DNA of 63,618 bases, counting the filler, from Licmophora abbreviata (Eukaryota), in assembly GCA_900291995.1 (NCBI GenBank). It is 5 parts of 5 records of this genome, joined end to end, with 100 filler letters (N's around TTAATTAATTAA, not from the genome) between each part and the next. Parts side by side here need not be neighbours in the genome. Positions count along the whole stretch, not along the records: positions 28,648 to 45,860 come from OLMU01003141.1; 4 more parts are not named here. One strand, given 5' to 3'. The number at the start of each line of letters is the position of its first letter. Position 1 is the stretch's first letter. Shown here one piece after another: positions 1-63,618 of the stretch. A program made the position numbers and the translations under genes. A model generated the notes under the pieces. That model was not told where the DNA came from and did not search any database. It saw nothing but the letters and a program-made list of their open reading frames with translations.

Positions 1-2
1 CG

Positions 3-155
3 AAGCGTGATCAAGCTCGGTATGATCGTATGCGGGATCGTATGGCAAGGGCACGAAGTCGTGGTGGTGTAGCGGATGCTTCGTCGGACAGCGCCGTTCC
101 GGACGAACCCACTTCTACGGCTGCTCCCGACGCTACAGCTGAAACGTCAACTTAA
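3..155 (+). CDS. 3' end of an upstream gene, truncated by the window edge; unknown product
   Basis: Open frame KRDQARYDRMRDRMARARSRGG...AETST ending in TAA at 153-155; convergent with the next gene. Confidence 0.5.
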   Translation, partial: KRDQARYDRMRDRMARARSRGGVADASSDSAVPDEPTSTAAPDATAETST

Positions 156-188
156 TTTTCAATGCAGAGCTTGCTAGTATATCGAGCG

Positions 189-1247
189 TTACAGTTTAGC
201 CAATTCTATCAGTCTCCGTATTTGATCATCTGTCAGTCGATGGGCACCACGCACAGGCGACACGACAACAGCCTCAAGCCAAGGCTGCTCTCGAGTAGAG
301 TCCATCATTCTCTTTTGGTCTCTTTTATTGTCGTTTGACTTGGACGATAAAAGGCTCTTAGCCATAAGCTGCATCGTTGGAAATAGCAAGTTGACCATAC
401 CCGCATCATCATCATTTCGAGACCCATACAAACTGTTGAGTTCCAATTCCAATGTTTTCCGCAACGCCCTTTGCTCCAGTGAGGACCCTCCCACCAATGT
501 CAGCGGTGGTGGCGATGAAACGGACTCAACATAAGAGTCAGAAGGTGCTGATACTTGCTGCACAGCCCCCGACGGATTCGTTTGGTAGGCGACGCAAGCT
601 CGCTGCCCTTCGTTGCTGGTTTGTTCCACCCCACACACCACTATCGTCGATCCATACGATCGCAAGCCTCCTCCAAAGGCATGCGACTGACAGGCATTGC
701 CAAGTATATTGGCGAGGGAGCGGGCAGACATGGTGTCGCCGGTTCGAAACGTGCTTCCGTACCATCGCTGCAATGTCTGCAGTTCGTCTTGGAGTTCTTG
801 AAGTAGTGCAACCGAGTCTGACAAGACCCCACACAGTGCCAACACAATCGGCGGGGACGATGCAGGTCCTTGTCGCGCGCCAGACTGATGTTCCTGATGA
901 GTGTGTGTCGGAAGAATTACCAGCCGATCTTGGCTTCGTTGGAACAACTTTTTCGTCATTACAATCATGCACTCCTCTTCGTCGCATTCATTGCTGCTCC
1001 TATTCTTGGTCGGAGCGCGTACCACTAGAATGACATTACTGTGTTGACTGCTCAAGCTTGCATATTCGACCTGGAGAAGTCGACCATCCGGAGTAAACTG
1101 GGGTGTCGTCATATCGTAGTGGTACGCATTGTAGTTCTGAAATGGTGAGGAGGAGGACGAGACTGCTGTCAATCGAAGTAATACAAAACTGAGAATCGAG
1201 ATCACAACCGTTCTCCTTAGGGAACCGTTTGTTGGATAAGATCGCAT
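189..1247 (-). CDS. Divergent 20S proteasome alpha-subunit-like protein with N-terminal signal peptide
   Basis: Alpha-subunit signature YDMTTPQFTPDGRLLQVEYA; later GLRSYGSTIVVCG and YQTNPSG; hydrophobic VVISILSFVLLRLTAVSS after the Met at 1247 (ORF extends to 1367). Confidence 0.8.
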   Translation of the reverse strand: MRSYPTNGSLRRTVVISILSFVLLRLTAVSSSSSPFQNYNAYHYDMTTPQFTPDGRLLQVEYASLSSQHSNVILVVRAPTKNRSSNECDEEECMIVMTKKLFQRSQDRLVILPTHTHQEHQSGARQGPASSPPIVLALCGVLSDSVALLQELQDELQTLQRWYGSTFRTGDTMSARSLANILGNACQSHAFGGGLRSYGSTIVVCGVEQTSNEGQRACVAYQTNPSGAVQQVSAPSDSYVESVSSPPPLTLVGGSSLEQRALRKTLELELNSLYGSRNDDDAGMVNLLFPTMQLMAKSLLSSKSNDNKRDQKRMMDSTREQPWLEAVVVSPVRGAHRLTDDQIRRLIELAKL

Positions 1248-1604
1248 AGTAGACAAGCAAGAGGCGATGGCGCGGGCATCACACAGTGAACATGATCGTC
1301 GCCGTCGTGCGGCCATGCTACTGTCATGTTGTGGCGGTGAGTTTTGAGGTTTCGAGTTTTCATTCAACGACGCGAAATCTTTTGAATTTTTGCCTGCATC
1401 ATAGCTCGCGTTTCAGGAACATCTTCGAGAACTCGGAAAGATGTGATGGCTCTTTCATCGCGAGACGAGATGAACAGCGATGGCCCCACAATCATTTCGA
1501 GCAACCGCAACGACTGGATCCTATAGAGTAGATGCACTGGAGTCGCCATCCAACGACTGTCCGAAATTTTCAAGCGAACAAGGATTTCTGCTTGCTGATC
1601 CACC

Positions 1605-2640
1605 ATGGCAGAAGATGGAACAGTTGCCGTGGACGATTTTGAGTCTCATCCGAACGCACCATCAGCTTCTTCCCCGCCACCAGCGGTTTCATTCTTGACT
1701 TCGCTTGTGGCGGGTGGTCTCGCTGGCACAACTGTAGATGTGGCTCTTTTTCCGATTGATACAGTCAAAACGAGGCTTCAATCGCCCCATGGATTCATGA
1801 AAGCTGGAGGCTTTCGAGGCATTTACAATGGACTCGGAGCAGCGGCGGCGGGGAGTGCACCCGGAGCGGCACTCTTCTTTGGAACCTATGAAGTGAGTCA
1901 TCTAGATGCGGACAGGGATACAAAGAGCTCTGAACTGGCAAGCTAGGAATGGAGCTCACTCCGTGTCTTCTCATGCGCTCCTGGTGTATTCTTTCTTCTG
2001 TCTTTAGTCTTTGAAACCAGTCATTTTGTCCTATCAGCGAGATTGCGGCTGGGAACAGCACGATGCCATTTCACACATGTTGGCTGCAAGTGTGGGGGAA
2101 GCTGCTGCCTGTTTGGTACGCGTCCCTACCGAGGTAATTAAAGCCAAAATGCAGACGCAAGCGTCTGCTACATTGTTACAAACTACAAAGCTGGTCTGGA
2201 ACGAGACACACGGTAGCATCCTATCGACGGTCTTTGGAGGGCTCTATCGTGGCTACGGCATGACCTTGATGCGAGAAATTCCTTTTGCAATGATTCAGTT
2301 TCCCATGTATGAGCGAAGTAAGGTATGGTGGGGCCAGTATCAGCAATCACCGGCATCTCCTGTACAAGCGGCGCTCTGTGGGAGTGTTTCGGGCGGCATT
2401 GCCGCGGCGGTCACGACGCCTCTGGATGTTATCAAGACTAGGTTAATGTTGGGGGTGGATAAGGTGGGTGTGCCATATAACAGTGCCATGGACGTGTTCC
2501 GAAGGGCAGTGGCGGAAGAAGGGTCGTCCGTGTTGCTGAGTGGACTGCAACCGCGCGTGATGTGGATATCGATTGGCGGGTTTGTCTTTTTTGGAGCTTA
2601 CGAAACTTACAGAAGTATGCTTACACCTGTACTAGGATAG
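1605..2640 (+). CDS. SLC25A26: Mitochondrial S-adenosylmethionine carrier (SLC25 family), 2 exons
   Basis: Three carrier signatures ([33 protein letters not shown]); REIPF and [10 protein letters not shown] motifs of PET8/SAMC; intron 1893-2007 (GTGAGT..TTTAG). Confidence 0.9.
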
Positions 2641-2777
2641 AGAACGACACATTCCTCCTAGAATAGAATGGTATCTTCTGGGATCTTACACAAGGACAGG
2701 CTAGTACGACGTGTCCCTCCAACAGTCAAATTCTCTCATCTTACCGCACTCGCACCGACACGCGCCAACACTCTCGC

Positions 2778-3599
2778 CTACCTCCGCTTGGGCGGTCCAC
2801 CACGCGTCAAGGATGCTTGCTTTCCCGTCACTCCACTCTTGGTCGTTCCGCTCGTCCCTCCCGTCTTCTTGGGCGCCTTGCTCTTCCCCGGCCGGGGCAG
2901 CTTGGTTCCCAGCTTGCGTTCCAACTTGCTAATAATCTGCGGATTCGGCACAGCCTTTCCACTTTCGTATTCGGCAATTACTTGGGGTTTTTCGTTGACT
3001 GCCGTCGCCAAGTCCTTTTGCGTCAATTTCTTGGCAGTCCGGGCTTGCATGATTGCTTTCGAGAGGCTCCTGTCGACCTTGGCAATCTTTCCAGCCTCCT
3101 CGGCATCTTCCAGCTTGCGAGTACTCATGATGGTAGTGGAATGAGCGGAAGCGTTTCCTCCAGCGCCGTATCTGCAAAGAAGAAAGGGACAATGATGAGA
3201 ACCATAGGCAGGAAGAAACACGTGATGATGCTAATAGTCATCCACTATGTGTTCGAGGGATGAGGTGCAGACGACCTAAACAGGTTATGTGTCTCTTCGG
3301 TCGCCGCTGTGAACGCGTCGGCTGCGGTCGTTTCGATGTTGATGATAGCACGACTGCGTCGATGGCAGCTTCCTACAGACCCTCAAGTTACGTGTGATTA
3401 CACTCCACCAAGTCGACACATATTTTGACTTTTCCCTTAGACAGACGTACCTCTTTTCAGTGTTGATCGCTCCAGAAGCCTTGGCAGCTGTGATTTCGCG
3501 CGCTGTTTTCGGGACCGCGCTCTTGCGACCTCCGACGGTCGATCGACCAACATTGACCGAATCCCAGTCTTGTCCAGTGGGTTGGGGTACGTTTGGCAT
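2778..3599 (-). CDS. MBF1: Multiprotein bridging factor 1 (HTH coactivator), 2 exons
   Basis: GQDWDSVNV N-terminus; IMQARTAKKLTQKDLATAVNEKPQVIAEYESGKAVPNPQIISKLERKLG; intron 3172-3450. Confidence 0.93.
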
Positions 3600-4152
3600 G
3601 ATGGTGAAGTAAGAAAGGAGAGAAAAGTCGCTGTGTACTTGAAAAGTGAGAGACTGACGCAGCAGACAAGAGTCTTGAGCAGTTGGCGTTTTGGTTTTGA
3701 GTGCCGGAATCGAAAGAAATCCGTACATGTACTCGTCGTAGTCTGCCCGTTGTCCGCCAATCGTGACTGAAGACAGTCGGATGAGTCGAGTCGAGTCGGA
3801 CTAGATCATTGATCCACATTCAGCCATTAGTATGAGTATTTTGATTTTTCTACTTAGCGAAACTCCGACCACAACGGCTAGCTCCAGTCGTATGTATTGC
3901 GCTAGACGCGAGCATGAAAATCACACACACGGGCGCGATTGCGCGGAGAGCAAAAAGCGGGACACACGTTGTCCACGACTTTGTTCGGGCACACACAGAG
4001 AGAGGTGCCGCCAGTCCAAAGAGGTCACATTCAGTACAGCAGTGAACGAAACGACAGCGATTGACAGGAACTGCCGGAAGAGACGAAGCTGGTGACTTGT
4101 TTTGATAGAGAGTACAAGGAGAGCTACTATACTTAGACGCTAGAGCCACACC

Positions 4153-6341
4153 ATGGACACTCCCGATAGAGGACGAAAACAGAGTCAGAGACAAGCAAGA
4201 AGACACAGATATGGAGGAAGAATACCACGATCAATACGAATACTGTTGGCGATATGCAGTTTTGTCGGACTGGTTCTGAAGAGTGCTTATGCCGAAGATT
4301 TGCCGCCAGGTAGGTACTCTGGACGCTCCCTTTGGCACGACCGACGACCGAGTGACTATGAACAAACCTCTCACATGCATGCTCTTCCCCTTCTTACAAA
4401 GTAGTAGGTAGGCCAACAATACCTCCTGCCTCGCCTCCTTCGCCGGAACCGACATTGAATCCGACTCGTCCTCCCGTAGATCCGCCCACGCCGAATCCTA
4501 CGGCGGCACCCACTCCAAGTCCGACAGTACCCCCAACACAGGAACCGACGCCAGAGCCCACACCAGAGCCCACACTACAACCTTCACCGGAGCCCACGCC
4601 AGTGCCGACTCTTGCACCAACACCAGAGCCCACACCTGTGCCGACTCTCGCACCGACGCTTGCACCGACGCCAGAGCCAACGGTACAGGCTACGCCGTTC
4701 CCGACAGACAGGCCTACCTTCGCCCCGACACCATTTCCGACCCTGTCCCTACCAGCTTCCCAACACCTGCTCCCACGACCGTGGCACCGACTCCTGCACC
4801 AAGTCCGGGCCCTACAGGTTTTCCCACACCGATACCGACGGTAGGTCCGAGTAGCATGCCTACGCCCGGTCCTTCTCCACTACCGTCGGCAGCTCCAACT
4901 ACCCCCGCTCCAACGACGTCACCGAGCTCCTCTCCCACGTGGCCTGGAACGCAGCCTCCTTCACGCTCCCCTGCCCCAACCATTTTTCCATCCATGAATC
5001 CTACCGCACTTCCGTCCGCATCCCCGACTGACTTGCCTACTATGCTACCATCGGTTGCACCGACGCTTATGCCGTCTGCCATGCCATCGGAGTCACCGAC
5101 GCTCTCGTTGCAGAGCAACATTCTGGAGGTTGTCATGTTTCTTCAATTTACTTCAGTACTGCGGGGCAGTGCGATTATCGCCTGGGAAGCCATCACGGCG
5201 AATCACATTCGTCTGGAGCTCTTGTCGGACGATGATGGCGATGACGATGTGGATTTGATTGATCTCACTGTTGGCACCAATATTCTCGGTCAAACTCCCG
5301 TGGAGCAACCGGCAATCAGGCGAGGCCTACGATTGCTACAAGATGGGATGACTCTGCGGATTACATTTGATACTGCCATGTCGTTCCGATCTGATTCAGA
5401 AGATATCGATGTTTCTTCGTTGATCGGCAGTGCATTCAGTACCGAAGAAGATCGCGTGACGTACATTAGTCGACTGCAACGATCCTGGAGAGCCAGCTTT
5501 TTCGGAAATTTCCCAAGTTCAAGTGGAAATCAATGGGATTCCTCAAGTAGAAGGTCCGCCGACTGAAGAGGAGGGAGGAATCAATATTGCACTTGTTGCC
5601 GGGGCAGCGGGAGGTGGAGCGTTGTTGGTTGCGGCTATTGCAGGCTTTTTCATTTATCAACGACGAGGGAATGGCAAGGCTGGCTCCGCCTTTATGGCCC
5701 CCACCACCGGCATGTCAAGCAATGTTGTGACGAACGAGATTGTAGTGGAACAGCAGGATGACGTGAGTACGCTGGGAGATCCAATGTATGCACCGGGAGG
5801 GATGCTGATTCCTGGCTTGGAAAAAGACGAGACTGTCACGGGCGAGAGTCTCGTATCAGGCGATTACGACTATGCAAGAACGTATGGAGCAAATGGCGCT
5901 GGCGCTATGGCCCCTTCTTCCACGGATGGGAGCAAAAAACGTCGAGGTAGTACAGCGGGAAGTCAGTCTGAGCTGGAAGGATCGCAGGACACGTCAAAGT
6001 TCGGAATCGGTCAAGACTCCCTGTTTTCGGATGACTCCTCCTTTGAAGAACAGTTTATGGACGCAGAGGATCAGTTTGAAGTCATTGCACCGGCTGGTAA
6101 GCTTGGAATGGTAATCGATACTCCAAGTGGAGGCGTCCCCGTCGTCCATGCAATAAAGGATACAAGTATATTGGCAGATCAGGTACGAGTCGGCGATCGA
6201 CTGATATCGGTAGACGATGAAGACACAACATGCATGACAGCCATGCAAGTATCCAAATTGATTAGCATTAAGGCGGGCAAGCCGTCACGAGTCCTTGTCT
6301 TTGCCAGAACTCGCGCACGTGCAACATCCAGAGATGCATAG
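4153..6341 (+). CDS. Type I membrane protein: Pro/Thr mucin-like stalk, SEA-like domain, TM helix, C-terminal PDZ; two apparent frameshifts
   Basis: Signal-like [18 protein letters not shown]; intron about 4310-4410; PT repeats; [42 protein letters not shown]...[11 protein letters not shown]; frame changes near 4741 and 5484. Confidence 0.75.
4413..5100 (+). repeat. Coding Pro/Thr/Ser-rich tandem repeats ([11 protein letters not shown], PSxxPT)
   Basis: Repeated CCAGAGCCCACA and CCGAC units in the translated stalk. Confidence 0.85.
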
Positions 6342-6383
6342 TCGAGTCGAAAGAGGTAGCAAAAAGTACGGTAATCTTGTAAG

Positions 6384-9318
6384 CTACGACTTATCCTGAT
6401 GCGGCGAAGTGCTAGAATCGACGGGCCGTGGCGTCGAAGTTCGTGCATTTCGACTCCATTGATGTGGGAGTTGTAAGCTTTTGTTTGTGTCTGATGGAAG
6501 TGCTTGCAAAATTTCCGGGTGAAAATCGCGAAGCGTTTGGATCACACGCTCATCCACCTGCCCTAGTTTGCAACATCGTTCGAACGCCAAGCCTGCAAGT
6601 CGCGTTCTCTCCGTGGATTCTGCAAGCTGGCGTGCATACACTAACAGTAGCGTAGAGAAGAAAGCTGGGCTTGTGTTGATGTGCATAGTCTGCATCTTTT
6701 CCACTGCTTCGAGAGCAACGGAGAGGGCCCTTTGTCGATGTTGTTCGTTTCCCTTGGTATATGCGCAGGCATTCAGGAGCGCTGTAAAGGTGACAACATT
6801 TGGCTGTACGTCCGAATCCCCTTTGCTGCTAGCACGAAGCATGTCCTTCAAGAGTTCCCATGCGTGTTCCGCCTTGTCGCGTGCATGGCTTCGAGCGATG
6901 ATATGCATGACCGACGTGTACGTCACTGTGTCAGGTTTTGCCTTCTCATCACCTTCTGCATAACGCTCGTTCATCGTTTGCAGAATCTTCAGCGCCTTTT
7001 CGGCTGCTTTTGGCCTCTGGCTTCGCCAGTGGCAATTGATGGCTTGCGTGAATACTTCCTTACTGGGACGAACAGCTGCGTGTCCCGCAGACGCCTGCCG
7101 ATCCATAGACGCGATGATTTCGTCTGCACGAGCCCCCGCGTCGATCCGACCGCTGCGAGCCCACGCACCTAGCAATGCCGAATAGGCAAACTGGGTAGGA
7201 CGTTGGGCCTCCTCCTTACTTGTCTCATAGGCCGTTTGGAGCCGTTGAAAAACTGAAAGAGCTCGTTCGAACGAGTCTTTTTCGCCACTCTTTGCCCAAG
7301 CGCTTATCACCGACGCGTAACACCGCTCGTTCGGACTCATTTCTGGGTCAAGTAGAGCCTCTTTTTCCAAGTCAGCCAGCACTTGCTCAGCTTTTTCCGC
7401 CGCCCGACGAGTCCTTGGTTTAGATAGAGCAAATAGCAACGACGAATATGATAGCATGTCTGGTTTGAAAGCTTTGTCCTGGCGTGAGCGCCACAGCATT
7501 CTTTTCAGTACAAATTCTGTTTTCAGTGGCGCCTTTTGATGACTGCTACGGCCCCAGGCTGTAATCACTGCAGTGTAGTCGATTGGCGACGGTTTCCACT
7601 CTTCCTTCCCAGTAGATTTGTATGTTTCTTCTATCTTTTCCAGCAATTCAGTGGCCTTCCATGGTGCGGAGGGATGTGTACTGCGCGATAGTGCCAGGAT
7701 TACGAGGCTGAAATGGAGTGCACTGCGTTCCACGTTATTCGTATACATCTCTTTCAAAAGGACCTCTGCTTCCCGAGCAACGGCGTCCAGCCGATTGTGG
7801 GACTTGGAAAGTACTCGAAGAACTGTGGCATATGTGTACGCGTCCGGCTTGGCCGACGACTGCTTCATGCGCTCCCACCAGCTCATGATACGACGGTCTG
7901 GCATGACATCAAATACATGGTTCCAGATATGCGTTGTGATCGTAGGCGCCCCTACCGACAACTGCAATGGCGTTTGAGCTAAAAGCTCCAAAATGTGTTC
8001 AAACATCGATTCAACTCTGTTGCGGCGGCGCTCTACCGTCCACGCCCACAGGACGCGTTCGTACATTCTCAAGGGGATCCCGGTCGCACCCGCATCGAGG
8101 TGGCGCCGTTCCATGCGCCCGAGTAGATCCTCACAGCGTTCGGCAGGAGTGATACCGTCGGAGGATGCGGACAAGGTATATACTTTGATCCAACCGTCAA
8201 TGGCCAATTGATAGTGCTGCACAGTCGGCAAAGAAGGCATGTGTTCCGTGCACTTTTCGAGCTGAGAGACAAGAGCTTCCACTCGCTGCGCGGCCTCTAC
8301 GGCACGAAGTGCTTCATTGGTAAACAGCAGTCGGCGCATGGCAGCTTCGTAGGCGCGTGTCAACAACACATCGATTGCCTCGTCATACTCCGAAATCGAA
8401 TACTCCATTACAAGCTCCCGTGGATCCTTCTGAAACAACGAAAAGGACTTATCGGGCGACAAGATCTTTTGGAGATGCTGGAAACTCTCTTCCGTTACCA
8501 CCAAACAGTGCGCCTTGAGCAAAAAGTACAAATCCTCTGGCTGAGGAGCATCCAGCATTTGATAGGTTGGAATGACATTGTCCAAAAGCATGGACGTGAG
8601 TTGCTGCTGCGTCGTGTTCTTGCTCCGACTTAAGACTTCCATGACGAGCGCGTACGTCTTGACTTGAATGCCCATGTTCATTGGAGCGATCGATTTGGTG
8701 TGTTCGATATGGCTCAAAACTTCCGTAGACAGCTCGATTGCTTCTTGGACGTCAGAATGCCTTCGAAAGGCATCAAAGACCAAGTGGAAGGCGTCCAACG
8801 TAGGACGGTACTCAATGGTATTTCCCAACAAATGTCCCCAGTGATCGAGTACTGTGGCAGCGAGAAGGCCATCTCCATTCTGACGACACGCCTCTAGACA
8901 GATTTCGAATGGAGTCGTCGTGGTCGGTGTCTGGGGCGCTTTCAGTTTGAAACCAGTGCTTCAACAAGTTCACCATGAGTCTGTACGGAGGTGGTGTCGG
9001 AGAAGTTTGAAGGAGCTGTTCGAGGAGGGAGATGACTTCGCTGTCATCGACGGACGAAGCTTTCAGGAGCGTATCAGCTTGATATTGCAAAGTCTCATTA
9101 TTGGGAGAATCATGCACTGTACTCTGAAAGCGGTGCTGATGCAGTACTTGTGGGCGATGGATGAGACAGGCAAAGTCCATCCTCGCCATCACCGACGAGG
9201 CGGGACGGTGATGTACATCAGATTCCAGTAGTAGCTCCAGACCCGACCTAACTTCGAGTTTCGAGCGTCCTAAACGCCATCGGGATCTTCCAAGTGAAGC
9301 ATATGTTACTCGCTTCAT
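6384..9318 (-). CDS. Pentatricopeptide-repeat (PPR) protein, probably mitochondrial; one apparent frameshift; start uncertain
   Basis: Multiple 35-aa repeats (PDAYTYATVL, PSPIDYTAVITAW, PDMLSYSSLL, PNERCYASVISAW, PDTVTYTSVM, PNVVTFTALLNAC); Arg-rich N-terminus; ORFs 8812-9735 and 6384-8831 join by a 1-nt shift. Confidence 0.85.
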
Positions 9319-10200
9319 GGTTTTACCGGCTAGCGATACAGCTGATGAGCGGCGCAGTAGTGCATCTTCATTGCAATGTAGCATCAGGACCCACGCACCG
9401 CCCGCCGTCTTCGTCTCACGGTCCATTTTGGTAAAAGGGTATGTCCGCCGTACGTACTGTATACCTTCCACTCGTGACTGACTGGAGCGTGACTGACGCA
9501 CGAGGATCGATGCGGAGAGAGAGCTGGATGCGTTTTGTTCGTGCCGTTTCAAGGCTCTGATGGCATTGGCCGGGACTGGCCTGATGTCGGTGTGTCCATC
9601 CAAGATTTCAAACGGGACTGTGTCCTCTGCACCCGTCTCTTTATCTTCTTCCAGGACATCCCAAGACATCGTGCTTTGACGGCAGTCAGGAGGTTGCGGT
9701 TGAAGTGCGCCAGAGCGAGGCTGCGCTGCCTGCAATTGTATATTCCGGATGCATCATGGCGCACACCGACGTTCTGTTTGACTCGTCTTCATTGTCTCCG
9801 TATGCAGTTATGCTGGGTACTAGAACAAGTGAGGTGAGGGTACAGAGGGCGCAAGGACGGAACAGGGGGCAATGATGAAAAATGGACGCTCGCTCTCTCC
9901 TCTGGACAGGACACGCTATGGCTTGGAGCCACTATCGTACGCAGCTCACTTTCTTGCCTATCAACCCATCGGTCTTTCATACTGCAGAAACCGAGGAAGT
10001 TGATTACGAACTCGCTCATTCAAGCAGCTACTTCCGCACTATGACTAGTCAGGCTCGTCTGGAAGACCGTCACCCAGTCGATCGTATTCTTCCCATACTG
10101 GCATTATCCATGGAAGGGCGGACGGTGGCTTACGATGGCGACCTGAGATTCGACGATCACGACAGTGCAGATTCTGAATTCTTTCCAACCGAGCGTCGTC

Positions 10201-11124
10201 ATGATTCATCCTAGGCAGAACGCTTACTTTATGAATGACAGGCAGGCGTCAGTGTTCTCTACTTTCGAGACCGCGAGACACTCTCTAGCCGAAGTTCCCA
10301 ACAAGCCTTGTACTCGCGATCTCTCCTCGGAGTTCCATGCTGCCAAAACGACGACCATTCAAGCTACGACTAGACAGGAAGCAAGGGACAAGACGGAGTA
10401 CATGTTGGCCTATTATGCGTTCTTGGCTGCTAGACGCAGGGAGGGCGTCGTGTATCGTGCACTCGAGCGCGACGAGCATTTCTACGTTCAGCCTGACTTG
10501 GCAGAGTACAAGTGTAGCAATCGCCCCCTTTGCCCTCTAAATACTATCGAGGAGGAACCAACCGTGCAGAAGAAGAAAACGAAGAAGCGGAAGAAAGGAC
10601 CTCGCCAGAGGTCAAAGAGATCCATTGCTTCTCGTCATGTTGCAGGATCACCGTACCAAGAGTATGCGACGCCATCGCCGGTCTCCAGCGTGGTCACCAA
10701 GGTTGTCGACAATCGCAGCGCGTCTGTCAAGTTGGAAACGTCGCCGTCCATTGAGTTTCCAACTGACATGGATGATGCGTCCCTGTCCGACGTGTCCTGT
10801 GTCAGTCGACACTACTTGATGGAGCCCATCAAGGAGGAAGGCGACACTGCCAGCACGCTGCTCTCCTGTGACGACGCGACCATTACCACGAGAGACGACG
10901 TGGACATTCTCTTCGGAGTGTCCTTTGTTGAAAATGATCCGAGTTTCAGTGACAGTTTGGGGTTCTCGTCGTACTCTCGCGACGTCTGCCTACTCCGCGA
11001 ACCTGTACAAGACTTGTCACTCCCCGCCACGGCAGAACGAGACGATGACGACGACCCCTGCTTTCACATAACGAGGCTTCGGCGTACAGAGGAGATTGAG
11101 TGTAACGCCTGTATCATCCTGTAG
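10201..11124 (+). CDS. Hypothetical protein with basic NLS-like tract and C-terminal CaaX (CIIL); start uncertain
   Basis: About 300-aa ORF; KKKTKKRKK; ends ECNACIIL-stop. Confidence 0.55.
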   Translation: MIHPRQNAYFMNDRQASVFSTFETARHSLAEVPNKPCTRDLSSEFHAAKTTTIQATTRQEARDKTEYMLAYYAFLAARRREGVVYRALERDEHFYVQPDLAEYKCSNRPLCPLNTIEEEPTVQKKKTKKRKKGPRQRSKRSIASRHVAGSPYQEYATPSPVSSVVTKVVDNRSASVKLETSPSIEFPTDMDDASLSDVSCVSRHYLMEPIKEEGDTASTLLSCDDATITTRDDVDILFGVSFVENDPSFSDSLGFSSYSRDVCLLREPVQDLSLPATAERDDDDDPCFHITRLRRTEEIECNACIIL

Positions 11125-11229
11125 TTGTCGCTAGCTACTGCACCGCTCACGCTACTCTGTACTATTTAAAAGATTGTAAGTCTTTTGTCACTGGAACTCT
11201 CCAACAATCACGATAGCACTATCCATAGG

Positions 11230-12562
11230 TTACGACTGCTGACATTGCACTCCTTGAGCGCCTTCGTCGTCACTGTCGTACTCACTCCCCGATGCGACAG
11301 CTCCTCCTTTTCCAAAGTGCCTCAAATCAGCCGTGTCCATAAAGTGCTCCTCAACCTCCTGTGGATCATACTCCTCGTCCAGATCCGCCCCAGGCAAGAG
11401 CGCCTTGAGCTGTTCGGCGATAGTGGGATCAAGAGAGTCGGGAAATTGCACATGAAAGGCAATGTACAGATTGCCCTTAACAAAGGGGTTGCCATGACTT
11501 GGCATGCCCTCATCCTTGACCAGTTTGAGAAAAGGCAGCATCCGACCTTCTTCGCCCTTGGTTTCCGCATGTATAATCTCGCCCGGGCGAGTCTTGATGA
11601 CAATGTCGCGTCCATCCAAGTGCTTGATCTTCCACTGAAAGTAGGAGATAGTGAAAATGAGAATGCATGGAGTGAGAACGAATGCCAATCTAATGGTTCG
11701 CAAAACTCTTTCTTTCCCTTGCATTACTTACCGAAAAGCCACAGAGAGCTTGATTGAGACTCAACTCCTTGGTCAGCAACAAGTCGGCACCCTTGCGCTT
11801 GAAAAGATCATGCTCTTTTTCTTGGATAATGAAATTAATATCGCCCGGCTCCATCTTGGGCAGCTCATCTGCCTTGTTGCGAAAGGTAATCTTCTGATTC
11901 TGCTTCATGCCCTTCTCAATCAGTACCTCCAAAACTTCGCGTTCATTCTTGGTTTTGGCCTGGTTTCCCTGTCCTCCACAGGCATCACACGAACGCTGCA
12001 CTTGAGTAATCATACCCGGTCCAATTTGACGTACTTCCATGACAGCGCCCTGTCCACCACACTTGGTGCACTCGTTGACATCTCCAACGATCACTTTGCG
12101 ATTCACCGCCAGCTTGACCGTCTTGCCATTGTACAAGTCTTCCAACGAAACCTTGAGAGGGTGGTTGATACTCGGCCCCTTGCGCGGACCACTCCGTCCC
12201 GACCGCCTTGACGACCCCCCAAAGAACATACTGAACAAGTCCTCTCCTCCATGCGCCGACGGCCCCTCATCATCGACCCCCTCCAGACCGTACTTGTCGT
12301 ACTGCGCCCGCTTGTCGGCGTCACTCAGAATTTCGTAGGCGGCGTTGATTTCTTTGAACTTGTGCTCATCGCCGCCCTTGTCGGGGTGGTGCGTTCGAGA
12401 GAGTTTGCGATAGGCCTTTTTGATGGCCTTTTCGTCGGCGCCCTTTTCGATTTCGAGCGTTTCGTAGAGCTTGGTCGTGTCCACGTCCTGCTGCGGCGGG
12501 CCGCGCATACTTCCGCCGCCGCCGCCGTGGGCGAAGTGTTCAAACGGAATTCCACCAAACAT
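11230..12562 (-). CDS. DNAJA: Class A J-protein (DNAJA/Ydj1-like Hsp40), paralogue 1, 2 exons
   Basis: J domain [17 protein letters not shown]; CxxCxGxG twice; C-terminal CQQS; intron 11635-11731. Confidence 0.95.
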
Positions 12563-13144
12563 GATTCGAGGTTAGTCAGGAAGAAAGACTAGAGCGCTGC
12601 GGGTTACTGTAACGGCTTGAATGTTGTCAAGAGAGTCCAAGAGACAGCTTGCCGTTGTTGTAGCAGTCACCAAAGACGTAACAAATGAGGGAACTTTGCG
12701 CCATGGCGGTCCGTCGAAATCCATGGAAAAATCGGTGGTTTTGCAGAGAGATTCCATCATCTGTCATTCTTAATACTGTCGGCTACGTGCCATAAGGAAT
12801 CTTCCTGGAGCATCCTCTCCGTACAACCTGTACCAAAATGCCACGTATGTAGAAGTACGTACGTGGTAGCCATAGAGAGAGGTCGAACGAACTTTTGCGG
12901 GAAGGTCTGCCCTTCGCAACATGTTCAAATGTGGGGTGACGCAAAACACTCTCAACTCTTTTCCGAGCTCTGTCCGTCAGCCGGTTCTGATGATGTGGCG
13001 GGAAAACTGATGTTGTTTCGAAAGAAACATACGACGCAACCACAAAAGTGTCGACGATGGCCTGATGATGGGCTGAGTTTCCGTTGCGTGATCGATCCTG
13101 TTCTTCTACCGGTAGTGTGGTCTTGATTTCTTCGGTCAGCAACG

Positions 13145-16100
13145 ATGAAGAGGGGTCTGTGCTTTCTGGGTCTCCTTTCTTGTGCGTCAGCATTCGTCGT
13201 TGTCCCGTCGGCTCATACTGCCTCCAAACATCACAATACTCGACCAACATTGTCAGCAACAGCCGACTCGGATAGAGCTTTGTCGTCATCTTCAGCAGCC
13301 CGTGCTGGAGAGAGTGGATTTTCCGTATTGAGGCAGCCCGTTCAGTGGGACCCAGAAGAAGTTCCGACCTTTGAGGTTCCAACCTCTCTCCGTGATGATA
13401 GTCAGAGCTACCAGGGCATGCTCCAACAAGACGAGTCGTGGTGGAACCAAGATAAGATGCAAAAGAAACGGGGCAACCAAGATAGAAAGGACATGCCAGT
13501 AAAACTGGAGTCGAGTTATGGCAGTAAGGATGAGTCACAGCAAGATGCTACATCATTCGAGGGTGGTTCTGGTCTCGATTTGTTCCAAAGAACACTGGAT
13601 ACCCTCGACTATCCATTCGTTCTGGAAGCGCTGCGTGACTTTTGTACCACCGTACCAGCACGGAACCTTGTCGAGGAGGCATTGGCACTCCATAAAGATA
13701 CAGATAGCGACTCAACCTTGGCGAACGCTAAAATACCCAAGGACCATCGCGATGCCTACCGTCCACTCACCGCCGGCAGCTACGAGGGCATCCAGGAGCG
13801 CTACGCAGCGGTGCGAGAAATGCAGCTCTTGATGGACGATACAAATGTTGATGCGGTGCTGCAGGGTGCTACTTACAAAAACCGACTGAACTACACAGTA
13901 TCACTCGGGCCGCCGCCATTGCAGGGATTGTCGTTTCCTCTCGTACAACTGCTCGAGTTTGCGGAAACTAGGTCTGCCGTGTTGGAAGGGCCTGAGCTGC
14001 TGGAGATTGCGGGTATGCTGGACACTATGGAAGACGTCTCGTTTTGGTCGAAGCGTGGGCTAGAACTACTCAGTGCTGATTTGGAATTCGTGGAACTGCC
14101 CAAGCTGGCTTCTCAGATTCGCGTTAATGCGACGTTGCAACAGCTCTTGCGCACAGCGTTTGACGAACAAGGGAAATTGAACGGAAAAACGTTTCCTACA
14201 TTAGGCACACTGCGAGCCAAGGTGCGAACCTATCAGACTGACATTCTTGAAACTGTCCAGACACTCTTGACCACGCCGTCCATCTCCAAGAAGCTGGCAT
14301 TAGAGAGCGGTGGACCGAAGTATGCCGAGGTCAATGGGCGTCTCGTCATTCCTCTGGATCAGAAGTTCGCTTCCAGTAACCTCGGTATAATTCATGATGC
14401 GTCACGCTCGGGCAAGACAATTTACGTGGAGCCGACGGAAATTGTCGGTCCCACGAACGAACTTCGGCAGATGGAAGCCGAACTTAGAGCCGAGGAAGCA
14501 CGCATCTGGAGGTTGCTGACGAACGCCGTCTTGGAGAACCGAGTCGCTCTGGAAACATCTGTAATGGCGGCAGGGCAGCTGGACCTAGTGATGGCACGCG
14601 TACTTCTCGGGCGCAAACTGGAGGGGGTTATTCCGGTAGTAGGACAAGACGGTATCATTTCGCTGCGAGACGCCAAGCATCCGGTACTACTGTTGCGAGA
14701 GTTGGACAATGTCGTGGGAAGTGACATCGATCTAGGAGCGAACGGAAATCAAGGCATGGTCCTTACGGGACCCAACTCGGGAGGTAAGACAGTGATTCTC
14801 AAATTATTGGGACTCGTGGCACTCATGGCACGGAATGGTATTCCGGTGCCAGCGCAAGGGTCATCAAGAGAATATACTCCACGGGTTGACTTCTTTTCGC
14901 CTGTCCTTGCTGACATTGGCGACTTGCAGAGTGTCGGAGGGGACTTGTCGACCTTTTCAGGCCACATGTTGGTGTGTCGAGAAGTGCTTGCCAATAGCGG
15001 CAATAGCGCTCTAGTACTGATGGACGAGCTTGGCAGTGGGACGGACCCTCGACAGGGAGTTGCCATTGCCCAGGCACTACTCGAGGCGTTGCTGGATACC
15101 GGGGCGCGTGTCGCAATCACGACCCACTACTTGGAACTCAAACAGCTGGCTTCGTCGGATAGTCGTTTTTCTGTTGGCGGAATGCAGTTTGTGAGTGGAC
15201 AGCCCACGTACAAGCTGCTCCCTGGGACGGTGGGAGAGTCCTTCGCCTTGGCTGTAGCCAAACGGTTGGAACTGCCTCCGTCTGTACTGTCTCGCGCGGA
15301 CGAGCTGTTGGACCAAGAGACGCGACAAATGGGAGACTTGCTCCGTGATTTAGAAGATCAAAAGGCGCTCGTGGACCAGCAAGTCCAGGAACTTGCGCAA
15401 AAGCGCCGAGAAATGGACGATCTGGAAGAGCAAATGAAGAAAGATAGCGCGAGACTCGAACAAAAGCAACTTGGTGCGCGTCGGGACGAAGCTCAAAAGT
15501 TTGCCAAGATGCTCGAAGACAAGGAGCGAGTTTTAGAGGGGGTCCTGGATAAGCTCAAGTCTGATCCCTCTCGAAAGGTCGTAGCCAAGAGCTGGGACGA
15601 CATTCGCTTTGTAAAACGAGATGCTCTCAACGAAGCAGAGAATATCCCAAGTGTGGTGGCCAGCAGAAAGAGAAACCAAGAAGCGGTTGAGCAGACATAC
15701 CGCGAGCTCGTGCCACTCGCCGAAATGCGGGAGAAGCCAGAATTGCAGGTTGGGGACAAACTCATGGTCTGCAAGAAGGGTGCACTCTTTGCAAAAGAGG
15801 CCGAGATACTACGTCTCGGCAATCGTCTACAAGTGCAAGTTTCGGGTATGGTCGTTCAATTGAAATTGAGCGAAGTTGCATTGCCCAACGCCAACGTTCA
15901 AGTACAAGATCGAAGGAAAACGGGGCAGCAGAGCGGTCCTAGAAATCGTGCCAAGGCAGCCGCCAAGGCGATCCAAGCGGAGCAGCAATCGAGAAGTACT
16001 GTTCCTCCTCCTTCTTCTTCTCCACAGAGCAATAGCGCTTCGTTGACAATACGAACTGATTCCAACACGATCGATGTTCGGGGCTGCAACTTGGAAGAAG

Positions 16101-16306
16101 CCAGGAGCAAGTGTCAAGGCAAGTTTAGCTCGTGCTTGATGAGTGGAAGATCAACCGTATACGTGTTGCACGGTCATGGATCGGCGGGTATTCTCAAGCG
16201 CAAGATTCGCGATTGGCTCAAGTCGGAACGGACAGTCGTCAAGCGATCGAGTCCCGCCGATGCTGCCGATGGAGGGGATGCTTTCACAAAAGTAGAATTG
16301 CGTTAG
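13145..16306 (+). CDS. mutS2: Plastid-targeted MutS2 (ATPase, coiled coil, KOW-like, Smr domain)
   Basis: Signal plus CASA-FVV; TGPNSGGKT, ADIGDLQS, LSTFSGHM, LMDELGSGTDP, TTHY; Smr TIDVRG...VLHGHGSAGILK. Confidence 0.95.
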   Translation: MKRGLCFLGLLSCASAFVVVPSAHTASKHHNTRPTLSATADSDRALSSSSAARAGESGFSVLRQPVQWDPEEVPTFEVPTSLRDDSQSYQGMLQQDESWWNQDKMQKKRGNQDRKDMPVKLESSYGSKDESQQDATSFEGGSGLDLFQRTLDTLDYPFVLEALRDFCTTVPARNLVEEALALHKDTDSDSTLANAKIPKDHRDAYRPLTAGSYEGIQERYAAVREMQLLMDDTNVDAVLQGATYKNRLNYTVSLGPPPLQGLSFPLVQLLEFAETRSAVLEGPELLEIAGMLDTMEDVSFWSKRGLELLSADLEFVELPKLASQIRVNATLQQLLRTAFDEQGKLNGKTFPTLGTLRAKVRTYQTDILETVQTLLTTPSISKKLALESGGPKYAEVNGRLVIPLDQKFASSNLGIIHDASRSGKTIYVEPTEIVGPTNELRQMEAELRAEEARIWRLLTNAVLENRVALETSVMAAGQLDLVMARVLLGRKLEGVIPVVGQDGIISLRDAKHPVLLLRELDNVVGSDIDLGANGNQGMVLTGPNSGGKTVILKLLGLVALMARNGIPVPAQGSSREYTPRVDFFSPVLADIGDLQSVGGDLSTFSGHMLVCREVLANSGNSALVLMDELGSGTDPRQGVAIAQALLEALLDTGARVAITTHYLELKQLASSDSRFSVGGMQFVSGQPTYKLLPGTVGESFALAVAKRLELPPSVLSRADELLDQETRQMGDLLRDLEDQKALVDQQVQELAQKRREMDDLEEQMKKDSARLEQKQLGARRDEAQKFAKMLEDKERVLEGVLDKLKSDPSRKVVAKSWDDIRFVKRDALNEAENIPSVVASRKRNQEAVEQTYRELVPLAEMREKPELQVGDKLMVCKKGALFAKEAEILRLGNRLQVQVSGMVVQLKLSEVALPNANVQVQDRRKTGQQSGPRNRAKAAAKAIQAEQQSRSTVPPPSSSPQSNSASLTIRTDSNTIDVRGCNLEEARSKCQGKFSSCLMSGRSTVYVLHGHGSAGILKRKIRDWLKSERTVVKRSSPADAADGGDAFTKVELR

Positions 16307-16504
16307 CCTAAAGTCTCTATTGTAGAATCATTGTTTTGGAATGCGTTTTCGGTGGAGGATGACGAGTGATGGCGCGAAAGTACGTTCGAACCAAAACCCT
16401 TGTTCGAATTGCGCGGTCCGTGCTTGGCGCGTTCGTGTTGTGGCGTCGGCTTGGACGCGACGAAACCGTGAGAGTGTTGCACTCCAGTTAACTTTCGAGA
16501 AACC

Positions 16505-18034
16505 ATGTCTACGGCCGCGACGACGACAACAACAACGACAGAGCGGATCGAAACTTCCGACATTCCTGACTTTGCTTCCCTAGGAGGCGTGTTGAGAGAT
16601 CTAGACGACGGCCACACGCCAGAAACCCATGGTTCGAATGGTCAGTGGGTCGACTACTCGCACGTTTACTGCGACGACGACGAACACCTGTCCGGCGTCG
16701 TACACGTCTTGGATGGCGCATTTCCAAAGTCACTGGTGGATGCCTTGTACGAAACAACAGTACAAGAAGACCATCCACCATGGGGTACCTATGTGACGTT
16801 GGATGAAGTGTCACAGTATCGACAACGCCGAACGCAAGAGACGAATGATCCGGAGGAGGCTTCGCCGCCAGAAGTAGTAGGCGTCAACAGTAGTGATGCT
16901 CACCCGTTGGTGAGACATCAGCACTCGCTATCGATTCAAGCAGTGTCTCACTTCTTGGAGCTCATGTCGGACGAAACGATGCAGCGCTTCAAAGGGGTCA
17001 ACAAGGAAACGACGTGCTGCCACCGTATACCACCGCCAACGCCGGCAGTGTCGTCATTGGAGGGCAATGACGGTTCGACTGCTGCCATAACAAACACGGA
17101 AACCTCATCTCTCTCATACCTTTCAAGGCTACTAGAAGACAATGTCGTTCATGGCGTTGCTGTATGGGCATTGGCGTCTTCGGCGGGTGCACAAGTCCCC
17201 TATCACGTTGACTATGCCGAGTACATACGATATCGCTACAACGTTTTGGTGCCCCCCTTGTACGCTGGCACACTACAGTGTAGCAACCATGTGAGCTGTG
17301 GCGGGGAGTTTGCAGTGCAACGACAAGGATGGAAGCATTACGAAACATATGGATACAAAGGCTGTAAGCAGGGGCAGCAATCGGATGACATGATGGGAGG
17401 ATGGAAGAGACCACTCCACACGAAATCCAATGACGACGCGCCACACTGGGATGAGCAAACGGATTGGGTCACCGTGCCATACGTGCACAATCGCTGCATT
17501 GGACATGTCGGTACATTGCCCCATGTCAGCGCCCCGTTCCAGCTCACGAGTAGTGACAAGCGACGGGTCATTGTTGGATTCAACGTCTTTGGGCATGATG
17601 TGGGGAGCCATGTACAGCAAGTTCCCGAACACTCGTTGGAGTTTCGACAACGGGTCAAAGCGCAGCGTTCGAGACAGCGACGGATGTCGTTGGAGACGAT
17701 TCGCAGCAATCCAAAGCTCACCAGGTTGCTGGTACTAGCCAAGCGCGAACAGATCAAGCGCGACTTTCACGTTGCTCGAGACATGCTGGATCGAGATATA
17801 GAACGTGTACTACTGCTGGCAAAGCATGAATCTATTAATAGGGAGAATAAGGGCATCAGTGTCGAAAAGCTCATGGAGAGATTTGGACGCACCGACGGCT
17901 CTTGGCCAGGTCCGCAAGATATCGAGGTACACCTTCAACGTCGATACCGAGACGGTAGTATCGGGGTGCATTCCACGAATCCAACAAGCCACTTGGCAGT
18001 CTATGATGTGGTCTATATCGAAGCAAGTCGTTAA
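16505..18034 (+). CDS. Putative 2OG-Fe(II) dioxygenase-like protein
   Basis: 509-aa ORF; HxD in VPYHVDY, GGEF strand, distal His in LPHVSAP, RRVIVGFN. Confidence 0.6.
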   Translation: MSTAATTTTTTTERIETSDIPDFASLGGVLRDLDDGHTPETHGSNGQWVDYSHVYCDDDEHLSGVVHVLDGAFPKSLVDALYETTVQEDHPPWGTYVTLDEVSQYRQRRTQETNDPEEASPPEVVGVNSSDAHPLVRHQHSLSIQAVSHFLELMSDETMQRFKGVNKETTCCHRIPPPTPAVSSLEGNDGSTAAITNTETSSLSYLSRLLEDNVVHGVAVWALASSAGAQVPYHVDYAEYIRYRYNVLVPPLYAGTLQCSNHVSCGGEFAVQRQGWKHYETYGYKGCKQGQQSDDMMGGWKRPLHTKSNDDAPHWDEQTDWVTVPYVHNRCIGHVGTLPHVSAPFQLTSSDKRRVIVGFNVFGHDVGSHVQQVPEHSLEFRQRVKAQRSRQRRMSLETIRSNPKLTRLLVLAKREQIKRDFHVARDMLDRDIERVLLLAKHESINRENKGISVEKLMERFGRTDGSWPGPQDIEVHLQRRYRDGSIGVHSTNPTSHLAVYDVVYIEASR

Positions 18035-18063
18035 CATAACTACAACTATTGCTTGGCTTATAC

Positions 18064-19551
18064 TTAGGATCGGAACACGTTGACACTAAACTGCGCAAAC
18101 GGATCGTCACCGCCTCCACTGCCAGTGCTCACAGTTTGCGCCTGATGCTGCGTCGCTGTCGTCGTTGAGTAGCCGCCACCGTTCGCCGTCGTCATCATGG
18201 GGCGACCCTGATGCTGACCTCCAATCGTAGGCCCACTGCCCATGGGCGCATCCGGAAAGCCAAAGCCTTCCGACGGCTGTTGCTGCTGCATCATGTTCAT
18301 CATCATCATGTTGGGCTGCTGCTGCTGCATGGCTGCCATATTCATCGTGTTTGCCTGTTGCGGTTGTTGTGGCGACATCATGCCAGGCTGCTGCTTTTGC
18401 ATGCCCGAAAACAGCATATTCTGCTGCTGCTGGCTGTTCATCATCATCATTTGCGGGTTATTGTTCATCATCATCATCATATTGGGTTGTTGCTGCTGCT
18501 GCTGCTGCATCATTTGGGGCTGAGTCATATTGGGCGTGTTCATCATGGTGCTACCATTCGTAGGCATGTTCATCATGGCGCTGCCGCCCATCATTGCGTT
18601 GTTTCCAGTCGGCATGCCACCCCCCATAGCCATCATTCCTGCTGGTTGCTGGTGCTGCTGTTGAGGAGCGCCCGTGTTGAACATGGCCAAGATTTGGTCA
18701 TTCGTTGACTGTGCGGGCTTGGCCGGGGTCGGTGCCGGGGTGGGCGGCGGACCGCCATTCACGCTCATGTCCGCAAACATGTCTAGCGCAGCAGCCGGGA
18801 CTGGTGCCGATATAACCGCTGCGGGTGCCTCGTTAAAGGCTCCAAAGTCGAGAAGATCCACCGGTGCTGCCGCGGGCGGTGCCGCACGAGGAGGTGGCGC
18901 CGACGCATCCGCGCCGCCTCCCATGCGCGACTGTCGACTCTGAATTCTCCGCTGCGCCGCTTCCGACGGCGGACGAGGCGCCGACACCTGTCGACGACGA
19001 CGCGCCGGGGCAGTCTCTTCTTCGGAGGAGGAGCTTTCTTCCTCCTGGTCCGGATAGCCCTGCAAGACGGATGCATCGTAAAACTTGCGACGTTCGTACT
19101 TGTCGCGGATGAATCGTTCGCGCGTGGAACCGTCGGCGCCGACCGAGGGCTTCCGAGCTGTCAAGCGGGCCTCGAAAATGGCATTGACCTTCTTGTTTCC
19201 GCCATTTTCCATGGCCAAAACCTCCCTCTCCTTCCCTGCGGTGGGAGAAAGCCAATGAAAACGTAAGTCTTTGCTTCGTCGCGAGATCGAACGCACTATC
19301 GATGCTTCGTACTTACAAGAGTCCAAATTGACACTGCGGACAAAACTAATGTGCACTCCCAGACGTCGGTGCGATCCTGAACACTCCAAACAGCAAAAGG
19401 CCCCAATCGGCAGCGAGCCAGGCGCGCTTCCCGGAGGGGGGACAATCAAGGACGCCCACGTGGGCTTGCGTTCCGGGCAGTCCGAACAGACCTGATTCTC
19501 CGGCCTGTTCATCAAGGCCTTGAGCCTCTTTTTAAAGTGGGCCTGAGACAT
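18064..19551 (-). CDS. ArfGAP (SMAP-like) with clathrin-box-like DLLDF and Gln/Met-rich tail, 2 exons
   Basis: ENQVCSDC...[31 protein letters not shown]; intron 19236-19316 restores the conserved W. Confidence 0.92.
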
Positions 19552-20355
19552 GGTGGAGTGAGATACCGCAGAAAGCGATAACGAGTTCTATACTCTTGGT
19601 ACCTGGTCACAGTGCGCAGACAGACGCCGCGAAAAATTCAATGACCGACGGGTCTTGCAAGACTGCAAGAGACGTGTCGACGAAAAATGCGACAATCAAA
19701 GCCAGAATTGGCTACTCCAATGAGATACACAAACGAGACAGACTACGAAGACGTGTCAAGCGCCTTTGTTCTTGTCAAGTGGCGTAAACTTGGATCACAG
19801 CAAGCGCCAAAGGGCTTGTTGCGCCCACGTTTTTAGTGTGAACGAAAGTGTGACGAAACGACCATGTGTGTGCCTACGTAGAGTTTGGTACTCACTTCTA
19901 CTATACGACTACGTAGATCTCGTAGCGTTTAGGAGCTGGTCCATGTCCGGGTTCTAATTCCGGAATCGTACATATCTACTCGTAGAGGTCTAGCGTTGCC
20001 GGTTGGAGGGATGAGCCGCAGGCTTTGACGTTGCTCGTTCCTCTGCAGCATCGCCTTGCTGACATGTATCAGCTACTCACTCAAGTGTGGACAAGCCCCT
20101 GGTTGGTGTGCAAACAGGTCAACAAGGCCGATAGGTCGAAGCTAGACCACGTCTTTTTCATACAGAAAGTGCTGTGAGTGTTCTACTTTGCAATGTTACC
20201 AGATTTTTTCTCTTGATCGCTTGCACTTTGATATATATTCCGAGTAGACAGATGATTTCCATTCTCTCCCCTTCCTAGCAAGAAGTCATGCCAGCTCTGG
20301 TGATTGGATATCGTCGTGGAAAGCGAGACTTCGCCAAAACAAATATTCCGATCAG

Positions 20356-20958
20356 CTATTCCTTTTCACCGCCCTCTTCTTCTGGTTCTTTTCCAATCAA
20401 CTTGGCCACAAGAGGAGTTAAAATGACAGTCGGGGGGAATCGAATCGGACTTGCCGCTTTGTGGGCAGCATATGCAATGGCAAACGTCCCCGCATTTTCC
20501 GCTGCTGCATTCTGTTCAATTCCCAATTTGCTCAGTAAACTACTCACGTCCACTCCACTACTCACGAGTGCATAGCAGATACCGAAGCTCACCAGTGCCA
20601 ATGGAATACTAGTAGCCAAGTAGGCAATACCGTACTTTTTCAACAGCGACTTGGCCGATTCACCACCGTCCTCTTGTCGGAGGGACTGGAACAACCCGGC
20701 CTCCAGGCCGTACTTTTCAGTCGTCTCTTCCACTTTTCCATCAACAGTAGACGGCCCATCGTCTGTCGTAGAGGCTTCCGTGTTATCTTTGATGAGAACT
20801 GACAAGGCAGTCGGGGTCAGCAAGGAGGGCTTCAAGGAGCGAATCTTGCTCATGCGGAGGGTGGGCGGTGGTGACTGCTGCCATGCCGCCACGTGGGAAC
20901 CCAGGGATGTGTAGGCGGCCACCACAGCCAACGAATTCAAAAGAGCTGACCTCATCAT
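20356..20958 (-). CDS. Plastid-targeted DUF1279 (FAM210-like) membrane protein
   Basis: LLKKYGIAYL...SGVDV...AGTFAIAYAAHKAASPIRFP; signal plus VAA-W cleavage. Confidence 0.8.
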   Translation of the reverse strand: MMRSALLNSLAVVAAYTSLGSHVAAWQQSPPPTLRMSKIRSLKPSLLTPTALSVLIKDNTEASTTDDGPSTVDGKVEETTEKYGLEAGLFQSLRQEDGGESAKSLLKKYGIAYLATSIPLALVSFGICYALVSSGVDVSSLLSKLGIEQNAAAENAGTFAIAYAAHKAASPIRFPPTVILTPLVAKLIGKEPEEEGGEKE

Positions 20959-21651
20959 GTACTCGCACACCACCAATAGCGTTAAGAGGACAAAACAAGC
21001 AAGAAAGAGGGCCAGAACCGTGTGATGCGGTCGAAACAAAGAAGGAAGAGATAACGCGGAGAATGGGAATGCCGCAGGTTGAAGTGAGGGAACTTTGATG
21101 GATTGGTGTGTCAAAGCAAAAGTTTCATTCGCGCAGATTGATCATCCCACGCGCTTGCCTTGACGTGTCTAATAAGTTCCACGTGTCGCTATCCACGACA
21201 CCTAAACAGCACCGGTCGGTACCAGCGCTAAGCGGCCATGACGAAGCAGGGTCTATCATGCTACTTCATGATACTATCCCTGGTACTACCGGTGTGCACA
21301 ACTGCTGCTCTGATGCTTTCTGGCTCCTACTGGTTGTACTCAGGTTAAGTTTCATTCTATGCCTTACAGTTTCTAGAGGATCTCGGAAGCATCTTGAGTG
21401 TGAGAACACCGTACCTCGTAATGTACCTCGATCCAATTCGCAGAGACAGCGTAAGGCCAAAGGTAGTGCAAGAAAAGTTTTATTGGTCAATGTAGGCTTG
21501 TTCGTGCAGGAAGTGCTACGCACTCAATGTGAACAAAAAAAGGCCGAGGTATGGGTTCGGTCCGGTGCACAGTGAGCACACCAAGTTGCACTTGCTTCCA
21601 CAGGCAGGATGGACTGGTTGGTTTCAGCCCGTAATGCAGTCACACAGATCC

Positions 21652-22578
21652 TTATGAATCTTTCACACCCTCCTCCAATCTATTCTCAACAATCTTTCCT
21701 TCAAGGGCTACTTTCTTGTAGGCGACGATACTCAGCGCCAGCATAGACGCGGCGTAAACCACGGGCCATGCGGGCGAATCAATGGTCGGTCTGACAAAAT
21801 GCAACAAGACTCCCATGATTGTCCAGAGAATATACTTATTGAGTCTGAGCCCGATACGATTCACAGCAGCAATGTTGGAGACAGCACTCAACAGCCAAAA
21901 TGCACCGGCTCGGTTCACTTCCAACGTTCCAACGAGGAAGCCGACAACCAGCATCATTCCGTATGCCGCCACCATGGCAGCATGCGAGCCGACATTCTTG
22001 CGCTGCAGCGTCATGAGGAATGCATTGAATTGAATGATGAACACCATTACCATATGCATCGAATACCGTTCAAATCCGAACAAACAACCAGACGTCGCGT
22101 AGAATTGCATGACGGAGAAGTGGAAACGCGTCGCTGGGCTGGCGTTCAAGTCGCGTATTGTATTCGAGCGATTCGCGTCACCAACAGCCGCTGATCCCAT
22201 GTCAGCTGCCGCACAAGACAGCAGCACAACGACTGTAGTCGCAGCGTGAGTCATTGCACCCTCTTGAACCCCTCGAACATTCCAAATGTACGTGAGTAGC
22301 ATACACGCCAGCGACCGACAGGCAAACACGATCGAGTGATACCTATACTCAGGCCAGATGCGAAACCCACTTCCTCCCATTCGCTTCTGGGGTATCTCAA
22401 ACAAGAGCGACGATACCGATAGCAGCACATGCAGGCCAATCGTCAGCGGAGTCGCAATGGACGTGTCAAAGCCCATGTCGCGCTCCCCAATCTGGGCGAA
22501 TCTCGTCATGAACGAAATCAAACAGCTCACGCCCAGGATCTTGTGAACATAGAACGCATCATCCTTAGCCGTAGTTAG
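21652..22578 (-). CDS. Multi-pass membrane protein of unknown function, 5' end lost in gap
   Basis: Frame open up to the gap (DDAFYVHKILG...); many hydrophobic helices; RIWPEYRYHSIVF motif. Confidence 0.7.
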   Translation of the reverse strand, partial: LTTAKDDAFYVHKILGVSCLISFMTRFAQIGERDMGFDTSIATPLTIGLHVLLSVSSLLFEIPQKRMGGSGFRIWPEYRYHSIVFACRSLACMLLTYIWNVRGVQEGAMTHAATTVVVLLSCAAADMGSAAVGDANRSNTIRDLNASPATRFHFSVMQFYATSGCLFGFERYSMHMVMVFIIQFNAFLMTLQRKNVGSHAAMVAAYGMMLVVGFLVGTLEVNRAGAFWLLSAVSNIAAVNRIGLRLNKYILWTIMGVLLHFVRPTIDSPAWPVVYAASMLALSIVAYKKVALEGKIVENRLEEGVKDS

Positions 22579-22678
22579 NNNNNNNNNNNNNNNNNNNNNN
22601 NNNNNNNNNNNNNNNNNNNNNNTTAATTAATTAANNNNNNNNNNNNNNNNNNNNNNNNNNNNNNNNNNNNNNNNNNNN
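22579..22678. other. Scaffold gap with artificial six-frame-stop linker
   Basis: N run - TTAATTAATTAA - N run, 100 nt in total. Confidence 0.98.
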
Positions 22679-23043
22679 GAATCAATCGTCGCTTGGACAA
22701 CACTCAGGAGCCGACTCTGCAGTCTCGACCTGTTTTAGTCTCATGTTGAGAGTGTGATGGCGATCTCTTTGACTTTTGTTCTTCGACGTGAGACGGCAGA
22801 CGGCGGCATGGACTGATCTCCTCCGGGTTCTTCGTTTTGAAATCGTGCCACGCATCTCGTTTCGCGAGCGAGCCTCGCTCGATTTTCGAACGAGTTCGGC
22901 GTTGTTGTGGTCGCGTTGCCACACAAAATCGCAGGTACTTCAAACTTGAATTTTGTTGAAAGCTGCTTACAGCCATAGGCATTGGAACGCCGTAGTTGTT
23001 CCCTTTTCTCTCGCTGTTCTGCCACTATATTGATCAATCTAGA

Positions 23044-24697
23044 ATGATGGAAGAACCTCAGAGTCCTATGGCTGCTATCGAAACCCCTCATTGCGTGCTT
23101 GACAGCAGCAACAGTTCGTCCGACGACTTCGAGGAACGTGAAAATCTGATCATCACGCACGACACGAATATCAGCTCGAGCACGGACCACTCGGACGCTA
23201 AGAGTCAGTCGTTTCGTAAGCGTCGCTTGACCTACACGAAACATCATTTGGCCCTCACTGGTGATGAGACAGCGGCGCTGGTGGGAGCTGATGAGGAGGA
23301 AGAGGATGTCAAGAAGCCGAGACTTGCGGTGAACCCTGACCAGCTTTCGGCCGATGCGGCGGACACTACGACGCCCAAGAACTCTCGTCCTACTTTGAAG
23401 AGACTGCATTCGAAGATCCTTCATTCGGGAGAACTCCAACGCAGCATGAGCTCGTCTTCCTCGTTGCATCACACACCCTATCGTATCGAGCGGGCACAGA
23501 CAGAGTACGAGCGCCGGTCCATTCCCGCGTGGCGTCACCGTCATGCCTTTCACGAAAGCGATGCGACTCTGCCCTTTCCCAAGACTGTAGTCGGAACATA
23601 TTCGTGTCATGGAGTGGAACCAGTGTATGACAGTGATTACAGTGAGGAGGAGCAGAACGATGACGAGAGTACTAAGCCTACGGAGGAAAAGAAGGACGAC
23701 GCTTCCGCAGACTCTCCGACGACGACCACCAAGGCACCGACGTTGTCAACCATGGCAAAGATTAATCAAGACCGTGGTGGCATTACCTTTCCGTATGGAA
23801 ACTCTGCTCGAACAGCTCTGTTTGCTGCGTATGACGGACACGGGCAGGGTGGCGAGCTTGTGTCGCAGTTTGCTCTGCATGAAATACAGAGGAGACTCGA
23901 AAAGCATCCTGACTTTGAGAGAAACATTGAGACTGCCTTTAAGGAAACTTTTCTGGCGGTCGATGATGATTTGGCCGAGGAAAATTCAATTGAGGTAAGT
24001 TCTGTGTGGTATGCCTTCTGCTGCACTCTATGTTTCAAACTACTCACTGTTTCAATATCCTGATTCGTCGCCACTCGCCACTCGCCTCTTTCAGCCTTTA
24101 TACGCCGGTACGACTGCATGTGTTGTCTTGCTTCGGGACAACACCTTGACGATTTCGAATGCTGGAGATTCTCGAGCAGTGATGGCTCGAAAAGTACCTT
24201 CTATGGACGACGAGTTCGAGGCCATTGACTTGTCTAACGATCACAATCCCGATGTTCCGGAAGAGCAGGATCGTATTGAAGCCAGCGGTGGATTCGTCTC
24301 TCCACCACCTGAGCCGGGACTTTCCGCTCGTGTTTGGTTGGACTCGGAGTGTTCTCAAATAGGACTCGCCATGGCGCGCTCGATTGGTGATCATGCGGTC
24401 ACGCCTGTGGGTGTGATTGCCGAGCCGGAGGTGACTACGCATGAAGTTACCGAAGACGATGACTTTGTCATCATCGCTACAGATGGCGTTTGGGAATTCA
24501 TTTCTTCTGAGGAGGCTGTTCTCATTGTCGCCGAACACTTAGAGCAAGGTGCCATGAAGGCTTGTCAGGCTTTAATTGAAGCCGCGGCGGCCAAGTGGCA
24601 CGAAGAAGAGGGGAACTACCGCGACGACATCACGGCGTTGGTAGTTCGTCTTCAGAAACTTTGGGACCACACTGACGAATCCGTGAAGGGTCGCTAG
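23044..24697 (+). CDS. PP2C-type (PPM) Ser/Thr phosphatase, 2 exons
   Basis: NQD, YDGHG, GTTA, NAGDSRAV, GLAMARSIGD, ATDGVWE, DDIT; intron 23995-24094. Confidence 0.95.
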
Positions 24698-24984
24698 TTT
24701 TGAGTACTACGCGTCGGTCAATCATTTATTAGGAGGAAACAGTCAGAGCTGCTACTTGCAACTTTCAACTTTGCCCTTCTTTCTGGAGATGAAGTCTTGT
24801 TCTACAAATTAGGTCTACTGATACTTGTAGCAGACTGCTTGCTCTATTGTCACACTACGACCATAGACGAAATACAACTGAAGCCATTTCTGGGTGAACA
24901 TTCTTTGTTGTTGAAAACTGGCCCCGCAAGGCTGACAATACTTGTAGTGCGATGATCATGCCCGTGCTTCGCGATCCATGCCAA

Positions 24985-26318
24985 CTATGACTGTTGACAT
25001 TGGACCCCGCCTTCTTCTCCCTCATCTGAGTCGTACGCGGAATCATGGGAATGTATGCCACCCTTTCCGAAGCTCTTCACGTCAGCATGCTCCAAATGAC
25101 ACACTTCATGCTCGTCGTCGTCGACGATATCAACAGAAGGGTCCGGAAGTGCCTTTCTCAGGATTTCTAGAGTCTTGCGATCAAGCTGGCCGTCCTGTGG
25201 AAACTCGACTCGAAAGAGTACGAACATGTTTCCCTTTACAAAGGGATTTCCGTGCGATGGCATACCCTCGTTGGGAATCATTTTCACAAAGGGTGTCGAA
25301 GCATTGGTTTCAGCCCTGATGACTTCGCCGGGTTTCGACTTGATGACGACTTTTCGCCCATCCAGATGCGTAACTAACCACTCAAACCCACATAGCGCCT
25401 CGTTCAGACTTACAGTCTTGGTGACGAGCAGATCAGCTCCCTTTCTCTTGAACATATCGTGATCTTTCTCCTGAATGACAATGTTGACATTGCCAGCTTC
25501 AATGTTGGGCTTCTCATCGGCCATCCCACGAAAGGCAATCTTCTGCTTGTGCCTCATTCCTTTTTCAATGAGAACCTCCAGAACTTTTCTCTCGCGTTTC
25601 TTTTTGCAGAGATAGCCTTCCCCTCCGCAGTCGGCACACCGACGCTGAAGCTGCTGAACCATTCCCAATGCAATCTGACGAAGTTCCATCACAACACCCT
25701 GCCCATCGCACGAAGTACACATGGTAGGCTTGTCTACCATGACCTGTCGGTTTATGGCCAGCTTGACTGTCTTGCCATTATACAGGTCCTCCAATGACAC
25801 CTTGAGTTGATGGTTCACGTCTTCTCCACGCCGCGGACCCGCTGACGAACGACGCCTAGATCCGCCAAAGAACATGCTCATCAGATCATCTTGGTTCATT
25901 CCTCCTGGTCCACCTTCATTCGCGACTCCCTCCAGACCGTGCGTGTCGTACTTGGCTCGCTTCTCGGCGTCGCTAAGAATTTCATACGCGGCCGAAATTT
26001 CCTTGAATTTGTGTTCGTCGCCGCCCTTGTCGGGGTGGTGTACAATGGCTAGCTTGCGATAGGCCTTTTTGATTTCCTTTTGATCGCAGGTTTTGGAAAC
26101 CTAAAATGAAAAGACGACGAGAATGGGAAACACGTCGTAAGACCAGGTTTAGGCAAACAGGAATGAACGAGTCGCCCAGGCGCGCTTGAACGCAGACTCA
26201 CCCCCAAAGTCTGGTAAAGCTTTGTCGTATCCACGTCTCTGGCCGCCGATCGACGACGACTGCCTCCTCCCCCATGAGAGCGGGCAAAATGCTCAAACGG
26301 ATCTCCTCCAAAGAACAT
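24985..26318 (-). CDS. DNAJA: Class A J-protein (DNAJA/Ydj1-like Hsp40), paralogue 2, 2 exons
   Basis: HHPDKGG; CxxCxGxG twice; C-terminal CQQS; intron 26101-26201. Confidence 0.95.
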
Positions 26319-26658
26319 GGTGCCCTAGATTGACCTTCGACCGCAGGACAGGCTCTGTTCAAGCCAATGACTGGAATGAATGGCACGGCAGGAACCGGCG
26401 GTGCACAAAAAAGTGGCGGGAACCACGTCAACAGCATCGTCACTCCCGTAGCCTAACCGCGCCGGCCGAGCTGGAGAGCGAACGCCGCTTTATATCAGTC
26501 TCATGGACTGATTTGAGCGAAACCGATCTCTAGACTGACTAACGGTATGTAGTCTACGGTTTGTAGACCTGAAGTACCTGGTGAGATGCTAATGTATGTC
26601 TCTCTAAGCTCAAACTAAAAACGCCTAAAGCATGAGGAACTCACACAATCTTCTTTTT

Positions 26659-28501
26659 CTACCTCAACATGGGCGCGTGAGACTCAAACGGATCCTCGGC
26701 AGCTTGGGAGAGCGGGACCGTATTGGGCTGACGCGTCACGGCCAGGACACGTTCCCACGTTCGACCACGCGGGTTCATGGACCGAGGAGACGTCGCTACC
26801 AATTCGGGAATCGGAAGGAAGGTCATCCGATTGTTGCAGAGTCCGACTGAGAAGCCCGTGTATCCTGCCATGGCCCCGTGAACTGCATTCTGCGCGAGCT
26901 GCATGCAGTACAGACTATCGGCGGCGTTGGCTGGGATGGAGCGAATCATGTATGAGGGATCAATGTATCTGAGAGTGGGTCACATGAGACAAGAGGAGAG
27001 AAACCTGGTGAGCAAAAATGCTGGTCTTAACGAGCCCTAAACATCATTGTACACAGCACGACGTACTTGACAGTTGCAGTCTCTCCTTGCTCTTCGAAAT
27101 GCTTTTCGACCTGGCTCTTCATGAACTCGCCAATCTTAGGTAGCTTTTTGTTTCCACTGGCATCCGTCTCCGCAGATGTGCCCAGAATCTCCTCACCGGC
27201 ACCCTCCGCAACAACAATGACAGCCCATCCTTGCTGCTTGACACGTCTCCTAATATGCGGCAAGCACCCGAGAGGGCCATCCAGGACTGTGGGAACCTCC
27301 GGGACCAGGCACAAGTCTACATCCCCCGACGACATGACGGCATGGACAGCAATGAAACCGGCGCTGCGCCCCATGAGCTTCACAATACCCACGCCGTTGG
27401 GCAAGTTGCACTTCGCCTCCGTCTTGGCAGAATGAATTGAGACTTGTGCCGCTTCGACGGCTGAACTGAAACCGAACGAGTGGTCAATGTAGTCGACATC
27501 GTTATCAATCGTCTTGGGAATACCAGCCACAGACACATTGAGGCCCTATTACAGAGGAGGGGAGTGAGAGAGGTGTCTCGAGTGAGAATTACATGTCGAG
27601 CACAATGGGGGCAACACCTGGGGACTTCACTTACTCGCTCCATACACCCTTCGTGAATCCGAAAAGCGCCACGGTGGGTTCCATCGCCTCCAATCACAAA
27701 GAGCTGCTTAATCTTATGCTTGGAAAGAAAGGCAATAATCTTGTCTAGATCGAATCCCCCACGCGAAGACCCCAAAATGGTGCCGCCCATGTGATGGATG
27801 TTTTCCACATTCTCACACGTTAGAATCAAGGGCGGCAGTTCACTGTCATAGAAACCTCTATACCCACCGCGGATGCCATAGACCTTGCCACCAATGCCAT
27901 ACAAGTTGTAGAGAGTCTTGGTAATTTCTCGCACCACATTGTTCAGACCGGGGCACAGTCCACCACACGTCACAATGGCCGCCGATACTCGTTGAGGATC
28001 AAAGTGCAGATATTCCCTAGGCCCCGCCCTCACGTAGGCTCTCGAGATCGTCGGGTGCGTCGGTTTGCGCACTAAATCTGCCAAGATGCATTCATGGGAC
28101 GTAATCAGCTTATTGTAGGATGCCGCATGGTGTTCCATGTCTTTGGGGAGAATGCTCGTGTCTTTGTCGTGCTTGCTGCGATGCCGCAAATAATCTTGCG
28201 CGCTCTCGCTCAAACACGTCATGCGATTCACTGCGTCTCCGGCTTCGCTCTCAAAGCGATGGGAGAGATGTTCGACTTCCCAAAGGTAGACTTGGGAGAT
28301 GCTAATGTCATCGATTTTGACTCCCGCAGGTGCGTCCTGATCTTTGGGCTGAGAAGCTTTCAGTTCTTGTCGGGCATGGTATGCGTCCAGTCTCGCCTTT
28401 TGCTGTTTCTTGCGGTGGTATCGATTCGTCAAGGCAAAGGTTGCGGCGGCACTGGCGCACACGGCCACAACGAGCGTCGTTGTCGAAGTCGTCGACGACA
28501 T
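26659..28501 (-). CDS. PFK: ATP-dependent 6-phosphofructokinase (plant/protist PfkA type), 3 exons
   Basis: AAIVTCGGLCPGLN, GGTILGSSRGG, IGGDGT, PKTIDND, MGRSAG, YIDPSYMIR; introns 27546-27634 and 26969-27066. Confidence 0.95.
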
Positions 28502-28547
28502 ATGGTGGTCGAGCTCTTCAGAAGTAAGAGAGAGAGGGATGCTATGG

Positions 28548-28647
28548 NNNNNNNNNNNNNNNNNNNNNNNNNNNNNNNNNNNNNNNNNNNNTTAATTAAT
28601 TAANNNNNNNNNNNNNNNNNNNNNNNNNNNNNNNNNNNNNNNNNNNN
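28548..28647. other. Scaffold gap with artificial linker
   Basis: N run - TTAATTAATTAA - N run. Confidence 0.98.
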
Positions 28648-29036
28648 GGGAGAATTAGCTGATTTGCATGAAAAGGGTGTTGTTGGCTGTGAGAGCAAAG
28701 AGAGAAAGGCCTTAGGGCTGATTGGCCGGTTCTCATGAGCTAGGGGCAACGTGGCGTTGCGTGTCTGAATAAATAGAACCCACCAGTGGCGAGACCAAAA
28801 GTTTGCCTTGGCTGTCATGCATGTCGCAAGAGTTTTACGATGAGCAGCTGATGCGCATGCGGACAGTGTCCATCGATCCTGTCACAACCTACAGCTAGAG
28901 CGCGGTGCCTTATTGCATATAAGCATGTCCCAGACAGAGCGGGATCCGCGCATCATGGGTTCCAACGATTCGTTCGGTACTACACATCCTAATCAGATGT
29001 ACCAGGCACTGCTATTTCCGTGTACCTTTCGTCCTG

Positions 29037-29378
29037 TCACTCTCCTTTTCGATAGTTAAGCTGTCGCTCTTCCAACATTTTCATTCGCTCGTGCAGTTCT
29101 CGATCATTGCCACTTTCATATCTCTGTTTCATTGCTCGATACTTTTTAAGCTGAACAACTCCCATCATTTCTCGGACAAAATGTCGCCCCTTGGCCACCG
29201 CAGCACGGATCTCGCGTTCGCAAGACGAGGACTTTGGAGCGTCGATACACGAAGGTGCACTGCTTGGGTCCTGTATCGCTCGTTTCCACGTAGTTCTCAC
29301 GTAGTCCAGTCCAAGCGGGTAGTCCCGTCCTACTAGCACGACGCGCTTGTACAAGTCTCTCACAAGGGGATGCATCAT
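29037..29378 (-). CDS. LYRM5: LYR-motif protein, ETF regulatory factor 1-like
   Basis: LYKRVVLVGRDYPLG and LKKYRAMKQRY match LYRM5/ETFRF1. Confidence 0.85.
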   Translation of the reverse strand: MMHPLVRDLYKRVVLVGRDYPLGLDYVRTTWKRAIQDPSSAPSCIDAPKSSSCEREIRAAVAKGRHFVREMMGVVQLKKYRAMKQRYESGNDRELHERMKMLEERQLNYRKGE

Positions 29379-30076
29379 GCCGCGAGGGATGGTCGAGAGA
29401 GAGAGACACGCACTCTGGCGTCTGTGCTGGATTCAGAAACAATACTCGAAGAAGTGAATAAGAAGGAAGACTACTCAATTTTTTCTGAAGTCTCGCAATT
29501 CGTAAGTCACCACAAAGAAGACGATGATAAGAAGACCATAGTAAGCTCGATCGATGTGTCGTGCGTTGTGATTCGCTCAAAGCAGTAGACCATTGTCAGA
29601 ATCTGTGACACGACGAGAATGACAAACACAACGCGGTGGCGCGCTGTCGCGCTCCACGAGGCGCAAAAGCTTTCTCGAGAGCCCGTGATCCGCCGGCCAC
29701 TCGCTGGAGCAGAGATGAGCTGCTACCATCAGGTACCCGGTATGTCGCATCGCACCTCATAGGTTTGGCTAACGAACATACAATACTTCCTACCGCAAGC
29801 GCCATCATTGAGTTTTGTCGACGTTACACTTTCTCGTCGACGGTACACTATCTCTTCTTGCCATTGGAGGATCTCCGCGCGGCGTCTGCGCCAACCCGTG
29901 TTCAAATTCACCTTAGCTATTAGGCCGTAGTTGCCGCAAATGACTGGACGTGAGGTCGCCTGATCGCTTCTGTTGGACAGCGACAGACATTCAATACACA
30001 AATAATACGACAGTGTAGAATAAACAAGATGTTCAACACGCATTACTGTACAGATCAAAATTGAAAATTGCCAAAA

Positions 30077-32482
30077 CTAAGACTCCTTCGCCATGCCAAA
30101 CACAAGCTTGAACTCCTCCCAGGACAAACTGCCACTCTTGCTTAGATCCATCGAGTTAAGCAACTTGCTGATATCCTCTTCCGTGTAGGATGGATCAAAA
30201 TCCAACATGACACGTCGGAGATGGTCAAGCTTTATAGTGCCGGACTTGTGCGTATCGATCGCATTGAATGCGGCACGCAGATCTTCCTCCTTCTCGGGGA
30301 ATGCTCGCTTGGTTGCGGCACAGATGGCCTTCTTGAAGTCTCGACGGAGAATGATATCGTGGAAGCTGTTGTCCAACGCAGGGTTCTTCTTCAAAAGCTT
30401 GTGCATGTCCTTTGAAGTCAAAACTCCCATCTTGCAAGTTTCACCGACGCATCTTGCAGTCACATTGTAGGGCTTGCCCGCGTAGTAGGCGGCATGTTCG
30501 CCAGTCATTTCGCCTTGATGCAAGCTTCGCACCTTGTGGCCGTCCCTAAAGATATCGACGTTGCCTTCTTCCACGATGTACAAAATATCCCCCTTGCTAC
30601 CTTGTTCAAAAATTACGTCGCCCTCGCGGTAGCTCTCGTGGGTCATGTTCTTCTGTAAGGCCAAAATCGAGTTCGCCCGCTCACGGTTCCTCATCCGGTC
30701 CGTCTCGGCCATGGTAAGCGCCACCTCTCTGTCACTGTTGACGTACTTCTCGAAGTAATCACGAGATATTTCAATCACGTGAACCGGAGTCTTGCAAGCA
30801 ACAGTATTGGAGTACGTCTTCTTTTCGCCAGTGAGCGCGTCTTCTCCAAAGAAGTCGCCTGCACCGCGCTCCTTGACAAAGCCTTCTGATGAGGAGACTT
30901 CGACCGAACCACTGTTGATGAAGAACATTGAATTCCCTTCTTCCCCTTCCTTGCATAGAACGTGACCCTTAGGAAGGTATAGGTTGGCCATGTTGTCCGA
31001 GAGCACGTCCGAGAGCTCCGAAAATGTCAAGCGAGCATCGGCGCCAACAAAGGATGTGTCGCCGTGCAGCTCCTTGGTGGACACGTAGCCAAGATTCTTC
31101 TGGTCCAACTGACGAAATGCTGATTCCAACATGCACATGTTGGTCCTCGCACTTTCGCTGTTGGCGCCGGCGGCTGCTGCGGCCATGCTGCTTTGCATCA
31201 ACATGGTACGAAAGAAGTGTTTGCCGACGCTCGTCTTGTGACGGTTGTATGTTCGGAGTCGGAGGTCGCTCTGAGGAATCTTGCGACTGCGCGCTGTTTC
31301 TCCTCGGACCCACGGGTGTTCCAGGAGTTGACTGGCCGTCAGTCTCTCACTGGGATGCATTTTCATGAGCCCCTCCACAAGGTCCTTGGCATCCTCAGAA
31401 ACGTGCTTGAATTCGCTAAGCGGTGGAATCTCACCAGAGATGACGCGATCCTCAATCTCCTGGGTCGTAGCGCCTCCCTCTACATCAAAAGGGTGGGTTC
31501 CGGTAAGCATGACGTACAAAATGACCCCTAAACTCCACATGTCAAAACTGGGTGCTATGTGCGCATGCTCGGTCTTGTAGACCTTCAAAACTTCCGGGGG
31601 ACAGTAGGCGGGTGTACTAGCTGTACCGCGATGGCGATGATCGTCCTTTTCCTCCGGGCCATGCACCTTGTGGGCACATCCAAAATCAACAAGCTGAATG
31701 ACGGCATTGTTCGAGTCCTTTGAAGTCAGCATGAGATTCTCTGGTTTCAAATCGCTGTGAACAATGCCAACACCATGCAAAAAAGCCAATGCAGAGGCGA
31801 CCTGTCGAATGATTCTGGCGGCATCGGCTTCGCTGTAGGGCCCTTTCGCGCAGAGTTCATCAAACATTTCCCCGCCCTTGATGAGATCCAACACGAGATA
31901 GTAGCTGTCGTCGCCATTGTGTTCTACAAAGTGTTCCCGAAGCGTATTGATGTTTGGATGTCCTCCTGCATCGTGAATGTGAAAGAGGGCGTCCATTTCA
32001 CGTTGAAATGTGGCAAAATTGGTACACTCCTTCGGGATCTTCTTCACAGCGACCGACTGTCCTGTGTTGCGATCGATCGCCTGATAGACGGAACCAAAGG
32101 TGCCGAGACCGACGGGCTCCTCCCAATCAACTTTATACTTGCTATCGACTCCCTCCTTCTCGGCGGTAGTTTCGATGAGTTCAACCGTCTTCTGTCGTGT
32201 CAGGGTGCCCCTCTGCGTCTGTCTGGGAGGCACCATCAAGACGCCAAAGAAACAAGCTGTCGTCGACACGGGAAGGACGCCGGGCCACCTGTTTGTGTTG
32301 CCTGGACAAAGAACATCCTCTTCCGCGAGCTGCTGATGCATGGCCGCCGCCGCTGTCATCACTGCTACCGAAGCGACGGCCCATGAGCATGTCGTCTTCG
32401 AACTCTGAGGAGAAAATGAAGAAAATCTTCTTCGGTTTCTTCTCAAGAGCACTCTGGCCGCTCGATTGCTTCTAGCAAACAT
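30077..32482 (-). CDS. CaMK/CDPK-like kinase fused to EF-hands and two cNMP-binding domains; likely mitochondrial presequence
   Basis: GLGTFG, VAVKK, HSDLKPEN, DFG, DMWSLG; GDFFGEDAL and GEMTGEHA cNMP folds; EF-hand DLSKSGSLSWEE; MFARSNRAARVLLRRNRRRFSS. Confidence 0.9.
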   Translation of the reverse strand: MFARSNRAARVLLRRNRRRFSSFSPQSSKTTCSWAVASVAVMTAAAAMHQQLAEEDVLCPGNTNRWPGVLPVSTTACFFGVLMVPPRQTQRGTLTRQKTVELIETTAEKEGVDSKYKVDWEEPVGLGTFGSVYQAIDRNTGQSVAVKKIPKECTNFATFQREMDALFHIHDAGGHPNINTLREHFVEHNGDDSYYLVLDLIKGGEMFDELCAKGPYSEADAARIIRQVASALAFLHGVGIVHSDLKPENLMLTSKDSNNAVIQLVDFGCAHKVHGPEEKDDHRHRGTASTPAYCPPEVLKVYKTEHAHIAPSFDMWSLGVILYVMLTGTHPFDVEGGATTQEIEDRVISGEIPPLSEFKHVSEDAKDLVEGLMKMHPSERLTASQLLEHPWVRGETARSRKIPQSDLRLRTYNRHKTSVGKHFFRTMLMQSSMAAAAAGANSESARTNMCMLESAFRQLDQKNLGYVSTKELHGDTSFVGADARLTFSELSDVLSDNMANLYLPKGHVLCKEGEEGNSMFFINSGSVEVSSSEGFVKERGAGDFFGEDALTGEKKTYSNTVACKTPVHVIEISRDYFEKYVNSDREVALTMAETDRMRNRERANSILALQKNMTHESYREGDVIFEQGSKGDILYIVEEGNVDIFRDGHKVRSLHQGEMTGEHAAYYAGKPYNVTARCVGETCKMGVLTSKDMHKLLKKNPALDNSFHDIILRRDFKKAICAATKRAFPEKEEDLRAAFNAIDTHKSGTIKLDHLRRVMLDFDPSYTEEDISKLLNSMDLSKSGSLSWEEFKLVFGMAKES

Positions 32483-33253
32483 TGTTCTGTGACTGATTGT
32501 ACATTGCCTGATCGCAACGCCAAGAGGGGATTGATCTGCCAAACTGCCGTGCTGCGGCGTTCTTTCAAAAGCGCTTCAAAGATTGAGATGCATCGAGTCG
32601 CGTCATCGGTGATAGATCCAACAAGAGCGCAAAACATACACTTCTTCCGGAACATCTGCATTCGGAAAGAAATTCTCGACCGGCGTAGAGTTCCCTTTTG
32701 CCGGAATTTCTAACACAACCCATCATGCGCTACAGCATTTCGCCGGGAGCATCTGTGTTATTCCGTTTTTACGAAATAGAAACTCGGGGGAGTGGATACC
32801 CACTTTTTCAGTATAAATTGTGCTCGTAATCGAAGATCATATATTGGCGTCACGGTGACATCACTCTCTCCGCTGAAGTCTCCGTCTGGCCACAGTACGT
32901 AAGCATGCACGGAATGTGTCCCAGTCCCGTAACGTGAAATCAAAGAAGGCGGGAAAGAGATCGGAACGGGACTTGATATTCAGATCAATATTGGCCAAAC
33001 AGCCGTTGCAAATTTTATTGTTAAATACAATGACGAAGTCCACATAAGGGTCAAACTTCACATCACAGAATTAATACATAGATAACGACTCGAAGTGACA
33101 CAATCAAAGAGCATGAAGAAGTATCATTTAGAAGGGGCAATTGAAGAGACTTCTCATTTTCCATCGTACGTACTCGAGTTTCCGCTTGTACGCTTCAAAT
33201 AAGTTTTCTCTTCCTAACGTTGGAGATTGCGGATGATGTTTCCAAGACAAAAA

Positions 33254-33288
33254 ATTGGCGCAAAAGCCGTTGGTTTCGCGCGTTCAAA
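33254..33288. promoter_or_regulatory. Cluster of E2F-like, MSA-like and CHR-like motifs
   Basis: ATTGGCGC 33254, CCGTTGG (reverse CCAACGG) 33267, TTTCGCGC 33274, TTCAAA 33283. Confidence 0.4.
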
Positions 33289-33409
33289 CGTGTTACGGCC
33301 TCACACATCATGTCACGCTGTCACGCCACAATTACGACCAAGAGCGGCCAAGACGGGAAACCCACACAATACAAGGAGAACTCCGACCAGTCGGCACCTC
33401 TTCTCCGCC

Positions 33410-33859
33410 ATGACTACTCCAACGGACTATCGGTTCGCTGCCGCAAATAGCCCCCCGCGGCGTGAACCGGCGATGAGCTTCGAGGACGAGCGGCAGGTAC
33501 CGCGGCATCAGCCACAAATGGCACTAGTGGAGCCTTTGACCACGAACTACCAATGGGTCGAATCTTGTATGAAGGCTGCGTCGGCCTGCGACAAGTTCTT
33601 TAACTGTGCATATGTCAAGAAACAGCTGGAAGATGAGTGGAAAGAAGAACGGCGCCTCTCTGATAGCGCCATGGGACGTCTGTGGAGTCGTATGGATTAC
33701 AGCTTCGACGTCGAACTGCACCGACAAATCTTGTTCGAGGGAGCGGACCAAAAGCAACCCCTCCACGAAGAGGATCTAGACCAACGCTACAACTATCATG
33801 TGCCAGACGATTCCTCCGGACAAGGAGAGCACTCGGGGAGTCCCACTTCTTCCGAGTAA
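33410..33859 (+). CDS. Hypothetical protein (149 aa)
   Basis: ORF with protein-like composition between the kinase and PP2A genes; no family recognised. Confidence 0.5.
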   Translation: MTTPTDYRFAAANSPPRREPAMSFEDERQVPRHQPQMALVEPLTTNYQWVESCMKAASACDKFFNCAYVKKQLEDEWKEERRLSDSAMGRLWSRMDYSFDVELHRQILFEGADQKQPLHEEDLDQRYNYHVPDDSSGQGEHSGSPTSSE

Positions 33860-34128
33860 GTAGCTGGCGCCAGCTGTTGAATGAATGTGTAGAACAGATG
33901 CAGGGACGAGCCACCGGCGAGAGCCTTGCAGGAATGAATTACCGACCAAGCGCCCTGCCAGATCATAGATAATGTTAAAATAGTCAATGGGTGCAAGCAA
34001 TGAATTCCACGCTCACTTCATGGGACGAAGTTCATATACTCCCTCGAGTCAAACATCAGAGGTTAGGTTGCGTCGACGATAGAATCTAGCGTGATGGAAA
34101 AGGCTCAAATCGTCCACTCTCTATTGCG

Positions 34129-35925
34129 TTAAAAGGGGGCTTCACTAGATGTGGCCAACCCCGTCCCGATGACCGGACTAAATTCTGTACCTTCTCCTTC
34201 TTCCTCGTCGTCCACCGTAACCCAATCCACCTCCATGGCCTCTTCTTCCCGGGCTTCTTCCTCCATTGCCAATCGGTTGTAATCGATACAGGCAAACCTA
34301 TCCCAGTCGGTCTCGAATTCATCTTCGCGTTTTTGCCGTTCCGCAAATGGATCCCGCTGTTCAAACATTAGATACTTGTTAAGGTTGAAAAGTGCGTCAA
34401 AGAGGGCGCCCGACACTTGGGCGCATTCCTGCTGCAAAAAGTCTTCTGCCATGAGATGATCAGAATTAGAGGGTTTGATCATGTCCATCATTTGGCACAA
34501 CATGTCTTCAAATGGCACAATCTCATGGCCCATACACTGCATTCGGTGAAGCTGTACGGCATAGAAAGATCGCATTTCCATATTGTTCAACTTGCCGTCT
34601 CCATCCACATCCACGCACGAAAACCAGTACCGCACCGACACTTCATTTGCTTTGTCTTCCTCGCTCAACATGAAAAAGATAAAATCCTCGTAGCTGAGAT
34701 ACTCTCGATTCGTCGCGGCCGCGCCGCTCTCATTCGCAAACGGTCTCGGCGCCGCTTCAAAGATACGATCGACAATCATATGACTGAGACTGTGGTCGCC
34801 ATACTTTAACAAGTCATCCCGCGTGATGCGGTAGTCTCGGTCGTGATCCAATTCCCAGAACCGACAGTACAAGACGTAAAAGTGCTCGTAGGAAAAGTAG
34901 CGAGTCACCTTGTTGATGTCTTCCTCTTCGTCCACTCCCTGGAAAGCGTCGAGCAGATCGGAACGCCGAATCTGACGGGATGTGATACGACCCGAATGGC
35001 AGCGATTGACCGAATAAAATATGCGTGTTATGACCGTCACGGCGTACTTTTCTTGAAACTCGGCATGAGTGGACAAGAATTCCAAGCCCTATCAAACAAC
35101 AGTAGGAGCGAGTGAGCACAGCCTGGCAGACCTTCACAGCAAAGACACCTCACGCTATCCCGCACGCACCGGATGATCACTGAGAAGTTCTTTTATGTAA
35201 GGAAGGAAGTCATCACGGTCAATGTAGTCGTGATCTGGCTGCTTCAAAAGCCGAAAGAAACGTTCTGGTGCGTCATACGGTTCCATTTCAGTCACCCAAA
35301 ACCGTTCCAGCATGTCAACTGTGACAACATCCATGTCAGCGACACGGCCCGATTCTGGAAGATTGTTCCAGAGCTGTAAAATACGCTTGTACAAAGGACC
35401 ATTAAAGAAGGTCGGGAAGTGACATATATCCTTGGTAAAACGCACAAACTGGTCCAGCGGAAGAAACTTTAGTTCGGCGCTACCAACAGCCTGGTTGGAT
35501 TCCGCGTTCTCTGGAGATATGGCCGGAGGATCCTGCCCGACTTCATTGAATAATGCATAGACCTGGTCCCTGACACACTTGCTGACTCCGCTAGTACTTT
35601 CCTCTCGTGGCAACCACGTCTCGCAAGGATCAGACTCGAGCGCCTCCGTCCCACCATTCATGCTGCTACTACTGCTGCTCTTCTTGGTTCTTCTCGGATA
35701 AGGCCGTTTGGATGGATAGAACGGAGGAATCACACCCCGCGGTGAGTTTGTCGTATCTTCGTCCTCCGCATGCTTGGATGCGCGAGTGGGAGACGATGGC
35801 GATGTTGTGTCCTCGTGATGATGCTTGGCACGATAACTCTCCGCCAAGTTTTGGACATTTTCATAGACTGTATCGTTCCCCAACCAGGTCACGAGCAGCT
35901 CGTCCATTTTGATAGCAGCTGCCAT
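34129..35925 (-). CDS. PP2A regulatory subunit B'' (PR72 family, EF-hand), 2 exons
   Basis: HPGLEFL, YFSYEHFYVLYCRFWELD, FMLSEEDK, YWFSCVDVDGDG, TDWDRFA; intron 35089-35169. Confidence 0.95.
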
Positions 35926-36278
35926 GGTAATCTATGGTCGGAAAGTTTGGAAAAGTGTGCAGAGGTGGAGAGAAACAAGGATTGGGATCGTCTCTATCGC
36001 CATGGTGATGACTTTGGACTGATGACTGAGGTCTCAATTTCGTGTCAGTTTTGAGTTCTTGGGAGTTCTGCAATATATTAATCGAGGATAAATATAAATT
36101 AATGTATGTGACAAATTGGCGTTATACCAACGACAAGAGTATATAAACGTATTGAGGTATGTAGCTAAATAATACTCGTCATTACTTCGATCACAAGAAT
36201 CTTTGACGACCGAAAGATTCGTGCACTTCGTCGACATAGCACCATTTGCGTTCCCCAGATTCGTTCCCTCCTTTACAA

Positions 36279-37493
36279 ATGAGAGTCGCAAAAGCCTTTT
36301 GGTCGGCATGGGCGTGTGTTTTCGTGGCCGAAATTTCCAGCTTGAGCGTTCATCGGCCGTTCGTAAAATCACTTCCTTCGGTGTGGCAGCAGGAGTGTAC
36401 ACGTAGTCAACAGGCTACCATGGCGTTTTCTTCATCGACAACAGGAGGCGATTCTTTCTCTGAAGAAAAGAAGGATGAGTTTGGTGAATCTATCCCTTCT
36501 CTAGCCATGCTCGGCGACCTTCCTTCCTTCCCAACAACGCCACACAAGAAGATGCTCGTTTTCGACAAAGATGGCACTCTCGGCGATTGCATTGCGTCCC
36601 TGCGCCGATGGGCCAACCACATGACAGATCAACTGGAACTAGTTTTACTTTCCTCTGAAGACAAGGGCACGACTCAGAAGGTTCTTCAAGAATATCACGC
36701 AGCCATTGGCTGGGACGCGGCCCGTCAAACTGTAGTTCCCAGTGCCCCCCTTGCCGCCGGGACATGGCAGGACCAAGTGGCCACGACGGCTGCTTTTGTC
36801 TCGGAGCATGTGTCATCACCTTCGAATATCAATGACGTATTCTCGCTGGTGCAATCGTGGCATGACGACTTGGGCAATTTGCATGGACAAGACGCGCCCT
36901 TGCTTGAGAATCTGCCTGAGCTCTTGCAAAAATGTCATGAACTGGGGTGGTTGATCGCGGTGTGCACGTCGGACGATCGTGCGCCCACTGACGCCGCGTT
37001 GGCGCAATGGAAGATCGATGACATTGTACAGGTACGATTGATGAATGGATGATGATTGATGTTGCAAACAGACATTAAGGGCGCACATCTTTGCAATGGA
37101 CAAGATAGCTCACATTTTCTATCGCTGCTTCTGCGTACTCGTGTAAAGTTCTCTGTTTGCGGCGATGAAGTCTCCGAAAGCAAACCCAGTGCCACACCCC
37201 TTCAGGTGCTGTGCCAGCAAGCCAGCGTTTCGCCGCAGCACTGCGTCGTGGTGGGCGACACGTCGGCGGATACCGGCATGGCGCGCAATGCCAAGGCAGG
37301 TTTCTGCATTGGTGTCCTGACGGGCAGTGGTACTGCCGAGCAACTGCTCGCCACTGGCGCACAGTGGATTGCGCCCAATGTTGGGCAGGTGCCAGAACTC
37401 TTGCGCCAGCTGCAGCAAGCCGACTATACCAAGGATCGTGATGACGATAGTATTCCACCCCCAGCTGCCCGTGTTGCCGGGCGGGTTGCGTAA
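36279..37493 (+). CDS. HAD-superfamily phosphatase (PGP-like) with N-terminal targeting extension, 2 exons
   Basis: VFDKDGTL, AVCTSDDR, KP, VVGDTSAD, GVLTGSG; intron 37032-37148. Confidence 0.9.
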
Positions 37494-37621
37494 GACTCAT
37501 ATACACATAAAAAACCACAGTTTTAAAGGAGTCCAATCAATGGATTGCGTAACTGATCTACTCGTTATGAACGTACTGTCACGATGACGCCACGGATGGC
37601 ATGGTAGGAATTGGAACTCAG

Positions 37622-38906
37622 CTACACACGCACTGGCCACGAGAAAGTGTCAACAGAAACGAAGGATGAGACTCAAAACTTCCACAAGACACATCCCACA
37701 AGGCCGCACTTATTTACTACTTACATATTTGAAGTTTGTCTTGAAAGGCAATCGAGACCCAGTCCGGTTGACTCGTACTCCACTGTAGATTGTTGATTTC
37801 ACCATCTGCATTGTACGCAAGTATCGGATCATCCACTACCTTCTTGGGCATGCTACTCAAATCCCAAATCAGTGCTTGCGCGTCATCGGCGGCTGTACAA
37901 ATGTGACAGCTGCTATGTGGCGCCCAAGCAATGGCGTTCACACAACCGACGTGACCGCCCAACTCGGCCACTGGTAAGGACGGCACACGGACATCTAGTA
38001 TAATCGTTTTTCGCGAGTCCACCAGGAAGGTTGCCAAATAATTTGCATCCTGCTTGTTCCATTCGAGCCGCAGAAGTGGATCTAAATTCGGCGATTCGTA
38101 AATGATTGTACTGTGCTCCAAGGATCGCAAATCAAACATGCGGACACTTCCATCGGCCCCGACACTCGCAAATACGTCCTTGCCGCGCCCTGCAAAGCAA
38201 ATGTCAAAGACTTCTGCATCGTGGGCGATAAGCTGCGTCCGAGCCGTCTGCGTGTGCAAATCCCAAATTGTGCAGGTCGTGTCAATCGAGCAAGTTCCCA
38301 ACAGCGTGGGGTCCACTTCGTTCCAATCGCACGAGGTCAGGGGAGCGCAATATTCGGAAGTTTTGTTCTGATATTGAGAGTAAGGAAGAGGAGTGCGAAT
38401 AAGATGACGAGAAGACATAGGTTTGAGCATGCACCCACCGAGTTCTCTTGAGTCGCAAGACTTACATTGTTCAGCAAGGCTTCCTTGTGCGGGGTCAGCG
38501 TGCCTCTCCCACTCCCATCGTCTCTTACGTTCCAGATTCTGAGATAGTCACCGGTCGTCGCCAGCAGGTCCGGCGCACTCGTACTCTGATCCGGACTCCA
38601 TAATAGTTTCGTGCACGGATAGGGATGATCGAATTCGGCAGCCTTGTACAAGGTATTCTCGTGAGGATGTTTCTTGACGATCTGTACTGCGTTGCTGTAC
38701 TGTTCGACGTAGCTTCCAATGGCGAGCCGAAATTTGGTCGCACTGCTCTCTTCGACGACCGTACGATGAGACCAGGCCATGGCATAGACGGTCCAGGGGG
38801 CCTTGTATGTGTAAATTTCCTTGCGGGGGGTTTGCTCCTGGGCCTGTGCTTGCTCTGGAGGAATGCCACCGACTTGTTGATGCTGTTGTGGGTCCGCAGT
38901 CGACAT
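37622..38906 (-). CDS. DCAF7: WD40 scaffold DCAF7/WDR68 (AN11/TTG1 family), 3 exons
   Basis: [53 protein letters not shown]; introns 38368-38465 and 37633-37724; last exon completes LQILRV-stop. Confidence 0.95.
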
Positions 38907-39550
38907 GATGAGACAGAATACAAGAGGGACAAGAACTCAGATGATTTGCAAAGCTCAAAACAGCGAAACAGACGACTGTCTCTACAAACAGTGAAGAACT
39001 AGAACAGGGCGATTCAATAGCGGAGCAGAAACAACGACGACAACAGCGCTGGAATCAGGTATCACGTGGCTTCTCTCTCATGTCACCACCGTCGTCTTCA
39101 CGTGGTCGCGGTCCTGGTCGTGTCGCCCCGCGGCGTGAACTCTCGGCATCGTCGTCACCACTCGTGACCAACACAGAAAATTGAAAATTAGCGAGCCTGA
39201 AATCGTATTACCGATCTCCGTGACGAAGTTCAGATTAGAAATGTCTCACTGAATATCTTTGTGTCGCGCGCTATCCTGCACCGCGCGGCAATGAGAAATC
39301 CGATCGAGCCGGAACTTCAAACTTGAACCATGACCACAGCCCTTTTGATACGAGAATGTATGATAGACTGCGTAAGTCTGCCAGCCTGTGTTAGCTCTCG
39401 GCTACCGGAAGATATGAGGTATTCACAACTTTCTATACACTTAGCCTCTTCATGTCTCAACTACTGCGCGGCTGACACCATCGCTAGCTTAGTTATTGTA
39501 TGATATTCTCTAGGTTTCATTGATCTCATTTTTTGTGGTTCGCTTGCTTG

Positions 39551-40873
39551 TTACTGCTTGCGTTTCATTTCTTCCTCGGCGTCCAGTCTCATTGCTCTTG
39601 CTTTGGACGACAGTATCCCGGCCTTCTTTTCCAGTCGTTCCACTTGCTTCTTGAGGTACGTAGCCTCTCTTTGCATACTCTCTTCTTGCTTCTTCCGAAG
39701 GCTGGACTTAAGTTTGTCTTGTTTGCGATCCATTATTGCAGACACCTTGTCGAATTCAATCGTAGCGGCTTTGTCCCGTACAGTCGCTTCCTTTTCTGAC
39801 TTTTGATTTGCTACAAGTGACTCCTTCGTCTCTGCCAGTAGCCGTTTCGCATCTGCAAGTCGTTGAACAGCTCGCTCTTCTGCTCTCACGGCATCTCCCA
39901 CCGACTTTTCCGCCGATCGCAGCGCCTTTTCCGACTCTTGGCGTTCGCGCAACTTTTCTCGGTACTCTGTTTCCACATCTCGCAAGGCCTGAATATCAGC
40001 TTCCGCGAGACGGGACTCTTCCACGTCAAAGCTATCTAAAATACGTGATGCCTCCATGGCAGTGAGCTCCTCCTTGTTGGCTAAAATCTCCAGTCCTCGT
40101 TCGCCAATCGTCTCGAGCTGAGTCTTCATTTGACCTGCTTTGACCTTGTCTCGCGTGGCTCTTTCAATGGAAGTGTATACAATCATGTGTGAGGGAAAAC
40201 GACTTCCTGCTGTAGATATAGTTTCCTCCATTCATTGGACTTACTGTTGTTCCATGTCTCGAATTCTCGTTTCCACTTCCATCCGCCCGAAGGCATCGCC
40301 CATGGTTTCCACAGCCGCCCGCGTGGAGTCGGCCGTTTTGCGCAAGAAGGGTACCGCATTCTTGATGCCCTCCTCCAACAAGGTCTCCATGTTGTCCGTA
40401 AATTTCTTTGCCTGGAGCGATCGATCGTAGCGCAGTCGCTCCTTGGGGTCTGCGAGGACACGCCAGGCGGCATTGACATCTCGAAAGTCAAAGTCGTTCG
40501 TAGTAGTGTTTGGTTTTCCAACCGAGGCATCGGGGTGTAGTTTCTTGGCCAATGTGGTGTACCGCAGTTTGAGCTGTTGCTGAGAGTCGGTGGGAGATGC
40601 GCCGAGAATGTCGTAGAGAGTGCCGTCCTGGTGGCTGTCGTCGTTGTCTCTACTCGAGGAAGCCCTACCAATAACGATGCAGGATGAGAATGGGTGGTGA
40701 TTCCGAGAAAGTTTCGCCTTTACGACTTTTAATGGTGGAGAGCAAAAGGCAGCCGAGCTTGAAGACTGGAGTAACAGTGCCAACGAAACGACAAGGCAGA
40801 AACAATAGTATCCCATTCGGCCGGTGGGGCTCAGCACGTTCCAAGATGATGATGAGCGTCGTTTCACCATCAT
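39551..40873 (-). CDS. Plastid-targeted class C J-domain protein with long coiled-coil C-terminus, 2 exons; start may be 40816
   Basis: Signal plus SAA-FCS; TLYDILG...LHPD...AWRVLADPKERLRYD; intron 40161-40244. Confidence 0.85.
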
Positions 40874-41241
40874 GTCGCTATTTAGAACGCTGACTAGTGT
40901 AGTACCTGATGATGGTACGAGCGGTGTATATTCTAGAGTGTTACATGAGGTGCCGCTGTGTGTATTGGTGTGCTGACATCGCGGACCATTTTCAATTTGA
41001 TTTGGAGGATGGGCTTTTTCGTTTCTGCGTCGGGTAGTTCGGACATTGCGAACACCTATCATACCTATATTTGTTACGATGATGGAGCCGTCGGCTTGCG
41101 AGGAGATCTCAGACGAGACGATGAAAAAGCACAACCACCGCACACATCAGAGCAACAGTCGTCATTCTTCCTGTATAAACTCTGTGTGTAATCACACTCT
41201 CTTCTAGTGCCTTCACTGTTTGTTGGATCGCAAAAATCCCC

Positions 41242-42141
41242 ATGTCCCTCCGCGGTCGATGGATGATGGATCGGCTCAAGAATCATCGCTTCAATACAAT
41301 GGCCCAGTGGTTCACGCTGCCGGTCCCGCACGAGATTCCGTTCTGGGAAGGCGTCTATCAAAAGCTGGGGTCCAAAGATTCCTTCGAATGGGGAGACTTG
41401 TCATTCCAGGAGCATCTTAGAGAGTATGACTATCGAGAATGGCTGCGACATACACGCAACAAGGACATGACGATGATGTTACGAACAGACGACATTGTCG
41501 GTATGTATTCCGAGGAGGAGGCGGAGCTACAACGGACGACATTTGTCGATACTCTCTTCGTGTCACAAGCAACCTCGAGCGAGAATAACGACGATGAACA
41601 GACGTCCGACTCGTCTTACTCACAGCCGATCCTCGTGTTGGGCTGTGGAAATTCCAAACTGGGAGAAGACATGTGCGATGCTGGGTGGACGAGTATCACT
41701 CAGGTCGACGTCGTTTCGCGTGTCTTGGAGTGCATGGAAGAGCGCTGTGCTCCCTACGTGGATCGTGGTGTCATGCAGTTTGTGCAAGACGATGCGACGC
41801 AGCTGTCGGCCTTTTCAAACGCTTCGATAGCTGCCTCCATTGACAAGGGACTCCTGGATGTCTTGTATTGTGCCAATCGGTATGACCAAGTGCAGGATAT
41901 CATGAGGAGCGCGTATAGAGTGCTGCGGCCTGGGGGAGTCTTGTGTGTCTTTAGCTTTTCGCGGCCTGAGTTCTTTCTCCCGTGTCTCTTGGGACAATTG
42001 GAGGAAACTAGAGACAGACTTCCACCGTGGAAGGAAGTGCGAGTACAAGCACTGGAACACATATTGCTCTACCGATTTCAAAAGAAGAACGACGCGATGG
42101 CATTGCGAAAGGGCGCGAAACGAAAGGACGGTCGTAGATGA
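41242..42141 (+). CDS. Class I SAM-dependent methyltransferase, EEF1AKMT4/METTL13-like
   Basis: FWEGVY, SFEW, ILVLGCGNS, IDKGLLD, RVLRPGG. Confidence 0.85.
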   Translation: MSLRGRWMMDRLKNHRFNTMAQWFTLPVPHEIPFWEGVYQKLGSKDSFEWGDLSFQEHLREYDYREWLRHTRNKDMTMMLRTDDIVGMYSEEEAELQRTTFVDTLFVSQATSSENNDDEQTSDSSYSQPILVLGCGNSKLGEDMCDAGWTSITQVDVVSRVLECMEERCAPYVDRGVMQFVQDDATQLSAFSNASIAASIDKGLLDVLYCANRYDQVQDIMRSAYRVLRPGGVLCVFSFSRPEFFLPCLLGQLEETRDRLPPWKEVRVQALEHILLYRFQKKNDAMALRKGAKRKDGRR

Positions 42142-42157
42142 CAGTAGTCTAACCCGC

Positions 42158-43336
42158 TTAGCCGGCCGCATACTTTCTTCTCGCACTGCCAATCTGTTCT
42201 AGAAACCACTTTGGGTCCAGGAGAGGCTCAATGGTGGGAACGCGAATCAAGTGAATCCCATGCATGGCCTGTACTTCATCGCCAGACATGGTGCGAAACG
42301 TGCCTGTAATCGCATCCTGGTACCGAACGCCAGCAATGCTCTTTCCCGATGGATTGTGTATATTGTCGTCTAACAAGATATGGTGCTCGTGATGTTGTGG
42401 AGCCGTCGTCGTGGCCCATATTGGCTTTCCTGCCCAAGGCTGGAAGCCGTGTGTTGACCAGAACGAATAGTCGTCTCGAATACCGCAGATGCTCTTACGC
42501 TCTAGCCACTGCAGTACCTCTTCATCTCCAGAGGCTATCTTTTGCTTGCCGTCGTATGTGTATAGATTGTACGTGAAACTACCGTCTCCCTGTTCTTGCC
42601 ATCGCGCCCTCGCTAGGTCGGTTGGTTTCAACACGAAACGTTCCTGCACAAAGTCGGGAAAGTCAGGATGCTTCCCGGTCGCAAACAGAGTCATTGCTTC
42701 CGCAATATTTTCTAGGTCTGTCCCGAAGGTTCGAAAAACGATTCGACACTGCATCTCGTCGCCATCTTCGTTCCGGTACTTTTCCTCGAACTCGGCGAGC
42801 GACTTGAAAAACGAGGGCAAAATCTGCGCTACCACGGGGGGAAGATGATCGTGCGCTTCAGTCATTATTCCATCCACTCGGTCATACAATCCTCTATAGC
42901 ACCACCCATGATGTTCGACAAAGCGTTTGGCGTGCTTCTTGTAGGCGGTGCGATAGTACGGACAGCATTGGGGTGGCCACTCCCAGCCAGTGTACAGAGG
43001 TGGCACATGATCCCTGTCACCCTCGTGGGTCGATTCTGTACTACTTAGTGGTGTCCCATCCCACCAGTGGGTTGGGACGATCTCGTTCGTGTCGTTGAGC
43101 GACTGATTTTCATCCTTGTAAAACTCCTCTGGAATCCGCACAAAGGCCGACTTTGCTACCAGCTTGTGAATCGAGTCCGTGAGTGTATCGTCGCCCGCTT
43201 CGTCTCCCAGCATTATTGTTTCGTTGATATCAAAATGCAGTACGACCGGACAGAGTGGTGTAGTCGGTAGCTTGGGAGGTGTAGATGCATTGTTGGATGG
43301 GCCCAGCGACGACACAATGCGGGGGAGGACCGTCAT
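42158..43336 (-). CDS. Uncharacterised HAD-like protein
   Basis: VVLHFDINETI (motif-I-like), VFRTFGTD, GKP, ILLDDNI. Confidence 0.65.
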   Translation of the reverse strand: MTVLPRIVSSLGPSNNASTPPKLPTTPLCPVVLHFDINETIMLGDEAGDDTLTDSIHKLVAKSAFVRIPEEFYKDENQSLNDTNEIVPTHWWDGTPLSSTESTHEGDRDHVPPLYTGWEWPPQCCPYYRTAYKKHAKRFVEHHGWCYRGLYDRVDGIMTEAHDHLPPVVAQILPSFFKSLAEFEEKYRNEDGDEMQCRIVFRTFGTDLENIAEAMTLFATGKHPDFPDFVQERFVLKPTDLARARWQEQGDGSFTYNLYTYDGKQKIASGDEEVLQWLERKSICGIRDDYSFWSTHGFQPWAGKPIWATTTAPQHHEHHILLDDNIHNPSGKSIAGVRYQDAITGTFRTMSGDEVQAMHGIHLIRVPTIEPLLDPKWFLEQIGSARRKYAAG

Positions 43337-43759
43337 GGTCTTCTACGAAGTACGAGTATTGCTTTTCGGTGATGGCTGCACGCGGTGTTGAAACTGATCG
43401 ACTACAGGACGAAAGTATCGTCGTCGATAAAGCAACTAACACTTCTAGAGGTTATCAAAGGTTTCCTCACTTAACCTTGTTGGTGCGTTTCGTCGAGTCG
43501 ATCCTAAAACGAACATCTTTCGTTTTCTTTCGCTTTCTTTCCACCAGGTGCAGGAGCACATTGTGCTCCTGACCAGGTGCCATGTGTCACGGTCTGACGT
43601 AAGTAGCGTTTCTTAGCCATGGTCAACTCGTGACTCGATTACTCGTGACGGGATTGAGCTCTCGACGATTCTTGATGTTGTTCGATTCGTTAGGGCTGCG
43701 AAGACCTGATCTACGGAGTCCATCACGAAATAGAGCTGCCAGACCTATAACATCGATAT

Positions 43760-45459
43760 CTATACCTCCTCCTCCTTCTTCTTCTTCTTCGGTGGCGACT
43801 CTGGGTCTGCCGTGTTTCCAAAGTTCTCTTGGCCATGCTTAACCCCTGCACCCGCCAATTCGGCTATATACGCGGAGTCCCGCGGCTCGTCAAATCCCAG
43901 AGCTTCCCGTGCTTCTGCCATGAGAAAGACGCTGCCACAGACCACGAGTATTTCACCCCTCTTCTTCGCGAGGGCAACTGCAGATTGAATTTGGGTTGTA
44001 ATAGAGCGATCTGTCATGTCGTAGCGGCTTGCCTGCAGTTTCGGCTCCGACGACAACATGGCTTCCAAGGTCGCAGCACGAGGATGTGCGGCTTGCACAA
44101 GATGAATCGACTCTGGACTCTCGTTGACTGCTTTCAAAATCATTCGCCCACATTGTCCCAAGTCCTTATCGGATGACATACCCACAACGACTCGATAGTT
44201 GGTATCAGGAAACGTCTCTTGCAGTTTACGCATTAGATACTCCATGGCGGGAGGATTGTGCGCGACATCCAAGATTCCTGCCAAGTTGTCAACCTCGAAG
44301 TGTTCGAATCGACATGGAGGACGTAAAGACGTTCCTTCCCGAACAACCTCAGCCGGAATGTCCTTGTACTTTGGAATAAGTCGGAGTGCAGCCTGAGCAA
44401 TGCGTGCGTTCTCTTGATCATAGTCAGTAATCGCTACCTTCGATGCACCCAATATGTCATCGCAAGTGTAATAGGCTTCTGCCTGTTTGTCTCTCGCACA
44501 CTGTCGCAGCACATCGTGTGGTACATTGGGTCCTACCAGTACCGGTCGACCGGCTTTGATGATACCTCCCTTTTCCAGGGCAATCTTTTCGACAGTGTCT
44601 CCCAGGATGCGTGTATGTTCCAGCCCAATCGAGGTAATGACAGACAGCGCTGGTCTCTTAACTACATTCGTGGCGTCCAGCCGTCCCCCTAATCCTGTCT
44701 CTAGCACAATGACATTGGCACCTTGCCGCTGATAGAAGTCGCATGCCAGCGCCGTGGTGATTTCAAAGAAAGTCGCTGGAATGTCGTGTTGTTGGCACAA
44801 GTCATAAATGTTCGGCAAATACTCTACGACTTGCGCTTCGGATATCATTTCTCCATTCACCTGCATGCGTTCGCGAAAGGAACTCACGTGGGGGGAACAA
44901 AACAAACCAACTCGTAACGACGGATCCGACAGCTCGAGGGTCTTGGCAATTTTCATAGCGACACTGCCCTTGCCATTCGTACCAGCTATGTGAATGACAG
45001 TTACGTTCGGCTGTGCGAATTTAATAATATAAATAAGAGGGAACGAGAAAGGATGAGAACCTGTGTACGGAGAGAAACGGAGGAGTTCTTTACAAACTGC
45101 GTCGTCGTCGTCACACGTACATTGTCCAGAGGCAACCCAAGGAGTTGGTGTAGTTGTTCTATGTTTTGCAGTCCCAATTTTACTGGATGAAAAAGATTGG
45201 TCTGGTAGAGTCGCCGCACCCATTTCTCGTAGGGTGTGTACGATCGATTATTAAGTTCTGTGCTTGTCATGGCCGGTACCGCGTACGACGCCGACGAAAA
45301 CAAGCGCGTCGGGACACTAGGGAAGCGCGGACAAGTGGCGGTCGAGTACGCGCAACAGCCGGAATACTCTGAGAGTGATTCTGTCGGAAAGCTCGCAGTG
45401 CGACGGAGTGATCGACCAATACAATTCTGACGGATCTGTCGGAGGGCGGAAGTTCGCAT
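43760..45459 (-). CDS. folC: Dihydrofolate/folylpolyglutamate synthase (FolC type) with mitochondrial-like presequence, 2 exons
   Basis: HIAGTNGKGS, SPHV, ETGLGGRLDATNV, EKGGI, DVAHNP, VCGSVFL; intron 45011-45120. Confidence 0.93.
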
Positions 45460-45805
45460 GGGATGCTTGAAGCCCAAAGATTCAATACTCGTACAAAGGA
45501 GAAACACCACCAGCAGTATTCCAGACAGCAGTATTCGTGATGGATCGAAATCAGAGTTTCGGATTCCGGATTTCTTCTTCCGGGGCATTCGCTTCCTCTC
45601 GATCCAGATTGAGACAAGCTAATTGGATGACGCTTTCAGTAAACAAGAATGGACGACGACTGTGGTCTCATCTCGGCGGGCGAATGTGAGGCCGCCGATG
45701 CTCGCCATGTTGTTCTCTTCAAGCTTTCACCTCAGAGTTCGCTTGATTTTTTTTCGCATAATAGGGGGAGCGGGGACAGATTGACAGACGCATCCGTTCT
45801 CATCA

Positions 45806-45833
45806 TGACTCACTCATCCAATCACTGACGTCA
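45806..45833. promoter_or_regulatory. bZIP/CCAAT motif cluster in the folC-THF1 divergent region
   Basis: TGACTCA 45806, CCAAT 45818, TGACGTCA 45826. Confidence 0.4.
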
Positions 45834-45860
45834 CTCTTTTAACACGGTCTGTCCATCACC

Positions 45861-45960
45861 NNNNNNNNNNNNNNNNNNNNNNNNNNNNNNNNNNNNNNNN
45901 NNNNTTAATTAATTAANNNNNNNNNNNNNNNNNNNNNNNNNNNNNNNNNNNNNNNNNNNN
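45861..45960. other. Scaffold gap with artificial linker
   Basis: N run - TTAATTAATTAA - N run. Confidence 0.98.
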
Positions 45961-46185
45961 TAGACACATTGTTGTGAAGGAGGATGTCTGGCCTGGAAAA
46001 TAGTGCTGAAGTGCTGCATTGGAAGTCGGGTTTCTCTAGGGAATGTCGGAACCCAAATTTAGCATGTCTGAGCTGGACGCAAGATCCACCCTGTCGTGGT
46101 CGAAACACGTTCGAGTGTAGCTGACTCGGTCATCTTCACTTACACTCTATTCGCTCACTCGCTTCATCCACTCTTCCCCTCACAG

Positions 46186-47093
46186 CTTGACTACGAGCCT
46201 GGTAAGGCCACTACGGACTTTGCCAAGCGATATGGACACTTGGCTGGGGCCAAGATCAAGACCGCAGGAGAGGCCTTTGCCGAATTCACCAACGAACTTG
46301 GCTATTCCGTCAATCCCCTCTACAAGAATATGATTACGGATATTGTTGGATCCACCCACCTCATTGTTGTCAACGCACGTTTCCAAAGAGACGCTGTCTG
46401 GTGCGTCGGTATCCTGAGTACTCTCGACTTGCTGCTCAAGAACTACCCCGACCCCAAGATTGGTGAAGCCATTGTCTCGGCTCTCTTCAAGAGTATTGGT
46501 ATGGATGAAGACGAAGTGCGAAAGGAAGCTAAGGGAATTCTGGACTGGGCCGCGGGCAAGTCGAAGGATGATATTCAGGAGGCTCTCCGCGGAGAAGGTA
46601 GCTCCCCTATTGCGCCGATTGCAAAGGCTGCCAAAGACGATGAGTTCTGGATGTATTCGCGCTTCTTTGGACTGGGACTTGTCAAGCTCATGGGAGAAGT
46701 CGGAATTGAGATGGACAAGGACGAAGTGTACCCCGTCATGGAGGACTGGATGAGCACACAAATGGGCAAATCTCATTTGACTGCATGCGTAAGTACAACA
46801 ATGGGTGACTTTTTTGGCTACGGTGGCACGTCTAGAGTTTTATCGTATATGCTCACAGTTTGGCGCTCACTTCTCTCTCCTTATTCTTACAGAGTGACTC
46901 TGATCTCTTCTTCAAGGTGAAGGACAAGCTCGACATGATGGAGACTATGATGAAGGAGATTGAAATCAGAGAAAAGAAGCGCATGGCGGAACGTCTTGAA
47001 GAGAAAGCCGAGGCAGCGCTGCGTGCGGCGGACCGCGAGGAGAAGTTCCAGGCCGAGGTCAAGGCCGAAGAGACTGAGAAGGTGGACGCATAA
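46186..47093 (+). CDS. THF1: THF1/Psb29 thylakoid formation protein; first exon presumably lost in the gap
   Basis: [27 protein letters not shown], acidic/basic C-terminal helix; acceptor at 46185; intron 46789-46892. Confidence 0.88.
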
Positions 47094-47677
47094 AAGCACA
47101 ATGATGACATGCCTATTCTACGAGCCTCCACCCTCACCATGCACAGCACACTAACATATCTAACATCAGTACTACTGGAATACTACTGCGTCGTAACTTT
47201 GCTGTAGAAGTGCTTTACAGAGACGACTTTCGAGGTCCTATCTGAATCACAATAGTAAACCTTGTTCAGCCCCTGGTACGACGCATAGACTATGGGTAGA
47301 CTTTAGAGCAGCTGTGCCACTGCTGCGGTGGTCTAGGATATCCTCTTGTCAAGTCACGACAAACCGAGACGGAGAGTGAAAAGTAAAGGGATCCAGCGCG
47401 GTGTTTTCGCGCACACAGTTCGCGTGCGTGGCGTCACCATCAGTCCAGTACCACGTCACGTAGATGTTTACAGCGTCAAACTCCCGCCACCTATCCGTCA
47501 GTTTTGGATGATGGCACAAAAAAAGCGAAGTGCGTGTCGCCGCTACAGCGCAAGAAGAACAAATCCACCTTGTTCACTGTGTTCACCGTCTCGTTGGCAT
47601 CTAGCTCCCGCAACACATTTCATCGTCTACCTTGTATACGACTGAGTACGATAGTGGCTCTGAAATCCTTCGAGAGA

Positions 47678-48274
47678 ATGTCTGAAGCACCCAACCGATC
47701 ACGGCGAGCTTCGGCGAGTCTACTGATAGTAACCTCGTTGGCCCTCTGCGTTTCGCCATCGTGTTCCTTTGTTCCTGCGATTCAATCGCAGCGATGTCTG
47801 ACAGCTCAGCATGCAGCTGTACGAGCTTCTTCGGAAGAAGATATCACAAAGCAGCTTGAACGGGCGAGAGCTGTTCTGGCCAAGTCAAAGGCGAAACTGA
47901 ACAGCGAAGCGTTGGAACAGACGACTGTGATATCTCCAGAAAAGGACGAAGGCGTTCCGTTCTTTGCGAAATTCATGGATATCAACAAGCGTGAACAAGT
48001 CGTCAAGTCATGCGATGAAAAGACTGGCCTCATCACGACTGACGGAGAAAAAATGGCACAGTTGTCCGAAGGAGAGCAATGGGAGTTCCGATCGCTGTTG
48101 GAAGTCTTTGAAAGTGAGATTGACGAGTCAGAGGATGTGTACTCGTCGACGTCGCAGCAACTGGCGGAACGCGATGTCGCCATGAGCATGTACGACTTGC
48201 GAAAACAGATGCATACGGATGATTATCGCAAGATCTTTGATCCGCGGAATCGCTTCATCGGAGAAGACATTTGA
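47678..48274 (+). CDS. Plastid-targeted hypothetical protein
   Basis: Signal plus SCS-FVP; C-terminal DDYRKIFDPRNRFIGED looks like a conserved motif. Confidence 0.7.
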   Translation: MSEAPNRSRRASASLLIVTSLALCVSPSCSFVPAIQSQRCLTAQHAAVRASSEEDITKQLERARAVLAKSKAKLNSEALEQTTVISPEKDEGVPFFAKFMDINKREQVVKSCDEKTGLITTDGEKMAQLSEGEQWEFRSLLEVFESEIDESEDVYSSTSQQLAERDVAMSMYDLRKQMHTDDYRKIFDPRNRFIGEDI

Positions 48275-48509
48275 TGATTTGATGAGAAGCGGCAGAAAGA
48301 ATTAAAGATTGTATCCATAGGCAGACAGGAAGACGTTGTATATAATGAATATTGTCACCACAGCGTATGACTATCACGCGCGATGATCTCCTGCATTTCG
48401 TGACACATAGTATGCCCCCGTGATCACCCTCCTTGCCTTCAGTTCAGTGCTTTTGAAAAAAAATCGAGCATACGAAGGATAGCATAGCCGCCAATGTTAC
48501 ACCGTTCGA

Positions 48510-49215
48510 CTATTTTGCTCTTCCTGGAAGCATGACTGCTGCGTATTCGTCCATTGCTGTCGCCATCTCGATGTCCTGTGTTCAGTTAATGACAGTTTTT
48601 GAGCCAGAATCGAATCCTGCGCGTGCCGGCGATCTTGCACACCTACCTTCTTCGAAAGCCCACCACAGTCGTGAGTCGTGAGCGTCACCTCCACTCGGTT
48701 ATATACATTGAACCATTCCGGATGGTGATCCATCTAGTGCAGTACGGGAAGGTGCGGAGTCAGGCAATTTGGTCTCCGGTCCAGTCGCTCCAATTTAATT
48801 TCGGATCTATCCGCGAAAGGTCTCGACACAGGAACAAACTACTACTATAACCACTCACCTTTTCCGCCAAAAGTGCACTTTGCGACATAAAAGACCAAGC
48901 CTGGTTGAAATTTGTGAATTCAAACGTCTTTGAGATTGCATCCCGGCCCTCGATCTTCACCGCGAAACGAAAGTGATGGGAGGAGTGAGAGTCACAATCA
49001 GATGCATTTTTGACGACAGGTCCGACCAACCGACCACATGCGATTCTTCCTACCTCGATCCATGAAAAGGGGCCGTTCTTGGATAGCTTTGATAAAGCGC
49101 TGCTTCGATCTTCAGGTGAAAGGGCGTCGACATGAGCAAAGAGAAAGCGACGCTGAGATCCGAGATTGTATCTCTTGATGTTGGATATGAATCCTTTGTA
49201 GAGACCAATTCTCAT
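48510..49215 (-). CDS. PCBD: Pterin-4-alpha-carbinolamine dehydratase, mitochondrial-like presequence, 4 exons
   Basis: [39 protein letters not shown]; three GT-AG introns. Confidence 0.93.
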
Positions 49216-49645
49216 GGTGAAACTGGCTCAGGAAGGCGCTACGAGAGAAATGCTAAGGGGCTAGAACGAGGGTCTCCTCTGCTCATGGTGCATTCGCTCA
49301 CTCACTCTTTGGATCCTCGCAGCTCCGTCGCCGCGTCATAGCCGATTTTGATTCCAAACATGAAAACGACGTTCATACGTCGTACGGACTTCCAGGGGGC
49401 TGAGTCGAGTCAGTCGGGATGGCGGGGCGGGGCGAAGACTGCGGTACCACACCTATACCACTAGACCCCGATAACAAACGCGACGTTACAAGGCAATGTA
49501 CGGTATCAGGAGACCTCTCGCCTACAACATCAGCGTATGCTTTCCTTCGTACTATATGAGCGAGCCAAGCAACGCAGTAGCTCATAGCAATCTCCTCTAG
49601 AAACTGTCTTTTTCATAACTGCAGACGCACCTGACGCGATGCAAC

Positions 49646-51166
49646 TCACTTTTCACCGCTGCCGTCCTGCCTCCCGCTCTTGTCTCCTCCACCGCGTCGG
49701 TCACGCTCTCTATCTTTTCTGTTGCTGTCTCCACTCTGTATCCTTCCATCTTTTTCTCGAGTGGATGATCCTTTTCCAAGCTCATTCTGGCTTCGACGGC
49801 GACGCTTACTCCTTTTCTTGGGTCCACCTCGGTTTGGGCTAACCGATCTACTTCTGCTGACATCCCGACGACTCTTCCTGGAGGAACGACTCCTATCTGA
49901 ATGGCGCTTGCTCCGTCTATGTCCTGAAGGCGGCGATCCCATGAGATCGTCTGTTCCAGGACTAAGGCTAGGGCTCCGATGGCGATGGTGATTGTGCCTG
50001 CCCTTCTTTCGGTCATCATCGTGCCCTCTCCTGTGTCGATCGCGCAGCTTGGACATAAGATGCTCATCATTGTCGGATCTGTGTCGTTCATTTTCATGGT
50101 GGCGAGTGTACCGTCGCTCGCCGCTCCAGCTGCGACTCCTCGACCGGTATGGCCTATTGCGGTCGCGGCTGCGTCCCCGTCGACTGCGCCCTCTTCTATC
50201 CTTCTCGTCACGGCTGCGCTCGTCGCGAGACTTTCGACGTTGTTTGCGCGAGGGTGATGACGAGCGATCCCGTTTCGCGGACCCTGTCGTCTCTTCCTGA
50301 CTTGACTCACCCCGGGGCTTCGAATTTGCACGACCCTCTTCAAGCTCGCTCGACTCCATTCTCCTCTTCAGTGGCTTAGACTGCGTCTCCCCTCGTTCCT
50401 TCCGACCCTCGGCTGACATCGATCGTGATCGACTGTCGTATCTATAGCCCTCCCGCCGTCTGTTACCTTCTCGACTGCGTGATCGCCGACGCCGGCCGTC
50501 GTCGTAGCTGCGACTTCGCCGTCTCGTATAGCTCTGGCTCCGACCACGGCTCCGGTGATACTCATCATCGTAGCGATAGTCTTTTTCGTATCGAACATCG
50601 TCGTCGTAGCGATACTCATCATGTCGACCACGCCGCGGAGACTGCGACCGTCCCCTCCCGCGAGAGTCATGGTAGGTGTCATCCCGCGAATAGCGTCGCC
50701 CTGGATCTTCGTACCGGTCATAGTGATGCCCTTCATCGCGAAATCCTCGGCTCCGAGAAGACGAGCGACCGTAGCTATATTCAGCTCGGCCATGTCGATC
50801 GCCACCACGATGAGTTTCGCTTCGAGACGTTTCCGTTTTGCGCTTTTCCTGCTTGTTGGCACGTTTCTGACGTACGACGGTATCAAAGGATCGACGAGCA
50901 GCCTTCATACAGCCGCTGTAGATGATTGCGTCGATACCGTCCTCAATCACGCTCTGTTCGTCCACCGGAAGCTTACGATACCATTGTTCTGCATTTGCAC
51001 TATCTTTGGACTGGAAAGACTCATATATCAGTGCCTCCGTGATGGCGGCCGACTTGGGATCGCTCGCTGGGTCCGTCTTTGATGGAGAAACCGCATCGGA
51101 GCCATTCATAATTGCAGAGTGTCCATCGGTCTCGTCAGCTGCAGCTGTCCCATTTTCAAGACCCAT
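49646..51166 (-). CDS. Arg/Ser-rich low-complexity (SR-like) protein
   Basis: 506-aa ORF dominated by RS/RD dipeptides after a short globular N-terminus. Confidence 0.7.
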   Translation of the reverse strand: MGLENGTAAADETDGHSAIMNGSDAVSPSKTDPASDPKSAAITEALIYESFQSKDSANAEQWYRKLPVDEQSVIEDGIDAIIYSGCMKAARRSFDTVVRQKRANKQEKRKTETSRSETHRGGDRHGRAEYSYGRSSSRSRGFRDEGHHYDRYEDPGRRYSRDDTYHDSRGRGRSQSPRRGRHDEYRYDDDVRYEKDYRYDDEYHRSRGRSQSYTRRRSRSYDDGRRRRSRSREGNRRREGYRYDSRSRSMSAEGRKERGETQSKPLKRRMESSELEEGRANSKPRGESSQEETTGSAKRDRSSSPSRKQRRKSRDERSRDEKDRRGRSRRGRSRDRNRPYRSRSRSWSGERRYTRHHENERHRSDNDEHLMSKLRDRHRRGHDDDRKKGRHNHHRHRSPSLSPGTDDLMGSPPSGHRRSKRHSDRSRSSRKSRRDVSRSRSVSPNRGGPKKRSKRRRRSQNELGKGSSTREKDGRIQSGDSNRKDRERDRRGGGDKSGRQDGSGEK

Positions 51167-52125
51167 GACGCGAAGGCGTATCCCGTCCCTCGGGAAGCTT
51201 TGTCCTCACGACGCGGCTGCGGCTACGTATACGATAGCCGTGGCGTAGAGGGAGGTGGAGCTGAACCTGACGCGGTCCGAATTTATATGCGCCTCGCTCT
51301 GTCGAATCTGAAATGCACCTTTCAGCAGTACAGGAACAGAACTGAACTACTTGGGTGTGTTGCTGTGTCTCACGGAGACTGCCAATCGTCGCCACGAGGA
51401 TCCAACGAGCGGCGTATCATAGCGCCGCGGCCCATTCAAGTAGATGAAAATCGCGCTTGAGCAGAGCACCGCTCACTTCGCTCTCGTACATTCTACTGAA
51501 ACTCGGTACAGTCCTTCCTTCTGTCAGTGCCCGTTCGCCAAGTCGGGGACTGTTCGCAAACCACACAATACAGGGTAGCCCGACGACGGATGACGTGCTT
51601 TTGGTTTCACCGCAACTGGCGTCGTAGGAGTGCAAGCTACATGAGAAGAGAACAATAGGTTGACTTGCTATAGATGATCTTACTCGCTCAACTTAAAAGA
51701 GTAGAGAGTGAAACTGGCTAGCTCTAGCTAGCTTGTTCGATAGAACCTCTACCCCAACAAACGAATCTAGCTGGTCTGATAGCAAGCAGGCTCAAATTGC
51801 GATTGTCACGCGTATCTCTCTACCGTGCAGAAGTATCTCCGTAGATGTTGTCTACTAAAAGTTATAAATTTGAGTGTACCAACCATCCAAAACTATGAAG
51901 CAAGGTCTCGGCTGTCGCAACTTCGTGTCTCTTCGACATACACTCTTGCCTTGCTTCTGGAGAGAGAAAATTTGTTCGATGCATCCCTGTAGAGTAGCTG
52001 GGAGATGACTTTCGGTTTACAAAAGATCAAACTTGTTCTTCTGGAGATTCAAATGCGAAGTTCCTAACTGGAAGAAAGCAGGCGAGGTCGCATCGTTTTC
52101 CCGACATGGTGTGTCTCGTACTCGG

Positions 52126-54239
52126 TCAACCTGTTGTATCCATGTCTAGGCCTTCTCCAATAGCCCAGTCTTCCTCGGTAAGCTCAAAGAGAAAGTCATC
52201 AGACCCATCGACCGATGCACCTTGGAGGATCGTTTCCTCGGGCACGGCGTTAAGATGGGGAGGGAGGAACGATGGCATAGGTGCCGCTTCTTCAACAATG
52301 GCTGGGTTCGAAAAGACATCACCGGGTTGTGGGACGCCTGCGCCAGGCTGGATGATGCTTTCGAGAGGATGAGCATACTGTGGAGGTAGTGGGGCCGGGA
52401 CAGGTGGTGTCATAGTGGGTGCCATCATAGGCACCGGCGGAAGCGCCTTGAAGGTTGAGGCAATCGTATCAGGCTGTGGCCGTGTGTGGCGTACAGGAAG
52501 AATCGGTTTGATGAAGCCAAGAGCAGCTTCAATAGTCGGTTGTACGGCAGCTTCAGCTTCTTCAGGAGATATATTCTGTGTCAATGGCCGGTCCAGCTGC
52601 TGTTCCTCGTTCAATTCAATCTCGGATGCTGCCCGTTTGAGTGAACCAGTGGAAGAGAAGGACACTTCCCTCGAGAGGCCTCGGCTTTCTTCTCGCTGTC
52701 CCCGGTCCCCGAGAGATGACGTGCTTCCTAACGATTCGAACGAGGGGCGTCTTGCCAAGCGTCGCAGTATCGGTTGAGCGACAAGGCAAGGGGTCTGGGG
52801 AGTACTCCGGAATACTTTCTGTAGACGGTGGTTCATAATGTAGAGGTTGGCAGCATCATGGTTTTGTGGCGATAAGGAGTACTCGTCAGGAGCAGGCGGG
52901 CGCTGCACATGCGCTGTCAGGCTCAACTGCGATATTCGATCCCTATTCTTCTCCGCCCACTGCAAAAGCTTGAAACGCTGGGTCTCTGTCAAAAGACTAG
53001 CTACAGATTGTTCCCTTTGCCCAATGCGGTGGTGGAGTGCCTGAATGGCATCATGAGTGGACTGCAGAACACAGTCTGAGGCGGACGCCGTGTGTCGGTG
53101 CAGCCACGACACCGGTGACTGTAACAACCCCTTTTGAAATATGCGAACGCGCTCTTCTTGGTCGAACGACAGGCCTATGTCGTTGCAGAGAAGAGGCCAC
53201 ATGCCTTGAGATGGGGCGGCTCGATCATTTCCGTTGCATAACATCTAGCGTAGAAAGACGGCACAGATCTCGATGTGAGAATTGAAACGGCCGTACTGTG
53301 TACGGAGAGTCGAAAACATACAGCTGCACTCGCTCTACTTACCCTCTCTCCAATACGCGCTGCAGAGAGACGTTCGCTGGTGGCTCTTCCTCCTCGGAAG
53401 TACGTGTCAGTCTGAAGCGTCAGCCACAACAGGAACTTTGTCTGCGGCGGAAGCGACAAGCTCTGCAATTGTTGCGTCGCAAAGGTCCCGGCCACGCGTA
53501 GCTCCGAGCTGGTCCGCAAGAGACTTGTTTCGAGCGCTCCCAAATCGCCTCGCTCGAGCGCCTGGCGTCGTTTTTCTCGCAGCACGTCGACCACCGAGGC
53601 CACATGTTCCCGTCGTCCTTTGTCCATTTCTTCCGAAAGCTGTGTCACGCGCTCCTCCAAAACTTCAAGATACTGCTTCCGACGACGACGAGACAATCGA
53701 GCAGATTCCCTATTTCTTTCCAAGCGTTTCTGTCGCCGCTGATTGACAGTACCGCCAGTTTTCTCTTGTTCTCTACCGGCCGCGACCGAAGTCGTCTTGC
53801 GCCGAGATGGCGTCTTGGTGGGACCAGCTGGAGCAGCTGTGGCAGGCGCAGCGTCATGTGAATATCCTGATATAACGTTCCCAGTAGGTCTGCTAGGCGC
53901 CGGTGCGAGGACAGGCATCGATGCAGTCATGCCAGTCGCGGCTCCGTGATGGTGTGGAGCCCAATGTGAATGGGTCAACATAGGCTGTGGAGGAAGAGTA
54001 TGTCCAGGCTGAGCAGTTGAAGCAGGTACCGCGAAGGCACTTGGCACGGAAACTATGTCTGGATCCGAGTGTGGCCGAGCCTGATTTCTCAAGTTCGATT
54101 CGTCCCCAAGCTGCGCGGAGTGACCCATCGCTGAATTCGGCATAGCGCCCTCTTTCCTACTTCTGTTTCCTCCGCTGATGGGACCTTCGTGCATAGGATG
54201 CTGTAGCGATGTCACTGGCATACTGGACTTCCCCAGCAT
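52126..54239 (-). CDS. bZIP transcription factor, at least 2 exons; start uncertain
   Basis: RRQKRLERNRESARLSRRRRKQYLEVLEERVTQL; intron 53245-53342. Confidence 0.88.
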
Positions 54240-55236
54240 CCAACGCACAAAATGTAGAAGACACTGGTCCCAACACTGAGCAATCTACTTGAGATCAGTC
54301 CGATACTTCCGCCGTGCGAAGAGCAAGAACGCATTCGCGTCCTATCAGCTTCATCCATGTGTTTCTTGGTTCGCTTGCGTTTCGATTTTGTGGCCTCACT
54401 ACCAATTCCTACGTAGAAATGTACGGGGATACAAGTGCGTGTTCTCACCATGAGGATTGATGATGGCTGACGTTTCGAGCCACTTTGACATAAGCACGTT
54501 TTCGATAATAGCCCTATTCGAGATGCGTCCATTTTTGTGTAGAATCGAATCAACAATTTACATAAAGGAATGTAGTAAATATTTGTCACTTTTATTTATG
54601 GCGATCGGAACCGTCAACGTGCTGTGCTGTGTGTGAAGCTGAATGAGTTACTCCCGGGTCGTTCGGTGACCGTTCCACTGGCATGATCGTCTGCTCACGA
54701 ACGGCATGGTGTGTGAGTGAGATGTCGACAATCGACATATCGAGTGTCGACCATGGCGTTGCGGTAGCTTCCCAGGCCTCCATCCTTGTGCATGGATAGG
54801 TCGCGACCATCACCAGTGCATCTTCTTTCGCCACGATGTCTGGAAGCCTCGAAATCCGACAGTGCATGCACCCTGACCGCGCCGCGAGCGACCCGATCCA
54901 GCCCGCCCGCGCCTTCCTCGTTTGTCAACACGATGCGCTGCGTGTCCACGCCGGTGTCGGTTCCACGGTTGGGGCCAGGAGCGAACAAGCGAATGGTGGG
55001 TGTGACTGCCACAATGCGTCGTGGTCACTCCGTGTCGGGCGGCTTCCCTGGGGAGCAGTTTCAAACGCGCCGTAGATTTCAGTAGACGTGGTACCGAAGC
55101 ACATGAACCATGGAAGCACATTCGTTCTTCTCTCAAAAATCTTTGCTGCCACTTGAAAAAGTGTCCCGACAAGGACTCCAGTCGAAGAGCTGATCGTCGC
55201 TCGTCGTTCTAGAAGAAGTCTTTCGGAGCCATCATC

Positions 55237-56658
55237 ATGTCTCGTTGCTACGGAACGTTGGAGTACTGGGAAGCGCGATACAAGTTGTACGTGGATTCTA
55301 TGTGCTCCTGCCGAGTCTTGCGCTCTTGACGTGCTACCGGTAGAGTACCAGTGATCGCGTCCTGCGCGGTGTCGTGTTGGGCCAATACGTGCCAGGTGTC
55401 GTTGTAATTGGGCTTCCGTCACGCTCATTCCTCTTTTCCTCCTCCTTCGCAACGCTTTCTGTAGCAAGGAGGAGCAGTACGAGTGGTATGCGCCTTACAG
55501 CTCGGTCCGTCATCTCTTGACTCCGGCTCTTCTTTCACCTCCGGACGGTGTCCACACGGACAAGCAACGTCGGACCATTGAAGTGCGCGATCGCTACGGA
55601 AATCTCGTGCCACGCTCCGTCGTCGACCTCAATCGACGCCCGGTGACATCCGGACTGCCCTTTCCCACTCGTGATCAGTGCCGTGTTCTCAATGTTGGTA
55701 CGTGCGTCCATGTGCAGGGTGAAACCTACTATGCGCAAGATGAGACGTGGCTAGTTTTGACTTTCGTGACTATGCTACGCTGTATGCCCTTACACTTGCC
55801 AGCTTCTTTCTTTTTACTCTAAGGATGTGGGAACTCTTGCTTTGGAGAAGACATGATGCTAGATGGATGGACTGGTGGTATTGTCAATATTGACTATTCC
55901 AACATTGTGGTAGATCAGATGAATCGTCGCTACGATCACAACTTCTACGACAAGCTCAACACATCCCGCAGCCGCAGTCTCAGCATCACTCCGCACCCCA
56001 TGGTGTTTCGTTGCGCCGACGCGAGCAAGGAAATTCCATACCCTGACGAGTCCTTTGACTTGGTGGTCCTCAAGGGTACTCTCGACGCCGTTCTATGCAG
56101 TTCGGGATCTGTCGCCAACGTCCGACGCATGATGCGAGAGTGCTGCCGTGTCTTGCGCAGCCAGCACGGAGCCATGGTGGTCCTCACGAACGGGTCTCCA
56201 GACAATCGACTTGTCTTCTTCGAGAATGAAGGTGATGAGTGGTGGGATGGTGTCGGAGTCCACACCATTCCGCGGCCTTTGGACAAGACCCAGTCGATGG
56301 ACGCTGCAAAGTGAGTACGACTTGGTTGGTGTGTTTTGCATTCCTAGTTGGTGACTTTATGAGCCTTGAGTCTTCCTAACATTCTGTATGGTTTTTGTTG
56401 TGTTCACCAAGGGATTACTTCGTGTACATTTCTCGGAAGCGTTCTAGTGCCAAAGAGCGTTCTATCGCTGGTCAAGTTCTCGTCAAGAAGCAACGACACG
56501 GTGAGGCGTCTGACGCGGAGAACAGCATCCCCCTGCACCAGGGTGGTGTGCCTCTGAAGTCGTCAAAGCCAAGTGCATCTATGACACACCGTCACGTGAG
56601 CTCTTCTGTGGTCGCCTCGGTAGCGAATCGCGCGAACTCTACAACCTATCTGCGCTAA
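55237..56658 (+). CDS. Second EEF1AKMT4/METTL13-like methyltransferase, 4 exons
   Basis: YGTLEYWEARY, YEWY, VLNVGCGNS, NIDYS, KGTLDA; introns 55287-55464, 55698-55823, 56311-56411. Confidence 0.88.
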
Positions 56659-56684
56659 AGAATCGATAGTGCTGCGAGGCGTCG

Positions 56685-56784
56685 NNNNNNNNNNNNNNNN
56701 NNNNNNNNNNNNNNNNNNNNNNNNNNNNTTAATTAATTAANNNNNNNNNNNNNNNNNNNNNNNNNNNNNNNNNNNNNNNNNNNN
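56685..56784. other. Scaffold gap with artificial linker; flanks overlap by 30 nt
   Basis: 56655-56684 is identical to 56785-56814. Confidence 0.97.
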
Positions 56785-57105
56785 CTAAAGAATCGATAGT
56801 GCTGCGAGGCGTCGCTTTGTCTGACCAAGACTCACGAGTCCTCTTTGCAACATATGTAATGATTGATACCTAGACGAGTGGTTTGAGTTGTACGTTTACT
56901 TGCATTGTAGGACAATCAGAGTAGCTTCGCAAAGTCTTGTTGGCTCATTGCCATTTCTGTGATGTGCATCGTCAAGTCGCCCCTGTTGACGAGCGTCGCG
57001 CGCCTTTTCCTCGCCGTGCTCGCGCCAGCTCGAATGCGTCCATCGATCATTCCGAAGATGAAGGTCGTTGACAGTCGATGTGGGCACGGGAATCATTAGT
57101 TCAGC

Positions 57106-58448
57106 ATGGCGTTCCTCCGTGTTTCGTTTGTAGTCTTTGCATGGCTTCCCTGTTGTTTTCTGAGTGAGCCTTCTATGGCATTCGGGGGAGAGTCGCTCCG
57201 GTTCGCAGCGACGTCCCGGCGTCCGCATCGGCGGATTGCACACCATCAGGTCGCTGCAGCATCAGTTGCAGAAGAAGTAGAGACTCCCACCTCAGTAAGA
57301 GCCAACTGGGCGCTGCTCATTTCTTCGTGGACCGATGGAGTCGCTGGTTCAATCGAAGCCAAGGCGTTCTTAAAACAAGGTTTGGCTATCGCCCTGCTGT
57401 CGGAACAGCAACGGCATGCCGAGTTGGCGGTCGAGTCGTCCGCCTTGCAGAGTCCTTGCTGTGGGCCTAGCGTGGATGCTCTGCAGAGTATGGAATCAGT
57501 GGATCGTGCCATTGATATGGTCAAAACAGCTCCGGATCGCATCGACTCCGTTCTAGAACAACAGCTTGCCATCAGTCCACGCACACTTCGACTTCTCTAC
57601 ATTCCGACCGCGATGTATGCACTTCGGGTAGACAGCACGAGAACACCAGGGAAGCAGCGCCAACGAGCAAGAGCAGATGGAAAGAAACGACGCAACGACA
57701 TTGTGCGGACGCTGCAGAGTCTATTTGAGGATGTTCAAGTCGCGGCTGTCACTCTCGATGTAGACGATGGTAGCATCAAGCAACCCGAAGGATTCGACGA
57801 CGAAAGAAGTGTACCCATGGTATGGCTGCTAAACGACAAGCTATTGTGTGATTGAGCGCCTCGTCTCACTCTTCAGAAATTCACTGTCACTATGCTGCTC
57901 TGCAGGACGGCAACGCTGCCTTGGTGGGTTGGGCGCCGCATTTTGTGTACGTCGAAGGCGGCAACACCTTCTTTTTGCATCACTGTCTAGTCAAAGGTGA
58001 CTGGGTTGACATTTTGAAGTCTGCTATAACTAGACGTCACGGTGCCGTTTACTGTGGGAAAAGTGCGGGTGCGATCCTTGCCGGCGAATCTGTTGAAACT
58101 GCGACATGGAAAGTAAGTGTGTCGTTGGTGCAGTATTTTATTCTTTTATATGGTGACCTGGAGGCCCAGCGTGTTGCTCTCCTTTTTCTTTTTGCTCGGC
58201 AGGGCTGGGATGACCCACGTGTAGTTCCAGATATGGAGAGCTACGAAGACTGGAGAGGCGTGAAAGGTCTTGATGTCGTTGCGGGCAAGTCGATTTTTCC
58301 ACATATGAACGAGGAATGGGAAGGTCTAATCGAAGAGAAACGAAAAGATATGGAATCTGGTGATGTATTATGCTTGAGAGACGATGAGGTGATATGTGTC
58401 AATGGAAGTGAGCAGCGAATAGCACGGCTATCGTGCGTAGTAGCATAG
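57106..58448 (+). CDS. Plastid-targeted peptidase S51 (dipeptidase E-like), 3 exons
   Basis: Signal plus SMA-F; YIPTA, YVEGGNTF, YCGKSAGA, FPH; introns about 57820-57906 and 58113-58202. Confidence 0.85.
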
Positions 58449-58843
58449 CTATATACGGCATTTCTGACAGGATGAAGAAACGTACAAGACTTCCTTACAT
58501 GAGGTATCATCGGGCGGTGACTTGCCAAAAGTCAAATGTTGTAGCCCAATGACCAACAACACATGCAAGCTAGCGATCTACCGGGTCGGGTCTAGTCTGC
58601 TCCTCGGGTCGCACGCTATAGCAACGGAGATGCCCTCTCCTAGCAACGAGGGTCGGTACGAATGAAGGAATCCCCGTTTGAACACACATTGAACACGTGC
58701 CCGAAATCTGGTATGCGAGCTCCGCAATTCATAGCTCGTTAATATGGTATCTTTTTCGTTGAACTTTGATGAACTTTTGAAGTTGATGATGAAAGCGCGA
58801 CGTTTCTCACTTCAACTACCGAAGAGGGAAGCCGACGACGACG

Positions 58844-59869
58844 ATGGGGGTTACTAGGGGATGCGCTCCCATGCTATGGACTCTGTCTCTTCTCATACTA
58901 AAACCACCACTGACTGAATCGTTTCTACCAGCGACGAGGACGACAGGTGGCACCATCGCCTTGAAACTCACCAACGCACACGGCACAGGCACAGAGTCCT
59001 TGCTGAACGCATTCGCCTCGAACATTGCAAAGCAGCTTGAAAACTCCTACTCAAACATTGCCTCGTCGCCTTCTTTTCCAAAAGAATTGGCTCCACAGAA
59101 CCTGTTGCCGGAGGTGGAGCGGCTGTCACATTCGGCCATGCATGCGCTGGAGCAGCTTCCCACCGAATACCAAGTTGCCGCTCAGGTCCTCCCCGTAGTG
59201 GCATTAGTGGCACCTTACGTTCAATTAAAAACGCCGCAAAGAAGTGAAGAGGAGATGTACCCAGAGGCAAAAGCTGCCACCTATGAACTCTCTAGTGTGA
59301 AGCTTCCGCTCGAATTTGGAGATCCTGCGTTCGTTCGGCCTCTGCTGAAACAGACGCAATTAGAATACAAGAAGTTGCAGGTTGCGTACGACGCCAACAA
59401 GGATGGCTATGATGCAAGAATTTTTCATAAGAAAGTAGATGGCAAGGGTGCAGCTGTCGTGCTGGCCAAGGCAAATGGGCAGTGGTTCGGTGGATACAAC
59501 CCTAGAGGCTGGGCGTCTTTGGGCGGCAGTCGTCCGAGCATTGCTTCCTTTCTGTTCTACAAGAAGTTCTTTGGTGGGTGGGTGAAATGCAGGGCTTTAG
59601 GGAACGGTGGAATGGCGTGTGGAAATGATTTGTTTGATCGTGGTATCTACTTGGGCGCCGAGGGGCTCGTCATACCGCTGGATGGGGACCGGAGGGTCGC
59701 GTCTCGGTTGGGAACGTACTTTGAAGAACGGCCCAAGGGTCGATTGACTGTTCTCAACAGACCTGGAGAGGACCTCCGCCTTCAGGAACTCAAAATCCTG
59801 GTGGGAGTATACGCTAAAGGAGAGGACATTCCGAATTCAGGTGGTGTGTTGGACTTGGGGCTGTACTAG
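58844..59869 (+). CDS. Plastid-targeted TLDc-domain protein
   Basis: YDANKDGYDARIFHKKVDGKGAAVVL...FGGYNP...SFLF; signal plus TES-FLP. Confidence 0.85.
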   Translation: MGVTRGCAPMLWTLSLLILKPPLTESFLPATRTTGGTIALKLTNAHGTGTESLLNAFASNIAKQLENSYSNIASSPSFPKELAPQNLLPEVERLSHSAMHALEQLPTEYQVAAQVLPVVALVAPYVQLKTPQRSEEEMYPEAKAATYELSSVKLPLEFGDPAFVRPLLKQTQLEYKKLQVAYDANKDGYDARIFHKKVDGKGAAVVLAKANGQWFGGYNPRGWASLGGSRPSIASFLFYKKFFGGWVKCRALGNGGMACGNDLFDRGIYLGAEGLVIPLDGDRRVASRLGTYFEERPKGRLTVLNRPGEDLRLQELKILVGVYAKGEDIPNSGGVLDLGLY

Positions 59870-60258
59870 GAGAATATGATGCGGTGCGATGCCAGACTCC
59901 GGATTCGATGCCTGATATAGCGAATGTAGATACTTTTCGAGATTTTGAATTATGAGCAGTATGCTGCACTAGAATTCAGCGGGTGCCCATGCCGATGGTG
60001 GCTTCTCGTCTCTCTCGAGAGGGTTCTAGCTAGGTGTCTCTAGAGAAGTCGAACCGAATGAGAAAGTTGTGAGCGAATGTGAATGAATCGATATTGATAT
60101 TTTGGACTCATTCGACTATGTTCACTATCTTCGCGGCACAGCGGCACAATTCTCATCATTACTCGACATCATGGCTGTGTGGCTTTCGAATCTATAGTCT
60201 ACGTCGACAGTCCGTTTCGCTCCTTTCAGTAAATTGTTCTTCGACGTCTGCTTCAATA

Positions 60259-62343
60259 ATGTCGAGCGCTGGTGACGAGATCGAAAAGAAAGAGAGCGGC
60301 TCTCTTCGTCTTTCTTCGTCGTCCGGCGAGTTCACCGAAGATGCTCCTCTTTTGCAGCGGGAAGACGGCCGTTCCATCACGGCAAGCGCACATGGCAGTA
60401 TAGGAAGCAGAAACACTTCCGTTGGATCTGTAGCATCGAAAGTCACCGAGCCGATCAAGTCGAGTGCCGAACGGGCAGCTCGAACTGTCGGGAAGTATGT
60501 TCGCCACACATCGGATTCCGTTGGAAGCGGTTTACGCCGAAAGAAAAAGAAGGGTTCCAAGGCGACGACGGACGACCACGGGTCATCTGAAATTGATCTT
60601 TCGGCTTCTAAGCTATCAGATTCAGGGTCGCCCATTAGAGAAGTCAAGTTCGTGGATGAAATGAAATCGCGCGAGTCAGACGTTGCTCCTCCTACGAACA
60701 CTAACGCGACGGAAAGGCCTGTTGCAAAGGTTGTCGAGGTGGGCCCTTTGATGGAAGTTCTTCTTCGTGATACGACGATTCAGATCATTGCTGCGCTAGT
60801 CATTGCCGCGTACCCGACCTGGAAGGATTTTGAGCTGATCCTTGACAATGAAATTCCCTTGCCTGTCTGCTTGGCTTGGATGCTTGTTGCTGCCTCTTTG
60901 GGACAAGAATACGGACGCATGAAAACGGCTCGCAAGGCATCGTCGCGACGTGAATCGTTTGCACCGATCAAGGATCGAGTGCCACATGCTCCAATCGCTA
61001 CCACTCCTGATGATGATGAGATAAGTAGAATGTCCGTCCCCTCGGTGATTGACGTACCACAGGAATACTCCCTTGTTGGAAGAGTCTCCCAAAGATTCCC
61101 GAAATTTCGACTCCGGTTCCGATCTCATCATGATCGGCCCAAGAAGGCTCCTGTCTCCCGAGTCTGGACGACGCTGGGTCGCTCACGATCCAAAAGGAAA
61201 GCGTGGGAAAAGCGGGGCTATGTGCCCGTATCGCAGCCATTGATGGATCAGCTCTTGATGGATCCGAACTATCAACGCAAGTCACTGGCTCTCCTGGTGA
61301 AGGAGGATCGAGAGGAGTATGGCGTCAGCGACTCTACCACAGAAGCTCCCTGGCTGGGGACGTTCGAGGCAAGCCGACTGGACGCGGCCTCCATGGGCAA
61401 GGAAGTGGTTGTGCCGTTGTTTAAGCTCCGGGGAATGGATGTCTTTCTGACGGACGAAGGCGCAGAGGACAACATGGGAACTCACCCGTTTTTGATTGAG
61501 TACGTGAGAGCTTCTGTTTTAGAAGAGTTATTCTAGTAGAAACCCCTCGTGTGCATCTCCTTACCCTTTTCACTCTCTGTTACGTCTCAGGAACGGTCTG
61601 CGCGACAGTCCTACTTGGATCGTGAACATCATGACGCAGTGGGGAAATCTGATGGTATACCTCGAGCTGCCATCGTGGATCAAGGATTGGGACGATATCA
61701 AGGAGCACGATGACGATCCTCAGGATGTCATTTCCTTCAAGGTACACTTCTTGTCTAATCTGCGTTTACTTGTTTTGACCAATTAGTTTTTCTCACACGT
61801 CTTCTCTCACCTTTCTCATAACAGCGGTTTGTCAATGGCGATGACGACTATCGCAATGCTCGACTCTGCATCATGCCACATATCGTCGAAGGTCCCATGC
61901 CGATCCGAGTGCTCGCCCCCAAGGGCAAAGAGCTTCCCGTATCACGCGATCCCCTCCTTCCCGTCGCATGGAAAAAGTACCAATCCGCAAGGAGCAAGAG
62001 CGGACGGATTCTTCACCCCTGTTTGGAGACGGAACTGGACTGCATGTCCAACAAGTCCATGCGCGGTATGGCAGGCATCGTTCGACGCTATATACATCTC
62101 TTGTCTCTGGACATTGCAGCCATTCTTGTGGAACCACCGGGCACTCCTATTGAGGAAGTGCCCAAGGCGTGTATATCGACGTGGAGGTTCGATAAGATTG
62201 ATGTGAGTCAGTGTCCGCAGTTGCCACCGCGGAACGAACAAGAGGAAAGGATGAGCGAGGAACGGCTTGATCTGATTCGTGCTAGTCGGTATGCCGGTGT
62301 AACACCCGAGCAGCTCAAGGAGATTGAGGGAGACCTTCCGTAA
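60259..62343 (+). CDS. Membrane protein with C-terminal EDR2_C (DUF1336) domain, 3 exons
   Basis: Two hydrophobic helices; LRGMDVF, GDDDYRNARLCIMPHIVEGP; introns about 61500-61590 and 61742-61824. Confidence 0.8.
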
Positions 62344-62382
62344 TTCTAGTAGTAGAAGAAGTTGTTGTTGTAAATGATAGCA

Positions 62383-62407
62383 GACTCGACTCGACTCGAC
62401 TCGACTC
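62383..62407. repeat. (GACTC)5 microsatellite between convergent genes
   Basis: Direct reading. Confidence 0.9.
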
Positions 62408-62452
62408 GTACTATATTGTAATAAGATGGCACAACGGCGCACGATCCCGTCT

Positions 62453-63274
62453 CTATTCCGAAAGTGTGACTCTCACAGGAGCTGCTGTTGCTGTTGTGAC
62501 ATCATGCTGTTGTTGTTGTTGCCTTGACGATATGCTGGACAAAATCATGAGCCAAAAGAAGGAAACAAAGGCAATCCAGGGTATTCGGAGATGGACAGGA
62601 ACGACACTAAAGGTCAAGCAGTTGACCGGCACCCAAATGGACCAGTACTTGAACAAGAGTCCCTCTTGTCGTACATGAGCCACGTAGCGTTCGACGCCCT
62701 GAACGAGTCCATTCTGCGCGATACAGGACTTGACCAAGTAGGCGAGGGGCAAACAGAGAAAGGGACTGAGGACGGCCATGTCGAGCGCGACTTGTTCCAA
62801 GACGGTGAGTAAGGACGTGGAGTCTCCAAACAAGGAGGGGTACAAGTCACTAAAGAGCCACTGCTGGGCACATCCTTGGTAGAGTCCACCGTAGAGGAGG
62901 AATGCGAGGTTGCGTTTGACATCGACGTCGTCGGGCTGCTGTGCGTCGTCTTCAGGCTGCTGTTGTGCCACAAGGTCTGCGGCGGAGGCTTTGATACTGC
63001 ACGTGAGAAAGGCTGACACGTAGGGTTGAGACTGATAGAACGTGTCCAGTGTTGCCAAAACGGCATTTCCTTCCATCAAGTGCAGTGCGGAAGAGGATGT
63101 AGTGCTAGTACTTGTACTACCAGTAGCATCACGGGGCAGTACCGGCACCGGTACTCCAGGCAGTCGACGGCGGCGCGGATGCGAGACACTGCTGATGCTG
63201 GGAGAGAATCCTGAGGCACTGGAGGCGAGCAGGAGTACGAGAAAGTTGCTTTTCTCCATCTTGCACACTGTCAT
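62453..63274 (-). CDS. Plastid-targeted Mpv17/PMP22 family membrane protein
   Basis: Signal plus ASG-FSP; KASAADLVAQ, DVKRNLAF, WSIWVPVNCLTFSVVPVHLR. Confidence 0.88.
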   Translation of the reverse strand: MTVCKMEKSNFLVLLLASSASGFSPSISSVSHPRRRRLPGVPVPVLPRDATGSTSTSTTSSSALHLMEGNAVLATLDTFYQSQPYVSAFLTCSIKASAADLVAQQQPEDDAQQPDDVDVKRNLAFLLYGGLYQGCAQQWLFSDLYPSLFGDSTSLLTVLEQVALDMAVLSPFLCLPLAYLVKSCIAQNGLVQGVERYVAHVRQEGLLFKYWSIWVPVNCLTFSVVPVHLRIPWIAFVSFFWLMILSSISSRQQQQQHDVTTATAAPVRVTLSE

Positions 63275-63618
63275 GAAGTCTATCTGATATCAAACCGACT
63301 GACCGACTGACTCTGCGTGTACCAGATACTCGTTGGGATGCATGCTTCAAATAGAAAGAATGGCTGTAAGGAGCAGTAAAGGTGGCCAATGATGTCGCCG
63401 TCGCCCGCTCTTTTTCATTCTGCTGCCACGCAGATGGCGCGAACGGCTGTCACAGTCGTTGGTACTGAATCTACGTGGGTTCTACGCTGTGAGTCATCCG
63501 AGTTCCAATTATTCTGAAATTGGAAACCGCGACCTCGCAGTCACTCGTGTGAGTGTGTGAGTGTGGCTGTGCTGCGATGACCCAAAACAGACTTAAAACA
63601 AAGGGAGGCCCTATACAG

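Follow-up and report, generated by a model that had tools for sequence, protein, structure and literature searches.

In the present work, we describe a nuclear gene of the pennate diatom Licmophora abbreviata that encodes a CaMK-type protein kinase together with two cyclic-nucleotide-binding (CNB) folds and EF-hands in a single polypeptide. While this architecture as such is already known, namely as that of an uncharacterised ochrophyte family, the Licmophora protein belongs to a clade within it, and in this protein the phosphate-binding arginine has given way to tyrosine in both CNB cassettes. As to function, the scales seem evenly balanced on whether the protein has ceased to act as a classical cAMP/cGMP receptor and works as an autoinhibited kinase, with a latched second CNB site (site B), Ca2+ as input and an N-terminus directed to a membrane compartment; this is the reading that we develop below.

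The gene lies on the minus strand of the window (the whole analysed stretch of 63,618 nucleotides, filler included) as a single ORF of 801 codons, opening at the first ATG after an in-frame stop (Table 1). The preliminary description had reported one intronless ORF without giving its strand, and every sequence feature it listed was recovered. From N- to C-terminus, the product comprises a basic N-terminus, a weak hydrophobic segment, a non-RD kinase, an autoregulatory helix, an EF-hand remnant, CNB-A, CNB-B and an EF-hand pair. Pfam matched Pkinase at residues 121-392 (E 1.6e-60), cNMP_binding in two stretches (E 1.5e-34) and EF-hand_7 at residues 732-792 (E 2.6e-13), and chance is far exceeded given E-values of 1e-60 and 1e-34. 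A Pfam search of the neighbouring ORFs (29037-29378 and 33233-33859) returned no family for either, so the gene context is uninformative.

Table 1. Features of the Licmophora gene and its product, with residues of the protein and positions in the window.
Feature	Residues	Position in window	Strand	Evidence and remarks
Whole single-exon ORF (protein P0001)	1-801	30077..32482	-	801 aa + stop; homologues align over residues ~30-801 (P0007: query 30-801)
Presequence-like segment, basic, acid-free (8 Arg + 1 Lys)	1-32	32387..32482	-	Composition, hydrophobic moment
Ala-rich, moderately hydrophobic segment, SWAVASVAVMTAAAAM	33-48	32339..32386	-	Acidic residues from 54 onward; Kyte-Doolittle
Conserved Cys77 between putative anchor and kinase	77	32252..32254	-	C in 17/17 (Y clade) and 61/69 (R clade) non-gap rows
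LTRQKTV, L-x-R-x-x-T-hydrophobic motif	94-100	32183..32203	-	R96 in 94/105, T99 in 100/105 non-gap rows
CaMK-group kinase domain	121-392	31307..32122	-	GLGTFGSV, VAVK, DFG, TPAYCPPE all present; Pfam, structure matches
Catalytic loop HSDLKPEN (non-RD)	242-249	31736..31759	-	Position 243: G85 S13 A10 T5 C4
Long post-kinase helix at CaMKII/DAPK/CDPK autoregulatory (junction) position	405-438	31169..31270	-	Modelled helix 407-437
Degenerate EF-hand remnant, loop 460-471 DQKNLGYVSTKE	451-497	30992..31132	-	Pattern match 2/24 clade, 7/97 others
CNB-A beta-barrel domain	498-590	30713..30991	-	Pfam, model, structure matches, phmmer
Phosphate-binding cassette A, FGEDALTGEKKTYSNTVA, Tyr557 replaces Arg	545-562	30797..30850	-	Alignment
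CNB-B beta-barrel domain	614-700	30383..30643	-	Pfam, model, structure matches, phmmer
Cassette B, GEHAAYYAGKPYNVTAR, Tyr672 replaces Arg; aromatic-rich clade signature	661-677	30452..30502	-	Alignment
Long C-helix joining CNB-B to EF pair	701-724	30311..30382	-	RRDFKKA conserved; model
Calmodulin-C-lobe-like EF-hand pair	732-795	30098..30289	-	Aligns to calmodulin 81-143 (query 6-68), E about 4e-13
EF loop 3, DTHKSGTIKLDH, degenerate	743-754	30221..30256	-	His at positions 3 and 12
EF loop 4, DLSKSGSLSWEE, sole canonical Ca2+ loop (predicted)	779-790	30113..30148	-	Pattern match

The best PDB sequence matches of the kinase domain, namely apicomplexan CDPK1, CaMKI and CaMKII, bear out its earlier assignment as CaMK/CDPK-like. 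In this search, CDPK and CaMK entries came out on top (2.7e-50) and PKG ranked lower (2.8e-44), and a Pfam search of the full protein gave no match to an AGC C-terminal tail. The best 50 structural matches of the kinase model were CaMKII, CASK and DAPK (Z 30-33, with aligned ranges extending to model residues 411-429), among them S. rosetta CaMKII (5ig1_A; Z 32.7, rmsd 2.1, 283 aligned). The product is a predicted, catalytically competent Ser/Thr kinase of the CaMK group that belongs to an ochrophyte-wide family. The non-RD loop singled out in the preliminary description is present, but it is common to the whole family (H-[GSACT]-D-L-K-P-E-N, to which the Licmophora protein conforms) and not peculiar to this gene: position 243 is Ser here and never Arg in the 117 of 117 non-gap rows of the family.

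The long helix that follows the kinase sits where related enzymes carry their autoregulatory segment. Model residues 106..429 align to residues 3..320 of the DAPK chain in its complex with calmodulin (2x0g_A), autoinhibited CaMKII (2bdw_A) superposes on the model with a TMt of 0.82 and an rmsd of 2.8, and the sequence alignment with CDPK1 (3igo) covers query residues 124-472, i.e. into the first EF-hand. By structural and sequence resemblance, the protein would thus share with CDPKs a CaMK-group kinase followed by an autoinhibitory-type junction. It resembles CDPKs and CaMKII/DAPK in its CaMK-group fold, in the post-kinase helix and, further downstream, in the calmodulin-C-lobe-like EF pair. 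Yet a contiguous calmodulin-like domain of four EF-hands, as in CDPKs, is not found in the Licmophora protein, whose EF domain is split by the two CNBs and has a single canonical Ca2+ loop where CDPKs have four; it further differs from CDPKs in its HSD loop and in carrying a presequence-like extension rather than an acylation motif.

Of the two EF-hand elements, the one following the junction is weaker than the first EF pair claimed previously. Its AF2 model does contain helix-loop-helix elements with paired beta bridges, but Pfam detects residues 452-473 sub-threshold only (EF-hand_6, E 8.3e-4, 19.3 bits vs a cut-off of 25); the family carries K/R at position 5 of the loop, and the Triparma counterpart scores as an EF-hand pair just under the cut-off (EF-hand_7, E 6.9e-6). 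Within the C-terminal pair, loop 3 fits the EF-hand loop pattern (PROSITE PS00018) in 1/24 clade and 38/97 other members, and loop 4 in 13/24 and 41/97, respectively. The Licmophora protein itself has a single match to this pattern (779-791, DLSKSGSLSWEEF), in line with the proposal that only its last loop is canonical. Given the succession of remnant, CNB, CNB and EF pair, and the alignment of this pair to the calmodulin C-lobe (~81-143), it is therefore fair to describe the CNB domains, as had been done, as placed between calmodulin lobes, with the remnant as the N-lobe-like part.

Both CNB folds of the preliminary description hold up, in Pfam (E 1.5e-34) as well as in matches to tandem CNB structures. 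An AF2 model of the regulatory module (pLDDT 92.4, pTM 0.87) shows CNB fold and cassette helix intact (pLDDT >90), and its fold matches comprise tandem CNBs of PKG I, PKA RI-alpha and parasite PKA-R, the best being 3shr (PKG I, E 2.3e-14), 6byr_B and 5kbf (E about 1e-14), besides trypanosome PKA-R (6hyq_B, E 3.3e-12, and 6flo_B). The reported exchange of Arg for Tyr in both folds likewise stands: within the motifs KTYSNTV (555-561) and KPYNVTA (670-676), Y557 and Y672 fall into the columns of the phosphate-binding Arg, aligning by phmmer to that residue in CNB-A and CNB-B of Plasmodium PKG. The cassette Gly-Glu is kept at both sites (E547 in 117/121 and E662 in 115/121 sequences), as is the Ala of G-E-x-A (G546-E-D-A549 and G661-E-H-A664), and the neighbours of the cassette B tyrosine are rebuilt (S664A, L665A, one added residue, T674V). 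The tandem CNB-A/CNB-B fold is a likeness to PKG and PKA-R, and so might be the inhibitory segment directly before CNB-A, which would occupy the same topological position. The differences are that the Licmophora CNBs lie C-terminal to the kinase, that this kinase is CaMK-type and not AGC, that the cassette Arg is missing from both sites, and that an EF pair is appended.

The architecture is no one-off: of 7997 candidates scored in a homologue search, 1417 matched at E<=1e-3, and the large kinase-CNB-EF family so defined extends from diatoms to Triparma, brown algae and Chrysoparadoxa. Its members share with the Licmophora protein the domain order, the non-RD H-x-D loop, the L-x-R-x-x-T motif, the Cys, the junction helix, the tandem CNB and the EF pair. 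Full-length identity is 41-58% to diatom members and about 33% to those of Chrysoparadoxa, brown algae and Triparma, and the names of these relatives in databases are automatic ones ('cGMP-dependent protein kinase', 'Ser/Thr protein kinase', 'MAPKAPK2 fragment'). Nor is the domain combination unreported: a survey of kelp CDPKs lists SjCDPK13 with equal domain content, the order not being given (PMC12335766), and SjCDPK13 may belong to the same family. A search of the literature outside subscription journals and supplements retrieved no functional or experimental study of this architecture.

In an alignment of 121 full-length rows (the Licmophora protein and 120 relatives), site A retains the cassette Arg in 94 rows and site B in 96. 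Because most of the family retains this canonical residue, the label 'atypical' given to the cNMP domains applies to the subclade of the Licmophora gene but not to the rest. This Tyr clade, defined by Tyr at site B (24/121) and Tyr or His at site A, is monophyletic and nested among Arg-bearing paralogues even with the cassette columns removed (20/20, SH-aLRT 100). It includes Nitzschia inconspicua, Nitzschia sp. Nitz4, a Bacillariaceae MAG and Amphora (4/24), most members being metagenome or transcriptome proteins; N. inconspicua and Amphora belong to the Bacillariophycidae. Identity within the clade is highest in cassette B (0.78), which bears the signature GEHAA[YF][YH]..KPYNVTA, intermediate in the kinase (0.55) and lowest in cassette A (0.39, vs 0.68 elsewhere in the family). 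Its non-Arg sites, rebuilt cassette B and degenerate EF loop 3 set the clade apart from the family majority, and according to the tree the loss of the majority Arg from both CNBs marks a subclade that is still inside the family.

At the N-terminus, the Arg-rich, presequence-like stretch and the short hydrophobic segment noted earlier are both present, the latter being weak (mean Kyte-Doolittle 1.77 over the 15 residues WAVASVAVMTAAAAM at 34-48, only 1.42 over 19). Basic, acid-poor, Ser/Thr- and Ala-rich N-termini with an R-x-F|S arrangement are typical of mitochondrial presequences; the first 52 residues hold nine K+R, no D+E, 11 Ser/Thr and 10 Ala, with R-x-F|S at residues 18-21, a composition that makes mitochondrial targeting plausible. 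This N-terminus, together with the hydrophobic segment, would send or anchor the kinase to a membrane-bounded compartment, with mitochondria as the best guess. Targeting or anchoring is argued against by the weakness of the segment, by the AF2 model, in which residues 1-92 have no structure (pLDDT <50), and by the hydrophobic moment of residues 1-18 (0.64), which lies only modestly above shuffles and was reached by 57/1000 of them. We see an equal chance that the N-terminus tethers the protein to some other membrane (endomembrane, plasma membrane, plastid envelope), be it as an ER-type signal anchor or otherwise, or that it plays no part in targeting. Across the family (n=94), a net basic N-flank (82/94), a hydrophobic 15-mer (63/94; median start at residue 20.5) and a net acidic C-flank (69/94) would fit a type II signal anchor too, and brown-algal and Chrysoparadoxa gene models lack the N-terminal extension. 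A type II anchor would, however, place a Ca2+/nucleotide-regulated kinase inside a lumen, which would be unusual, and the residue composition remains presequence-typical. Plastid targeting, which in diatoms is marked by a signal-peptide-plus-Phe motif, is unlikely, judging from the acidic residues after the hydrophobic segment and the absence of such an adjoining motif. Further downstream, LTRQKTV fits the CaMK substrate consensus and is a conserved candidate phosphosite; T417, like T99 of this motif, stands in an R-x-x-T context. The idea that LTRQKTV occupies the active site as a docked pseudosubstrate is unsupported, since helix 96-106, which begins with this motif, lies beside the kinase in the AF2 model.

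For the family as a whole, we propose that the post-kinase helix would hold the kinase off and that the CNB-EF module downstream would govern release of this helix. The module would integrate two inputs, namely whether cyclic nucleotides fill the two CNB pockets and whether the C-terminal EF pair, which is seated on the C-helix of CNB-B, has bound Ca2+. The Licmophora copy belongs to a derived paralogue clade whose canonical nucleotide clamp has apparently been dismantled: Arg is replaced in both cassettes, cassette A seems to evolve freely, cassette B is rebuilt, strongly conserved and aromatic-rich, and EF loop 3 is stripped of its Ca2+ ligands. Site B of the Licmophora protein would then most likely be a self-filled or latched pocket, with H663, Y666, Y667 and Y672 as candidates for filling it, and would form an immobile element of the autoinhibitory scaffold. 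The remaining small-molecule input would be Ca2+, sensed by the one canonical loop (779-790). A precedent by analogy is CNB-C of PfPKG, whose pocket is filled by Y363, H373, F371 and F359, with no cGMP binding measured (PMC6628679). Like the Licmophora sites, it is a CNB within a kinase polypeptide that combines a missing Arg with an aromatic/His cassette, and HMMER aligned its 'qpfkht' to the Licmophora 'kpynvt'. The two differ in that PfPKG CNB-C has lost the cassette Glu (Asp361; PMC6628679) while the Licmophora protein keeps Gly-Glu, and in that one of four CNBs is altered in PfPKG vs both here. Against a latched site B speaks precisely this ribose-contacting Gly-Glu, which would be needless in a dead pocket and therefore favours some ribose-containing ligand. 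Besides, a new ligand would explain the strong conservation of cassette B just as well, and weak cNMP binding is conceivable, given that the hydroxyl of Tyr is able to form a hydrogen bond with phosphate. Ca2+ input via EF loop 4 has against it that this loop is pattern-perfect in only 13 of the 24 clade members.

There are two other readings of the ligand. CNB-B, and perhaps CNB-A, might bind a molecule other than cAMP or cGMP, e.g. a nucleoside or another ribose metabolite, which with or without Ca2+ would free the helix, in parallel to kinetoplastid PKA; we place this on the unlikely side. It would account for cassette B being the most conserved region of the clade, with a new fixed signature, and for the retention of Gly-Glu. 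Kinetoplastid PKA-R, too, has a tandem CNB coupled to a kinase, with an uncharged polar residue replacing the Arg of both sites (PMC10959531, PMC6440977), and its ligands, bound with nanomolar affinity, are inosine and guanosine rather than cAMP (PMC10959531); its trypanosome representatives are among our fold matches. But the other determinant of the kinetoplastid proteins, the Ala202/326-to-Glu exchange, which is described there as contacting the ribose 3'/5'-OH and clashing with phosphate (PMC10959531), is absent from the Licmophora protein with its retained Ala549 and Ala664. The alpha-D lid has no evidence here either, and lineage and architecture are unrelated. Moreover, cassette A is decaying, the four aromatic/His residues of cassette B are reminiscent of those that occlude the pocket in the non-binding PfPKG CNB-C, and no analysis points to any candidate ligand. 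Slightly less likely still, in our view, is an ordinary cyclic-nucleotide/Ca2+ kinase, in which Tyr and the cassette backbone amides would hold the cyclic phosphate and the clade would differ only in affinity or cAMP/cGMP preference. The intact fold, cassette helix and Gly-Glu, the nesting of the clade among canonical paralogues and the automatic name 'cGMP-dependent protein kinase' of relatives would agree with it. However, the cassette Arg neutralises the phosphate charge in PKA (PMC10959531), and here both sites are altered, the neighbours are rebuilt and cassette A has lost constraint. A long shot, finally, is that kinase-coupled CNBs have been re-tuned from cAMP/cGMP to another cellular ligand twice and independently, first known from kinetoplastid PKA and now in the Tyr clade of pennate diatoms. 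This ligand and Ca2+ would then jointly act on a kinase anchored at or inside mitochondria, e.g. facing the intermembrane space.

In diatoms, cAMP, cGMP and Ca2+ take part in the sensing of CO2, in the response to pheromones and in nutrient signalling, yet few of the kinases that respond to them are, to our knowledge, known. Uniting a CaMK-type kinase, two CNB folds and EF-hands in one polypeptide makes the present family an obvious candidate integrator. The Tyr clade amounts to a natural experiment, offering a paralogue without the phosphate clamp at both sites and with one rebuilt pocket under strong constraint, and its comparison with the Arg-bearing paralogues could reveal how CNB domains get repurposed. 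If the N-terminus is truly mitochondrial, the gene points to regulated phosphorylation in a diatom organelle; and should a re-tuned mitochondrial sensor prove true, this organelle would house a hitherto unrecognised node of metabolite/Ca2+ signalling in diatoms.

The kinase ORF runs for 801 uninterrupted codons from the first ATG past an in-frame stop, and its product, P0001, matches the Pfam models Pkinase (residues 121-392, E 1.6e-60), cNMP_binding (two matches, E 1.5e-34) and an EF-hand pair (732-792, E 2.6e-13). This bears out the preliminary description of a single intronless gene for a kinase with two cNMP folds, and the motif strings quoted there are present (HSDLKPEN at residue 242, KTYSNTV at 555, KPYNVTA at 670). 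The usual catalytic motifs are complete (GLGTFGSV, VAVK, HSD...N, DFG, TPAYCPPE). GC content is ∼0.50-0.55 across the entire window and the products of the surrounding ORFs are ordinary for a eukaryote (DnaJ_C, PFK, MutS_V+Smr, ArfGap, PPR, Mur-ligase-like), the partial ones probably being exons of spliced genes; the source DNA is a compact nuclear genome.

Features of the kinase gene, its neighbouring ORFs and the model of its regulatory half
Feature	Window position	Strand	P0001 residues	Remark
PPR protein	6384-8681	-		765 aa
MutS_V+Smr protein	13145-16306	+		1053 aa
DnaJ C-terminal/CXXCXGXG ORF	24985-25899	-		J domain absent from same ORF
Partial PFK domain	27380-28501	-
Kinase ORF (P0001)	30077-32482	-
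R-x-x-T in post-kinase helix (RHKTSV)	31226-31240	-	415-419 region (RHKTSV at 414-419)	R414...T417; Tyr clade
Catalytic loop	31736-31759	-
L-x-R-x-x-T-hydrophobic motif	32183-32203	-	94-100	R96 in 94/105, T99 in 100/105 non-gap rows
Conserved Cys77	32252-32254	-	77	family-wide, between N-terminal anchor and kinase
ORF with EF-hand_13 at its end	35155-35925	-
Long helix			405-438	regulatory-half model
Short helix-loop-helix elements, two paired beta bridges			451-494	regulatory-half model
Two beta-barrel CNB domains				regulatory-half model; cassette helix in each
Long C-helix			701-724	regulatory-half model
Four-helix EF pair			C-terminal end	regulatory-half model

The kinase-EF-CNB-EF architecture did not turn out to be a one-off, as it recurs in a large family that includes brown algae, Triparma and Chrysoparadoxa. 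A homologue search scored 7997 candidates, of which 1417 matched at E<=1e-3, and the top 120 matches all carry the identical Pfam set; named sources include Nitzschia, Amphora, Seminavis, Entomoneis, Epithemia, Cylindrotheca, Attheya, Pseudo-nitzschia and Thalassiosira. Among the matches listed, none is identical to P0001, and the closest full-length one (P0002) shares 58% identity, partial proteins reaching 72-79%. A representative library of 1.84 billion proteins gave 3911 matches at E<=1e-30, with full-architecture relatives at 31-36% identity, one being P0168 from Chrysoparadoxa, which as a query retrieved Ectocarpus, Pylaiella, Triparma and centric diatoms (e.g. Corethron, Rhizosolenia, Odontella). 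Relatives carry automatic names such as ‘cGMP-dependent protein kinase’, ‘serine/threonine protein kinase’ or ‘MAP kinase-activated protein kinase 2 (fragment)’. In non-diatom relatives (P0168, P0266 from Ectocarpus, P0278 from Triparma), the insert that separates CNB-A from the junction helix is longer and its score is still that of an EF-hand pair; in diatom members this insert is shortened.

Our literature search found no characterisation of the kinase-CNB-EF architecture. A kelp CDPK survey, without functional work, lists SjCDPK13, which combines a kinase with two EF-hands and two CNMP domains, and orthologues said to occur in other brown algae (PMC12335766). A Phytophthora kinome paper describes CAMK kinases that carry cNMP-binding domains and, for T. 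pseudonana, lists one ‘CDPK-like kinase with two EF-hands’ (PMC3019232). A 2026 P. tricornutum study assigns the CDPK-like proteins Pt25067 and Pt1875, which have two EF-hands, to separate diatom clades and contains no mention of cyclic-nucleotide domains (PMC13187674); both proteins may be family members whose CNB domains went unremarked. The P0001 gene belongs to a kinase family that is widespread among ochrophytes, annotated and experimentally untouched.

The regulatory half (residues 400-801), modelled from a 97-row alignment (pLDDT 92.4, pTM 0.87), matched the tandem CNB of PKG I (3shr_A, E 2.3e-14), PKA RI-alpha, Plasmodium and Toxoplasma PKA-R, and cAMP-independent trypanosome PKA-R in Foldseek, with TM-scores that are low (0.2-0.4) because the match leaves some of the multi-domain model uncovered. 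The full-length AF2 model (pLDDT 83.5, pTM 0.73; residues 1-92 below 50) resembles CaMKII, CASK and DAPK (Z 30-33; 5ig1_A, Z 32.7, rmsd 2.1, 283 aligned residues) and autoinhibited CaMKII (2bdw_A, TMt 0.82, rmsd 2.8). DAPK from its calmodulin complex (2x0g_A, 3..320) aligns to residues 106..429, reaching into the post-kinase helix, and CDPK1 aligns in sequence from the kinase up to residue 472, into the first EF element, while calmodulin C-lobe residues 81-143 align to the last 77 residues (E ∼4e-13). The layout is therefore fairly described, as in the preliminary description, as a CDPK-like kinase with two CNBs splitting its calmodulin-like domain. The first EF pair of the preliminary description is seen as helix-loop-helix elements in the model, but region 452-473 scores only a sub-threshold 19.3 bits as an EF-hand (cut-off 25); its Triparma equivalent aligns across the whole EF-hand pair model at 26.8 bits, also short of that model's cut-off of 30. 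As had been proposed, the sole canonical Ca2+ loop is the last one, 779-790.

Catalytic loops of distant full-architecture relatives read HAD, HGD or HCD, and in a 121-member family alignment Arg does not follow the catalytic His in any of the 117 non-gap rows (G85 S13 A10 T5 C4). The loop singled out earlier as non-RD is real (HSD), but it is a family trait and not special to this gene, which suggests that activation-loop phosphorylation would not be the switch. The L-x-R-x-x-T-hydrophobic motif, placed by the model at the start of helix 96-106, fits the CaMK substrate consensus and is hence a candidate (auto)phosphorylation site. The T417 position is Ser or Thr in all 121 aligned rows and sits in the putative autoregulatory segment, as does the regulatory Thr of CaMKII.

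The phosphate-binding Arg is kept in 94/121 members at site A and 96/121 at site B, the cassettes of CNB-A and CNB-B; Tyr replaces it in 17 and 24 rows, respectively, and His in seven further site-A rows. In P0001, Tyr557 and Tyr672 occupy the Arg position in HMMER alignments to Plasmodium PKG, as claimed for both folds. We built a tree (IQ-TREE quick, LG+G4, cassette columns removed) from 76 rows, namely all 20 full-length Tyr-type proteins, 52 Arg-type ones (every second of 104 full-length) and four distant outgroups, omitting partial rows P0003, P0004, P0006 and P0077. The 20 Tyr-type proteins formed one group (SH-aLRT 100) nested within Arg-type sequences, indicating a single derived origin. 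Mean pairwise identity in this clade versus Arg-type members is 0.55 versus 0.63 in the kinase and 0.39 versus 0.68 in cassette A, and site A has therefore lost constraint. For cassette B it is 0.78 versus 0.58; judged by its motif (GEHAA[YF][YH]..KPYNVTA), site B is rebuilt and then held fixed. EF loop 3 is largely lost (pattern match 1/24 versus 38/97 in other members). The four clade members with organism names are all pennate diatoms, and the two looked up, Nitzschia inconspicua and Amphora, belong to Bacillariophycidae. P0001 is in a derived pennate-diatom clade with cyclic-nucleotide pockets altered in a patterned way. In the metagenome protein P0004, a partial member, cassette B contains a 28-residue insertion, apparently a retained intron or a mistake in the gene model.

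Analogy to CaMKII, DAPK and CDPK suggests that the post-kinase helix is an autoinhibitory element. It lies immediately ahead of CNB-A, as such an element does in PKA-R and PKG, so its release would depend on the state of the CNB-EF module. For Arg-type members, joint cyclic-nucleotide and Ca2+ input would be the natural reading. The reading we favour for P0001, and give an even chance, is that it is no classical cAMP/cGMP receptor and works through a latch and Ca2+: the pocket of site B would be latched or filled by the protein itself, and the kinase would in effect be regulated by Ca2+ or else constitutively poised. Cassette B contains His663, Tyr666, Tyr667 and Tyr672; in the non-binding CNB-C of Plasmodium PKG, Tyr, His and two Phe block the pocket (PMC6628679). 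That site B takes a different ligand appears rather unlikely, although in kinetoplastid PKA-R this Arg is also lost and purine nucleosides are bound instead (PMC10959531), and P0001 retains the Gly-Glu that contacts ribose, a feature for which an empty pocket would have no use. However, the kinetoplastid Ala-to-Glu switch is absent from P0001, since Ala549 and Ala664 are kept. Ordinary binding, with Tyr still supporting weak cyclic-nucleotide contact, we consider unlikely.

The preliminary description had also listed an Arg-rich presequence and a hydrophobic segment. A presequence-like N-terminus and such a segment are present: the first 52 positions hold nine basic and no acidic residues (the first acidic one is at 54), and WAVASVAVMTAAAAM (residues 34-48) has a mean hydropathy of 1.77 over 15 residues that drops to 1.42 over 19, making it a weak membrane segment at best. 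Among 94 of the 121 sequences (starting with Met, >=45 residues before Arg96), the N-flank is net basic in 82, a 15-residue stretch of hydropathy >=1.6 occurs in 63 (median start residue 20.5) and the C-flank is net acidic in 69. This recurrence rules out a start-codon artefact and argues that the extension is real and selected. Models of P0168 and P0266 begin ∼20 residues ahead of the kinase, without an N-terminal extension. The amphipathic moment in P0001 is only modestly unusual (reached by 57/1000 shuffles), and AF2 gave no structure for the extension. In composition it would fit a presequence for mitochondria with a weak stop-transfer segment behind it, an arrangement that would leave the kinase either in the matrix or on the inner membrane, exposed to the intermembrane space; the chances of the predicted mitochondrial location are roughly balanced.

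Altogether, the observation behind the preliminary description was confirmed, and its interpretation is supported in part, for the layout and the Tyr changes; the architecture is not unique to this gene. The minority reading, in which a sensor at mitochondria has been re-tuned to another ligand, would be highly interesting if true.
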